Of a stretch of DNA of 64,000 nucleotides, positions 1 to 64,000 are shown one piece after another. How positions within the stretch are numbered: the first letter of the stretch is position 1; each line of letters opens with the position of its first letter. Where the stretch lies: NCBI GenBank assembly GCA_958009085.1, contig OY253682.1:248001-312000 (forward strand), given 5' to 3'. The DNA is from Protoeuglena noctilucae (Eukaryota). The notes under the pieces are model-generated. The model had not been told where the DNA came from. It did not search any database and saw only the letters and a program-made list of their open reading frames with translations. A program made the position numbers and the translations under genes.

Positions 1-3000
1 TCACCCATCACCCCATCCACAGCCACTCACGTGCTCATCCCCGCCTCCCCACCCACCCCCGCCTGCTCCCCGCCCGCCACTGCTGCCCCCGCCCCGCCAG
101 CCGCCCCGCCCGCAACTGCAGCCCCACCGCCCCCCGCCACCAACCCGTAGCTCGCCCGCAGCCCCGCCAGCAGCGTCCCCAGCCTCCTTGCCGACGACTC
201 GGTCACCAGGCGCGGGTGCCTGCGAATCCACGCGTCGATTTCCGACAGCGACGGGCGGGTGTTGGAGCAGTGCAGCACGCGAGCGTGGACCGGGTGGGTG
301 GAGTCCGGACCGATGCACTCAATGTCGAAATCGGAAGCCTTGGAACGGGCATCGCTGGATGGTCGGCGCGAGGGGTGCGTTTCGATCCGCGTCAGCTGCA
401 GGAAATCGTAAGCGCCCCCGGAGCGGTGCTTGGCGCGGACTGCGGGGGGTGAGAGGGAGGGGTCGCAGCTGAGGGCATCAGGGAAGCAGGTTGGGGAGGC
501 ACGGGCGCAATGCTGAGAGAAGCAGATGTGACAACATGGGCTCGGCACCGATGGAAATCTGTAATAGCATATCTGTGACAGCATATCGATGTGCGGGTGC
601 AGAGACCGACCGTGAGCGGCGTCCTCTTTCCTCACCGAACAGGTCCCGCATCATGCGCGCGACGTGGCGCAGCTCGCTTGATCCCTCGGCTGCGGCGTTC
701 TCGAGCATCGTCGTCATTTCCTGCCGCGAGACCCACAGGAGGTCGATGGCGGCAGCCAGGGGAGGGTAGTGCTGGGGCGGGCGGTACCGAGGATTGGCCG
801 CGTCTGCGGATGCATTGAATGTTGCGAATTGTCATGTGCATTCGACAGAGCTCCCGCGTAACTGCGAAAACGCTGCAAACAACTGCTAGCGCCACTGGTC
901 GTCCGATCGTGACACTCGCCTGCAGGAGCCTCTGTCGAGCGTTCCGGAAGCGGCAGCGATGACGGCAGAGCGCGAGAAAGCTGCAGGTAGAAGCAAGGCA
1001 AAGAGCGCTTGATCATTGCACACAAATTGCGGCTTTCCTGCGAGCGCACAAAGCACGCCTGCTGTCCACATCTGTAAAACAGACGCAGTGGCAACACAGA
1101 GAGCGCCCTACCTTACCCAAATCCCCGGCGGTCGGCGTCGGGGGCTGGTTTAACGCTGCCGTCCTGTGCAGCCCCGCCCCTGCCGTTGCCACCCCCAACA
1201 CCGCGCTTGGCACTGGCTGCGCGTAGCCAGGAGCCCCAGCTACCAACCCCGATGCCTGTAAGGCCTGCATCATCGGCCAGCTCTGCAAGCTCTGCAGCGG
1301 CGCCGTGAGGCCCTGGCAGGGCGCAGGGCCAGGCATGACACCTGGCCCTGATGAAAGCCCCAGCATGCCGACCGAGGTCGCTGCGCCCATGCCTGCCGCG
1401 CCTAATGCACTCATGCCAGCCGCGCCTGGTGCACCCATGCCGGCCGCGCTCGGCGTCGCCAGCCCGCCCCCTGCGACCCCCCCGCTAACTGCCACTGCAT
1501 GCGTGCCAGCCCTGCCGCCCCGTGAGGCCGGTCGCCCGTTGCCCCGCCCCCTTCCCCGCCCCTTGGCTTGGTCCCTTCGACGAAAAAGTCTTTTCGCCCT
1601 CTCCCTCTCCTCCTCCCTCTGCTGCTCCCCCAGCCAATCCTCCTCATCCTCTCGATCGTTGTCATACAAACGCTCGATCCTCTCTCGCTCCGCCCCCTCG
1701 ACGTGCCCATGCTCGGCACGCTCGTCCCGATGGCTGCGCAAAAGGTGCGGTGATGTGTGGGGCTGCTGTCGGGGTAAGCATATAGGTGACCCAAACCGAC
1801 AACTGCGCTGCGCGATGCATGACACGCCCACCACAGTGATGACATAGTCACCGTCATTGCCATGCTGTGGCCATCAACCCAGCCCTCCCACACACCTGTC
1901 CGTCCGATTCCCTCCTCCCTCGCCCGCACCCAGCTTGGCCTCTCCCGCGCCACCCCCCGCTCTCTCGCCGGCCCCGCCCGCAGGCCATCGCCCGTCCCGA
2001 TCAGCCTCCGCCTCGCGGCCCTCGCCTGGACCCCCTCGCGGTGCTGGCGAAGGGCTCCGCCCCCGCCCAGACTCATCAAGCATAGGCACAAAGTGGGACT
2101 CCCTGACAGACGCAGGCGCGGCCTGATGCGTGCGGACAGTGCCGGGGGAACGGCGGGGCGGGGGTGGCACCCACACTGGCGGGCGGCGATCCATGCGGTC
2201 GCGATCGTGCGGTCGGGACGCCCACCCCCCGCCCCCTGCATCCCCGCGTCTCTGCTCCACCATCTCTGCTTCCTCCGCTCGGCCCTCAAACACGAGCCAG
2301 TCATGGAAGCGGTCGCGCCAGCCCGGAGAGGGGCCGGGGTCGTCCCCGGTGTTGTCTCCTGGCGCGTGCGGTGGTGGAGTCTGTGCAAGGGCGGGCACCT
2401 CATCAACCCTGCTGTCGTGTTCCCGCCACGTCAAGGACGCGTGGGCGGGCACCTCGTTGGCCCAGCTGTCGTGGTCCCGCCACGTCAGGCTCTCGGCAGG
2501 CGCCGGGTGCGTGCGGGCAGCGGGAGAGCGAGAGCGGGAGCGCCAGGATGGGAGGTGGTCCGCAGTGGGGGACGGGGAGCGGGAGCGCCAGGAATGTCCG
2601 GGCCCGGAATGCTCGAGGCGGCGGGCGGCGGCTTTGCTTCGCTCTTCGTCCTGCAAGCGGGGCAGGGAAGGGGAAGATGAGCGAGGGATGAGCGAGGGAT
2701 GGGCGGGGTGGCAGCGGCAACGACGAGCACGGCGTCGCATGCTGATGAGGGGCGACGTGCGGGCTGCAATTTGGCAGTGACGCTCTCACAGAGGTAAGCA
2801 TCAACGCAGTGCTTGCTCAGAGCGCACCCAACAAGCCCAGACACGCAGCAGGGCAGGCTCACCTGGGCCAGCACACGCCCTGTCCCCGAGACGGGAGCGC
2901 CGCGGCCGCGAATGCGCGTCCCTTCCTTTTGTTCCGCAGCTACGTCTTCATTCCTGCGCGCCACAGGAGACGCAAATCGCATATAATCAATGGCTGCACG

Positions 3001-3930
3001 GCGCGGCAAGCCGGCTGCTCTCGTGCGGGCAAGCTGCACTCGCCTGGGGCTTCCCAAGGACGTCCGGGTCCGGCTGTCGTCATCCAAGCGATCGTCGTGC
3101 GCTCTGCGCCGAGGCGTGTCGCGGCGAGCGGGCGCATGTTCGGCACAAGCGGTGGGCGCCCGTCGCAAACAGGATGCTCAGGGGTCATGCCTCGACTGTG
3201 GCATCTCCACATCGTGTAATCAGGCAACAATCTACCTAAAAGCACGGAAAACGGGTCAGCCTACGCCGCCGTTTCGGCGAGCAGGCGCCGTGGTGTTCGG
3301 CGGGCAACGCCGGCCCGAAAACCCTCATTCTTGGGGAAACTCGCACGGCCCACGCACTGTCGATACACAAACAGTAAGTGTAGGTGCAGGTGCGAGTCGG
3401 AGAAAGGAGCAGCGACCGTTTAACCCATCCAGGAGCCCCACGGTCTTGTCGAGAGTGGAATGTGCCTGGGCATCTCCGATGGAATCCCTGTGACAACGCT
3501 CTCCGCGTCCTCACCTCTCAACCATCGCGGCCGAGTCCCGTCGCGCTGCGTCGAGGAGTGCAGAACGAAGTGATGTGGGAGACGGCAGCCCAGGCGTGAA
3601 TAGCCTCCCTGGCAAGGGCTCACGACCCACTGGACGAACGGAACTCAATGCGTAGGCCGTGAACCCAAAGCGCTTTCGACAGGAGCGCTGCAAAGCCCGA
3701 CGGATCAGTCGCTGGCGTGTCGTGTTGCAGGCAAAACTCCGCGCGGGACGCCGTGACTGCATATTTCTGTGCACCCTTGCGTAGCATTGGAGCGTCCAGA
3801 CCTGGCCCATCCCTCTTTGGATTCCACGGACGTGGCATTGAGGCATTGGGTCGCGACGCAAAGCACAGCCGGACCCCTGGCGAACATCGTTCCAGTCCTT
3901 CGCGCTGACAGGCTCCTGACTCGCAACCAT
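1..3930 (-). CDS. Hypothetical multi-exon protein with RS-rich and Gly/Ala-rich low-complexity regions; 3' end runs off the window
   Basis: A chain of minus-strand exon-like segments with plausible splice sites: MVASQEP from ATG 3930, ~2950-2864 (NEDVAAEQK...VLAQ|GTGAG), ~2651-1897 (DEERSK...WRSRSPSP...), ~1730-1115 and ~450-60. No recognisable domain; may be more than one gene. Confidence 0.35.
2389..2487. repeat. 54-bp tandem duplication (about 2 copies) within coding sequence
   Basis: gggcgggcacctc...gctgtcgtg..cccgccacgtca starts at 2389 and again at 2443; on the minus strand it encodes SLTWR(D/E)HDS...EVPA twice. Confidence 0.85.
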
Positions 3931-4001
3931 GGCTCGACCGATGCCCGATTCCGCAGGCCCAGCGGGAGCGGTGGTGGATTTGGGAGCGAGGTGACTCTTT
4001 G

Positions 4002-5517
4002 ATGGTCTACTCGCGTGCCCGCGCGATGGGAGGGAGCCTGTTGTTGCGCAACGTGATCTCCATCGCTATAAGTTGCATGTTGCAATGTATCATTACAAGC
4101 GGATGCCTGGAAGGGAAGTTGCGGGGCTGTCCGCTCGCAGGTGCTCAATGGAGGAGAGCGCGAAGGTCCGATGGGTCATCCAGGAGTACCTATGGCCGAA
4201 AGTGAGGGCTAATACTATGTCGCCCATGTCGGGTCGCCCAACTTGCCCACGGCGGCCTTCCACGTCCCGAAATGGGGGTCGCATCGCTTCATCGCTCCTG
4301 CCCTCCGCAGATCGAGACGCTGGGGTACTCGCTCCCGCCCCAGTGCCCGATTAACATCAAGTAAGTGGCTTCCCTGGTTGGCTAGCGCTCCAGCTTGCGA
4401 CGGGGGCACCGCAGGGCTTGTTGAGCCGTGTTTCCCCTCCCTTCTGCGCTGCGCAGGGCTGACCAGCACAGCCGCATCGTGGAGGCGAAAGCTCAAATGA
4501 CGCGCCAGTCGTGGCGGTGCACGGTGTGCGGGAAAATGTTCAAGGGGGAGCACTACCTCGACAAGCACCTGACCAACCGGTGAGGTGCTTGTCGAGGGCC
4601 ACAGCGATGTGCACGGCAAGCTACCTCAATCTCATGGCCGTTGCCATGAAGGCCTTGGTCGCGCGCGCTCGCAGGCACCCCGAGCTGTACACGGAGGTCT
4701 CGGACCGCCCGTGCCTGGCGGACCACTGCCACGTGCTGCACTGCGACCACGCGCATGGAGACCCGGACGACGGCCGCGTCTTCTCATGGCTGCCGTCCGC
4801 GACGTGCAATCGATTGGATATGGAGGCGAGTCCGCAGCCCCATGCCGGGACTATGCATAGATGGAGACGCGGGTAGTCGATGGTCGGGCCGCGCAGGGCG
4901 GTCAATCGACTGCGACAGTGTCGACGCTTTGGCGCCCGCAGATGCGCTACGCGGCGTGCATGGGCGTGGCGGACCAGTGCTTCCCCCCGAGTGCGACGGA
5001 CCGCCACACGGCGCACCTCCGGTCCTACTTCCTGGTCCAGTTCTGCAAGCCCCACACGTGCGAGCGCGCCCACCAGCGCCCGTTCTCCCTCGGTCCCCTC
5101 ATCGGCGACTCCAAGTGGGGCTGGCTCGTCGCATCCGTCGTCGTGCTCACCATGCTCGCCTTCTTCTATGCCATCACGGGGTGAGGATCGGGGATATGCA
5201 CGATGCAACAGGCGCATGCACGCACCACGCATTGCCACTGCCGTTGCCGCTGGCCTCAGCCTCCCCCGCGGCCCCACAGACGTCGGAGGCTATCGGACAT
5301 GTGCCTGTCTTTCATTCAGACCATTTCAGTGCCTCTCATATGCGACGAGCACGGGTCAGGCTTGCAAAGTCGACCGTCTCTGGCACGCAGGTTCTGGCTG
5401 TGGGAGCGTGCCAGCGCCAACAAGGGCGATCTGAGGCGGCTGAAGCGGCCGGAGGGAAGCCAGGGGTGGCTCAGCTGGGTGCCCTTCACGAGCAAGAGCA
5501 AGAGCAAGGCGTACTGA
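4002..5517 (+). CDS. C2H2 zinc-finger, Cys-rich single-pass membrane protein (plant/algal C2H2-like family)
   Basis: Spliced exons give CSMEESAKVRWVIQEYLWP..., WRCTVCGKMFKGEHYLDKHLTNRH (C2H2), CLADHCHVLHCD, CMGVADQCFP...FLVQFCKPHTC, a TM segment WLVASVVVLTMLAFFYAI and a basic tail ending at TGA 5517. The start codon is uncertain (4002 or 4026). Confidence 0.8.
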
Positions 5518-5587
5518 GTCGCACTGAGCGTCCTTAGCCCCGCGACTGGATGAACACACACAGACATTCGCATCAAAGCATCTCGTC

Positions 5588-7245
5588 CTAGCCGCGTCCC
5601 CCCCGGCCTCGCTTCGCCCGATCTCCGCCCCACCCGCCGCCCTGCACGCGCCCCGTCCCAGCGCCCGCATCATTACCTGGGCGGTCCCCCTCTGCCCTGC
5701 CCCTGGGCCCCTGACCCTCACGACCCCCACCGGCCCACCCACCACCACCGCCGCCGCCACGCCCGCGACCGCCGCCTCGACCGCCCCCGCCCCCACCGCC
5801 ACGCCCACGCCCACGCCCATCCCCACGCCCGCCCCCGCCCCCGCCCCCACCGCCACCGGCGGAGCGAGGCGCCCACGCGGGCATGTTAGCCTCCCTCTCC
5901 CGCCCTTCCGGTCGCCCTCCCCGGTCCGGCACGTCGCCGATCACGACGCCCTTGTGAGCCGCGCGAAAGGTGTTGCTGCCGCTGTTGACGCTGGCGGCAA
6001 GCGGGGCCAGGACGGCCACGGTGGCGACCCTGGCCTGGGCGAGCGTCACGCCCGGCTCCTCCCGCAGCCTCGCCCGCGCGGCCTCCACGGCGGCGCGGAG
6101 CTCGTCCGCGTTCCCGCGCTCCTGCGCCACGGGCGATGCCAGGAACGACTCGAGCGTCACCCGCGCCCGCTCCACCAGCATGGCGCGGCGGAGGCGGTAC
6201 TCGTCCCGGAGCGCCTCGAAGACCTCCGTGAGGGCGCGCCACTGGTCCTCGGCCAGGTGGGCGAGGAGCTGCACAGCGCCTTGAGACGTGAACTCATCAG
6301 GCGCGGGCGCCAAAGTCGCCTCGGCACGCTTCAGCAGGTCCAAAGGGGGCGTGGAGGGGTCGACCTCCGCGGAGACGGCCAGTGCTGCGGGAGATGCGAA
6401 TATTGTGCGAATGGGTCGGGGCTGGTGGATTTGAGAAGGCCGGTTCGGGCGAATGTGAGACACAAAGCGTACTTACCTGCCAATTCCTTGGCTAGCGCGA
6501 CGTACGCACTGTCATGTAAGCCCTTGTCGTCGCTCCTGCTGAATCCGGCGCCCGCGTCTTTGCGCCCACGCAGGGCCACCAGCATCGTCGCTTGGAGCAC
6601 GGCAGTGACCGTCTCCAGGTCCTCCAGGCGCGACCCGGGCGAGGCGTCAGGCTTGGAAGCGAGCGCGAGGGCGTGGAGCGCTTGATTGAGTGGAGCAGCG
6701 TCCGATGGGGCGCCGCTGTCGCACGACGCGAGCACTGCGAGCGGCGGCCATTGCTGTCGGTCACGATCTCCGCCGTCAGGCGAAGCGAACCAGGGGCATG
6801 GAAGATTAGTGAGGCGACAAGTAGTCGAAAAGAGCCCTAGGCCGAGCTGCCGGCGTCTGCTGCGCGGGATCGCGGCCAGTGTGTCCTGCGAGCTGATGGC
6901 AGGCCTCTCACCTCTCTGGGCCGCTGCCTTCACTTCGCCCTTCGCTACCTGGCAGAGGATGGTGGATATTTGCGAGCAGAGGCTGCGGAAGTTGGTGGAC
7001 GTGCTCGAGGAGGACAGGAACACGGACGTGTCCACTTGGCATTCGATGCTGCGGGCGCAACGCGGGAGCCGGGGAGTGTGCACAGTCACGAGAATGCGGT
7101 TCAAGGACAGATTGGGCTGAAGCCATCGCAGTTGTCCCAGCGCTAATCTGGCCGCGTGCTCTTCCGGCGTGGGCAGCCGCAGGTCGCACCCGCAGGTTTT
7201 CAAGCGCTCCATGGCGTCAAACGCCCTGTCTTCCACGTCGTCCAT
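5588..7245 (-). CDS. FAM98: FAM98 family protein with C-terminal RGG-rich tail
   Basis: LRDEYRLRRAMLVERARVTLESF and KGVVIGDVPDRGGRP...MPAW followed by RGG/G repeats are hallmark FAM98A/B motifs. Multi-exon; ATG 7245, TAG 5588. Confidence 0.88.
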
Positions 7246-7605
7246 CCTGCCGAGTCACTGCGTCCCCTGTCCAGGCGCCGCCCGATGGTGAAAGCGGTGA
7301 AGGCAGATGCGTTTGCGCAGGATCACCCTGCACGACTCAAGACGCGCCGAACGGCACAGATGACCAGCAAACTTGCATCTATCGGCTCATGCTGGCTCTT
7401 TCACGGTCCAGTCAGCCAGGGGTCCCTCTGGCAGTTCACAGCGTGCAAGAATCACGAGCGCAGGCCACGCAGGGCCTACGCAGCTGCCTAGGCACGCGGC
7501 CTCCGCTGTGGCCGACGGCTGCGCTATGCCCGCCACGCGCTGCCCCTCCCAGCAGCAACAGCACCACCCGCGCCCGGCCTGCCGTCAGAAAACGCTCGGC
7601 AGGTG

Positions 7606-10600
7606 TCACCGCAGCGAAAAGGGCGCAAACTCCAGCGTTCGGTACTGCTCCGCGCTGGCAAGGAGCCACTCGGCCCGGACCAGGGGCGTCCCCCGTCGCA
7701 GTCCCTGGGGCAGGTGGCGCGGCTCCAGCCCCTCGCCCTCCGCCACGCCCACCATGCAGACGTCGCACGTCCACGCTCCCACGTTCTTGGCCCCCAGAGC
7801 GCCCACCAAGCGCCGCAGGGACCGCGCGTTCGTCGCCAGCTGGTCCTCTGCAAGGGCGGCGAAGTTTAAGAAGTGTAAGAAAAGGCAAAAACAGCGCAGG
7901 GCAGGACAATGCAAAGACAATGGCACTCGGCGCAGCTCTGTGCAGAGCCCTGCCACGTGCGCAAGACCCTCGACGCGGCTTCCACATCTCGCGAGCTCAC
8001 CTGCGCGGCCAGGCTTGACGTGCACGTGCACTTTGCGTCCCCGCAGCAGCGCGCCGGGCCCCGCGGCCCGTGCCCGGTCAGCCGCGGCCGCGTGGTCGGT
8101 GCGGACCTCGAAAGGGCCCTCCGCGAGCCACCGCCCCTCCTCCAAGCACGCGCTCAGCCAGGAGGGGCTCATCAGGCGCGCCCCGTTCGCGATGGCCAGC
8201 TGCGGGCGAACAGCGATGCGCGATTCATGTCAACAGGCAGTTCCGGTGCCGGACACTGCCGTCACCACGACTACCATTACTACTCATTAAACTCCCCAAG
8301 ATCCTTCCATCCACGCCCCGCCTCGACTCACCAGGGTTTTGAGGGACCTGCGACCCGGCATGCCTACGACCAGGTGCGTGACGGTCCCCTCCTCCTTCCC
8401 ATCTGTGCAGAGACGCAGGTGCCTCAGCTCGTTGCACGCCCGCCGCGCCAGCCCCACGATGCCGTCCTCGCACCCCGTCAGGGCCACGAAACCGGTCCGA
8501 GGGGCCTCCCCGCACATCGACGCCATCGCGCGCGCCCGCTGCAACGCCCGCAGCGTCGTGTCGTCCTCCTGCAGGGACACGCGACGAGGGCCATACCCAG
8601 TTCAGTTCAGATCCACTGGGAAATAGAAGCAGAGCTAGACGACGCGCGAGTGCATCGCCGAGACTCGACGCCTGGGACGGTGCGTATCGGCCACTCCACC
8701 GCAGTCTGCCATTGCAAGGGCGCGTCGCACCTGCTGGGTGTCCCACGGTCGCCGCACCGTCCAGGGCGACGGCACGTCCGGCTCTGCCCGGAACCCCGCG
8801 GCCCGCGCCCGGTGCGCGAGGCCCGGCACCTCCGCCGCCGCCGCCAGCCGCGCGCCCCACTCGGGCGTCACGAGCGACACCCCCTTGGCCGCCGCCTCCG
8901 CCCCGTCTCGCTCCTCGTCCTCGGCGACGGTCCGCGCCACTGCCGCCCCGCGCCGCCGACCCCGCGCCGCCCGGCCCCGCCCCGACGCCGCCGCTCCGTT
9001 CCCGCCACGCCGGACCACGCCGGCCTCCGCGTCCGAGTCACCCTGACCGTCTCCCGCATCCTCGTCTGCTGCCTCCGCGCCGTCGCTCGCCGGCGCGCTG
9101 TCCGCAGCCACCCCGCGCCTCGCCCCCGGTCCCCGCTTGAGCTCAGCCGGGCGCACCACGCACACGTCAGAGTCAGAGTCGGACCCCGCGTCGGCAGCCG
9201 CGGGCCGCGTGGGGTTGAGGCGCGCGCTCCGCCGAGGCCCACTCGCCGCCGCTCCCGCCGCGGCCCTCGCCCGCATGGCCGCCTTCCTGCGGGGCCGGCC
9301 CACGCGCGCATCCTCCCGAACCTCGTGAACCTCCTCGTCGCTGCCGTCGCTCACCACCGGCGACGCCGACGCGCGGCGCTTGGCGCGAGCACCCGCCCGC
9401 GCGCCCTGCGGGCCCGCCACCCCCGCTCCGTCCACAGCGCCCGCCCCGTCCAATTCCTGCGCCAGCTCGTCCGCCAACTCCCGGCGCGCGCTGCGCTGGG
9501 AGCGGTCCGGCGCGGCATGCCGCGCGGCCCGTCCGCTCGGGCCCTGCGTGCCAGAGCACCAGAAAGGGGCGGCAGTTGAAGAATGAGTGAGGCAGCAGGA
9601 TAGGCACAGGTCGCTGAAACAAGCAGGCAGCCGAGCGTTCCGAGAGCGCATCGACGATGGCTTTAACCCCCCACTCAAACGACAGGTCCAGCGTGCACTA
9701 AGCCCAGGCCAGGCTCACCTCCGCCAGCCCCTCTGCACGTCCCCCAGCCTCGTCCCGCACACGCTCCAAGGCCTTCTTCCCAGCGCTGCGGAAACGAAGA
9801 CTGAGGAACCGGATTAGCAGCGTGCACACATGCACACCCGGCAGGCGACGCGACCAGGTCACGTCGCCCACGCCTTTCTACGCTCGCATGCTTCTCTGCG
9901 CAAACGGAGCCCTTCCAGGTCACAACCCTTCCTCACCTCCTCGACGGGCAGCACCGCTCGGGGGTCGCCACGCGCGTGACGCCCGGGATGGGGATGACCC
10001 CAGGCTCGCCGGGCGCCGCAATCTGCCCCGTCTCCTGCAACCACAGGCGTGCGGGGTGATGCGATTAGCACGGTTGCTCCTGCACACGCAACGGAGCAGC
10101 CGACAACAACCACGCGCATTCCCCAGTCGCGAAAACCACTCGCGCACCTGCTTGATGCGCCCCCCCAGCACCAGGGGCGACTTGAAGCGCCTCGAGGTGC
10201 GCAGGCTGGTCCGAGGGGACGCCGGGGTGGCGGCGGAACCGAAGGGCCTGATGGGTGTAGGCCCCACGTCCACCGCCCCGTCGGGCTTAAGCGTCACGTC
10301 GTCGCCCACGCTGGACGAGGGCCGCCCCGAGCCGCGCCTGGAGGTGCGAGGGAGATGCGAGGAGTCAGTTCCCTCATCAACCCTGCGATCGCGCGCCAGC
10401 TAGCACATAGCACAGGCGGGCAGCAGGCGCGCGCACCGGGAGGGGACTGTGGCGTCCCGAACGCTCCCGTGGACCCACGAGGCGGGCGTGTCGACCGACC
10501 CGGAGCCGTGGCTGCACGGGCTCGCGCCGTTCGCGTCCGGCGTCGCGGCGGTGCGCGGCTCGACGCGGACGGGAGGCGGGGGCTGCCGCGACAGCAGCCC

Positions 10601-11631
10601 CGGCGTGCGCCCGTGGGTGGAGGGGCTGGAGCTGGGGGCGTCCGCGCGCCGCCGCGCGAAGGAGCAGAACTCGGGCGACGAGAGGTCGAAGCTCAGTAGC
10701 TGGCTGAGGTCGCTGCGGGGAGCACGGCAATCCTCGACCCGCCGGCGCTTACGGCTCGACGCCGTGCCCCCGGCGCCGGTGCCCGCCGGCCGGCGCGTCG
10801 GCGGCGTAGGATGCCGGCCCGAGTCGGAGCTCCGCGGGTTCGGCGTGGCTGCGTGGATCGGGGTCGATAGGTGTCGGGGGCGGGCATTGGGCCAACCGGC
10901 ACGTTCGACACGCACAGGCCGCGACCAGCCCGCACCTGTGGAGCGCCGCCTGCCGTCCTTCGGAATCGCAAATTGCTTCTCTACGGCCTTGACGCCTCGC
11001 GTCTCCGATTGCGCGATCCATTGGGGCGACTGCGGACGGGCCGTGCAGGTGGGTGAGCGCGACGCGGACGCAGGTCGCGCGAAGTGGACGCATCCAAACC
11101 CGCGCCGCGATGCCATGAAACACCAGAGATCCTCGCGCGGCCCACCGGGCCTAAGGGGCGGGCGCCGGGCCCCCGCGAGCGCTCACCACCAGGACCGCAG
11201 GCGAGTGCAGCGATAGCGCCCGGCTCCAAAGCGATCGAATGTGCTCCTCTTCTTGGGCCCGATCTTCCTCGCTCGGATTGTGCGTCCTGCGCGCAGATCG
11301 GCGGCGCGTGGCCTTGGTGTGGCAGCGCAAGCTCCACACACGACCCTGCGCGCTCAGCGCGCGGCTACCGCGGGGACGTGCAAATTGAAAGAAATTGCAA
11401 TGCGATTGGCAGACGCGGGCAGGCGTCCGCGAGGACAGGGGAGCGGGGGCTGGGCACGCACCGGAGAACGACGACGTGCGTGACGGCCTTGCAGAAGCGG
11501 CCGACAACGTTCGCGCCGAGGCTCGCGAGCTTGCTGCGAAGGGCGTTCTGCTGTCCCGTCCCCACGAGGGCCCCCGTCACGAGGGCTGTCACCCCGTGGA
11601 GCGGCCCAGGTGCCCGGCTCGTCGCGACCAT
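7606..11631 (-). CDS. MCPH1: Microcephalin-like protein (N-terminal BRCT, long disordered linker, tandem C-terminal BRCTs)
   Basis: N-terminal BRCT: LASLGANVVGRFCKAVTHVVV...SPQWIAQS. C-terminal pair: VTHLVVG..RRSLKTL / LAIANGARLMSPSWLSACLEEGRWLAEGPFE and LRRLVGALGA...VRAEWLLASAEQY. Architecture matches MCPH1. Confidence 0.72.
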
Positions 11632-12028
11632 CGGCCCAGCGCCCCCAGCGACAGCTCCGGAAGAGCGCCCTGCGTTACATGCGATCGACAGTCATCAGCA
11701 GGAGCGCCCCGGGGCAACGCGGGGGCAGGCCGTGGCTCGCACACAACCCACGGGGCTTGGGGCTGTCCCCGCCACGCGCAGCGGGCCGTGGAGCCGCGGA
11801 GGCGCACCTCCGAATCCCGGACGGGACGGATGAGTAGGGAGGGCGACGCAGAGGGCTTTTCCCCGGCCCGGAGCGGTGGCCGTTGGCCCCTTCACAGACC
11901 GAGCGATCGCGGGAGTCGCGCGCCCTCCTCGGTTCTTCGATTCATGAAAGATTTGCCGCGAGCAAGTCCGCCCGACGGGAGGAACGCCGGAGCGCGCCCG
12001 GAAGTTTCTGACGCAAGAAACGGGGGAT

Positions 12029-13168
12029 TCACGGGATTTTGCTAGGGTCCCAGCAATAGTGGTGCCCGTCGCTGAGACCGTCCAGCGCGGCCATCGTGCC
12101 CGCGGCGAGCTCCCACCCCAGCAACGCGGGCTCCGCCGCGTCCCTGATGCGCTCGGGATGGACGGACTTTGGCAGGACGGCCAGGCCGCTCTGGAGGCCC
12201 CACTTGAGGAGCAGTTGGGCGGGCGTCCGGCCCTCCGCTCGGGCGAGGCTCGTCACGAGGGGTTCCGCAAGGAGCTTCCCGCAACCGAGGCTGGAGTAGG
12301 CGACCGGGACGACGCCCAGCTCGTGGCAGACGGCCCTCAGCTCCCTTTGCGGCAGCCGCGGGTGGCACTCGAACTGGTTGCATGCCGGGCGGATCCGCGC
12401 CAGCGGCAACAGCTCCCGCAGGTGGCGCTCTTCGTAGTTGCTCACCCCTGCAGGCGCGGCTGACGCCAGGCGAGTGAACCCACGGAACAGCTGGTCCGTC
12501 GCTTCATGCACGCGGCCGGCTACTCGTAAGCGCGCACCGCGCAGCGAACGCACCTATTGCCCGCACCCGGCCCTGGTCGACCGCCCTCTCGAGCACGCGC
12601 CAGGTCTCGAGGCGCATGGCCGGCACCTTGGGGTCCTTCGGGTCCAGTCTGGCCACCCTGCGCGCCGAAGACGCACAGCGGCGTCACACGGGCCCACTAG
12701 CAGGGTCCGCAGCTTGCCGAGACGGAGCGGGCCTCGCGCACTCGCCCCGGCCAGTGGATGAGCAGGAGGTCGACATAATCGAGGCCGAGGCGCTCCAAGA
12801 TGTCGTCCACCGCCGCCTCTGCAGCCGCTGTGCCTTGCTCGTAGGGAGATATCTTGCTCGTGACAAACACCTCGCTGCGGGGCAATCCGCTCTCCCTTAT
12901 CGCCGCCCCCACCTCCTCCTGGTTCTTGTATATGCTTGCCGTGTCAATGTGACGCGTGCCGGCTCGCAAGGCCGCCAGGACCTGCAGCAGCGCCGGGGCG
13001 AAGTCGCGTCACTGTCCGGGTTGGCGCTGATGCGGCAGGCGCAATGGGTGGCCCCGTCACGTCACGCACCGCGGCTCGACACTCGGCACCGGCCATCTGA
13101 TACGTCCCGAATCCCACGCGGGGCATGGAGACCCCGGGAGCGAGGTCGAAGCAACGATCGTCGGCCAT
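12029..13168 (-). CDS. Aldo/keto reductase
   Basis: MPRVGFGTYQ, RHIDTASIYKNQEEVG, VFVTSKI, DYVDLLLIHWPG, GVSNY, NQFECHP, AYSSLG, VLPKSVHPERI; catalytic D/Y/K/H residues present. Confidence 0.95.
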
Positions 13169-13435
13169 CTTTGGACGCCCGCCGAGGCTTCAGCCCCGCA
13201 GGAGTGCTATCCGTGCCACATACGTTCGTCCGGGATGTGACGGACGCCTCCGCGGCCGCTCCTGGTGATCGTAGAAAGTCTGCGCGTCGCCAGGAACGTG
13301 TGCGTAGGAACGCAGGGTTGATAGGCCCCGTCCGGACCCCCGCGCACTCCAACTACCCTTACGGACAACCGCTCGATCCGTCGGACTCATGCTTTGATCC
13401 CATCGCCCAGCGGTGCCTGCAAGCGGGGCCGTGCG

Positions 13436-14423
13436 ATGGGTGGCAGGACCCCGCGGACCCTCGCGGCGGCTTTGGCGGCGCTCGCGATCCTCTTATTCGC
13501 CGCGTCGGCGTTCGTGTCTGCCGCGGACGTGCCTCTCCCGCCTCAGGTCGTCGGGCTTCCTCTAGAGCGGCAGGTGACACTCGTCGGCCAGTTTCGATCG
13601 CATCGCGCGTCCCACGCGCGCGCCCCTGCGCGCGCCGGCGCCTGCGACATCAGTATCTTCCCCTGCGACGCTCGCGCAGGTAGAGGAACTGGCGCGTGCC
13701 CTCGCGCAGTGCCAGCGGTTCGCCGAGCGCACCCATGCCGAGAACGTGACCCTTCAGGAGTCGGTGCGGCAGGCCGAGCGGGCGATCCGGCTCCTGGACA
13801 AGGACAACCGGGAGCTGCGGTCGATGGACGCGTGGCACGTCCTCGGCCTGCACGGCAGCGGCCTGCACCGCGTCGTGCAGTACGGCTGGGCCTACATTGG
13901 CACGGGTGCGCGGCTGAGGTGGTGCCAGCGGCCTGGCAACTTCCGAGCCGTTTCCCAGCAGCCACCGTCCTCGTCCCCCGCAGTGGTCCACGCGCTGTTC
14001 GGGCCCCAGATCGCGGCAATTGGGGGCGCGCTCGGGGCCTTCTCGCGCCGCGTGTCGCATGACTGGAGCGCGGGAGTGGCCGCGGCCGTCGCGCTGCTGG
14101 ACGGCCTGAAGGGGCGCATCCGGGCCCTGCTCCTCTGGCTCGGCTGGCACACGATGGCCGAGGACATGTTTGTCGAGTTCCTCGCCTCGTCCGTCGTGGG
14201 CGTCGCGCTCTTCGCGTTCGTCCTCGTGCCCGTCGCGTACCTGTTCGCGCGCGTCATGACGGCGCACAACCGCACGACGCGCGAGGAGATGCGCGCGCGG
14301 ATCGCCGACGCCCTGGACCGCGACGGCAAGCTCCGGGCGGACCCGGACGTGCGCGCCGCCGCGCGCATGTACGCCGCGGCCGCGCGGGGCGACGACGCGG
14401 TCGCCATGGCGGCAGAGCATTAG
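13436..14423 (+). CDS. Hypothetical membrane protein (signal peptide, coiled coil, C-terminal TM helix)
   Basis: Signal peptide LAAALAALAILLFAASAFVSA; one intron at ~13575-13679; coiled coil ENVTLQESVRQAERAIRLLDKDNREL; TM segment VVGVALFAFVLVPVAYLF; strongly GC3-biased codons; TAG 14423. Confidence 0.65.
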
Positions 14424-14527
14424 ACAGCGGTAGCTTCTAGCGGGTCAACGGACGAGGGGTGCTGTGACTCGATGATGAGAAGTAATTCAACGGACGAGTA
14501 GGGGTGCTCTGCCCCTCAGAGCCACGC

Positions 14528-15327
14528 CGATGATGATGTGCAGTTCAATAGCTGAGGGTGCTGAGGTCCATCAGGATCCTCGCCGCACGAGCTAGGCCCG
14601 CGCGACGGGCGCCTTCGCCCAGAGCTGCCGCACCCCGGGGGTTCCATTATCGCAGTGCATATGGCACTTGGCCCGCCCCCGCTAGGTCCCCCCACCCGAA
14701 GGCTATGGGGCCGCCGCCCCGGGCTCCAGCGCCCCTAGCCCCTTCGCCGAACCGCCGCCCCTGCCGGGACGAGCAACCGCAGGATGCCACGCGAGCGGGC
14801 CCCTGGGTACAAATACAACAACGAAGCAACGAAGCAGAGACAAGCCCCCCTGCCGCGGCGCAGAGCACTTTCGCCCCATGCTAACAACGGACCCCACCCT
14901 GGTCCCACCGGCGCGGTCCCCGCGTCCCGCCGGTCGCTCTGCGTCCCCGTCACGAAAGCCTGCCGTCCCTCTGCACGCACACAGCGCGCAGCGCCCCGAA
15001 AGCCCCCCTAGACTCGGGGGCGCGGCTTGTCCCGACCAGCAGAACTCGAGCGCGTCGTGCTGCCGCCTGGCGCCTGCCAGGGGATATGCGACCGCATCAG
15101 CCGTCGCGAATGCACGCAAAACACCCAACCGCACCCCCTCGCCAACTCGCCAGCCTCCGCCTTGGCCAAACCACCGCCGAACCACCGCACTGCGCGCCAC
15201 CGCGCCATTTTTTGTGAACCGGCTCTTCGTCACCGGCCGCAAAGGCGCGGTGTCCAGAGGGCGCCACGAGGAGGCGGCCGGCGGATCGCGATGATGATGT
15301 GCAGTTCAATGGCTGAGGGCGCTGAGG
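14528..15327 (+). repeat. 39-bp direct repeat pair (14528-14566 and 15289-15327) carrying box C/D-like motifs
   Basis: cgatgatgatgtgcagttcaat(a/g)gctgaggg(t/c)gctgagg occurs twice with 2 mismatches; it contains ATGATGA and two CTGA. Confidence 0.85.
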
Positions 15328-15461
15328 ATCGCGCCATCGCGCGTCCGAGTCCCCCCGTCCCTGGGCCCTGGAGGTAAAGGTGTGCTGGCAAGACTCGAAC
15401 CCCCGACCTCTTAGTGAGCAGCCATAGGAGGTGCTGAGGTTGGCTTGGGATGGCGAAGGGC

Positions 15462-15465
15462 AAAA
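15462..15465 (-). terminator. RNA polymerase III T4 terminator of tRNA-Arg
   Basis: TTTT on the minus strand, 1 nt after the discriminator base. Confidence 0.65.
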
Positions 15466-15466
15466 G

Positions 15467-15540
15467 CGAGGACGGAGGGATTCGAACCCTCAACCTTCCG
15501 CTCCGGAGGCGGATGCGATAGTCCATTACGCTACGTCCCC
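15467..15540 (-). tRNA. trnR-CCG: tRNA-Arg(CCG), intronless
   Basis: Minus strand reads GGGGACG...TCCGC-CT-CCG-GA-GCGGA...GAGGG-TTCGAAT-CCCTC-CGTCCTC-G: 7-bp acceptor stem, anticodon arm with CCG and a canonical T-arm. CCA is not encoded. Confidence 0.95.
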
Positions 15541-15752
15541 TTCGCGCGACTCGAACCCGTCCCTGCTCGGATGCGTTCTCTACCAATGGCAGGGGACGTA
15601 CGTCCCGACACATTTTCCCGGGCGTGAAGGCGGAGTATAACAGGGTCCGAAGGGTCTCTGCCAGAGTCTGGCGCTTTCGTCACGATGCAGGCGGCTTTAC
15701 ACCGCCCTTTCGAGCGTCTGGCCCCCACCGGCGCGATCTGGGGGGTCTCACC

Positions 15753-18700
15753 ATGCTGCGGCCGCGGCCCGGTGCCTTCCCGGGGCCCCGCGCGGCCCGC
15801 GTCCGGGCACACGGCACCGACGTGCTGCCGGGGCCGGGAATCGCGCCCTGGCTCGCCTCCAGGGGCGCCCGCCACGGCGCGCAGCTCGTCGTCGACGATA
15901 GCACCGAGGTGCCGGCCTCCGCGGTGCCCTGCAAGACCCTCGTCGTGCGCGTGGGCCGATCGCGCGTCGTGGCCGTGCTCCTCGAGGCGGCCGCCCGCCT
16001 GGACGCCAGGGCCGTCGCCAGGCACCTCGGTCTCAGCCGTGACAGGGCCGCGCTGGTGCCGGAGGATGCCCTCGTCGCGCTGACGGGGTACGAGGTGCGA
16101 AGGCCGTGTTGCGACGACGGCGAATGCGCAGAGTCTGCGGCCAGGATCGCCGGGCCGACCATTCCCCCCGCATCCTCGCATCCTCGCAGCCGGGCGTGGT
16201 GCCCCCTCTCGGCCACGCTTCCGCCCTGCCCCTCCTGGTTGACTCGGCCCTCGTGGGCTGCCCTGCCATCCTGTGCGGGTCCGGCCACCCCTCCCACCGC
16301 CTCCTCCTCTCGTGCGACGACCTCCTTACCCTCGCTCCGGACGCCACCGGTGCGCAGCCAGTGTCACCATGCACGCCCTCACCCCTGCCTCACCCTCACC
16401 CTCACCACTCCCGTCCGTCTCGCTTCACGTTCCCCACCCCAGCCTCACTCGGTGCCCCTCAGCCCCCCCTTCCCCCGCAGTCGCGCCCCTCACCACCTCG
16501 AGCTCGCCCGTCCCCTGCGACCCACCGCCCCCGCGCCCCGCCTCTCCGGCCTCCTTAACAGCCCCAGCCGCGTCCACGAGCACCGCGCTGCCGGCAGACA
16601 CCCCCGTCGAGCTCCTCGCGAGGGTGGCCTCGGCGCGGCGCATGGCCAAACGCCTCCTCTTCGCCACCGTGACGCCGTCCTCGGCGCCTCTGCCGGACAC
16701 CGGGGACCACGCGGCCGCAGCGCTGTGGCGGGTCCCGGGAGTGACCGCCCCATGCTCGGTGCAGCTCATCATGGGGAAGACCCTCGAGTTAAAGCTGGGC
16801 GGGCGAGAGATGGAGGCGTTCCTGTCTCGGATCCGCCGCGGCGCCGTTCTGCGGGTGCGGGGCGTGGTGAAGGGGGAGCGTGCGCGGTCAGGCAGGGCGC
16901 GGGCGTCGGAGCCGGCAATTGATGTGGTGGCGGCGGAGGTGGAGGTGCTGCAGGAGTGGGCGGGGGGCGAGGGTGGTGGGAGCGCAATGGAGCCTGCGAG
17001 TCTCGGAGAGGGCGGTCTGGATGCGATGCGACGAGACGCTGGAGTCGTGGCCGAGGGGGCAGGGCATGCCGACCGTCAGGGTAGTGATACTGATATTGAT
17101 ACTGGTGGTGGCAGCGACGATACGGACAAGGGCGGCAGCAGTGACGCGCGCATGGATCTCAGATCCGTGGGGCAGAGCGGGAGGCGTCTGGTGGAGCTCC
17201 TTTGCGACGCCGGCGGAGGTGCGTGTGCGCGCGCAGCTATGCCGGGCACCTGCCCCGGCTCCTTTTTTCTGCACCCGCACCCACACCTGCACCCACCCAC
17301 GCCCACGCGCAGTGGATTCAGCCGTGAGCCCCGACCCAGACGCCGTGGCGAGGGTCGTGGCGAGAGCGGCAGCGAGAAAGGCGGCCTTTCAGGACAAGAA
17401 GGGGCGGAAGGGTGCAAGGGGGGCCGCGTCCGACACGCCCGATCCGGCGGCGTTCTGGCAGTGCCCGCTGCCAGAGACCAGCATCGTGGTGGTGGATGAC
17501 GTCCCTGGGCTGCTGGCGTGCTGGGCGGTAGTCACGGGCACGGCGCTGCAAGTGCCAGGGTACCCGGGGTCCCAAGAGCCGAGCCCACCGTCACTAATGG
17601 ACTCGCAGCTCGGGGACGGGGCAGCAAAGGGCGATGTCTCTGACGATGAGGCCAGGGACGACCGGCAATCCAGGGCGCGTGAGGCGCAGTCCACGTCGGC
17701 ACCTGCACGCGTGTGCGGGGTGGACGCCGAGTGGGACCCTGACGGTCCCTCCCTGCCCCGCACCCCCGTGAGCCTGCTCCAGCTCAGCACGCGCGACCGG
17801 TGCTTCGTCCTCGACCTCCTCGCCCTCTGCCGGTCGCCCCACGCACGCATCACGGACCAGGCAAGTCGACTGGCAGCTAGTCATGGGCAGCACCCACGAC
17901 TCGCTGCCTTGCTAGCACCCACAACCGCCCAGTCATATGACGGCTCCTGAGTCTACGAGGCTCCCCGCAGGGCTCGGGACCGGTCGAGCTGCCCGAGGAC
18001 GTGACGGCCCTTTCTGATGCGCTGACTCAGCTGACTCAGGCGGGGGCGAGCCCCGGGTCCCTGACAACACAGGGCCTCACCGTGCCAGAGCACGTCCTCA
18101 GCGCAATGCTCTCCGACATCTGGGTCCGCCCGGACGTTGCAATTCTCGGCTTCGGCCTCGCCTACGACCTCACGCGGCTCCACTGCTCCTACCCGCACCT
18201 CCCCTGCTGCGGGGGCGCGGGGCGGGTCGTGGGGCCAAGCGCCCCGGGGGTCCCCGCAGCCACGCTCGGCATGCAGGCGTTCGAGGCTCCCTCGCCGCCC
18301 CCGCTGCGCACCCACGTGGATGTCCTGGCGCTCGCCCGGCTCTGCTCACGTCCCCTGGCGGCCACGCAGCGCGTCTCGCTGTCGCGCGTGTGTCAGCGGA
18401 TGCTGGGGCGCCCGCTGGACAAGTCCCAGCAGTGCTCCCGGTGGTCCTCGCGGCCGCTGTCGCCGGAGCAGCTCCGGTACGCCGCCTGCGACGCGCACGT
18501 TCTGACGGCCGTGTTTGACAAGTGCCTGCAAGTGGGGCTCAAGCCACCCTCGCGCGGCTGGAAATGGCTCGCGGCAAACGTCGGGGTTCATCGGTCGGCT
18601 TTTGCAGGTGAGAGCCAGGCTGCGCCTCTGCCGCGGCACGCTTTCACCTGATGGTCGGCACGGCACGGCGGTGGGGTTTGCACCAGCGCCGGTGTGCCTG

Positions 18701-18849
18701 TCGCTGCACAGCAAGAAGTGAAATGCCGAGAGACCTCTCCTGAACCCTTTGGTAGCTGGAACTGCGAGCTGCTGCTTTTGTTTGCTCTCGCAGGACCCAT
18801 GGCGTCGGTCGCGCCGCAGCGGTACGTGGTTTGGGAGGAGCCCCGCTGA
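15753..18849 (+). CDS. YbaK/ProX-like tRNA-editing domain + OB-fold + DEDDy 3'-5' exonuclease (RNase D/Mut-7/EXD-like) fusion, probably organelle-targeted
   Basis: Six exons join in frame. YbaK motifs: CKTLVV, LDARAVARHLG, LTGYE|PGVVPPLG, LLVDSAL..ILCGSG. OB-like segment: ARVASARRMAKRLLFATV...VQLI...GAVLRVRG...VVAAEVEVL. Exonuclease: ExoI GVDAEW, LLQLST, ExoII FGLAYDL, LDKSQQCSRWSSRPLSPEQLRYAACDA (ExoIII). Arg/Pro/Ala-rich N-terminus. Confidence 0.85.
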
Positions 18850-19521
18850 CCGTGTCGTGTCAGTCTTAGTGATTGCGTCGATGTGCGTGATTGTGTCAGC
18901 AGCGCAGTCGGCTTTCAAAACGTCCTCGTGCCTGCTCAGGGGACTGCTCAAGGGATCCTAACCCCTGGTGGGCCGCCGCGCTCCAAACGGGAAACCCGGA
19001 AAACTTGGCTTGTTTCTAGCAGCCCATTCTATGGAAATCAAGGCACGTGTGCATGTGCCGGGCCAAGTCCAATGCAGCGGCGGTGTCAAAGCACGATTGG
19101 GCGGCCAAGGTGCAGGGCGGAAGCAACGGCATGCGTTCTGCTAAGTACACGCAGATGCAAGCTGATGTGACTAGGGAGGGGTGTGGTTGTCTAGAAATCG
19201 GCTTAGTGCGCGATGGGGGGTGGGGATTTGAATCCAGGGGGGTTTGTGCTGTGACGCCGCCCCGCGCTCGTCCCTTGCACTAGAGCATGGAGCAATTCTA
19301 TGCTTACGATGTGTTCGTGCGATGCGTTGTCTCTGCGAGGGAGCGAAGGGAGAAGACCATCTCTATCAGGTGCGTTTCACTTGTTATGGGCGCCTGGGCG
19401 CGAGTGACCCGGGAAGCGACAGTGTGGAGTATGCGGATCGCGAATGGCGGGAGCGCTTATCGCCCCGCGGGGTCCGGTGCGGTGGTCCGAAGGTGGCCGC
19501 GGCCTGAGCACGCGGGTGTGT

Positions 19522-22500
19522 CTAGGGTGCGGGGGGGGTCTCGATGCTGCCGCGCATGCTGGGGCGGGAGTGGCCCCAGAATTGGAAAGGGAGGCTGCCG
19601 TTGGGCAGCGAGACGCGCGCGTCGATGCCGTCCGCGTCGATCTGCTTCTCAGGGTCCGCGTCGATCTGCACCTTGATGTTCTCTCGGAGGGCGGTGCGTG
19701 CGGCGATGAGCTGCGGGGCAGGGGGGGCGAAGCAGGGTCACGGGCTGGCGACGGCAGCTGTGCTTGGCGCTTGTGAAGCATCTGTTTGTGTCAGCGCCCC
19801 CTGCAGTGCTGCTTGACAGACAGGCATAGACTGCAGCTGGCTGTCATCGCCAGCACCGCAGGTGCCGGTGCCTTGCCACCCCAGTCCAGCTGGAAAGCCA
19901 AGGCAACCGCATAGCTCTATGCTCATGCATTATGAGCATCCGGCTAGGTCAATATCACCTTCTTGCGGACGTCCATGTAGCGCGTGAGGCTGGTGAGCTT
20001 GGAGCCCGCGATGGAGCAGGCCAGCACCAGCGACACGATCGGGATGAAGCTGAACGTGGAGCTGGAGGATATGATCTTGAATTGGATGGAAGCCACGGGG
20101 ATGGCCTCGCAGAAGATGGTCACCATGTCGCCGTGCAGGCGCGTCAGCTCGCGCTCCAGGTGCTCGACCTGGGACCAGGGAGGGGAGGGGGAGGGAGGTG
20201 AGGGAGACGAGAGGCGAGGGGAAGAGAGGTGAGGAGAGGGGAGGTGAGGAGACGAGAGGTGAGGCAATGAGCCAGGGACGTTGCCCCATTTGCAGAGTGC
20301 GTGCCAAGGTGATGCATACCCATGCACGGCACCTGGCAGCCACCCCACGCACCCCACGCACCCCTCGCCACACCCACCTCATCCATGTGCCCGACGTCGC
20401 TGCGCCGCAGCGCGTGCAGAGCCTCGTCGATGTGCTCTCTCTGCACGTCCCGGCCCTCGGTCATTGCTCGGAAGCTCGCTCGCTTGGCCACCTGCTTGGC
20501 GCGTGCAGCCACGTACGCCCCCGCGTCTCCCTTCTTCTGCACCAGGATGCGGACCAAGAGGCTGGCGGCCTGGAACACGGTGAGGAGTGAGGAGAGGAGC
20601 GCAATGACGAGGAAGATGTAGCAGACGGGCAGGAGGTTGTGGAAGTGGTCGTTGGATGGCAGGGTGATGAACACCACGAGGGCGAAAGTGAGGACATCAC
20701 CGACGTTGAATACGACATCCAGCACTGCGGGGGCACGGGAAGGTAGGGAGGTCGAAGGCGGGGGGCCTCGTGTGTGGAATGCTGCGTGGAGAACCCCGGG
20801 GTGTCAGCCAAGGCGTTAATATGGAGAGGCGACACTGGCTAGCTCGCCCAGTCACAGCGGAAACAACGCCCTGCCCAAGCTCGCCATCCATGCGGAGTGG
20901 AAGGGGCCATCCCCGCGCTCGCTGCCCCACTCACCGATGCAAACGGGTTCCGAGAACACCACAGACATGAACTTGTCGAGGCTGAGGTGTCCGGTCTTGA
21001 TGGCCCAGCCCATGGCGACCACGGCAGCCACTGCGATGGTGGCCAGCACAGCCAGCAGCACGTACAGCGTCAGTTCCCGGGATGACTTGGACTCGTTGAG
21101 AATCGAGTGATTGTCGCATTGCAGGAGCTCGGCCGCGTGGGCGCCGGAGCCGTCGAAGCCCACAGGCTGCATGCGGGCGTCGCGCACGGGCTTGGCGAAG
21201 TCGATGCTCGCTTGTCCGTCCTTGATGGCGTGCACATCTCCGAATATCCATCCCGTGAACGTGGCCAGCGTCTCTGTGTCGGTCGTGCACGTGGAGCCCT
21301 GCAGAGCATGATGCAGAGTGCCACGTCACGCTGCGGTGTATTCATACGGGCCAGTCTGGAGTGTGAAGACGCAAGCAAGCGCGATGTGCTTGGGGGAGGA
21401 CATGAGAGAGTTCGGCAGATGCATGTAACACCCCCGCCTGCTCACCTGGTTCTGCCGAAGGATGAAGTGGTAGGCGACATCGAAGCCGTCCGTGCCGTCG
21501 ATGGGGAGGGTGACGACGGCGTCCTTGGCGGCAGTCAAGGTGTCATCCAGTGGGTGGAAGCCGATCGTGCCGGCTTTGCTGATCAGGGAGCTCGCCGTGA
21601 AGCTGTAGTCGACGTCGGTGTCGACCGTGTTGGAGCAGGCAGACCATGAGAAGGCAGGGTATGCCCCTGTGAGGGCCTTGGTGGCCACAGCACGTTCCGC
21701 GGAGTTGGACGGCGGGCACAGCACGGTCGGGGACGCCGCGTTGGTCACGCCCATGGCCGCCCACACGTCCGCCCTGCGGAGAGCGTAGATGGGGTGTGGG
21801 CGTGCTGCTAGACGGCAGCGATGCTATCAAGGGCCTGCGCACTCAGCAGCCGGGCTGCAAGGTGGTCCAACCAACAGTCACCCATCGACTCACCCAGCGA
21901 TGTTCCCAGAGATGATCTTGGCGAGCGTCTCAAGTGTCACGGTCGTCAGCGTGGGTGCCGCTGAGGGGCATGACGTGGTGCTCTCGCAGGTGTTGACAAA
22001 GACGGCCGTGGTGATCTGGACGAATGGGGCGGCCACCGTGTCTGCGGGGAGAGCACCAGGCGGTGCCTTGATGGCGGCGGGCGTTGGTGGCCTTTGCATT
22101 GGCGCCCCACTTGATGCCCACTCAACCACCCTCAGCACACACCCCCAGCCCTCACCCGACGTCCCGCTCCACCACGACTCCCCCTCCTGAGACACGGGCG
22201 CAATGAGGGGCTCGTTGGCCTTTTTGCTGGCCCACAGTGCCTGCCAGTCAGCTGAGGATCTGCTGGTCGCGATGGCCGTATACAGCACGGTGAGGTCCGC
22301 GTTGACCGAGATGAAACTGCTCGAATAGAGCGCCATGATGGCCTGCGAGGGAGACATGGGATGCATGCGACACCCGTCGCACCGCGGCACACAGCACTCC
22401 CGCATCCAGCACTGGTACATCTCCCGCGTGTCACACCTCGAGGTTGCTTGGCCCGCTGTAGTAGATGGGGATCTGCAGCCCCGCGTCCGGCTGCGCCAGG

Positions 22501-24307
22501 GACCCGTCCGCGCACTTGATGTCCGACAGCAGGCGCGACACCACCTTAGTGCTGACGGACTCGGGCAAAGGAGAGAAGCCGTGCAGCACAGCGATGGCCT
22601 TAGCCACGTCGCTGGTGTAGAACCAGTGCCAGTAGTTGACCGTCTCGCGGCGGCGCGCGCAGTCGTCAAACACGTCCGTGTCCTTGCGCATCACGAGGTA
22701 GGTGTAGCCGGCGGCCGGCCAGGCGAAAGTACCCTGTGGTTAGGATAGAGGGGGGAGAGTTCAGGGCCGAGGGGTAGAGAGGTGTCGAAAGGGATGTGAG
22801 AATAGCTGTACCTTGTCGCCTCCTCACCTGCGCCCCCTCGACGTCGGCCGTGAGCCTGTCTGCGCTCTCGCCGGTGTTCCCAAAGGACAGCCCCAGCTCA
22901 GCCACGGCGAACTGCACGGCGTCGATGCTGGGCTCGATGATGTTCTTGCCGCTGACGCTGCGCACCCACACGACCGACGCGCCCGTGTCTAGGGCGTACC
23001 CCAGCACGATGTAGCCGAAGGTGTAGTCGGTGGTGGCGACGTATGCAGCGAGCTCCTGCAGAACACCGGATGGGCGCAGGGCAGCTCTGGTGGCCAAAAG
23101 CCGGCTGTTGGGACGGGCATTGCAGGGTGAGTGGTATGTTTTGCGGGGGATGGGTCAAGAGCGTGGGGAGGGACCCGCAGGCGGCTGTTCCGGCGCCACG
23201 CCCTCGCCTCATTGCCCGGCTGCTGGGTATAGGTTACGGCGGGGTTGGGCCAGGCCTTGCTGGGGGTGTCGCTGACGACGACGTGGGTGGATGAAACGCC
23301 AGACTGTTCCAGGCCCTTGGTCAGGGCCTTGGTCCAAATCTGCGTGGTGCCAGAGACCTCCCCGCGCACCACGACCTCGATGGGCTTGCCGGGAGTGGAC
23401 TGCAGCGCCGTTTTGACCTGCAACGTAGCAAGGGAGGCATAGAATGGCTGCGTTCAATCCGCACGCCCGCGCACGACCGTGGTTCACGTGCAGAGCGCAG
23501 ACGCTTACCACGTCATATTCCTGATCGGCGAGGATGTCCGAGTCGTCCCATGTCGTGATGTCCCCTGTAAAGGCGGAGCGGAGGGTCTCAGTGTTGCGCC
23601 TCACGCTCTGTGACAAGATGCAAGCCCTACGCGCAGCAAACGATGCATCGCGCGAATTGCACCTCCGAAGATGCTGGCGATGGTGGATATCTTGAGCACC
23701 AAAGGCTTGCCGGTGGCCTTGACCGCCGGGTGCGAGTAGACGGCCGTCACGGCACCAGCCACCGTGGGGTACATCTGAAGGTCGGGGTAAGCCGTATAGT
23801 CGCTGTCGCTGAGAAGCGAGTCGGAGCCGGCGAAGTCGATCTTGTAGGGCTCTCCCTTGGTGTCGCACATCGGCGAGTCCGTCTTGATGCGGCACTTGCC
23901 GCCGCCGGAGCCGGTCGGAAGGTAAGAGACCGACACTTGGGTGGTGACGTAGTTGTAGCTGAACATCGCGTCCTGCGAGCAGGTCCGTGGAATTCATGGA
24001 GTTAGCTGCGTTGCATGTTGTGTTCTCGGACGACGCGTCGTGTCAGAGGCCCTTGCCTGGTAGAGAACCTCCGGGAAGGTGCCGCCAGCCCCCTTCAGGG
24101 CCATCACGGCGTCCGAGGAGGAGGAGGAGGCGATGGAGGCGCCCGCCCATGTCGTCCCCACCGCTGTCAGGGCGAGGAGGGTCCAGGCGGCAAGGATGGT
24201 GTGAGTGTTCTGCGAGCATGAAGAGGGTCACGCGCGGAGCGTCAAGCACCTGGCGCTCATGTGAGGTGCAGGCATCCCACGCGCAGGGACCCGGCAGTCC
24301 TCGCCAT
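19522..24307 (-). CDS. Tandem PstS-like phosphate-binding domains fused to a multi-pass membrane domain
   Basis: Signal peptide, then PstS motifs GAGGTFPEVLYQ, YLPTGSGGG, DFAGSD, ITTWDD, VVRGEVSGTT, WPAAGYTYLV and HGFSPLP. A degenerate second lobe (~22350-21120) follows, then about 5 hydrophobic helices (21070-19990); last exon ends at TAG 19522. Confidence 0.82.
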
Positions 24308-25026
24308 CTCAGCGGGAAGTAGCAGGTTTGTGCTGGAAAGCGCATGTGCGGGGCTTGGCTCTGCAAAGTGGGGAGGGAGGGTGGGCGTGAGGAAGCGATG
24401 CCTATTGAGCTCAGGGACGCTTACAGCGCGCACAATTGCGCAGCCGTCTATCGGAAACGAGCGACACGACGCAGGCGGAGCGGGGAGGCCTTTTTGGTCA
24501 ACAGGTGATCCAGGCCGTCATCCGAGGCTTTCGGGGAGCAACGCCGCTACCAAGCAGTAGAAATCACAGAATTAGGGGGGCACGAGCGAGTGGAAGGACG
24601 CAAGAGGGCTGGAAAAGGCGCTGGCGGCCACGAGCCTCCTCTTTCCGCTAGGAGCTGAGACGCAACGCACAGGATAGTGCGCGAGTCCGCATTGACCCCC
24701 GGCACGCAAAACGTCAAAAAAGATTGCACCGATTGAGGTATCTAGCAAAAGGGGTGCCTCTCGAGTTCGCACCAGGCCTGTGTTGACCGGTTGAGACCCG
24801 GCCTCATCCAGCGGAATTCTCCGACCCATCACCTCAAGACTGGACTCAGTATTGCAGAAGCGCCCGACAGCGCCGACATCCCGGCCCAAATCACCTTGTG
24901 TCGGCGCTTGAGCAGCGGACCGCGCGTGTGCAGGGTGAGCCCGCCTCGATCACAGCTGCAGCGCCCTTCCCGATGAAGGACGTCGAAATAATTCCAGCTT
25001 AGTATTTGTATCAAAAGCCTTGGTCC

Positions 25027-25133
25027 CTTCCTCGCACGCGGCCAGGCCTGATGTCAGCGACGCCAGCCAGACAGCCGAGCCCCGAAGAAAGGGGAACAAT
25101 CAGAAGCCCTACTGGATTATCGCGATGTGTCAC
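25027..25133 (+). repeat. Diverged direct repeat, copy 1
   Basis: cttcctcgcacgcggcca..cctgatgtcag.ga.gccagccagac.gccgagccccga...cagaagccc...atcgcgatgtgt matches 31093-31189. Confidence 0.85.
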
Positions 25134-25211
25134 GGACACAACACATTTCTTGGGCCACTCTCCCGAGGACGTCCGCGTCCCCGTCCGTAGCTGCAAAGCT
25201 CCGCTGCAGTC

Positions 25212-28200
25212 ATGACTGGGCCCGGGTCGGCGAGCGGGGAGGGCGGCGGCGTCCCGGGGCTCGTCAACGCGAGGGAGCTGGAGCTCGGAGCGGCCCTAGA
25301 TGGCGGCGACGGCTAGGCGGGCGAGGTGCTGAGGGCGCGGTGGGTGTCGCGGGACCGAGACGTGGCGGTGAAGCGGGTGGACGTGGACCTGCGCGGGACG
25401 GCTCCGGGCGCGAGGAGGAAGATGATGCGGAGGATGGCCGTGGATCTGGCGGACATCGCAGCCGCGACGAGGAGCGCGGCCCACATGTGCCGTGAGTAGG
25501 GCAGACGCCCACGCCCGCGCGTGCGGGGGGCTAAGCATCGCAGTGATCGCGATCGCCGACGACGGAGACATATGTGGTCCCTAAACGCCCCTGATGCAGG
25601 GTGCTGGGCATCGCGGTGCGCTAGTGGAGCCTGCTGGTGGTGATGCCGCTGTACGAGCGGGGCTCCCTGGCGCGGCGCCTGGCGATGGGGACGCCGCTGA
25701 CGGGGGAGGAGGCGGTGGAGGTGGCGATGGAGGTGCTCGAGGGTCTGCGGGCCCTGCACGAGCGGGGCGTGGTGCACGGCGCAGTGAAGCCCAGCAACGT
25801 GCTGGTGGACGACGAGGGGCGGCTGCGGGTGGCGGACTACGGGCTGGCGGGGATAGCGAGTGCGGGAGGCGCGCAGGTGTGAGGAGGCGGGAGCTGTTGC
25901 GGTGTCTGGTCTTGTCAGCTGATGACGCGACAGTGTGTGTGCTGGACAGCGGCAGCGGGTGGCTGATGATATCATGATGATGACCGTTGCGGTGGCCGGA
26001 CGCGCTTGCAGTCGGAGTCGAGGAGGGCCAACGAGGGCGCTGCGGTCAATGCCCAGGCGTATGCGGCCCCGGAGCGTCGAGGGGGCGAGGGGGCGGGCGT
26101 GGCGAGTATGGCGTCGGACGCGTACTCGGCGGCGGCGGTGGTGTGTCATGTGGCGTCGGGGCGGGCGCCGGCGGCGGACGGGAGGCCGCCGGAGGTGCCG
26201 GAAACGGTGCCGGAGCCGCTGCGGTCGGCGCTGCGGGGGGCGCTGTGCGGGGCGGCGGCGCAGAGGACGGGCGTGGCGGAGATGCTGGACGCTGCGAGGA
26301 GGTCCAGGTGGGTGGGCGTGGGCATGTGTGTGTATATGTGCAGGTGCGTGTGCGTGGGCGTGCATACGTGGGAGGTGCGCAGGGACCAGGTAGGGTGTCA
26401 GTGTGTCGTTCGTGGTCGCAGGAGGGCGCCGGTGCAGACTTGCTGCATCTGCATGGAGGAGGAGGATGCGCTGACGGCGTGCTCGGCAGGGGCGCACCGC
26501 ATGTGCGGGGAGTGCCTGGGGAGCCTGGTGGGGACGCTGGCGGACAACCCGCGGGCGCTGAGGGCGGACGGGGACGTGGGGTGCAGGGAGAGCACGGGGC
26601 GGGAGTGCGGGGGCGCGTTCCCGTGCCGCGAGGTGGTGGAGGCTCTGGTGCGGTTGCAGGCGGCGGGGGCGTGCGTGGCGTTTGTGCACGCCGTGCGGAG
26701 GCACGCGGCGACGTCGGCGGAGGCGGGGGCGGGGGCGGAGGCACCGGCGGAGACGGGGGCAGCCACGTCGGGCTCAGGGGCGGAGGCGAGCCTGGCCGAC
26801 CACCGGCGGGCGCTGGAGGATGCGCTGATCGTGGTACGGTGCCCGGGCTGCCGGCGGCCAGGGGACGTGGACGTGGGGAGCTGCATGGCGCTGTACTGCG
26901 CTCCGGGCGAGGGCGGGTGCGGGAGCCACTTCTGCGGGTGGTGCATGGCGGCGTGCCCCGACTCGGACGCTGCCCACGCGCACGTGGAGGGGTGCGGGCT
27001 GAACCCCAACCGTCCGCATCTGTATGCGTCGGGGAGGGACCTGCAGGAGAACGTGAGATGGGAGCAGCGGCTGAGGGTGGTGGAGCGTCTGCGAGAGCGC
27101 GTGGGCATGCGGGACGCGGAGGTGGTGTGGGATGCGTTGGCGACGCTGCCGACGATCCGCGAGCTGGGCCTGCGATGGGAGGACGTGCGCGCTCACATGG
27201 ACGGGGTGGTGGTGGTGCGGACGGGGGACGAGCTGGTGGAGGCGGCGAAGAGGGGCGGGTGGTGGAGCTGGGCGGGGGCGAGGTGGTGCTGAGGAGGGCG
27301 GTGCGCGTGCGGGGCGCGAGCGTGACGTTGCGCAACGGGACGGTGCGGGTGGCGGACGTCGGGAGGGAGCGGGAGTGGGAAGACGAGGAGGAGGAGGTGG
27401 GAGAGGGGTACGGCTTCCAAGTGGAGACGGGTGGGCGTCTGACGATGGAGAACGTGCGGGTGGTGGAAACGGGGCTGAGCTGCGAGGGAGGCGGGCAGGC
27501 TGAGCTGCGGGGCGTGGAGATCGCTGACTGTCAGGACTGCGGCGTGTGGTGCGGGGGAGAGGGGTCGAAGGTGGTGGTACGGGGGGGAAGCATCACGGGG
27601 TCCATAGACTCGCATGGAGTGTCGTGTCAAGAGGGCGGGCAGGTGGAGCTGCGGGACGTGGAAGTCATCGACAGCCGGGGCTGCGGCGTGTGGTACGATG
27701 GCGAGGGGTCGAAAGTGGTGGTGCAGGGAGGTTGCATCACGAGGTCCGCGGGCTTGCGCGGGGTGTCGTGTCAAAACGGTGGGCAGGGGGAGGTGCGGGG
27801 CGTAGAGTTCGCCGACTGCAAGGGTTATGGCGTTCTGTGTCGCGGCCGGGGATCCAAAGTCGTTGTGGAGGGGGGTCGCATCACGGGATCCAAGGACAGG
27901 CGCGTGGGGCTGTGTCAATACGGGGTGGCGTGTCAGGGTGGCAGGCAGGCGGAGGTGCGGGGCCTGGAAATCGCCGCTTGCTGTGAGAGCGGCGTGCAGT
28001 GCATTGGTGAGGGATCCCAGGTTGTCGTGCAGGGGGGCCGCATCACGGGGTCCAAAGCCTCTCAGGGGGTGCTGGCATGTCGTAACGGTGGGCAGGCGGA
28101 GCTGCAGGGTGTGGAAATCATCGATTGCGAAGGTTGCGGCGTGGCTTGCTCCAGACAAGGGTCTAAGGTCGTGGTGCAAGGGGGACAGATTGTGAGGTGC

Positions 28201-29088
28201 AGCTCGGGTGGGGTGTGTTGTGGCGCGGGTGGGCAGGTCGAGGTGCGGGGCATGAAAATCACCGACTTCAAGTACTGCGGCGTTTGGTGCGGGGGCGAGG
28301 GGTCGAAGGTGGTGGTGCAGGGAGGTTGCATCACGGGCTCCCAGGATTTGCATGGGGTGTTGTGTCGAGACCGTGGGCAGGTGGAGGTGCAGGGGGTGGA
28401 GATCGCTGACTGCCAGGAGTGTGGCGTGGTGTGCTATGGCGAAGGATCCAAAGTCGTGGTGCAGAGGGGCCGCATCACGGGGTCCAAGGACTTGCATGGG
28501 GTGCTGTGTCGAGGCCGTGGGCAAGCGGAGCTGCGGGACGTGGAGATTGCCGACTGCAGGGAAAATGGTGTGAGGTCGTGCGGTCAGGGGTCAAAGGTCG
28601 TGGTGCAGGGGGGCCGCATCATGGGCTCCAGGGACTTGCATGGGGTGTTGTGTGAAGGCGGGGGGCAGGTGGAGCTGTGTGACGTGGAGATCGCCGACTG
28701 TAAGGAATGCGGTGTGTGGTGCTGTGGCCAAGGATCGAAGGTCGCGGTGCAGCTGGGACGCATTTTGAGGTCCATGACCTCGGATGGGGTGCTTTGTCGA
28801 GATGGAGGGCATGCGGAGCTGCGGGACGTGGAGGTAGCCGACTGCAAGGGTTGTGGCGTGTTGTCCTGGGACGAGGGGTCGAAGGTGGTGGTGCACGGAG
28901 GTCGCATCACGGGGTCCAAGGACTTGCATGGGGTGGCGTGTAAAGACGGCGGGCAGGCGGAGGTGCGCGACGCATTGATTCGTGGGTGTCGCCAGCATGG
29001 TCTGTGCTGTTATGACGTGGCATCTCGTCTGCAGCACAGCGGCTGCCTGGTGTCGGAGTGCGGACTCGGGTCCATCTATGGATGCTGA
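25212..29088 (+). pseudogene. Protein kinase-like + RING/RBR-like zinc fingers + right-handed beta-helix repeat gene, disrupted
   Basis: Kinase motifs VAVK, HGAVKPSN, ADYGLA and YAAPE; RING CCICMEE...C...HRMCGEC; RBR-type CPGC...GSCMALYC...CGSHFCGWC. An in-frame TAG lies at 25314-25316 (codon 35) and a frameshift in the G-run at ~27251-27262 separates the RING part from the beta-helix. Confidence 0.8.
27472..29000 (+). repeat. About 10 tandem copies of a ~141-bp (47-aa) Cys/Gly/Val-rich beta-helix repeat
   Basis: Consensus GVxCxxGGQAELRGVEIADCxxCGVWCxGEGSKVVVQGGRITGSKDLH; GS(K/Q)V(V/A)V occurs 10 times. Confidence 0.9.
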
Positions 29089-30330
29089 GCAGTGGTGCCT
29101 GGCAGTGTGGCTTTGCGGGTGGCAGCTGTGTAGGTGCGCCTGGAGATTTGAAGCGTCAGGTCCCTTGAACGTGCCTCGCCATCACCGGGCAGCATCTGCC
29201 GGGGTCGGGTCGCTCAGATCGCTTTTTGCCAGCACAATCCACTACACGTGTTCTCCGCCATTGCGCTCGCCTGCCCGCACCACATGTCGCAACCAACCCA
29301 GGGCTCGTGGCCGTACTGAGTCTCCCTTCTCGCTGCATGGTCCGGAGTATCGCTCCACGTGGGCGCTGACGCTACCTGGCCTGCGCCCCCTCGCTGCTCG
29401 GTCACGCATTGCCACGGCGGCTGTCAGCTGCCGCCACACCCAGATGACCCCCTCACAGCGTCGTCATCTTGGTTTGTACCTCTGCAGCTGCAAACACTGG
29501 GTCAAAGCACGGCCACTCCGGTCAACCTCGACCAGTCCGCGCTTCATCACCCGCCACATGCCCCAGTGACGAGGCCGGCCCGTAGGTCGAGAGAATGGCC
29601 GGGGATCTGACCCGGCATGCCAGTGCTCTGGCGTGCAACGACGATGCGGTCCTCGTGGCGATCCTAGCCTGCGTGCCAACAGACGCTTGCTATATCCGTT
29701 CCTGCAGCTGGTCAGTGGCCTACTGAGAGGTGAGCTTGCGGCGCGGGGCGCAGAGTGCGGCGGAGCACAGTGGCATGACGGGGCTCCCCGCCGTGCTGCT
29801 CCGGTCCGCGCGGAACACAGCACAAGCCCCTCGTGACTCGCATGTTGGTGATGCATGACTGACAGCGCCGACGTCTCGGGGCACTGCGGGGCGTCTCCGT
29901 TGGAAGCTGGCAGGACACTTCAGCACCACTCGCGCGCGCCTCGCTTGACACGATCCCATGCTGGGACCATGGAGCGTCCGCATGCATCTCCATCGACATG
30001 CAGGAGGGGCCAGAACGCGGCGCTGGCTCTCGAACAGCGAAGGCTTGCGAGCTGTGCTCTGCCACAACATTCGCCACCCGAGGGCCCTTTCCCCGCGCCC
30101 CCAGCTCGAGCACAGCGAGCCGCCTGCGTGAGTCACTTCGCGGGAGTGGACAGGACCGATCGCTGTCGCAGCGCTGCGGCGGAGCTTGGCCTCTCTCCAC
30201 GCACGCCTGGGCTACTGCAGTGCGGTTTCCCTCACATGCGCTGCGACTGCCGACGCGCCGCGAGGCCGTCCTTTCCTCTCCCACGCCCGCAGCCCCGCGA
30301 CTGACGTGCCAGGTCGAAGTCTGAGTCGCC

Positions 30331-30822
30331 ATGCCGGGCACCCAGGAGGAGCGCAAGAGCTATCTGGAGGTCGGCAGAAAGGGGCGCAATGCCGGCTTCA
30401 CCAAGCACGGCAGCAAGCTGGACGGCACGGCCAGTGCGCACCGACTGTCGCACCGCGTCGTAAATGGCATCCTCTCCCACCTCCCGGGCACGGCTGGCCA
30501 CGGCCGCGGCGAGAAGACAGACAGCGAAGCCATCTCCCGGGTCCTCAACCAGGACGTCAACTGCCGCATCAAGACGGTGGAGGGCAACAAAAAGGACGAC
30601 GATTTGGACAAAAAGATCGTCCTTGCCCACAAAGACAAGACCCATATCCTGGACCTCAAAACGGCGATGCGTGCTGTCCAGGCGTACAAGGGCGGGATGG
30701 CCGCCAACCAGAGCGCCAATAACCTCGCCGTGGCCAGGGTCGTGCAAGACCTCGGCGAGATGACTTACCAGCGCAAAGGCAAGCTCGGCCGCCCCACCAA
30801 GATCAAGAACCTCGCCAAGTAG
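30331..30822 (+). CDS. Intronless basic 163-aa protein with an HNH-like (H...N-x8-N) motif
   Basis: Single ORF with a gccATG context and strong GC3 codon bias; SAHRLSH...LNQDVNCRIKTVEGNKKD resembles a beta-beta-alpha-metal nuclease core; Lys/Arg-rich C-terminus. The nuclease call is tentative. Confidence 0.65.
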   Translation: MPGTQEERKSYLEVGRKGRNAGFTKHGSKLDGTASAHRLSHRVVNGILSHLPGTAGHGRGEKTDSEAISRVLNQDVNCRIKTVEGNKKDDDLDKKIVLAHKDKTHILDLKTAMRAVQAYKGGMAANQSANNLAVARVVQDLGEMTYQRKGKLGRPTKIKNLAK

Positions 30823-31092
30823 AGCGGCTGAGGAGTCGACCCGTGGTGCAGAGCCAGGCAGCGAGCATGCAGCGAGTGAGCAGGTCCTAGCGCAGCTTTG
30901 GTTCACAGGCGTGGCAGGACGCGCGTGGCGGGCGAGCTCACACCGCGGCGGGCGTGATCGGAGCGACAGCGTGGTGGCAGCGTTGAAACCTTGGGGATCT
31001 CAGCTGCCTCGATCGCAGCGGCAGCGTCCGTCCGGATGCAGTTCCATGTCATATACAGAGCAGTCTATCACGGGTTTCAAGAGCCAATATCG

Positions 31093-31189
31093 CTTCCTCG
31101 CACGCGGCCAACCTGATGTCAGTGATGCCAGCCAGACGGCCGAGCCCCGAGGAGGACCAGAAGCCCATGGGATCATCGCGATGTGTTAC
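31093..31189 (+). repeat. Diverged direct repeat, copy 2
   Basis: Aligns with 25027-25133 with scattered substitutions and a ~9-nt indel. Confidence 0.85.
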
Positions 31190-31297
31190 AAATGTAGCAT
31201 ATCGCATCTCAATCTGTTTGCGTCCATCCCCGGGCTCCATAGCATCCAGTAAGGCCCCCACAGCACGTGCCCTGCACCCTCGGGGCTCGCGATCGCG

Positions 31298-32981
31298 ATG
31301 GGGGGTTCCGCACTACCTAGTTTGAGTGCCGGGGACTCCAATAAGAAAGAGAACAAATCAAATTTGGTTCTTTGGATTGCCGGGCTCGTCTTGGCAGCAG
31401 GGGCCTCTGCGTATCTTCTTGCAGCGCTTTTGAGGCCCGCGGCCGAGCCCAGCGGGCCCCTTCGACCGACCCTTAGTTTCCACCGACCACCCCTTAGTTT
31501 TTCGTCGGAGTCACGCTCGGCGAACGGCGGACCCACGCCAGCGGGGCAGTGCGTGGCGGCGGCAGCGACCCACGCCAGCGAGCTTCGTGTGTTCTCGCAA
31601 AACGGGGAGGATGGGATCCTGGAAGCCATCTTCGCGTGCGTGGGCGTGACGGACAAAACGTTCGTGGAGTTCGGCACGCAAGATGGCCAAGAATGTAATA
31701 CGCGGTGAGCCAATGGGGTGGTTACGAGAGGTGGCTGGGGGAGTTGTGGAGGAGGGTGGCTGGAGCCAGTGGCGCGCGGTCCGCTGCCCTCACGCTGAGG
31801 AGCTTTTAGCACTGCGACCGTGTGCCCTCAGTTACCTGCGCGAGGTGCGGGGGTGGAAGGGGCTGCTGATGGACGGCGGGTACGAGGACCCGACCATCAA
31901 CTTGCACAAAGAAATCATCACGCCCAGCAACATCGTCTCCCTGTTCTCCAAGTACTCGGTCCCTCGCAAGTTCGACCTCCTCAGCATCGACACAGACCAG
32001 GCGAGCTCCTTGGAAATGCTGAGGAAGCTTTGCATCCCTTCATGGCACATCCAGCGTCACCCGTCCCAGCGTCACCCGTCCCAGCGTCAACAGTCCCACC
32101 ATCCGCAGCTGGACCTCTTCCTGATGGACAGCATCCTGCGGGCCGGCTACCGCCCCCGCGTCCTCATCGTTGAGTTCAACCGCAACTTTGCATGGGACGA
32201 CGCCTACTCCGTGTGGGTCCCAAAGCCATGGGATGGCCTGGATGCAGACCACCACATCTCCAAACGTGAGTCGCGCACCTGAAGACCGGTTGCATCTCAG
32301 TTCAAACACCCAGCTGCGCCCGGCCGTCCGCCGAGTGCAGTCCTCCCGTATCCTGCTGATTACCGTCATGCGCTGTCGTACCGCATCGCCTCCCGCAGTG
32401 TTCTGGGACGGGACGTGCTACTTCGGGGCATCCCTGGCGGCCTTTGACCGTGTGGCGCGGCACTTCAGCTACCAGCTGGTGTGGGTCGACAACCTGGGCA
32501 TAAACGCCTTCTTCGTCGCCAGCGAGATCGTCGGGTCGCTGCCGTTCCGACCTGCGACGTTCAAGGCCCGGTATGGGCCCCTACACATGCCATGCCACGG
32601 GCGCTATTGGGTGGACGTGGCGAGCGTCGACCTGTCGGACAACCTGTGGACGGACAACGTGTCCCTCATTCGCCTCAACTATACCCAGGTGACCATGCAG
32701 CGATGGCCATGATGGAGCTGTGATGCCAGTGATGGCGCTCATACAGTGACGGCAATGATGGAGCTATGATGCTAGTGATGGTGCTGCCATGACACATCTC
32801 CTGGGAAAGGTGTTGCGGTAACGGTCTCTGACCCAATGCGCTTTCTCGTGCTCGCAGATGGGGCCGAACGCGCGCCCGGACGTGGACGGGCAGCAGCTGC
32901 CAGACCACCCGCCCTACCGTGTCTGGCACGTGTTGGGTGACCACATCCGTGCGGAGCTCCTGCCAACGCCATGAGCTATGA
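31298..32981 (+). CDS. FkbM-like (Methyltransf_21-type) SAM-dependent methyltransferase, type II membrane protein
   Basis: N-terminal anchor LVLWIAGLVLAAGASAYLLAAL; RVFSQNGEDGILEAIF, FVEFG..DG.ECNTR, WKGLLMDG, FDLLSIDTD, RPRVLIVEFN, YFGASLAAF, GINAFFV. The last exon is uncertain. Confidence 0.85.
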
Positions 32982-33093
32982 GCTGCAGCGCGCTGAGAGC
33001 GACCAGGCTGCGCCGCAAGGAGTGGGAGTGCTGGTTCTTGGCAGGCCACCCGTAGATATCCTTTTGGCAGCGGCCGATTTTGATGCGTTCAAG

Positions 33094-36000
33094 ATGGCGG
33101 GGGCGGTGAAGATGTCTTTGACCCAGCCGCTCTCGCCTGTACTAGCAGCGCGAGCGAGGCCGCGGCCGCGAGGACCGCGTGGGTGGGCACCGGAGAGCGC
33201 CCGCCCGCCGCGCGTAATTGCTCGCGCTGAGGGCGAGACGAAGACCAACCGTGCTTCTGAGAAGATTTTGGAACACGATCAGCGGGCTAACGTGGAGGAA
33301 TCGCAGAGGCGCGCGGCCGACGGGGGCGAGACGCGCCCAGCGAACGCGGTGACCATTCGTTCGCCGCGCGGGGATCGGGGATCCGCGCGCTTTGCCGCAG
33401 CATCCATAACATCATTCGGTTGCGTCGGCAACGCGGATGGCTCTCTAGTCACGCGAGCTGCGAGCACTGGCCGCAGGATGGCTTGGTGGATTTCTTTCAG
33501 CAAAGCGTGGGCCTCCCCGGTGGCTATCAGACCACGCGAAGGGACCTTCTCAAGTTCGCGGCGCTGGCGGGCTGGCTGGGCGCCCTCTACGTCCTCGTGA
33601 CGCGGAGCAAGGTGAGATGAGATCGCACGCCTGCAATCGATCGAGGACCCTTCCTCGCTCAAGGCGCGCCCCGCCTCGCGCTGACCTGCCTAGCGCACGA
33701 CGCGTCGCGCCGCGACCCCGCTGCCAGGAGGACCCCGGCTGGCGAGCCTTCCTGCGGGAGTATCACGTCGGCTGGTGGATACAAGCGGGGATACTTATCT
33801 ACCTCTGGCGTTCCTTTGGATACCTGTCCAGGGTGACGGCCGCCAGGGCCGCAAGTCGCTGGAGCCGCGAGTCGCGCCCACTCGCGACCTCCCTCCGCCC
33901 TCGCCCCGCAGGCCCTGTCGTTTGCCTCGCCCAAGGCGGTCCTTCGTCAGCTGTTGCCGGGTGCTGACCCGTCCGCCATGGCCGGAGCGCAGTCAGACAG
34001 CAAGGTGACGAGGCTGCTGCCGCTGCATGTTGCGGCGATAAGATGGGCAGCTGGCCGGATGCCAGACCAGCTGGGCTGGTGTCGTGGGTTGGCGGCGCTT
34101 GCGATGAGCAATGGACAGTCGGCGTAGGGAGTACAAGAGTGGGATGGCATGAATGGAGTAAGATGCTTTCATAAGTGCACAATCATTGCAATGACTGCAC
34201 CCTGTGGATGCACTCGATGTGTTGGTCTCGTGTCCCAGGCGCGTGTGGCGGCCTTCAAGCGCTTCATCGCCGGCATCGAGGCACGGGGAGCAGGGGAGCC
34301 CGTGTCAGAGTTCCCTGCAGGAGGTGACATGGAAAGACACGAGCCTGGTGCATGTGCCTAGCTAAGTGAGTGCTTGGTGAGTGAGTCGGTTGTCGTGGCA
34401 ATGGGCTGCGACAGTGCGTGGCAAAGCATGGCAGCCGAACCCTCACCCTCTCACCTTGCGTGCTTGCCCACTCCTTTCCAGTGAAGTAAGCAGCAATCCA
34501 GTATCGATGCACAGCTGCTATGTCTAAGTATCTAACCTCTACATTACAGTCACCTCTCGGCTGCGTGCCTGCAGCGGACTGGCTCAACGTGGCGAGGCCC
34601 CTTTCGCTGTCCAAGGACCTCCGTGGCAAGGTCGTCGTCCTCGATTTCTGGACCTACTGCTGCATCAACTGTGAGCCCTGGCCTGCCTCCCGGCGACAGC
34701 GATGGCGCAATCGACGCAGCAGCGCTCGGTTACCAAGGCCGGCCTCTGTGTGCAGATGGGCGCCTCGCTTGCGCTGCTCTCTGCTTTCATATGCTGAGAA
34801 ACATGTAGGTGCACCGCGTGCCAGTGTTCCGTTTTACGCAGGCATGCACATCCTCCCCGACCTGGCGTCGCTGGAGGCAAAGTACAAGGACAGTCCCGTG
34901 GTGGTTGTGGGGGTGCACTCTGCCAAGTTTGACAATGAGAGAGACTCGGGGGCCATCCGGAACGCCGTCATGAGGTGACCCGCGTGGGATGGTGTCAGTG
35001 CAGTGGGTGGCATCTGCAGTGCAGTGCTGAGGTGCGTGGGAGGGGTGGATGAGAAACCTATCTTGACCTGAAGCGCCCAACACCACCCTCTCTCTCTCCC
35101 CTCACGCACCCAGGTACGACGTGGCCCACCCCGTTGTCAACGATGCCCGCATGGAGCTGTGGCGGGACCTGGGGGTCTCCTCCTGGCCCACGCTCGCGGT
35201 GGTGAGCCCTGAGGGGAAGGCCCTGGCGATGCTGGCGGGCGAGGGGCACGGCCGGGACATCGAGGACCTCGTCGCGGCGGCGCTGGAGTATTACGGGGAG
35301 CGCGGCATGCTCAGCGACCGCCCGCTGCCCATCGCGCTGGAGCGGGAAAGGGACCCCGCGCTGCTGCAGAGCCCCCTGCGATTCCCAGGTGACGGGATGG
35401 GTGACTGACAGACTGGCTGATAAGTAGGATGGGATGACTCGGTTTTGTTGCAAACAAGACCAGATCCATTGGCTCGTTTGCTAGACTAGCAAGTGGATGC
35501 TTGCAGAGTTGACGGTGCTTCTCAGGTGCTTGGCTGGCACGGCTGATGGCGTGCATGACACATCAACAGGCATATGTGCTTATGCATGCTCCGCCCATCC
35601 CACGCTTCCATCGTGACAGCCCCGCTTGCCCTATGTCTGCGTCACGCAGGGAAGCTCGCCACGGACCTCAAAGGCGGCCGGCTGTTCGTCTCTGACAGCA
35701 ACAACCACCGCATCGTGGTGACGGATCTGAGCGGGAAGTACTTGTTCCAGATCGGCGGGAATGGCCCGCGGCTGCAGGACGGGTCGTTCGACGACTGTGC
35801 ATTCAACCGGCCTCAAGGCGAGCCCAGGACGGCGCAGACACGTGCTAGCATCCATGGGGGGATGCAGTATGTGCTATGTAGATTTCACACAGCGGGTGGG
35901 TCAGTGCGTCATCGCAGCCATAACAAATGCCTTTCCGCAACTCCACTCATCCCAACTGTGTCATGCTCGCACGCCACGTCGCCCCCACCCCATCCTAACC

Positions 36001-37985
36001 CCGCCCCCCAACCCTTGCCCCCCCGCAGGTCTGGCATTCGATCCTCGCCTGGACGCGCTTTACGTGGCCGACACCGAGAACCACGCCCTGCGGCTGGTGC
36101 TACTGTCCTCAGGCACCGTCACCACACTCCTCGGTGATGGCACACAGGGCAGGGATTACCTGGGTGGTGCCGCAGGCAGGGCACAGCGCCTCAATTCCCC
36201 TTGGGAGGTCATCTTGGCCCCCGCGGGACCTGCGGGCGGCGCGGAGGGCGAGGCGCGGGTGTTTGTGGCGATGGCAGGGTCGCACCAGCTGTGGGAGTAT
36301 GAGCCGGGGTCAGGCGTGGGGAGGGTATTTTCTGGGGACGGATACGAGCGGAACAGGAACGGACCCAACGGACCCAACACCTCCTATGCTCAGGTGGGTG
36401 TTGCAGCTGACATCACAAAGTGACTGAGGGTTAGGTCACGCCTGCCGTGGCTCACACCCACTGTCAGAGTCGCACGCACTCATCCCCGCCCCTCTCTGCC
36501 TCGCGCGCAGCCCAGCGGCCTGGCGGTGGTTCCCACCCCGTCATCAAAAGGATTCGAACTCTTTGTGGCGGACAGCGAGAGCAGCTCCGTCCGATCGGTC
36601 AACCCCGGGACGGGCGGGGCGGCACTGAGGGCGGGCGGGGACGCCTTGATGGAGGACAACCTGTTTGATTTCGGGGACAGGGACGGGGTGGGGACCAGGG
36701 CCAAGCTGCAGGCGAGTGCTGGGTGGGGATGGGAGGGAGTGGGCGGGGCGGGGGTTGAGCAGCAAGCGAATGGTGGATGGAGATGGGGTGGAGTGGGTGG
36801 GGCGGGGGTTGAGGTGCAGGCGAGAGCGCAGCAGTTGCAATTGAGCCATGCTTCCACCATGTTGTGCTCCTGACCTTACCACCCATGGCATCCCCATCAC
36901 CCACCAATCGTGCTCTGCCCCATCAATCGTGCTGCACACCAATATAATCGTCCTTTACCCCCTGCGCAGCACCCCCTGGGCGTCTGCGCCCTCCCCGACG
37001 GCCGCGTCGTCGTCGCCGATTCCTACAATCACCGTTTGAAACTCCTCGACCCATCCACCAACGAAGTGCGCACGCTGGCGGGGTCGGGTGCTCCCGGCCT
37101 CCGCGACGGCCGGGGCGCGGACTCTCAGTTCTCAGAGCCAGCAGGGTTTGCCCTCGGAAAGGGGTCCGAGGTGTATGTGGCGGACACGAACAACAACCGT
37201 GTTAGGGTGGTGGATGTCGGGACAGGTGCCGTGCACACGCTGGCGCTTCAGGGCGTGCCTGGGCCGAAGGTGGACCCCGCCAGTGTTGCGGCGATGGAGG
37301 GGCGTGCGGAGGAGGAGGGGGTGCCGGCTGGGGCGGAGGTGGTGGAAGGTGAGGGGTGCTGGATGGTGATGGGGTGGTGAGGGGTGATGGATGGTGAGGG
37401 GTGCAGAGTGGTGCATGGTGAAGGGTAGGTGAGACGCTAGCGGTGCAGGGGTGGTGGGAATTGAGGCGCTGAGCGGCGCAGGACGCAGGTAGATGTGAGG
37501 GGTGTTGGATGGAGCGGCAGGGCCCAGGGTGCTGCCATAGTGACACACAATGCATTAAACACATCTCCCACATCCAGCCCTGCCCACCGTCTGCACCCGC
37601 AGTCCCGGCCGTCGAGTCCGGCAAGGGCACGCTGGCCGTGTCGCTTCGGCTCCCCCTAGGGTACCACCTGACTCAGGGCGCCAACTCGAGCGTACGGGCT
37701 TCAATCCCTGCCGACGTCGCCAACGCCGTTTCGCTGCCCCCCGGGCCCGTGCGATTGTCCGAGGCGAGCGGAGTGGCGCAGGCGACCGTCCCATTCGAGG
37801 CCACCTCGTCAGCGACTGGCGCACCAGTGACGGTGACGGCCGTGGCGACCGTCTACTACTGCAGGGACGGGGGGGCCTGCCTGTTCAAGCAGATCGCGTT
37901 CCGGGTGCCGCTGAGGCCCACGGATGGCCGGGGCCCAGCCTCCGTGCCTCTGCAGTTCAATGTGCCCCAGCCCAACCCCGTCTAG
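33094..37985 (+). CDS. SOQ1: SOQ1-like / NHLRC2-type thioredoxin-like + NHL beta-propeller + C-terminal domain protein, plastid-targeted, with no HAD domain
   Basis: Transit-peptide-like N-terminus; TRRDLLKF + TM + ALSFASPKA; EFPA.ADWLN..PL....[36 protein letters not shown]; NHL repeats (VSDSNNHRI, VADTENHAL, AMAGSHQLW, VADSESSSVR, LQHPLG); C-terminal VYYCRDGGACL. Confidence 0.88.
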
Positions 37986-38238
37986 CGCCCTTAGAGCGGG
38001 ACTGGCGACGAGCGATGCCAGTGCGCTGCTTCTCGCTCAGTTGAAAGCAAAATGAAACTCTTTGCATTATTCAGATGTTGTCTCCGGGGTGAGACTGGGC
38101 TGGCGAAGCCCCCGGCGAGGCGCTCGCAGGGTGGAAACGACATAGCATTTTCGTGCACCCTTCAACTCACTTCCCCGTCACTCCCGTCGAGTTTCCTTTT
38201 TAAGCGCGGAAGCCCGCGATTGTGACGGTGGTTCTGGA

Positions 38239-40460
38239 ATGCATGGGGAGCTCGGCGCGTCGCCGCTGCGATCCTCGCAAGCGGAGGTCGCATCTGTGAC
38301 CGAACTGCGCATTGTGTCGACGCTCCTGTGGGACTACATCAAGCAGAAGCTGCCGCCCGCGGAGCATGACATTGTCAGGAATGCAGGTGAGGCAGCAAGG
38401 CTCTTTGATGGCGACGGGAGCGCGCTCGTTGCTGAGCCGACACATCTCGGGGGCCTGGCGCGGCCAACAGCGAGCCCGCCACTTGCTGACTCCCTCTCAC
38501 GTAATAAATCTCATGAATAGTGCCATTCCGACCTGGTCCAGGATCCGCAAAGTTGTCCTCGAACGCGCGGTCGCCATCTGCCGCACGCGCATCTGTTTTG
38601 GTTCTGCGCATCCACGAGACGACGCTTTGCCCCGGTACTTGTACCTACTTGTTGATTATCGACCACATGTTCCTCTTGTGACTTCCAAACGCCCCCGCTC
38701 TTCCAGGCTCGGGCAGGACGCCTCTTGTTACCTGTGCAGGGGTCCCGCAGCCTCCCCGGACCTGCACGCCGTCCCCTCCTCCCCGCAGTCGGCGAGAGCC
38801 TCGTCTCCGGGAACGAGGCGCTGAAGGCGGAGGCGGACGCGCTGGCCGACATCGTCGCAGACCTGCACCTGCGTTCCCAGGAGCTCAACACACGCAAGCA
38901 GCTCGTGCTGCAGAACCCGGCGCGCTTCCTGGTCGAGAACGAACTCATGACGCTGCTCCGCCGCCTCGGATCCGCCCCAGGCGGGGCCCCGGCCGAGTCT
39001 CGCGCAGCGCGCGCCCTGAGCGTCTCTCTGAGCGGACGCCACGAGGTGCGCGCGGCAGCTCCGCGGCCCTTATGCAGCCCGATGAGCCGAGGTATAACAG
39101 TGCTGCATTTCCCGCATGACGCACCGTTCCTTCCGCGCCCCGCAGTGGGCCCCGCGCCCGCCCACCGCGCCCAGCCGCCCTGGCACGAGCGCCTCGCTTC
39201 GCAGCGACCCGGGCGGCGGCCCCGGTCCCTGCGACAGCGGCCGGCTGTCGTCCGCGGGGGCTTCCGGGCGCCCGCTGCCCTCGCGGACCCTCTCGCGCGG
39301 AGCGGCAGGGGACAGGCTGCGCATGGCGAGCGTGGATGGGGCGGAGCGGGCTGGGGCAGAGGGGGCTGGGGAGAGCGGCGATGCGGCGTCGCCCGACGGC
39401 GGCGGCAAGGGCTTCGCAGCTGGCACGTCGCGCCCTGAGGTGAGACCGGGGCTGTTTGGGGTGGAGGGCAAGGCTCGCTCACCACGCAGCAAGTGTGCGA
39501 CATGCCTCACATCTACCAACCAGGCACCTCTGTGCACTCCGCATCACCCTGCTAGCAACCTCATCGGTCTTTACTCATAGCAGACATCTCTTCCATCATA
39601 TCTGTCAGCCACGCCAATCATCGCATCGCGTCGCCCCCTCCCAGTCCACGCGCCCCTCCACCGCCTCGACTGCCGCCCTGGGCCTGGCAGAGATGGTAAA
39701 GGCACTGGAGGACCGCATCTCCGCCGCGAGCATCGACGAGGTGGCTGCGCGGCTGCGGGACCTTTTCCGTGGAGAGAGGGACGCTTTAAGAGACGACATC
39801 GCGTACCTGACCACGTGCATGGACCGGGCGGTGGATGACGCCGTGGCGGCAGAGGCGCCCGCGCCGAGTCTAGGGGAGCTCCGGGACATCGCGCAGGAGC
39901 TACGGGGGGAGGTGGAGGCGCGGGAGAGGGTGGCGGTGGTGGAGCGGGCGGAGAGCGCGGCGGGGGTAGGGGTGGGGGCGCGTGGCCGGGGGGACGGCGC
40001 GAGGGTGCTGCCCGGGCTGGTGCGGTCGGGAGTGCAGGAGGACGGGGCGGGGAGGAGCGGTGCGGGGGTGGGGGTGGCGGGTGCGGGTCAGGCGGGAGTG
40101 TGGGGTGGTAGTGGGGGTGCGGGTGGGGCGGGGTTGGTGGGGGCGACGGGGGTGTCTGAACGGACCGGGGAGGGGCGGGCGCGAGGTGGGAGCGAGAGCG
40201 AGAGACGTGGGATGGGGACTGAAGCGGTTGGCCCGTCGGGGGTAGCAGGGGTGTCTGGCACGAGGGTGGGGGTGGAGGCGGCAAGTGGGGGCGCGGATGG
40301 CAGGTTGGGGGCTGTGGCGGGTCCCAACAGCGCAGCGGTAGAGGAGAGAGTAAGCGCTGCGTCGGGGGCAGACGCGGAGGCTGCGAGGGTGGGCCGGGGT
40401 TCGCGCGTGAAGGGGCGGTTGCAAGGCGCCGTAGACGCGGCACAGCAACTCGTCACGTGA
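38239..40460 (+). CDS. CCDC24: CCDC24-like coiled-coil protein
   Basis: LWDYIKQKLPPAEHDIVRNA|VGESLV...LKAEADALADI, LVENELMTLLRRL and SIDEVAARLRDLFRGERDALRDDIAYLTTCMD follow the CCDC24 motif pattern. Confidence 0.65.
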
Positions 40461-40640
40461 TCATAACACGTTGCAGTCTTCAGTCTTTTACTTTGAAATC
40501 GTTTAAACCATTCTTGCCCCGCCGTGAGCCCCCTGCTACACGCCCACAGCACAAACCCCCCCGCCATGCCACATGAACGCACGAACTCAGCAGCAGGACA
40601 GCCCAGCATGTAACACCCGCAGCTGCACACATCGCCGCGT

Positions 40641-43842
<3,202 letters not shown>

Positions 43843-44265
43843 TGGTGCCCGGCGCGACCCCGAGAGCGCGGCAGCGCAGCGTGCGAATCCCCCAGCCCGC
43901 AGTCCGCGTCACGACGGTGGATGCGCGGCAGTCAACGCGGCTCTCAGCTTTTCTGCGGATCGGGATCGGCCTCGTGGACATCGGAGACGCCGCCTGCGCC
44001 AGACGGGGGTGTCAAGCACTGGCGCGGCAGCCCTTCCGCCCCCACGTCGAGCTCGCCGCCCCATTCACCGATGCCGCGCACGCGGTCACGCCTCATAGTC
44101 GACGCTGTTCACAGAGACTGTCGTTAGAGCCCAGTTGACCTCAGGCGCGAGCGTGGCCTGCCTTGCGTCCGGCCTTTGCCTGCCGCGCCGCGCAGGTGGT
44201 CTCCCGGCCTGCGCCGAGGTGCTAGACCGATACTTCGTAGCTCGAATGACCTGAGAGAGCCCTCG

Positions 44266-46644
44266 ATGTCTGGGCACGATTTCTATCAGACGCTGGGCGT
44301 GCATCCCACCGCCAGCCAGGAGGACATTAAGACCGCTTTCAAGGCGAGGGCGAGCCCGCGGACCAATCCATGCATGCCATCTCTTTCAGCATCCATATGC
44401 TCAATCGTGGCTTTCCAAAGCGTCGCTTGCGCGCTTGCGTCGCGCCCATCGCGCCTCGGTGCACGAGCGTTGTTTTCTCGGCCTCCGCGGGGCGCGTGCA
44501 GCCTTTTTGCCCACGATGCAGCATGCCTGGAACTTCATCAAATCATAAATTACAATGCACCGCAGGCGCTGGCGCTCAAGCACCATCCGGACCGGCACCC
44601 GAACGCACCAACCAAGGCTGACCCTGCGCGGCGCTTCCAGCTCATCAGCGAGGCCTACGACACCCTGGTGAGGGCGACGCGATGCAGAACGAAGGTAATG
44701 TATGACAGCGGTGACGTCAAACATGCGTTTCGAGGCTCCGGGCCCGCAGTCGAGCGCAGACAAGCGGAGGCAGTACGACAGCAGTCGCCTGGGTGGATGG
44801 GGCGGCGCGCAGGCGAGCCCAGCAAGCTCTGAAGCTGCCGTTGGCTGCTATTCCGTCCTGCTTGCACCCGCCCCGATGTTGCTGTGTCCCTGACCCTCTA
44901 CCCGCGCCAGCCACCCACGCACGCCACGTCTGCTTTTGCGACCTTGCTAGGCCCCTGCCCTTCTCCGCAGAGCGACGCTCACCGACGCGCCTACGGTCGC
45001 CCCAACAACGCGTACAACTACAGCGCGGGTTACGGGAACCCCTACACTCGGTACTCGTCACACCGATGGAATGAGACCGGGGGTTTCTCTGCCGATGGGT
45101 GGGGCGGGGCCAGGAGGGGCGGCTATGGTGGCTACGGGCCCAGGTCGGCGTATGGGGGGTACGGGGCGGGTCCGGGGTTCGCGGGTCCCTTCGCGCGGTG
45201 GCACGAGGGGGCGAGCCGGCAGAATTGGTGAGCGACGGTGGGCGGTGGTGGTGGTGGCACCCAATGACTACTACCATTGTTAATCACTACAAATTACTTC
45301 GCGTGAGAATATTGCTATCGTTCTCGTCGTCGCAGGCCGAGGCTGTTGTTGGCGGGTGCGTTTTTCTGGGTCTGCGTGTTTGGGGGGTGGGGGGCGTCAC
45401 AAGTGGGCGATGGGGGGTGGGGCAAGGAGCCGGAGTATTACCGGCACACAAGGATGCGACATGGGTCGATGGACCATATCACACAGGCGAGTGAGGGGTG
45501 CGATGGGGGCTTGCGGTCAGGGCTGGGAGAGAGTGGGGCACGGTGACGGGCTGGGATGGACGCTGCGTGTCGTGGTTGTGGAGTGAGGGTGCCTGGTTTA
45601 CACCCAATGGCTTGTTGTCGGCCTTGCATGGCTTAGAGCGCGTTTGTGCAAACGATCGTCACGCATCTCCCGCAGCCGACGCTGAACCGCGGCGGTGGCA
45701 CCTTTTACTCAGCGGAGGACGCCAAGCTCGCGGCCAGCGACCCGGAGCTGAGGGCGGCGGCACTGCGGGGGTCGGCGGCCTTCCACGACGCGCTGCGGTG
45801 AGGCATGGGGTGGCTGGGGGGGTGGCATGGGGGTTGAGGTGATGGGGGCGAGGGAGGTGTGGGAGCAAAGCACGGTAGCATGCCAGGGCATCTGACACCC
45901 TCACTCGTGATATCCATGAATGCAAGATAAGCACTAGTATCCTTTCATTTTTCACGCAGCAAGCGCCGCGCCCAGGAAGCGGAGAGGGCGGCGTCGCGAG
46001 TGGCGGAGGCAGTGGAGGGGGCGGGCGGGGCGTGGCCATCCAAAACTGGCGCGGCTACAAGGGGCTTAGTGAGAGGGGGTGCGGGTGCGGCGAGCGGAGC
46101 AACGGGGAGCGTGACTGGCGGTGATCGCGGGGCGGAGGCGGGGGCGGGGCGCAGAGACGGGCGGCAGGCGGTGGGCGGTGCGGGTAGGAGTGGGAGTGGG
46201 AGTGGGGGTGTTAGCCCGGAGTTTTCTGGCGGGGCTCAGTCAGGGAGCGAGAGGGCAGGGGCAGCGTCTCGTGATGTGGCGGGGCGGGGTGGCGGGGCTG
46301 GGGAGGGTGCTGGTGGGAGGGCGGGGGCGGGGGCAGAGGTGTCGATGGTTGGGGGGGTGACGTCGAGTGGGTCTGGGGAGTTGGAGGGACGGGGGGGACG
46401 CGAGTATAATTACGGGCTGTTAAGGCGAGTCGGGACGCTTGCAGTTGTGATCTTGGAAGTAACACATTGCTCTGCTTCTCCAACTGTCCTCAATCTCCAT
46501 TCCCATCCCCGCAGTCCCGGCCAGCGTTTAGCGCACCCGCACCTGGGCAACCCCCACGGCAGCGGTCCCTGGGGAGCGGGGTCAGACGACGCTGCTCAAG
46601 GTAAGAGGCCTCACGAGCACCTTGTTTGGCATTCTGGCAGATAG
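44266..46644 (+). CDS. DnaJ (J-domain) protein with Gly/Tyr-rich linker
   Basis: DFYQTLGVHPTASQEDIKTAFK|ALALKHHPD...RFQLISEAYDTL|SSADKRRQYD; HPD motif intact. The 3' end is approximate. Confidence 0.9.
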
Positions 46645-47120
46645 CAGTGAACAGTAAGTACTGATGTCAAGGATACTTACCGCAGATTTCAGTACTTCTT
46701 ACTGATATCTTGTTTCGACATCAATACATCTGGCCATTTGTGGTGGCACGCAGATCGGGGCTGCACCCCCCGCCGTGTGGTGTTTGGGGCATTCCCCTCG
46801 GAGCCCCTGCGGCGCCGGGTGTATCTGGCGAGCAAGCCCAAGCATTGGCCGAACCGGGCGACCAAGCGGGGCAGGCGGGGCGAGGCGGGGGAGGGGGCCA
46901 AGGGGGCGTGAGGGGGGCGGGGGTGTTTGGGAGTTGGGTTTGCGAACGAACAAGATGTTTTGTTGCACAGTGACACTGTGCTCGGCTATCGTCGATGAAA
47001 GAGCGGACGAATGTCGATTCAAAGAGAGGACTAGTACAAGGCGGCTCGTGGCGCTTACTCGGCACCACCCTCACTGTGACTTCATGGTCACTAGCGCGTT
47101 ACTCAATGCCATCGTCACTC

Positions 47121-48966
47121 TCACTGTCCCTTGGACTGTATGGTCACCAGCCTCTCCAGCGCGTCCGCGAGGGGCGCGGGCCACCGCCTGGTGCGCCGCA
47201 CCCACGCCAGGTCACGGTATCTGGGGTCATCCACGCGCAACCACTGCCCCTCTGCCTCCGCCTCCAGCCCCGCGTCCCACAGCGTCGCGGCCAGGGCGGC
47301 GCGCATGTCTGAGAGGGGGGGGACGGTTGGTGGGGGGTTACGAGTCGTGCAGGGGAGCGCGGTGTGCGAAGAGTGTTGGGAGCACAGTAGAGCGCAGTGC
47401 ATTGGTTGCCCGATCCATCATCGCATGAGTAGCAGAGCTAATTAACCCCGCAGCTACGTATGTCCACCTCCAGCACCTGTACCCATCCCCACCATCCATC
47501 CCTCCACCTCTCTCATGACACCCCCATTCCCACCATGTCCCCTCCTCTCACCTGCGAAGTCCGGGTACCTCCGCAGCAGCCCCCGCATCTCCCGCGCCGC
47601 CCGGTCGCGCTCCCCCGACGCAAACAGCGCCAGCGCCCGGTTGGCAGCCGCAAAAGAGAACTCCGGCGCAAGGCTCACGGCGCGCGAATAGGAATCGAAT
47701 GCGGCCTGGTAGTCTCCCGCGGCCATGTCGACGTTGCCGAGGTTGTTCCACGCTGCGGGGTCCGTGGGGGCGGCGGACAGGACGGCCTGGTAGTCTCTGG
47801 GGGTTGAGGGAGAGGGTGATGGGGGTGAGGGTGAGGGTTGAGTGATGGGGTGAGGGAGGAGGGGTGAGGGTGAGGGGTGAGAAGCAGTGTGCGGAAGTGG
47901 CGAGTCGGGCGATGTATGGCAATGCTAATGGAGCCTCCCAGTCAGTCTCAATCACTGCCCATCACCACGCACCTCCTCGCCTCCTGTAGTCTCCCGATCT
48001 GCTCCAGCGCCACGCCCCGGTTCAACACGGGGTCCACCGACCAAGGGCAGAGGGCGATGCTGGCGTTGTAGTCGGCCAGTGCCTCCGCGATGCGGCCCTG
48101 CCGAGCGCGGGCGTTGCCTCTGAGGGCGACAAGCGATGGGGGTTGAGGGTTCGAGAGGGGAGGAAGCAGTGAAAGTGAGGAGACCAGGGGCGGCTTTGGC
48201 AAGGGAGAAAGGGGAGGGCCGCTGCTGACTGCCAGACGCTTCTCCTTCCACCCCCTGTGATGTCATCCCCACCTGTTGCCCAGTGCCCTACCGACCAAGT
48301 CGTCCCTCCACACCGCGTCTTGCTTCTCGTACTTGGCGACGATGGCCGTCCACCGGCGCTCCTCCTCCTCGACGCTAGGGGCACCCAGCGCCGACTCCAC
48401 TGCCAGAGCGGCGTCTCTGCGATCATTGGGCGGAGATACAGCGCAGTTGCGGGCATACGCTGTTGATGCTGCGCAGACAGGGCAGGCGCAGTCCCCGCGA
48501 TGCGCAGGAGGCAGCGCAGCGTAAATGAAAGTGACTCACCGCAGGGCGGGGTCAGCGGGGTCGTAGGAGGAGCGGTCGGGCGACAGGTCGAGGCGGACGG
48601 TGGCAGGCGGGCACGGCACGGCCAGGGCCGCACGCTCCCCCGCGCTCAGGGCGGCGGGGTCAGCCGGGCCGTCTCGCACGGGATTGCAGGACGCGGGAGC
48701 GAGCTCGGACGCGGCCATCACCGAGGCGCGCGCGGGCGGCGGGGGCGAACAGACCGTGGCAAGCACGGCGGACGCGAGACCGGCCAGCGCGGCGCGCCGG
48801 TGGACGGCGGGGAGCGCGCGATCGCATGTCCGCACACGCGGGTCATGGCGGAAGCAGGGGACGCCCGCGCAGCGTCGCAGCTGCGGTTCCCGAAGTGCCT
48901 GGTCCCCGGCGGACGTGCCCGGCTCCGCAGCGTTGCGATCCGCCGCGGGGTCCCGGCGATCTCCAT
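47121..48966 (-). CDS. Plastid TPR-repeat protein of cyanobacterial type with a twin-arginine thylakoid signal
   Basis: HRRAALAGLASAVLA...PARA (RR, hydrophobic core, AxA); TPRs RGNARARQGRIAEALADYN, LNRGVALEQ, WNNLGN and ANRALAL; C-terminal RRYPDFADMRAALAA.LW...DPRYRD..WVR..RRWP. Both ends are approximate. Confidence 0.85.
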
Positions 48967-49726
48967 GGCCTTCACTTGAGGGAGTCGAGATCGAGATCTC
49001 CCCACTTGTCCGTCTCCTCCTCGGGCTTCCCCTGGGCGCCCTGGGCAGCGTCACCTGCAGGACGCCGCGACAAAGACCCCGCGTGTCATCTCCAGGCCAC
49101 ATCTTGCATCAACGATGCTATGAAGTGCCATCGCGTGCTGCATCCCCTCCTATCCCTCGCCGGAGAGGTCGCTGGGCAGGGGAACGTCCTCATCGGGGAG
49201 CGGCTCGTCCTCCCAAGGCTCGTCGCCAATCACGTCCACGAGCTCTGGAGCACGAATCAAATAGCTGGGCAAGGACTGAGACATCCGGGGCTCTCCTCAA
49301 AGGGCAGTGCACAACTCTCAGAAGACCGTGCATGCGCAATGAGACGGAGAGCACATGCCCGTATGTCAGAGGCAGCTTCCTGCATTTGACACCACATCCC
49401 ATCCACTGCCTGGCAAAAGCTCGTCGCCGTGGCGCCAGTGTCATGGTCTGACATTTCATGACCTAAAAGGCCCCGCAAACTCTCATTAAATCCTCATCCA
49501 GGCCCGCAGTAGCGACCGTAAGTGCGAAATACGCTGGCCTGTGCGCACACTTAGTCCCCTACGTCTCGCGGCAAGTCCCCACACCTCGTTCCCTCCACTT
49601 CGCGCATTTGAACGTTCCGCGCAAGCGGGACGCTCGTTCCTGTGCACGAAGGGCGCGCGGGGTGCGGAGTACCGAGGAGACGGCTCGCACATCGTGCGTG
49701 GTAGCCCCTGGGGTCGGCGGGTGGGG

Positions 49727-51558
49727 ATGAGTGTGTCGAACAGCCTGGTGCTGGAGGGGGAGGGCGGTGAGCCGCTCGCAGCTGCGGGGCGAAATGCACG
49801 GGGCTGAGAGTCGGTCATCATCTTTGCAACCCGTCAGTTGTGCCCATCCGCTCAATCCCTCCCTCCGCGCGGAGCCTCCACGCCGCTTCCCGCCATGCAG
49901 AGAACAGCCCGGTCGCGCGGGACAGCCCCGATTCGGGGTCGCTGGGCAGCGTGTATGTTCCGGAAGAGGTGCAGATCGAGTATACGGAGCACGCGCCCCG
50001 TGGCCAGGCGAGGTTTCGGCGAAGCGGAGGGGTTGATGTCGCAGAGATGCGCACGCGCCCACCGCTGCTCGCGACCCCGCCGCAGATCCGCCCGGGCGTC
50101 AGCGACGAGCAGTCGCTCGCGTCGCTGTCATCGCTGCTCGATGCGCAGGTCGGGACGCTGCGCCATGAGCTGATGGCCTGCATGCTGGAGCAGAGGGCAG
50201 GCATCATGCGGGCGGGGGAGGCGGCCGCGGAAGGGGAGCGCCGGCATGGCATGAAGCGGCTGGCGCTCAAGCAGCGGGAGGTGGACGATCTCCAGGCGCA
50301 GCTGTCGTCGGCGAGGAAGCGAGGTGAGGAGCCACGGCATGGCTGGCGTCACTCCATCCGCATGCGGTGCACCAGGTGCCACACGAGATTGGTCGCTGCA
50401 CCGAGCGTGTACCCGTGACGATGGCGCGTGCTGACGCACGCAGGGCTGCGCTTGGAGGAGCAAGTGGAGAACACGGCCAACCGGTGCGGGCGTCTGAAGA
50501 AGGCGGTGGACGACCGCATGCAGCTGATGCATCTGTGGAACATCTGGAAGGCCTACGTGGCGCGCAACAAGCAGCTGCGCAACCTGGTGCGCATCGCCGT
50601 CGACAAGTTCCAGAACACGGGGGTGGTCAAGCGGGTCATGCGCGAGTGGCACGTGCTCACGCTGCGGGCCAAGATGGACGCCCTGCGGCGCGAGTTCGAG
50701 ACGAGGCTTGCGCACGCCACGGGTGCGTGCGGGGCCAAGGCTGCTGCTCTGCCCTGGGGGCTGCAACTTGTTTGGCCGGGCGCAAAGGCTCACGCAGGTC
50801 TCTGCTTCCTCCCAGCTTCATGTCCTGCATCCTGAAGCTCCATGTTCACTTACAAATGCATTGTAAAAGGGTTCGATCCCTCTCGCCTCCGCAGAGGACT
50901 ACCGTCGGGAGGCGGAGGCCCGGGAGCAGCAGCACCAGCGCCTGCTGGGGGAGGTGAAGGAGGCGCTGGCGCACGAGAGGGAACTGCGCGTGCGGCTGGA
51001 GGAGGACATGCGGCAGGCGTTCATGCGCGGAGGTGAGGAGCAGCCCTGCCCTGTTAATGTTCACGCGAGGGGTGGTGTCGGACCCCGCGGTTGCTACGGG
51101 CCGGATGAGGCGACCGACGTGCCGTGCTGCTTCCGCCTGCTTTCGCAGTGTGCGCCCTCAACATGGAGGCGATCAACGTCTTCAAGCAGGGCGTGCCGCA
51201 CCCGCTGTTCAACCCCAACATGCCGCCGGTGCCGCCCGCGGCCATGGAGCGCGGGGTCGCCGGCATGCACCCGGAGGCGGAGGGCCCTCTGCCGGGCATG
51301 GAGGAGGTTGCTCGGCGGATCCAGGTGATTTCAGCGATCGATTTTGGACAGATTTTGGATTTTTGCAAATTGGTTGGCGGCCTGGGACAGCAACAAACAA
51401 GCCTCTTCCGCTCGCTGCGGTGCCCGCAGAACGCGCTGGACAACGCCTCCACGCGATCATTCTACCAGGCACTGCAGCAGTCGCACCCAGGGCTCGGGAC
51501 GACCGCAGCGCCCCTGCCGCGGCCAGCAGCAGACGTGGCACCCCACCCGCAGGCCTGA
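49727..51558 (+). CDS. POC5: Centriolar protein POC5
   Basis: Sfi1-like W-containing segments (LWNIWKAY, VMREW), coiled coil, and the POC5 signature EEDMRQAFMRG|VCALNMEA. Confidence 0.85.
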
Positions 51559-51873
51559 TAGCCTCCGTGCGTTTGCTTGATAGCGACGAATCAGCGGCGA
51601 TCGATTGGGAGCCCTGTGGCACCGCGCATGTCGAAGGGGCCAAGTTTTGCCAGAGCCCCAGGCGTGTCATTGGAGGGACCAGCTTTGCTGTCCGGGCCCG
51701 AGGTGGGCAGCCTGGGCCAAAATGGTGTTTCAATGCAAAGGAAGGAACATAATAAGTATGCCGGAGGAACAGTAGGAACGCTTAGAGAGCAGCCGGACGG
51801 ACATCTGCGCCAATTTGCGCGCGCAAAGGTTGTGTCCTGCACGCAAGCCTTCCAATCATATCATCGAGCCGCC

Positions 51874-54083
51874 ATGGCGGCCGCGGAGGGCCGTGGTGCG
51901 CCCATTTCGCCGGGGGGTGCCCAGGGCGCCCACGGCTTCGATGAGGGCGACGGCGAGGGCCCGCGATCGTTGCCGGAGTTCAAGTTCATCAAAATTATCG
52001 GGGCCGGCTCCTATGGGAGCGTGTGGTGAGGCGCTGCGCGCACCCGCGGTCTGAGATGGTATCAGATGCGACCGTCGCACGTTTCACCCCGAGAGCGCTG
52101 CCTGCGGTCTTTAAGTGAATGTATTTGCCCAATCCGTCGCCGCGCGCGCCAAGCGTGGGACGTTGGAGGCAAGGGCGTTGGTATAGGTGCTTCATTGCCC
52201 TTTTTTCTCCTCAGGCGCGCCAGGGACTCCGCGACAGGAGCAGACGTAGCCGTCAAGATATGCAAGCGCGTGGCACGCGGCCGCGACGTCGCCGCCTTCC
52301 TACGCGAAGAGTTCCGGCTCCAGACGGCCGTCGTCCATCCCCACGTCCTGCCAGCCCATCGGATCGCTGAGGGTGACGATGATAGCATCGCGCTGGTCAT
52401 GCCGGTCGTGGGCGATGGCGGCGCCGATCTCGCCGCCCGGATGGACGAGCTGGACAGGACCGAGCCGTCCGTCGCGACCATGGCAGCGCAGCTCCTGTCG
52501 GCGCTGACCTGCCTGCACGCGAAGGGCATAGTGCACCGAGACGTCAAGCTCGAGAACGTCCTTGTTGGCGAGGTGAGGCCCGGCATCGCTTCACACAGAC
52601 GCTCAAATGCCTAGCGTGCTGCCCTACCCATCACCGAGCCCCTTCCCGCTCTCTTCCCCACCACAGGAGGGCTGCATGCTCGCCGACTTCGGCTTTGCGC
52701 TCGACACGGCCAAGGTGACGGGAAATCGCAGCAGAGTCCGCGCATGCCGTCAGCACAACTGTCTCAGCATCGGCGCGACTTGACTGCTTCACCGTAGCGC
52801 CCCCGTCCTCCAACCCGCAGCGCCGTCCCCTGTCCGCGGTGGGGACCGTGCCCAGTATGGCGCCGGAGCTGCTCCTGGCACGCCCAGACGCGACCTGCCA
52901 CGGGGGGCAGGGCGCCCTCCTTCGCCGGGACACAGACCGGGAGCACCGCGCGCCCTACACCGCCGCGGTGGACGTCTGGGCCCTCGGCGTCCTCGTCAGC
53001 GAGCTCCTCGCGGGCACTGGCCCCGCGGGCAGGGCGCGCTCTCCCTCCAGCGTCGCCGACGCGATTCTGGGGGGCCCTGAGGTGGTGCTGCCGTCGGGGT
53101 GCTCCACCGACGTCGTCGACTTCCTGTCCTCCTGCTTCGAGACGGATCCCCACATGCGACCCTCCGGTGAGATGCTCGCGGGGAAGGTGTCGAATATGGA
53201 CTGTAGACTGACGGCGCTGTGTCGCCCGTCAGCAGCCAGCGTTGATTCGGTCTCTCCCGTCTCGTCCCCGCAGCCTGGGAGCTCTTCCACCACCCGTGGA
53301 TCCGCGCCAATGTGGACAGGCACACCTGGCGCGCCCTGCACCCCAGCAAGTTCCTGCACTTGACGCCCACCCACCCGCACGGCGGCCGTGTCACCCTCCT
53401 CCTCTCGCAGCTGGAGGTGCCCGGCACGCTCGCCCTGCGGTCCAGGACCGAGTCGCAGTCGGAGGGGTGAGCGCCGCGCGAGTGGAACCGGCACTAGCGC
53501 CCCACAGCAGGGGCTCTCAGCCAGGCTGCTCGGCAGGCGCATGCGCAGCAGACACGTATGACGGAGCTGGGCCAGGCAATTGGTGTTGCAAAGTGCAAGA
53601 CCTTCTTGCACTCCTTTCCGATTCACGTAGGCAGACGCACCGCAACAGCAGGCTCAGCACCCTGCTGTGGCGGTCACTGCGGCACGTGTCTGGGTCAAAG
53701 CCCGTGTCGCGCAAGATGGCCCCGGCGCCGGCCCCGGCTCCGGCTCCTGCTCCCCCCGCGCGCGTGCTCCCGGCCATCTCCGTAGAGGACAGGTGCGGGC
53801 CGTCACCGCCTCACAAGGCACAACCGCATGGTCATGTGACACTCTCATGAGATGAGTACCCATCGACCCCCGCAGGTCTCCCGTGACAGTGCTGGAGCCC
53901 GCGCTGACCTTCCCGGCAGCCAACTCTCCGCATGGCCAGAGGTGGCCGACCCTCACCGCCAAGGGCTCCCGGCAGGTCTGGCCCGACCAGGCTGACCTCA
54001 CTTCGGCCCCTGCCCCTTCCTCGCATCGCCGACGCCGTCCAGTCGGCTCGCTTTGGAGCCGCGTGTTCTGCTTCTCAGGCTGA
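51874..54083 (+). CDS. Ser/Thr protein kinase (Aurora-like/CAMK-type fold)
   Basis: IGAGSYGSVW, VAVKIC, HRDVKLEN, LADFGFA, GTVPSMAPE, VDVWALGV, DPHMRPS, HHPWI. C-terminal exons and stop are approximate. Confidence 0.88.
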
Positions 54084-55019
54084 CGCAGCGTCGCCGCGAC
54101 TTAGGACTGTCGCTTTTGTGTTATCTCTGCAGCAGGGACGTTCGGTATGAGGCGATGGCAGGTGCCCGCTACCCTGACGGTGCCCCTCGCCCCACGGCCT
54201 GCACTCCCCCTCCTAGCCCCGCGCTCTTTGGTACCCTGCCCCTCTTAGCGGCCCCCCTCTTTTCTCCTCAGCTCTCACAAGCCCAGAGCCCTTTCACCCT
54301 GGCGTCCTGCCAGACCCTCTGACCATGTGCGTCTTAGATACCCTTTCCACCCAAAGACTCGCCTTTTCCCTCAATACCCGGTTTCCCTGTTTGCAGCTCA
54401 CGGTCTCACTAAGCCTCCGACGCCCCTTTCCGCCCGTCGCAGCGCTGTATTTCACTAAGAGATCTTTTCTCCGCACAACTAAACGATGTCGCGCCATCGA
54501 GGCCTCATGGCTTCTAGCCAGTCTGCGTGTTGCCTGGCTTTGTGCTGCGTTTTTCGCGAGTGTTTCTTTGAGCGGAACTTGGCCTTTTTTTGAGCGCTTT
54601 GAGTGTCGCGTGCCGATGCCGTCGCTCTTTCGAGGGCACTGCTCTTCATGCAGAGGCACGTGCGCACTTCAGTCGACAGCTGCACCCACCCGCGACCGGC
54701 GGCACCCGACATTGCCAGTCTGCAGATGCAGACGATAGACCCCCTTTTGCACGTAATGAGCTGGTTCCGTCGATCCCCAATAGACGTGCCTGCAGTCTCT
54801 CTCCGCCGGCATTTGAAACGCCAGCTGTGTACATACGATGAATGAAAATGCAGACACGCGTGTGAAAACCGACAAGAGCAGCAGCCGCTGCGAATTTTCA
54901 CCGCTCCTCCGACGCGCACCCGCCTCCTTTCAACCGCAACTCTCTGTCGACCCCAATTTGTCTCATACAAAGCAAAGATACACAAGCGAGATCGGCAATA
55001 TATATCGCAATATTGCATA

Positions 55020-57276
55020 CTACCGCGCGAGCGAGTCCCGGAGAGCGGCCACCATGGCCACCACGTCTTGGAAGGCGGCGTTGTGCGATGCGGCGCGAGG
55101 GTGGATGTGCGACAGTGCGTGCTCGATCAGAGCAGCGGAGGAGGAGGGGGGGAGCACGTCCGGGAGAGCCGTGGCGGTCTCTAAGATGCAGGCGACCAGG
55201 GACAGGCTGCGGGGGGGAAGAGGCGGGTGGTAGGGGGGTCATACCGAGATGTGGCGTGGCGAGGCGAGGTGGGCAGCGGGGCTGAAGAGAGGTTGGCAGT
55301 CGGGTCATCCCGATGCACAGTGTGTTGCGATGTCAAGGGATGCGGAGAGAGGGGCTGAAGGGGTATAACAGTATGCACAACTATCAACCCCCCCACCGCC
55401 CCCCCCTGCCCCTCACCAGTGCCGCAGCATATCCTGCACACGCCCAGGCAACTCCTCCCATCCCATCCCCTCCGCCCCCTCCGCCCCGCTCCCCCCCTCC
55501 CCCGCCCCCCTGCCACCCGCCCCTGCCCCAGGCACCCCCACGCCCTTCCCTCGCTCCTCCTCCCTCCCTGACCCACCCCACTCGCTCCCCGCACCCCCGC
55601 TCCCCCCAGCCCCAAGACCTGGATTGCTACCCGCACCAACAGCCGCCCCTGCTGCACCCACACTCCCCACACCGCCCACCGCACCCGCGCCCCCTACACC
55701 CCCCACCCCACCAACACCACCCACCGCCCCCGCCCGTTGCAGGCACGTCTCCGCCGCCACGCTGGCCCTCCGCAGCGCCGCCCTGGCCGCCGCCGCCTCT
55801 GCCGCGTCGAGTGCGGACGTCGTAAAGAGATGCAGCGGGGCGTGGGGGTCGGCGTGAAGGTCGTCGTCCTCAGCAGCGTGGGGGCTGCGATGTTAACAGG
55901 GAGGGGTAGTGACTGAGTTAGATGAATGGCCGCGTGGGGGCTGCGATGGGTAAGCGAGAGCGGTTGAGGTAGGTGAATGGATTGGGGGCAAAAAGATACC
56001 AAGCGATGACAGCATGGCAGCATCCTCAAAGCAACTAGCGGAAAATCCCAATCGCCCCCCCCCAACCCCTCCCACACCCCCTCACCCCATCCTGAGCGCC
56101 TCGAGCCCCCCCCTCAGCAACCGGTCGTTGGCCCCCGCGCTCTGCAGCAAGACCGCGTAGTGCCCCCGCACCACCGCGCTGGTCGCATCCACGTACCCCC
56201 CCTCCACGTCGCCATTCAGCCCCCGCAGCGCCACCAACAGCGCCTCCTTGCGGTCCAGCGCCTTGGCGATTTGAATGAGCGCCGCCACGTCTCCCGCCGC
56301 GCCGCCACCCCGCAGCGCGACCCCGGGGCCCCGGAAGGCGGAGGCGAGGCCGACCGCGGCGGCGGCTACCTCGGGCCCCTCCGCTGCCGGCGCGGGTTCG
56401 ATCCCCGCCGGCGGCTGCTGCTGCGCGAGGGCGTTGATGAGCCACTCGATGGAGGCCAGGGGCAGGCAGGTGGCCCAGTCGTGGGGCATCACGTGCGTGT
56501 CGCTCACGACCATGACACCGAGGTCCTCTGTGATTGGGGCGGGGGGTGAGGGAGATGTGTTAGTTACTCCTGTTATTACTTTTGTGAACGGTGATGTGAA
56601 CTGGGTGTCGCTCACGACCATGACACCGAGGTCCTCTGCGGTGGGATGGGGTGGGTGAGATGTAGAGATAAGTGAGCTAGGAGTGTTACTAGCACTGTGG
56701 TACAAAGTGGTACAAGGAGTGGTGTGACCACCACCGTCCCCTCACCTCTGTCGAACTGGATGCGGTAGTGCGTGGGGTGCACCGTCAGCACCGACCCGTC
56801 GTGCGGCTGGCGGGAGTGGGGGTGCACGGCCACCACGCGCTGCCCGACCTGGGGGGGGGGTTAAGGGAGAGGGGAGGTCACAATTTGAAGTGAAGCAAGG
56901 CTGCCTCAGTATGGCTGCCACCCAACTGTCACCCACTCTCACCCCTTATCACACCACCCCCCATCCCCCCACTCACCCCCCCACCCCACTCATCACCCCA
57001 CCCACCCCACTCCCACCCCCCTCGCCCCAAACCACCCCTCTATTCCACCCCACTCATCACCCCACCCCGCCCCAACCCCCCCCACCTGCGGCTGCCTTGG
57101 CATGTCGGCGGGCGGCTCCTCGTTCGTGTCCATATTCGCGGCATAGGTGGATCTCACTGATCGCCTCCACGTCTCCAATCGCACGCGCTCCTCCCACAGA
57201 AAGCGCAGGGACAGGCGGCGGGGGCGGCCGAGCGAGGCGCGGAGCACCGCCCACTCCCGGCGCTTGAGGTGGGTGA
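55020..57276 (-). CDS. LIN9: LIN-9 / ALWAYS EARLY (DIRP + Tudor-like) MuvB/DREAM subunit; 5' part missing at the gap
   Basis: [32 protein letters not shown] (DIRP), [21 protein letters not shown]...YRIQFDR|EDLGV.VVSD..VMP, and a C-terminal ALY-like helix ending at TAG 55020. Confidence 0.9.
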
Positions 57277-57456
57277 CTGTGTGTGTGGGGACGGGGGGAT
57301 GGGGGTGAGGAAGGGGTGAAGTGTCAAATAGAGTAAAGACCGCCCACTCCCGGCGCTTGAGGTGGGCGACAGGGGGGGAGATGGGTGGGGGAGAGGGTGC
57401 TGAAAAGAGTAATAGAGCCGATCCTCACCTCCCCCCAGCCCCAAGTGCTACCAACA

Positions 57457-57656
57457 NNNNNNNNNNNNNNNNNNNNNNNNNNNNNNNNNNNNNNNNNNNN
57501 NNNNNNNNNNNNNNNNNNNNNNNNNNNNNNNNNNNNNNNNNNNNNNNNNNNNNNNNNNNNNNNNNNNNNNNNNNNNNNNNNNNNNNNNNNNNNNNNNNNN
57601 NNNNNNNNNNNNNNNNNNNNNNNNNNNNNNNNNNNNNNNNNNNNNNNNNNNNNNNN
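57457..57656. other. Assembly gap (200 N)
   Basis: Run of N characters. Confidence 1.
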
Positions 57657-57824
57657 TACTGACACTACTGAAACCATCAATACCAATGATAATCATACGA
57701 ATACCATTAACCCCTCGCAGGGACCGCGAGGCCCTGGCCCTATCATCCAGTCACGACCACACTGACGCCGTGAGCATATATTAAATAATTAAAATACTAA
57801 TACTACCACAAACACTCGTCGCAG

Positions 57825-60800
57825 GGACCGCGAGGCCCTTGCTCGTGCGGCGCGTGAGGTGCAGCACCACCGCGCCCGTCACGAGGTGGTGGCGATGGAG
57901 AGGGACGAGGGCGAGGGCGCAGACGGAGCACGTGAGGGAGGAGATGAATGGAGTGAGGGAGAGTTTGGCACAGGTGAGAGAGTGAGGGAGGAGATGGCGG
58001 GTGTGAGGGGGGTTCAGACACCACCCCACCCATGTCACACCCTCACCTCCCACCCACACCCCACCCCTCCCCTCTCATTTCACCCCACCTCTCACCAACA
58101 CCCCCTCTCCCCCCCATCACAGACCGAAGATGACCTGGCCGCCCTCCATCACTCACCCCACTCACCCCTCACTTCACATCACCCCCACCACCCCTCACCC
58201 CTCACCCCATCCCCCACAGACCGAAGAGGACCTGGCCGCCCACTCATCACTCACATCACCCACACCTCACTTCACACCTCACCTCACATCATCCCATCCA
58301 TACACTCACCTTACAACACCCAACCCCACCCCCCCCATCACAGACCGAAGAGGATTTGGCCGCCCGCACCGCCGAGCTCTCCCAGCTGCGCATCGCATTG
58401 TCCAGACTAGAGGGAATCGAGACCCAGGCATCTACGCTATCCAGCCAGCTATCGGACACCGCACGTGCTCTGTCAGAAACGAGAGAGAGGGCCGCGGCGG
58501 CCGAAGCACGATCGCGGGACCTGCAGTCCGAATGTGAGGCGCTGAGGAGGTCCGAGGCGGCGTTCGGGGTCGAGCTGAAGGAGAGGGGGGACGAGCTGGC
58601 CAAGGCAAATGCGGAGCTGGCCAGGGCGGAGGTGAGAGGGGGGGGGGGGGGTGAGGGGGTGTGTAGGGGGGGGTGAGGGTGAGCGGGTGAGTGGGGTTAA
58701 GGGTTGAGTGTGCAAGGGTGAGTGTGAGTGGGGTGGGGGTGGGGGGATGGAGTGGGGAAAGTGGGGGTAGTGATGGCGAGCGTGCGAGGAGTGGAGTGGG
58801 TGGGTGGTCACATAAGTCAATCATACTATTATATTTTTTGCTTACTAAACCTCCCCCATCTCTCCCCCACGCCCAGGGCGAGCTGAAGGCCCTGCGCTCG
58901 CAGCTCCAGTCCTCCTCCCAGCGCGAAGCACGACTGGAGGGCGAGCGAGAGAGAGCACGGCAGGAGGGGGCGGGGCAGGCGCGGAGAGCGGAGGAGCTCG
59001 CGCTGGCATTGCAACAAGCGAGGCATGAGGCCGGGAGGGTGGCGGAGAGGCTGGCGGCGGTGATGGGGGAGAGGGAGAGGGAGGCGGGGAGGGCGGCGGG
59101 GGCGGCGCAGGGGCTGGTGAGGGGGATGAGTGGTGGTGGTAACGATGGGCTATCCTGTTCGCTTTTGGACAATACTTAACCATAACTCAATATCACTCTA
59201 CTTCACTTTGACGATGAAACGCAGGCCGAGTGCCAGGACCGCGTTTTATCGCTGGAGTCCGAGCTGTCGGCGGCGCGGGCGTCTCTGGCGGCGGCTGAGT
59301 CGGGGCGGGCGGCGCTGTCAGAAACGGCGGCGGGGCTGGAGGCGGATTTGAAAGCGCTGCAAAGAGAGGCGGAGGATTTGAAATCGCGGCTGGCGGAGGA
59401 GGGGAGGAGAAGGGAGGAGGTGGAGGGGCTGCTGGGGGCAGAGAGGGAGGCGGTGCAGAGGGGGGAGGAGGCGAGGGTTTCGGTGGAGGGGGAGGTGAGG
59501 GGGGTTAGGTGTGGGGGTGTGGTGACGAGGGGATGGTGGATTATTGGTAATTTGTGATTGTTAATTATTGTGTATCGTTCGTTGTTTACGATGAGTGGTG
59601 ACAGGGTGGGGCGGTGTTCAGCGACGGTGGTTGTGATGGGGCTAGAGCTGTTTATGCAAGTAGCAAGTAACGAGACCTCTTTTCATAGTTAACTTCTTTC
59701 GCAATTCCAAACTTCCATCAAATGCATCAACCCCCAACCCCTTCCTCTCCCCCCCAGCTCTCCCGCCTCCGCCAGGAGCTGTCCTCTGTGGCCGAGGCGC
59801 GTGCTGCGGTGGAGGTCGCCTTAGAGCACGAAAGGATACAGCACGAAGAGACTAAGGGGGAACTGAGGAACGCACAGGCGATGGTGGGGGAGGCGGTGGG
59901 GAGGGCGGGGGAGGCGGTGGCCAGGGCGGAGGGGCTGGCGGTGGATGTGCAGGGATTGGAGATGCAGAGAGAGGAGGTAGAGAGGGAGAGGGATGGGCTG
60001 AGGGAAGAGGTGAGGGGTTGGTGGGGGTGGGGTGAGGTGGAGAGGGATGGGCTGAGGTTGCAGGTGAGGGGTGATCAGGGGTAAGGGGATTGGAGATGCA
60101 GAGAGAGGAGGTGGAGAGGGAGAGGGATGGGCTGAGGGAAGAGATGAGTGACGGGGGGAGAGGGAGAGGGATGGGTTGAGGGAAGAGGTGAGGGGTGGGT
60201 AAAGGGGCTCTGCCGCACTCCCTCACCTCTTCCATCTCACAGCCCTCCTCTCTCTACTAACATCCATCACCCCGCACCTCTCCCCCTCCCCTCTCCACTC
60301 ACATCACCCACCTCACCCCTTCCCCTCCCCCCAGCTCTCCACCCTGCGCCAGATTGAGGCGTCTACCACCACCCCTCTCCACGCACATCACCACCCCTCC
60401 CCTCCCCCCCACCTCCACCCCTCACCGCTCCTCTTTACTTACATCAATTACAACCCAACACCCCCTCCTCTCATCTAACAACCCCCCCCCTCCTCCCCCC
60501 CCAGCTCTCCACCCTGCGCCAGATTGAGGCGTCACTGCAGGCGTCGCTCCAGGAGGCCAGGGCGGAGAGGGACGTGGCCGAGGGGAGACTCGAGGCGTTT
60601 CTGGCGGCGTCGTCCGCGCCAGAATCGGTCGCCGTGGGGGGGGAGGCGCTGTCTCTGGCGGGGGGGGTTGCTGTGTCACGGGCTGCGTCAGGAAATGTGT
60701 CAGCAGGACATGTGTCATCAGTACCCGTGTCATCAGGACCGATATCATCAGTCCCTGTATCATCGGGACTTGTGTCGGGGTTGGGTGCGGCGTCGCTGGG

Positions 60801-63800
60801 TGGGGGTGTGGCGTTGGCTGCGGCGGCAGGGGCGGAGGCGGAGAGTGGGGGAGGTGAGGGGATGGGGGGGTGTGGTGACAGTGATGGCGGTTGGAGCATG
60901 GGTGTGGTGCTTAGGGGTGGGCTCAGCAACGACTTAAGCTAAGCCGGCACACGTGCACTTGAGTAGTACACAGTTCAAATACCACTCAACAACCACAACA
61001 TCGCCGCCGCTGACCCCCAACCATCCCTCCGCCCCCGCAGCCACCCCCACCCCCCCCGCCCCCCGCACTCCCGACTCATCCCGCACCCCCGCCAGTCTCC
61101 CCGACCCATCTATCGACGATTCGATATCCAAAAGGGTGGATGAGATCGTGAGGGAGCTGCAGAAGGGCGGCGTGGCCGTGCATGCGGGGGTGGTGGCGCC
61201 GATTGTGCGGTCAACGATGGCCGCGTTTGGGAGCGATGGGAATGGGGAGAGGATGAGCAGGGTCAGGTGAGGGGTTGGAATGAGGTTTGTGCAGGGTAGG
61301 TGCGGTGGGGTGAGGTGAGGTGGTAGGTGCGGTGGGGGGAGGTGAGTAGGCGAGGAACAGGTGGATGAACGCGTATGATGTGTGTCATACTACTAACATC
61401 ATCTTTGTGACAGACAAACGACTAACATCATCTTTGTGACATGTGAATATCGCCCTTCCCATTCCACTCCTCCCCCCCCCCCGCAGCGCGATGGTGGGGG
61501 TGCTGAAGGTGGTGGTGCGTCAGCAGCAGGTGGACGCCGCAGCACGTTTGTCGAGGGAGCGGCATCGTGCTACGGTGCTGGAGATGCGGCTGGGGGAGGC
61601 GGAGGAGAGGGCGGAGGTGGCGGGGGACAGGGAGAGGGAGAGGGAGCAGGTGAGGGAAAGAGTGGGGTTGAGAGGGGTGTGTGAGGGAGAGGGAGAGGGA
61701 GCAGGTGAGGGGGCGAGTGTGGAGAGAATGGGCAAGCATTGTTCACAACTGGTGCTAGCTATACTATACTTTTCATACAGTGCAGCTACTCGTAACACTT
61801 ACTGTTCGGTTCGTCTCCCTCTCAGGAGCGCGACGTGGCAGCCCGCAAGGCCAAAGACGCGGAGTCTCGTCGCAGAGAGGCGGAGGCGAGGGCGGAGGCG
61901 GCGAGCGAGGAGGCGGGGCGCAGCGCGGCCAAAGCGGAGGCGGCCATCGACGCGGCGACGAGGGCGGAGAGGGCGGCGGGGGCGGCAAGGGAGGCAGCGG
62001 CGGCGGCGGAGGGGAGTGCGCGGGAGATGGAGGGGGAGGTGAGACAGGAGTGGGAGTGCCGGTGGTCGCGGAAGGAGTGCTGCGTTCAACTTTACTTAGT
62101 AAATGGTTCTCTTCTCCCAGCTGCGGGAGCTGCGCCGGGCGAGGGAGTCGCTGCAGCGGGCGCTGGCGGCGGCGGAGGACGCGCGGCGGATGGCGGCGGA
62201 GAGGGCGGACGCGGAGGCGGGGACGAGGGCGGAGGAGAGGGAGAGGGCGGAGCGGGAGGGGGCGGGGGCCGCGCAGGCGCTGGAGGTGAGGGCCGGGGGG
62301 AGGGCTTGCGTTCGTATATCCGCAGTACAGTTAACAATCGCAATCCCCGCGACATCTGCGATGTCTGCACATACCGTACAGTTGTAATTTGTATATATTT
62401 GTAATCGCAATCGCAGGCGGCGCTCCGGGAGCTGGCGGAAGCGAGGGCTGCGGCGAACGCGCTGCGCGAGCGTGCGGAGTCTGCCGAACGGGAGCGCGAG
62501 AGGCTCGCGGGGGACAAGGCGGACCTGGAGGCGCGCGTTTCGGAGCTGCGGACGATGGCGAAAGAGTCGGAGGGGCAGCTCATCGACGTCCGGGAGCGTA
62601 TGGGGGCGCTCAAGGCCAAGATCCACGAGGCAAGGCCGGCGATCGCAACACGTGTGCGATTGGCTGGATAATTCTATAAATATTCTATATCGCTACCAAA
62701 ATATGCAAATAGCGATCGAATTCGCGCACATTCGCCCCCGCAGCTCGAGTCGAGCGCCGTGCACGATCAGGCTATCATTGAGGAGGCGTACTTGGCCCAC
62801 GAGAGCAGCAGGCGGATGATGGACCTCCTGGGGCTGCAGGCGCAGGCGAGGGAAATAAGGGAGTTGCACTGGCTGTGTAAATATCTATCATCGCCTCCTG
62901 CATAGATACTATACACATGGTGTTCTCACCCCACCTCCCCTGACCTCACCTCATCTCCCCGCACCGCAGGTGGAGCTGAGCAACGCAGACCTGGACGACC
63001 TGAAGCGTCGACTGGCGCTGGCGATGCTCAACGCCGGGGACCCCAACATTGCAAAGATGCCGCCACCCACGTCGCCACCCTCTAACACAGCCCGGGGAGC
63101 CCGGGGGGTGGCAGGGGCCGGGACAGGGGCTGCGTTCGCGATGAACCCGCCCAACACCCCCGCTACGCCCGGCCAGGGCGCGGGGTGGGGGGGGGGGGTG
63201 GGAGCGGGGAGGAACGGTGCGACTGGTATTAGTGGCCATGGTCCTGCGAATGGTGGTGGCAATGCCAATGGCTCTTATGGTCATTTGCGAGGTGTCGATG
63301 TCGACCATCAGGGCCCTCCCCGTCGCCTGGAGCGTCAGGGTGTGAGCGTGGCGGCGACGGCGTTTGAGTCAGCGGTGGGGGACAGCGAGGGGGAGGAGGG
63401 GGTGCAGGTGAGACGGGTGGTGGAAGCGAGGGGTTGTTGTGAGGGCAGGTGGAGCTGCGGTGGGTGCAGTGGTTGTGTTTGGTGCCACTGGCATTCATGA
63501 CATGCCATGGCGTGTGGTGCTGCCCCTCCCCCTCCATCCCATCCGCACAGCCAAGCCACGTCTCACCACATCCGCCACCTGTTATTCAAATCTCGTCCCA
63601 TCTCCTTCCCCCTACCGCAGTCCCCGTCCCTCGCCTCTCACGGCAGCGCGGTCGAGGGATCAAATCCCGCCAGCCCCGGCATGCAAAGTCAGGAATCGAA
63701 CCGGAGACCTCTGTTGGACGAACAAGGGCGCAGGATGACCCTGGCGGGGTGGGGCATGGAGGGCGGGGATGGTGGGGTGGATGTGGGTGGTGGGGGGGCG

Positions 63801-63902
63801 GGCGTGGGTGCGGGTGCGGCTGTGGCGCTGTCGGACGGTGCGCTGACGGAGTCGGATGGAGAGGGTGCGGCGTACCTCAGGCGAGCTGGGTTGGATGGGT
63901 AA
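57825..63902 (+). CDS. Long multi-exon coiled-coil protein; 5' part missing at the gap
   Basis: More than 12 exons rich in E/R/A/L heptads (e.g. ELSQLRIALSRLEGIETQASTLSSQL, GELKALRSQLQSS, LSRLRQELSSVAEARAAVE), bounded by GTGAG/GC donors and C-rich CAG acceptors. No catalytic domain seen; the stop at 63902 is tentative. Confidence 0.75.
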
Positions 63903-64000
63903 TGGAAGGACAATAACATAAATACGACTGATACGCACCTCCACCTCACCTTGTTGCCACCTCACCTCCTCCACCACACCTCCACCTCACCTCATCTCAT

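Follow-up and report, generated by a model that had tools for sequence, protein, structure and literature searches.

All that INS/YbaK trans-editing factors do to a mischarged tRNA is to bring it back into the uncharged pool. RNase D works on the 3′ ends of tRNAs, and the EXO domain of Nibbler is a trimmer of RNA 3′ ends; Nibbler, WRN and EXD2 are not known as tRNA enzymes. According to passages of PMC11286415, members of the INS superfamily have a catalytic lysine and a catalytic GXXXP loop in common, and these passages, like those of a 2024 review (PMC11295145), know INS-superfamily domains only as aminoacyl-tRNA deacylases. The same passages of the review describe the INS/YbaK trans-editing factors, and the known INS members outside ProRS in general, as single-domain proteins. 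In bacterial ProRS, as described there, the INS editing domain and the anticodon-binding domain lie in cis, so that the tRNA stays anchored as its CCA end moves to the site of editing (PMC11295145).

Here, we analyze a gene whose product combines such a domain with two others. Within the window, by which we mean the whole 64-kb stretch of DNA that was analyzed, positions 15753–18849 of the + strand encode an INS/YbaK-like domain that, unlike the single-domain factors, shares its chain with an OB-fold and an exonuclease. The arrangement would hold a tRNA in a way similar to bacterial ProRS. However, the anticodon-binding domain of ProRS belongs to class IIa, has an alpha/beta structure and reads G35/G36, whereas the module found here is a class IIb-like OB-fold, and the protein, unlike ProRS, has an exonuclease and no aminoacylation domain. 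We give a probability of about 45% to our main reading, that this is an expressed gene of an algal family whose three modules would carry out an anticodon-anchored deacylation followed by the trimming of the tRNA 3′ end.

A transcribed and spliced six-exon gene

The joined exons are 2481 nt long, equal to 826 codons and a stop, contain no internal stops and yield a protein of 826 aa. The start codon is the first in-frame ATG, at 15753, downstream of an in-frame stop, and the protein begins with MLRPRPG. Exon 1 (15753..16094) opens with the start codon and encodes an N-terminus of 26 residues rich in Arg, Pro and Ala, together with one half of the YbaK/INS (tRNA_edit) domain; exon 2 (16190..16349) encodes the other half. 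Exon 3 (16481..17218) encodes a Pro-rich linker (aa 168–206), the OB-fold core and an acidic, Gly/Ala/Asp-rich disordered linker. The rest of this linker is found in exon 4 (17313..17860), where the DEDDy exonuclease starts from about nt 17474 and includes its ExoI motif. The remaining exonuclease, with ExoII and ExoIII, is encoded by exon 5 (17971..18607), and exon 6 (18794..18849) adds the final 18 codons and the TGA stop. All of the motifs that a first-pass annotation of this DNA had assigned to one spliced frame are present in the 826-codon frame.

We compared the gene to RNA-library contigs from the marine metatranscriptome runs X1 and X2 (99% identity), to a contig from a related strain (X3) and to a DNA run (X5). 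All five introns are spliced out in the X1 and X2 contigs. Introns 1–3 (16095–16189, 16350–16480 and 17219–17312) are skipped, with the junction 16094/16190 seen in an X2 contig and the junctions 16349/16481 and 17218/17313 seen in both runs. Intron 4 (17861..17970) has a GC..AG donor (GCAAGT...CCGCAG), and its 110 nt are skipped in X1 and X2 contigs; its joint is ambiguous by 4 nt, with 17860/17971 as the in-frame option. Intron 5 (18608–18793) is removed at the joint 18607/18794 in an X1 contig, which thereby connects exon 6 to the gene. The first-pass annotation had proposed four junctions for confirmation by RNA-seq, and each recurs exactly in the RNA contigs; the fifth junction and the sixth exon were missing from its list. 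Individual contigs link exons 1-2-3 (X2 record 7), exons 3-4-5 (X2 record 8) and exons 4-5-6 (X1 record 4), while none of the five splice joints is present in the DNA run X5. The fusion is a genuine, transcribed and spliced single gene.

An artefact, arising from two adjacent genes, a chimeric contig or a faulty gene model, is extremely improbable. It would draw on the observation that the coding sequence is not covered from end to end by any one RNA contig and that positions 16785–16997 are bridged by no 99%-identical RNA contig. However, this interval sits within one open exon, exon 3, the spliced contigs on either side are in frame with it, and the RNA-library contig of the related strain, with 18 differences, covers 16644–17020. 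Moreover, an exhaustive search with exon 3, the OB exon, revealed 25 independent relatives, 19 of which have both flanking domains in the same N-to-C order, many as intron-poor single-ORF calls. The start-codon region lies outside the coverage of the X1 and X2 RNA contigs, which is not evidence of its absence.

As context outside the gene, ARAGORN identified a tRNA-Arg(CCG) gene at 15466..15540 on the − strand (Rfam RF00005, 65.6 bits, E 3.7e-13), pointing away from the fusion gene and lying about 210 nt before its ATG. An Rfam scan of 14800–19600 returned nothing besides this tRNA.

Predicted deacylase and OB-fold modules

The N-terminal domain is divided by the first intron. Exon 1 matches positions 15–74 of the Pfam profile PF04073 (E 9.5e-7, 29.4 bits) and exon 2 matches positions 75–122 (E 6.4e-7, 29.9 bits), both above the gathering cut-off of 25.5 bits; the two halves are collinear and abut exactly at the exon 1/2 splice. 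Together with the PF01612 match of exon 5 (below), this abutment places the identification of the gene well above chance. PF04073 is also matched by all 19 full-length relatives scanned. The motif CKTLV (aa 60–64, nt 15930–15944) contains K61 (nt 15933–15935), which falls in the family's Lys column in an alignment with 35 homologs, and PGVVPPLG (aa 115–122, nt 16190–16213) contains the GXXXP loop G116-V-V-P-P120 (nt 16193–16207), whose pattern G-x-[VI]-P-P is kept in 35/35 aligned homologs. The YbaK/ProX-like domain with its lysine and loop, as proposed in the first-pass annotation, is therefore borne out by a profile match above the cut-off and by both sequence features.

To place the domain within its superfamily, we compared the family profile to structures in the PDB. 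The profile matches 1wdv (A. pernix APE2540) at E 8e-20 and 2cx5 at E 2.6e-18, versus E 2.7e-13 and 1e-12 for structures of YbaK proper; passages of PMC11295145 label 2CX5 (T. thermophilus TTHA1699) as ProXp-x. These trans-editing deacylases have the tRNA_edit fold, the Lys and the GXXXP loop in common with the window protein. YbaK proper was rejected as an identity: against NCBIfam TIGR00011, the Cys-tRNA(Pro) deacylase equivalog, exon 1 scores 20.5 bits with a cut-off of 153.25, and four of the five relatives scanned score 16–66 bits while P0015 has no match. The best explanation of the N-terminal module is a predicted INS/YbaK-superfamily aminoacyl-tRNA deacylase domain. The main caveat for a deacylase function is the loss of the catalytic Lys elsewhere in the family. 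Its column is covered by 33 aligned rows, of which 5 have Asn; the window protein has Lys. In a quick IQ-TREE tree, from which 7 of 36 rows were left out because they were near-duplicate or truncated, the Asn-bearing rows form a monophyletic diatom-type clade. The window family thus differs from INS deacylases in having a sister clade with Asn instead of Lys.

The core of the middle module (about nt 16597–16959, aa 207–327) is confidently modeled by AF2 as an OB-fold, the fold that the first-pass annotation had assigned to it. Across exon-3 residues 40–160, the block pLDDT is mostly 81–97, with two 10-residue blocks at 69–72, and the strand order β1-β2-β3-α-β4-β5 is that of an OB topology. The best 21 Foldseek matches listed for the core are all LysRS, AspRS or AsnRS. 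VIA aligns it to human AsnRS (8h53_C) with a Z of 10.7 and an rmsd of 2.7 Å over 99 residues, covering the whole N-domain, and its identity to M. tuberculosis AspRS is 26%. A Foldseek-independent search of 48,161 chains also places AsnRS on top (Z 10.2), with other OB-folds 1–2 Z lower (PolC 9.6, MCM 8.7, RPA 8.6).

Sequence profiles are less specific. Pfam PF01336 (tRNA_anti-codon) scores 12 bits in the window (E 0.21), below its gathering cut-off of 27, and matches 2 of 19 relatives only at E of at least 0.19. An OB-only profile finds nothing significant among PDB sequences, its matches being SSB and PriB only, at E of at least 0.4. The module includes the motifs ARRMAKRLLF (aa 219–228) and IDVVAAEVEVL (aa 314–324), and three of its residues are family-invariant: R220 (nt 16636–38), F228 (nt 16660–62) and Q262 (nt 16762–64). 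When the module is aligned by hhalign to the N-domains of E. coli AspRS, LysRS and AsnRS, these residues correspond to R28, F35 and Q46 of AspRS, at a probability of only 25%. According to passages of PMC11643047, F144 of human LysRS is stacked against U35/U36, to which R136, Q155 and E195 are joined by salt bridges; R and F are 8 residues apart there, as they are in the window family. The N-domain of class IIb synthetases (AspRS/AsnRS/LysRS) and the window module have in common a five-strand OB with a helix between β3 and β4. In contrast to the class IIb N-domain, the window module has a family-specific insertion of 20–25 residues between β2 and β3 with an invariant Pro and Trp, and it lacks the catalytic domain that follows the OB in these synthetases. 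From the model, a role of the OB-fold as an anticodon binder is favored.

A different reading takes the OB-fold as a generic single-strand binder, to which its insignificant matches to SSB and PriB lend some support. The working unit would then be the OB-fold together with the exonuclease, acting on non-tRNA substrates such as small-RNA 3′ ends, after the manner of Nibbler/Mut-7, or single-stranded or modified DNA, after the manner of WRN-exo/EXD2, and the YbaK-like domain would be regulatory, ligand-sensing or vestigial. The structural matches of the OB-fold and its invariant R, F and Q speak against this reading by pointing to the anticodon-binding subtype. The replacement of Lys by Asn in the diatom-type clade speaks for it. 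However, the window protein and its relatives from green algae have both the Lys and the GXXXP loop intact, and G-x-[VI]-P-P persists even in the Asn clade, which argues for selection on an acceptor-end pocket. That INS domains are known only as aminoacyl-tRNA deacylases in the passages cited above (PMC11286415, PMC11295145) counts against it as well. Overall, we consider action on non-tRNA substrates to be somewhat unlikely; if true, an INS-fold domain would have been recruited outside aminoacyl-tRNA editing.

A predicted exonuclease and the ends of the protein

The C-terminal half contains all five DEDDy residues. VDAEW (aa 550–554, nt 17720–17734) supplies D551 and E553 of ExoI, AYDL supplies D662 of ExoII (nt 18166–68), and YAACD supplies Y766 and D770 of ExoIII (nt 18478–18492). 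Exon 5 matches Pfam PF01612 (DNA_pol_A_exo1) at E 4.4e-13 (49.9 bits, cut-off 23.6). Exon 4 alone has no Pfam match at E ≤ 1; by tblastn it matches the exonuclease N-termini of homologs, and it is aligned with 35 homologs. In the relatives, positions 2–172 of the 173-position PF01612 profile are matched. Across 35 full-length relatives, the columns of the three Asp and the Tyr do not vary, and conservation in that of the Glu is at least 90%.

The type of exonuclease was determined by comparing the family to solved structures. The family profile matches the Nibbler EXO domain (7jw2) at E 4e-28 versus E 1.2e-10 for RNase D (1yt3), and Foldseek with a homolog model finds the Nibbler EXO domain at E 1.5e-11. 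Among solved structures, the EXO domains of Nibbler from Aedes and Drosophila (7JW2, 7JW6) are the nearest, followed by mouse and human WRN exo, and RNase D ranks under Nibbler, WRN and EXD2 in both the profile and the Foldseek comparisons. Of the first-pass annotation's RNase D-type DEDDy exonuclease, the fold and the full set of catalytic residues stand, while the type shifts toward Nibbler/Mut-7 and WRN-exo. RNase D belongs to the same DEDDy superfamily, and the match at E 1.2e-10 to the E. coli enzyme falls in the ExoIII region of the family. As an equivalog it was rejected, with relatives scoring 23–48 bits against TIGR01388 (cut-off 298.95) and 16–32 bits against NF008089 (cut-off 516). 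A Mut-7/EXD3 identity was also rejected: canid ‘exonuclease mut-7 homolog’ proteins are 37–38% identical to exon 5 and carry Mut7-C (PF01927), which is absent from the 25 relatives scanned and from all window exons, leaving the exonuclease domain as the one part in common. The five DEDDy residues are common to the window protein, to Nibbler/Mut-7 (EXD3) and to WRN-type exonucleases, but the window family has long insertions between its Exo motifs and N-terminal partners (YbaK and OB) unlike theirs. By its sequence, the C-terminal half is a predicted DEDDy 3′–5′ exonuclease of the Nibbler/Mut-7/WRN type.

That Nibbler, WRN and EXD2 are the nearest solved exonucleases favors a non-tRNA substrate, as does the retention of domains across 50 profile matches: 46/50 keep the exonuclease, only 25/50 have a tRNA_edit domain that can be recognized, with both domains present in 25/50, and 21/50 have no precomputed tRNA_edit match. 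This last count and the Asn clade together imply that the conserved core may be the OB-fold and the exonuclease. Bacterial DUF3427 reads modified cytosine in DNA, and the C-terminal DUF3427-like domain in which many long-form relatives end (by weak or precomputed matches) would also suit such a substrate. The window protein ends 61 residues past the ExoIII Tyr, without the C-terminal domain of about 200 residues that most homologs have, and a tblastn search of the whole 64-kb window with 12 homologs returned nothing corresponding to that domain. A Foldseek search with the 861-residue model of a homolog returned a list filled by exonuclease matches; the pTM of this full-length model is 0.41, and there is consequently no confident inter-domain geometry. 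The best explanation is that three folded modules are joined by long disordered linkers.

The opposite end of the protein bears on a further alternative. The first 40 residues are Arg/Pro/Ala-rich and acid-poor, with 7 R/K and 1 D/E, and this composition, the one feature on which targeting rests, indicates that the protein may enter an organelle. There, the exonuclease would serve in tRNA 3′-end maturation or repair, trimming trailers or damaged CCA ends for rebuilding by a CCA-adding enzyme, while the YbaK domain would separately be an ordinary trans-editing factor tethered by the OB-fold, giving two independent activities and no ordered pathway. All named members of the family are photosynthetic eukaryotes, and there is a match, if a more distant one, to the RNase D/Rrp6 superfamily, among whose members are tRNA 3′ processing enzymes. 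Against this, many homolog N-termini are unreliable, having been predicted on metagenome contigs by gene calling of the prokaryote style, the relatives score far under the equivalog cut-off for RNase D, and the Pfam scans of window exons and relatives returned no HRDC domain. We regard this organellar role as unlikely.

A proposed pathway and the family's distribution

In our main reading, anticodon-anchored deacylation would precede 3′ trimming. The OB-fold would first anchor a subset of tRNAs by their anticodon loop, with R220, F228 and Q262 located where class IIb enzymes read U35/U36. The distance from the anticodon loop to the acceptor end is about 70 Å, and the flexible linkers would let both catalytic domains reach that end. 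The deacylase would then strip the esterified amino acid, whose presence would block a 3′ exonuclease. Finally, the exonuclease would shorten the CCA end or degrade the tRNA. Consequently, a chosen aminoacyl-tRNA or a damaged tRNA would be withdrawn from translation and not merely recharged. The precedent for the anchoring step is ProRS, whose anticodon-binding domain, in the review's passages, anchors the tRNA for the INS editing domain (PMC11295145).

More tentatively, the protein may be an unrecognized enzyme of tRNA surveillance or regulation that combines U35-type selection, INS deacylation and Nibbler-type removal of the CCA end, so as to take one subset of tRNAs out of translation in algae, with an outcome either irreversible or repairable by CCA addition; we hold this more specific role to be doubtful. 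Under U35-type selection, the DUF3427-like domain of the long-form relatives would add a reader of modified bases.

The covalent union of a predicted deacylase, an anticodon-binder-like OB-fold and an active-looking exonuclease, conserved in algae, suggests that editing is coupled to the destruction or inactivation of tRNA 3′ ends. It also suggests that a module borrowed from a synthetase has given a free-standing editing factor its tRNA specificity. This, if true, would be a new branch of tRNA quality control and of stress-linked CCA-end regulation, and it would give a function to a family labeled ‘hypothetical protein’, ‘YbaK/EbsC’ or ‘exonuclease mut-7’ in algal genomes, where its annotations are hypothetical or auto-named.

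Judged by sequence, the YbaK–OB–exonuclease architecture is a conserved algal family and not a one-off. Its named members come from green algae, diatoms and one pelagophyte. A literature search found no paper describing or characterizing this architecture, in line with the first-pass annotation, which knew of no characterized protein of this kind. A word search for longer proteins with exon 5 retrieved no algal fusions; apart from two metagenome proteins, its matches were all mut-7 homologs of animals. The ESM Atlas gave a single lead, with a score of 0.75, to a chlorophyte ‘exonuclease’ cluster. In the quick tree, the window protein pairs with a Pedinophyceae protein (SH-aLRT 94), a pairing that is tentative because the window branch is long.

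The fusion gene and its transcripts

The fusion gene comprises six exons on the forward strand (15753–16094, 16190–16349, 16481–17218, 17313–17860, 17971–18607 and 18794–18849), and its spliced coding sequence of 2481 nt, or 826 codons plus TGA, contains no internal stops. Translation is placed at the ATG at 15753, the first in frame downstream of an upstream stop. Four of the introns are GT..AG; the other, at 17861–17970, has a GC donor (GCAAGT) and is confirmed as a GC–AG intron by two RNA contigs.

We compared window positions 15000–19500 with contigs from three RNA libraries (X1, X2 and X3) and one DNA run (X5). Four marine metatranscriptome runs, all from one study, contain 24–51% of the window's sampled words, and the matching DNA runs contain 96–98%. 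The RNA contigs skip 95 nt at joint 16094/16190 (X2), 131 nt at 16349/16481, 94 nt at 17218/17313 and 110 nt at 17860/17971 (each in X1 and X2, the last with a 4-nt ambiguity of the joint), and 186 nt at 18607/18794 (X1), while the X5 DNA contigs carry none of these five joints across the compared region. The first-pass annotation had proposed one spliced gene with the first four junctions, the second and third of them approximately placed; all four are present in RNA contigs, together with the fifth.

Single contigs connect most of the gene: X2 record 7 joins exons 1, 2 and 3 as far as 16765, X2 record 8 covers exon 3 from 17030 onwards, the whole of exon 4 and part of exon 5, and X1 record 4 joins exons 4, 5 and 6. 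No X1 or X2 RNA contig bridges 16785–16997, which lies within open exon 3. An X3 contig from a related strain covers 16644–17020 with 18 differences from the window, and in it 149 nt of the low-complexity linker (17020–17170) are replaced by 14 other letters. The acidic, Gly/Asp-rich linker that follows the OB-fold (16917–17170) is hypervariable between strains, which is probably why the RNA contigs break there. Loose contig ends occur in X5 and X2 too, at 16945 and 16991, in the same linker. X3 holds an unspliced piece, 16057–16346, and therefore contains DNA or pre-mRNA. All contig evidence is in frame with a single coding sequence, though contigs cannot prove one molecule.

Three folded modules

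The gene encodes three folded modules with intact signature residues, in a domain order that is conserved. In the first, the tRNA_edit profile PF04073 matches exon 1 at profile positions 15–74 (Pfam, E = 9.5e-7) and exon 2 at positions 75–122 (E = 6.4e-7), continuous exactly over the splice. The domain's Lys is K61 (in CKTLV) and its GXXXP loop is G116-V-V-P-P120; according to PMC11286415, this Lys and loop are common to all characterised INS-superfamily deacylases. The nearest solved relatives of the family profile are 1wdv (APE2540; 8e-20) and 2cx5 (2.6e-18), the latter labelled ProXp-x in PMC11295145. YbaK proper is less close (2.7e-13 and 1e-12), followed by the ProRS INS domain (1e-4). 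The YbaK/ProX-like domain called from sequence alone is borne out; its score falls short of the NCBIfam YbaK equivalog cut-off.

For the second module, we folded the 246-residue product of exon 3, with 25 aligned relatives as input. The model has a mean pLDDT of 71; residues 40–160 lie mostly in blocks of pLDDT 81–97, with two 10-residue blocks at 69–72, and residues 160–246 are disordered. Its elements follow the order strand, strand, short helix, strand, two helices, strand, strand. A Foldseek search of the PDB returned 17 matches at E ≤ 1e-3, and the first 21 rows listed are all LysRS, AspRS or AsnRS. When the Foldseek top 1000 were realigned with VIA-align, human AsnRS scored Z = 10.7 (rmsd 2.7 Å over 99 residues) and M. 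tuberculosis AspRS Z = 10.2 (26% identity), each alignment covering the entire synthetase N-domain. A Foldseek-independent search of 48,161 chains also placed AsnRS at the top (Z = 10.2), followed by the PolC OB (9.6), AspRS (8.9), MCM (8.7) and RPA (8.6), and all 50 rows listed are OB-folds, as judged by their titles. The model thus gives solid grounds for an OB-fold in the exon 3 core, and it favours the synthetase anticodon-binding subtype by a small margin only.

At the sequence level the match to this subtype falls short of significance. PF01336 scores 12 bits against the window protein, below its cut-off of 27, and matches 2 of 19 relatives (E ≥ 0.19); an OB-only family profile (A4) found nothing significant among PDB sequences, returning only SSB and PriB at E ≥ 0.4. 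Of the earlier call of an anticodon-binding OB-fold, the fold and its class IIb top structural matches stand, and the match to PF01336 does not reach significance. Against a small reference set of aligned N-domains (E. coli AspRS, LysRS and AsnRS), hhalign aligned A4 over 81 columns with a probability of 25% (E = 7.7e-4), an alignment in which the family-invariant R220, F228 and Q262 fall on AspRS R28, F35 and Q46. In human LysRS, according to PMC11643047, F144 stacks on U35/U36, and salt bridges to these bases are made by R136, Q155 and E195; the fusion family shares the R-to-F spacing of 8, and by this spacing the E. coli residues and the human ones would be equivalent. The family's OB-fold also carries an insertion of 20–25 residues between β2 and β3, with an invariant Pro and Trp.

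The third module is a DEDDy exonuclease. PF01612 matches exon 5 (Pfam, E = 4.4e-13); exon 4 has no Pfam match on its own, but it lines up with the ExoI part of every relative. The catalytic set is D551 and E553, D662, and Y766 and D770; the three D and the Y do not vary across 35 relatives, and the E is at least 90% conserved. By profile, the nearest solved exonucleases are 7jw2 ('exonuclease mut-7 homolog', 4e-28), WRN exo (5e-19) and EXD2 (6.7e-17), with RNase D (1.2e-10) and Rrp6 (about 3e-9) more distant. Foldseek with a homolog model likewise returned 7jw2 and 7jw6, the Aedes and Drosophila Nibbler EXO domains (1.5e-11), and then WRN, Rrp6 and RNase D. With scores of only 23–48 bits, the relatives stay far under the 299 required for the RNase D equivalog, and Nibbler and WRN are nearer; the label 'RNase D-type' is therefore too specific, although the DEDDy assignment with all its catalytic residues holds.

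An algal family of fusion proteins

An exhaustive phmmer search with exon 3 over 1.84 billion representatives found 38 proteins at E ≤ 1e-3, the match lying at about residues 200–400 in the long homologs. A Pfam scan took in 25 of them: 19 have both an N-terminal tRNA_edit and DNA_pol_A_exo1, five, all short (331–471 aa), have tRNA_edit alone, and one is an 82%-identical fragment without a Pfam match. The OB-only profile retrieved 50 proteins, whose precomputed domains are both in 25, exonuclease only in 21, tRNA_edit only in three and none in one; the many matches without a precomputed tRNA_edit include named diatom proteins. By source name, the homologs come from green algae (Micractinium tetrahymenae, Pedinophyceae sp. 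YPF-701, [Myrmecia] bisecta, Botryococcus braunii and Nannochloris sp. 'desiccata'), a pelagophyte (Pelagophyceae sp. CCMP2097) and diatoms (Cylindrotheca fusiformis, C. closterium, Seminavis robusta and a Bacillariaceae MAG). The named homologs carry the labels hypothetical, unnamed or '3'-5' exonuclease domain-containing'; automatic naming has made others a 'prolyl-tRNA editing enzyme YbaK/EbsC' or an 'Exonuclease mut-7'.

A quick tree was built on 29 rows after removing seven near-duplicate or truncated ones; in it the window protein groups with the Pedinophyceae protein (36% identity, SH-aLRT 94) on a long branch. Asn replaces the YbaK Lys in five rows (P0016, P0039, P0044, P0050 and P0051), which form one clade with 100% support; even this clade retains the G-x-[VI]-P-P motif. 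The short homologs P0022 and P0034 have the same Asn, and P0034 is sourced to the diatom Cylindrotheca fusiformis; the clade appears to be diatom-type, though only indirectly, the link running solely via P0034. In this clade, and in homologs without a precomputed tRNA_edit match, the YbaK domain may be inactive or repurposed.

Most relatives extend about 240 or more residues beyond ExoIII, forming a folded domain (residues 690–852 in the P0025 model, block pLDDT about 79–93). It is weakly DUF3427-like, with an E-value of 5e-5, under the cut-off, in P0015 (residues 696–786) and a precomputed match in P0059 and P0061. The window protein ends 61 residues past the ExoIII Tyr and the rest of the 64-kb window encodes no domain of this kind; P0018, P0021 and P0023 share this short form. 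In one relative (P0023/P0052), inserted ankyrin repeats (Ank_2, E = 1.1e-17; residues about 219–316) separate the YbaK-like domain from the OB-fold; the inter-domain linker evidently tolerates whole-domain insertions.

The literature searched, which leaves most subscription journals outside its coverage, holds no description of a YbaK/INS–OB–exonuclease fusion: 'YbaK' with 'exonuclease' gave none by title or abstract, and searches on the ProXp/INS superfamily, CCA/algae, DUF3427 and class IIb/U35 gave nothing on one. This agrees with the first-pass annotation, which knew of no characterised protein with this architecture. PMC11295145 describes INS members outside ProRS as single-domain proteins; exceptions with small appended domains are known, namely ProXp-ala-ProRS, the CTD of plant ProXp-ala and the NTD of Trypanosoma MCP3. 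All three domain families are already known and the homologs sit unannotated in public databases; what is new is therefore not a categorically new system, but an architecture that is conserved and plausibly carries a new, coupled activity.

A proposed deacylate-then-trim model and the upstream neighbourhood

A 3' exonuclease does not act on an esterified 3' end. The only activity known for INS-fold domains is aa-tRNA deacylation, according to PMC11286415 and PMC11295145, and in ProRS an anticodon-binding module in cis lends tRNA specificity to the INS domain (PMC11295145). From these premises we infer, as the most economical model, that the INS domain would first deacylate a tRNA anchored by its anticodon, and that the exonuclease would then trim its 3' end. 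The substrates would be tRNAs with U35 if the R/F/Q triad acts as in class IIb enzymes, which is the weakest step. The linkers, Pro/Ala/Ser-rich at aa 168–206 and Ala/Gly/Asp-rich at aa 328–470, are long and disordered, and the full-length homolog model (pTM 0.41) yields no usable inter-domain geometry.

Four points are the main evidence against this model. The diatom-type clade has lost the Lys, the sequence match of the OB-fold is not significant, and the nearest exonuclease relatives are non-tRNA enzymes. In addition, DUF3427, which the C-terminal domain of relatives weakly resembles, is known from PMC6765204 as the modified-cytosine reader, or target-recognition domain, of SauUSI-type DNA restriction enzymes in bacteria.

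The 64-kb window has a single tRNA gene, tRNA-Arg(CCG) (15466–15540, reverse strand). It and the fusion gene are arranged head-to-head, the tRNA some 210 nt upstream of the fusion gene's start codon; that a putative tRNA-acting enzyme is encoded so close by is probably coincidental. Just upstream of this tRNA, X5 word depth is 390–586 at 15000–15301 and 313 at 15302–15452, versus 47–64 in most fusion-gene bins, and both RNA and DNA contigs end loose at about 15288–15290 and 15356. Positions 15000–15356 have the appearance of a boundary, either of a multi-copy repeat or of a mobile element.
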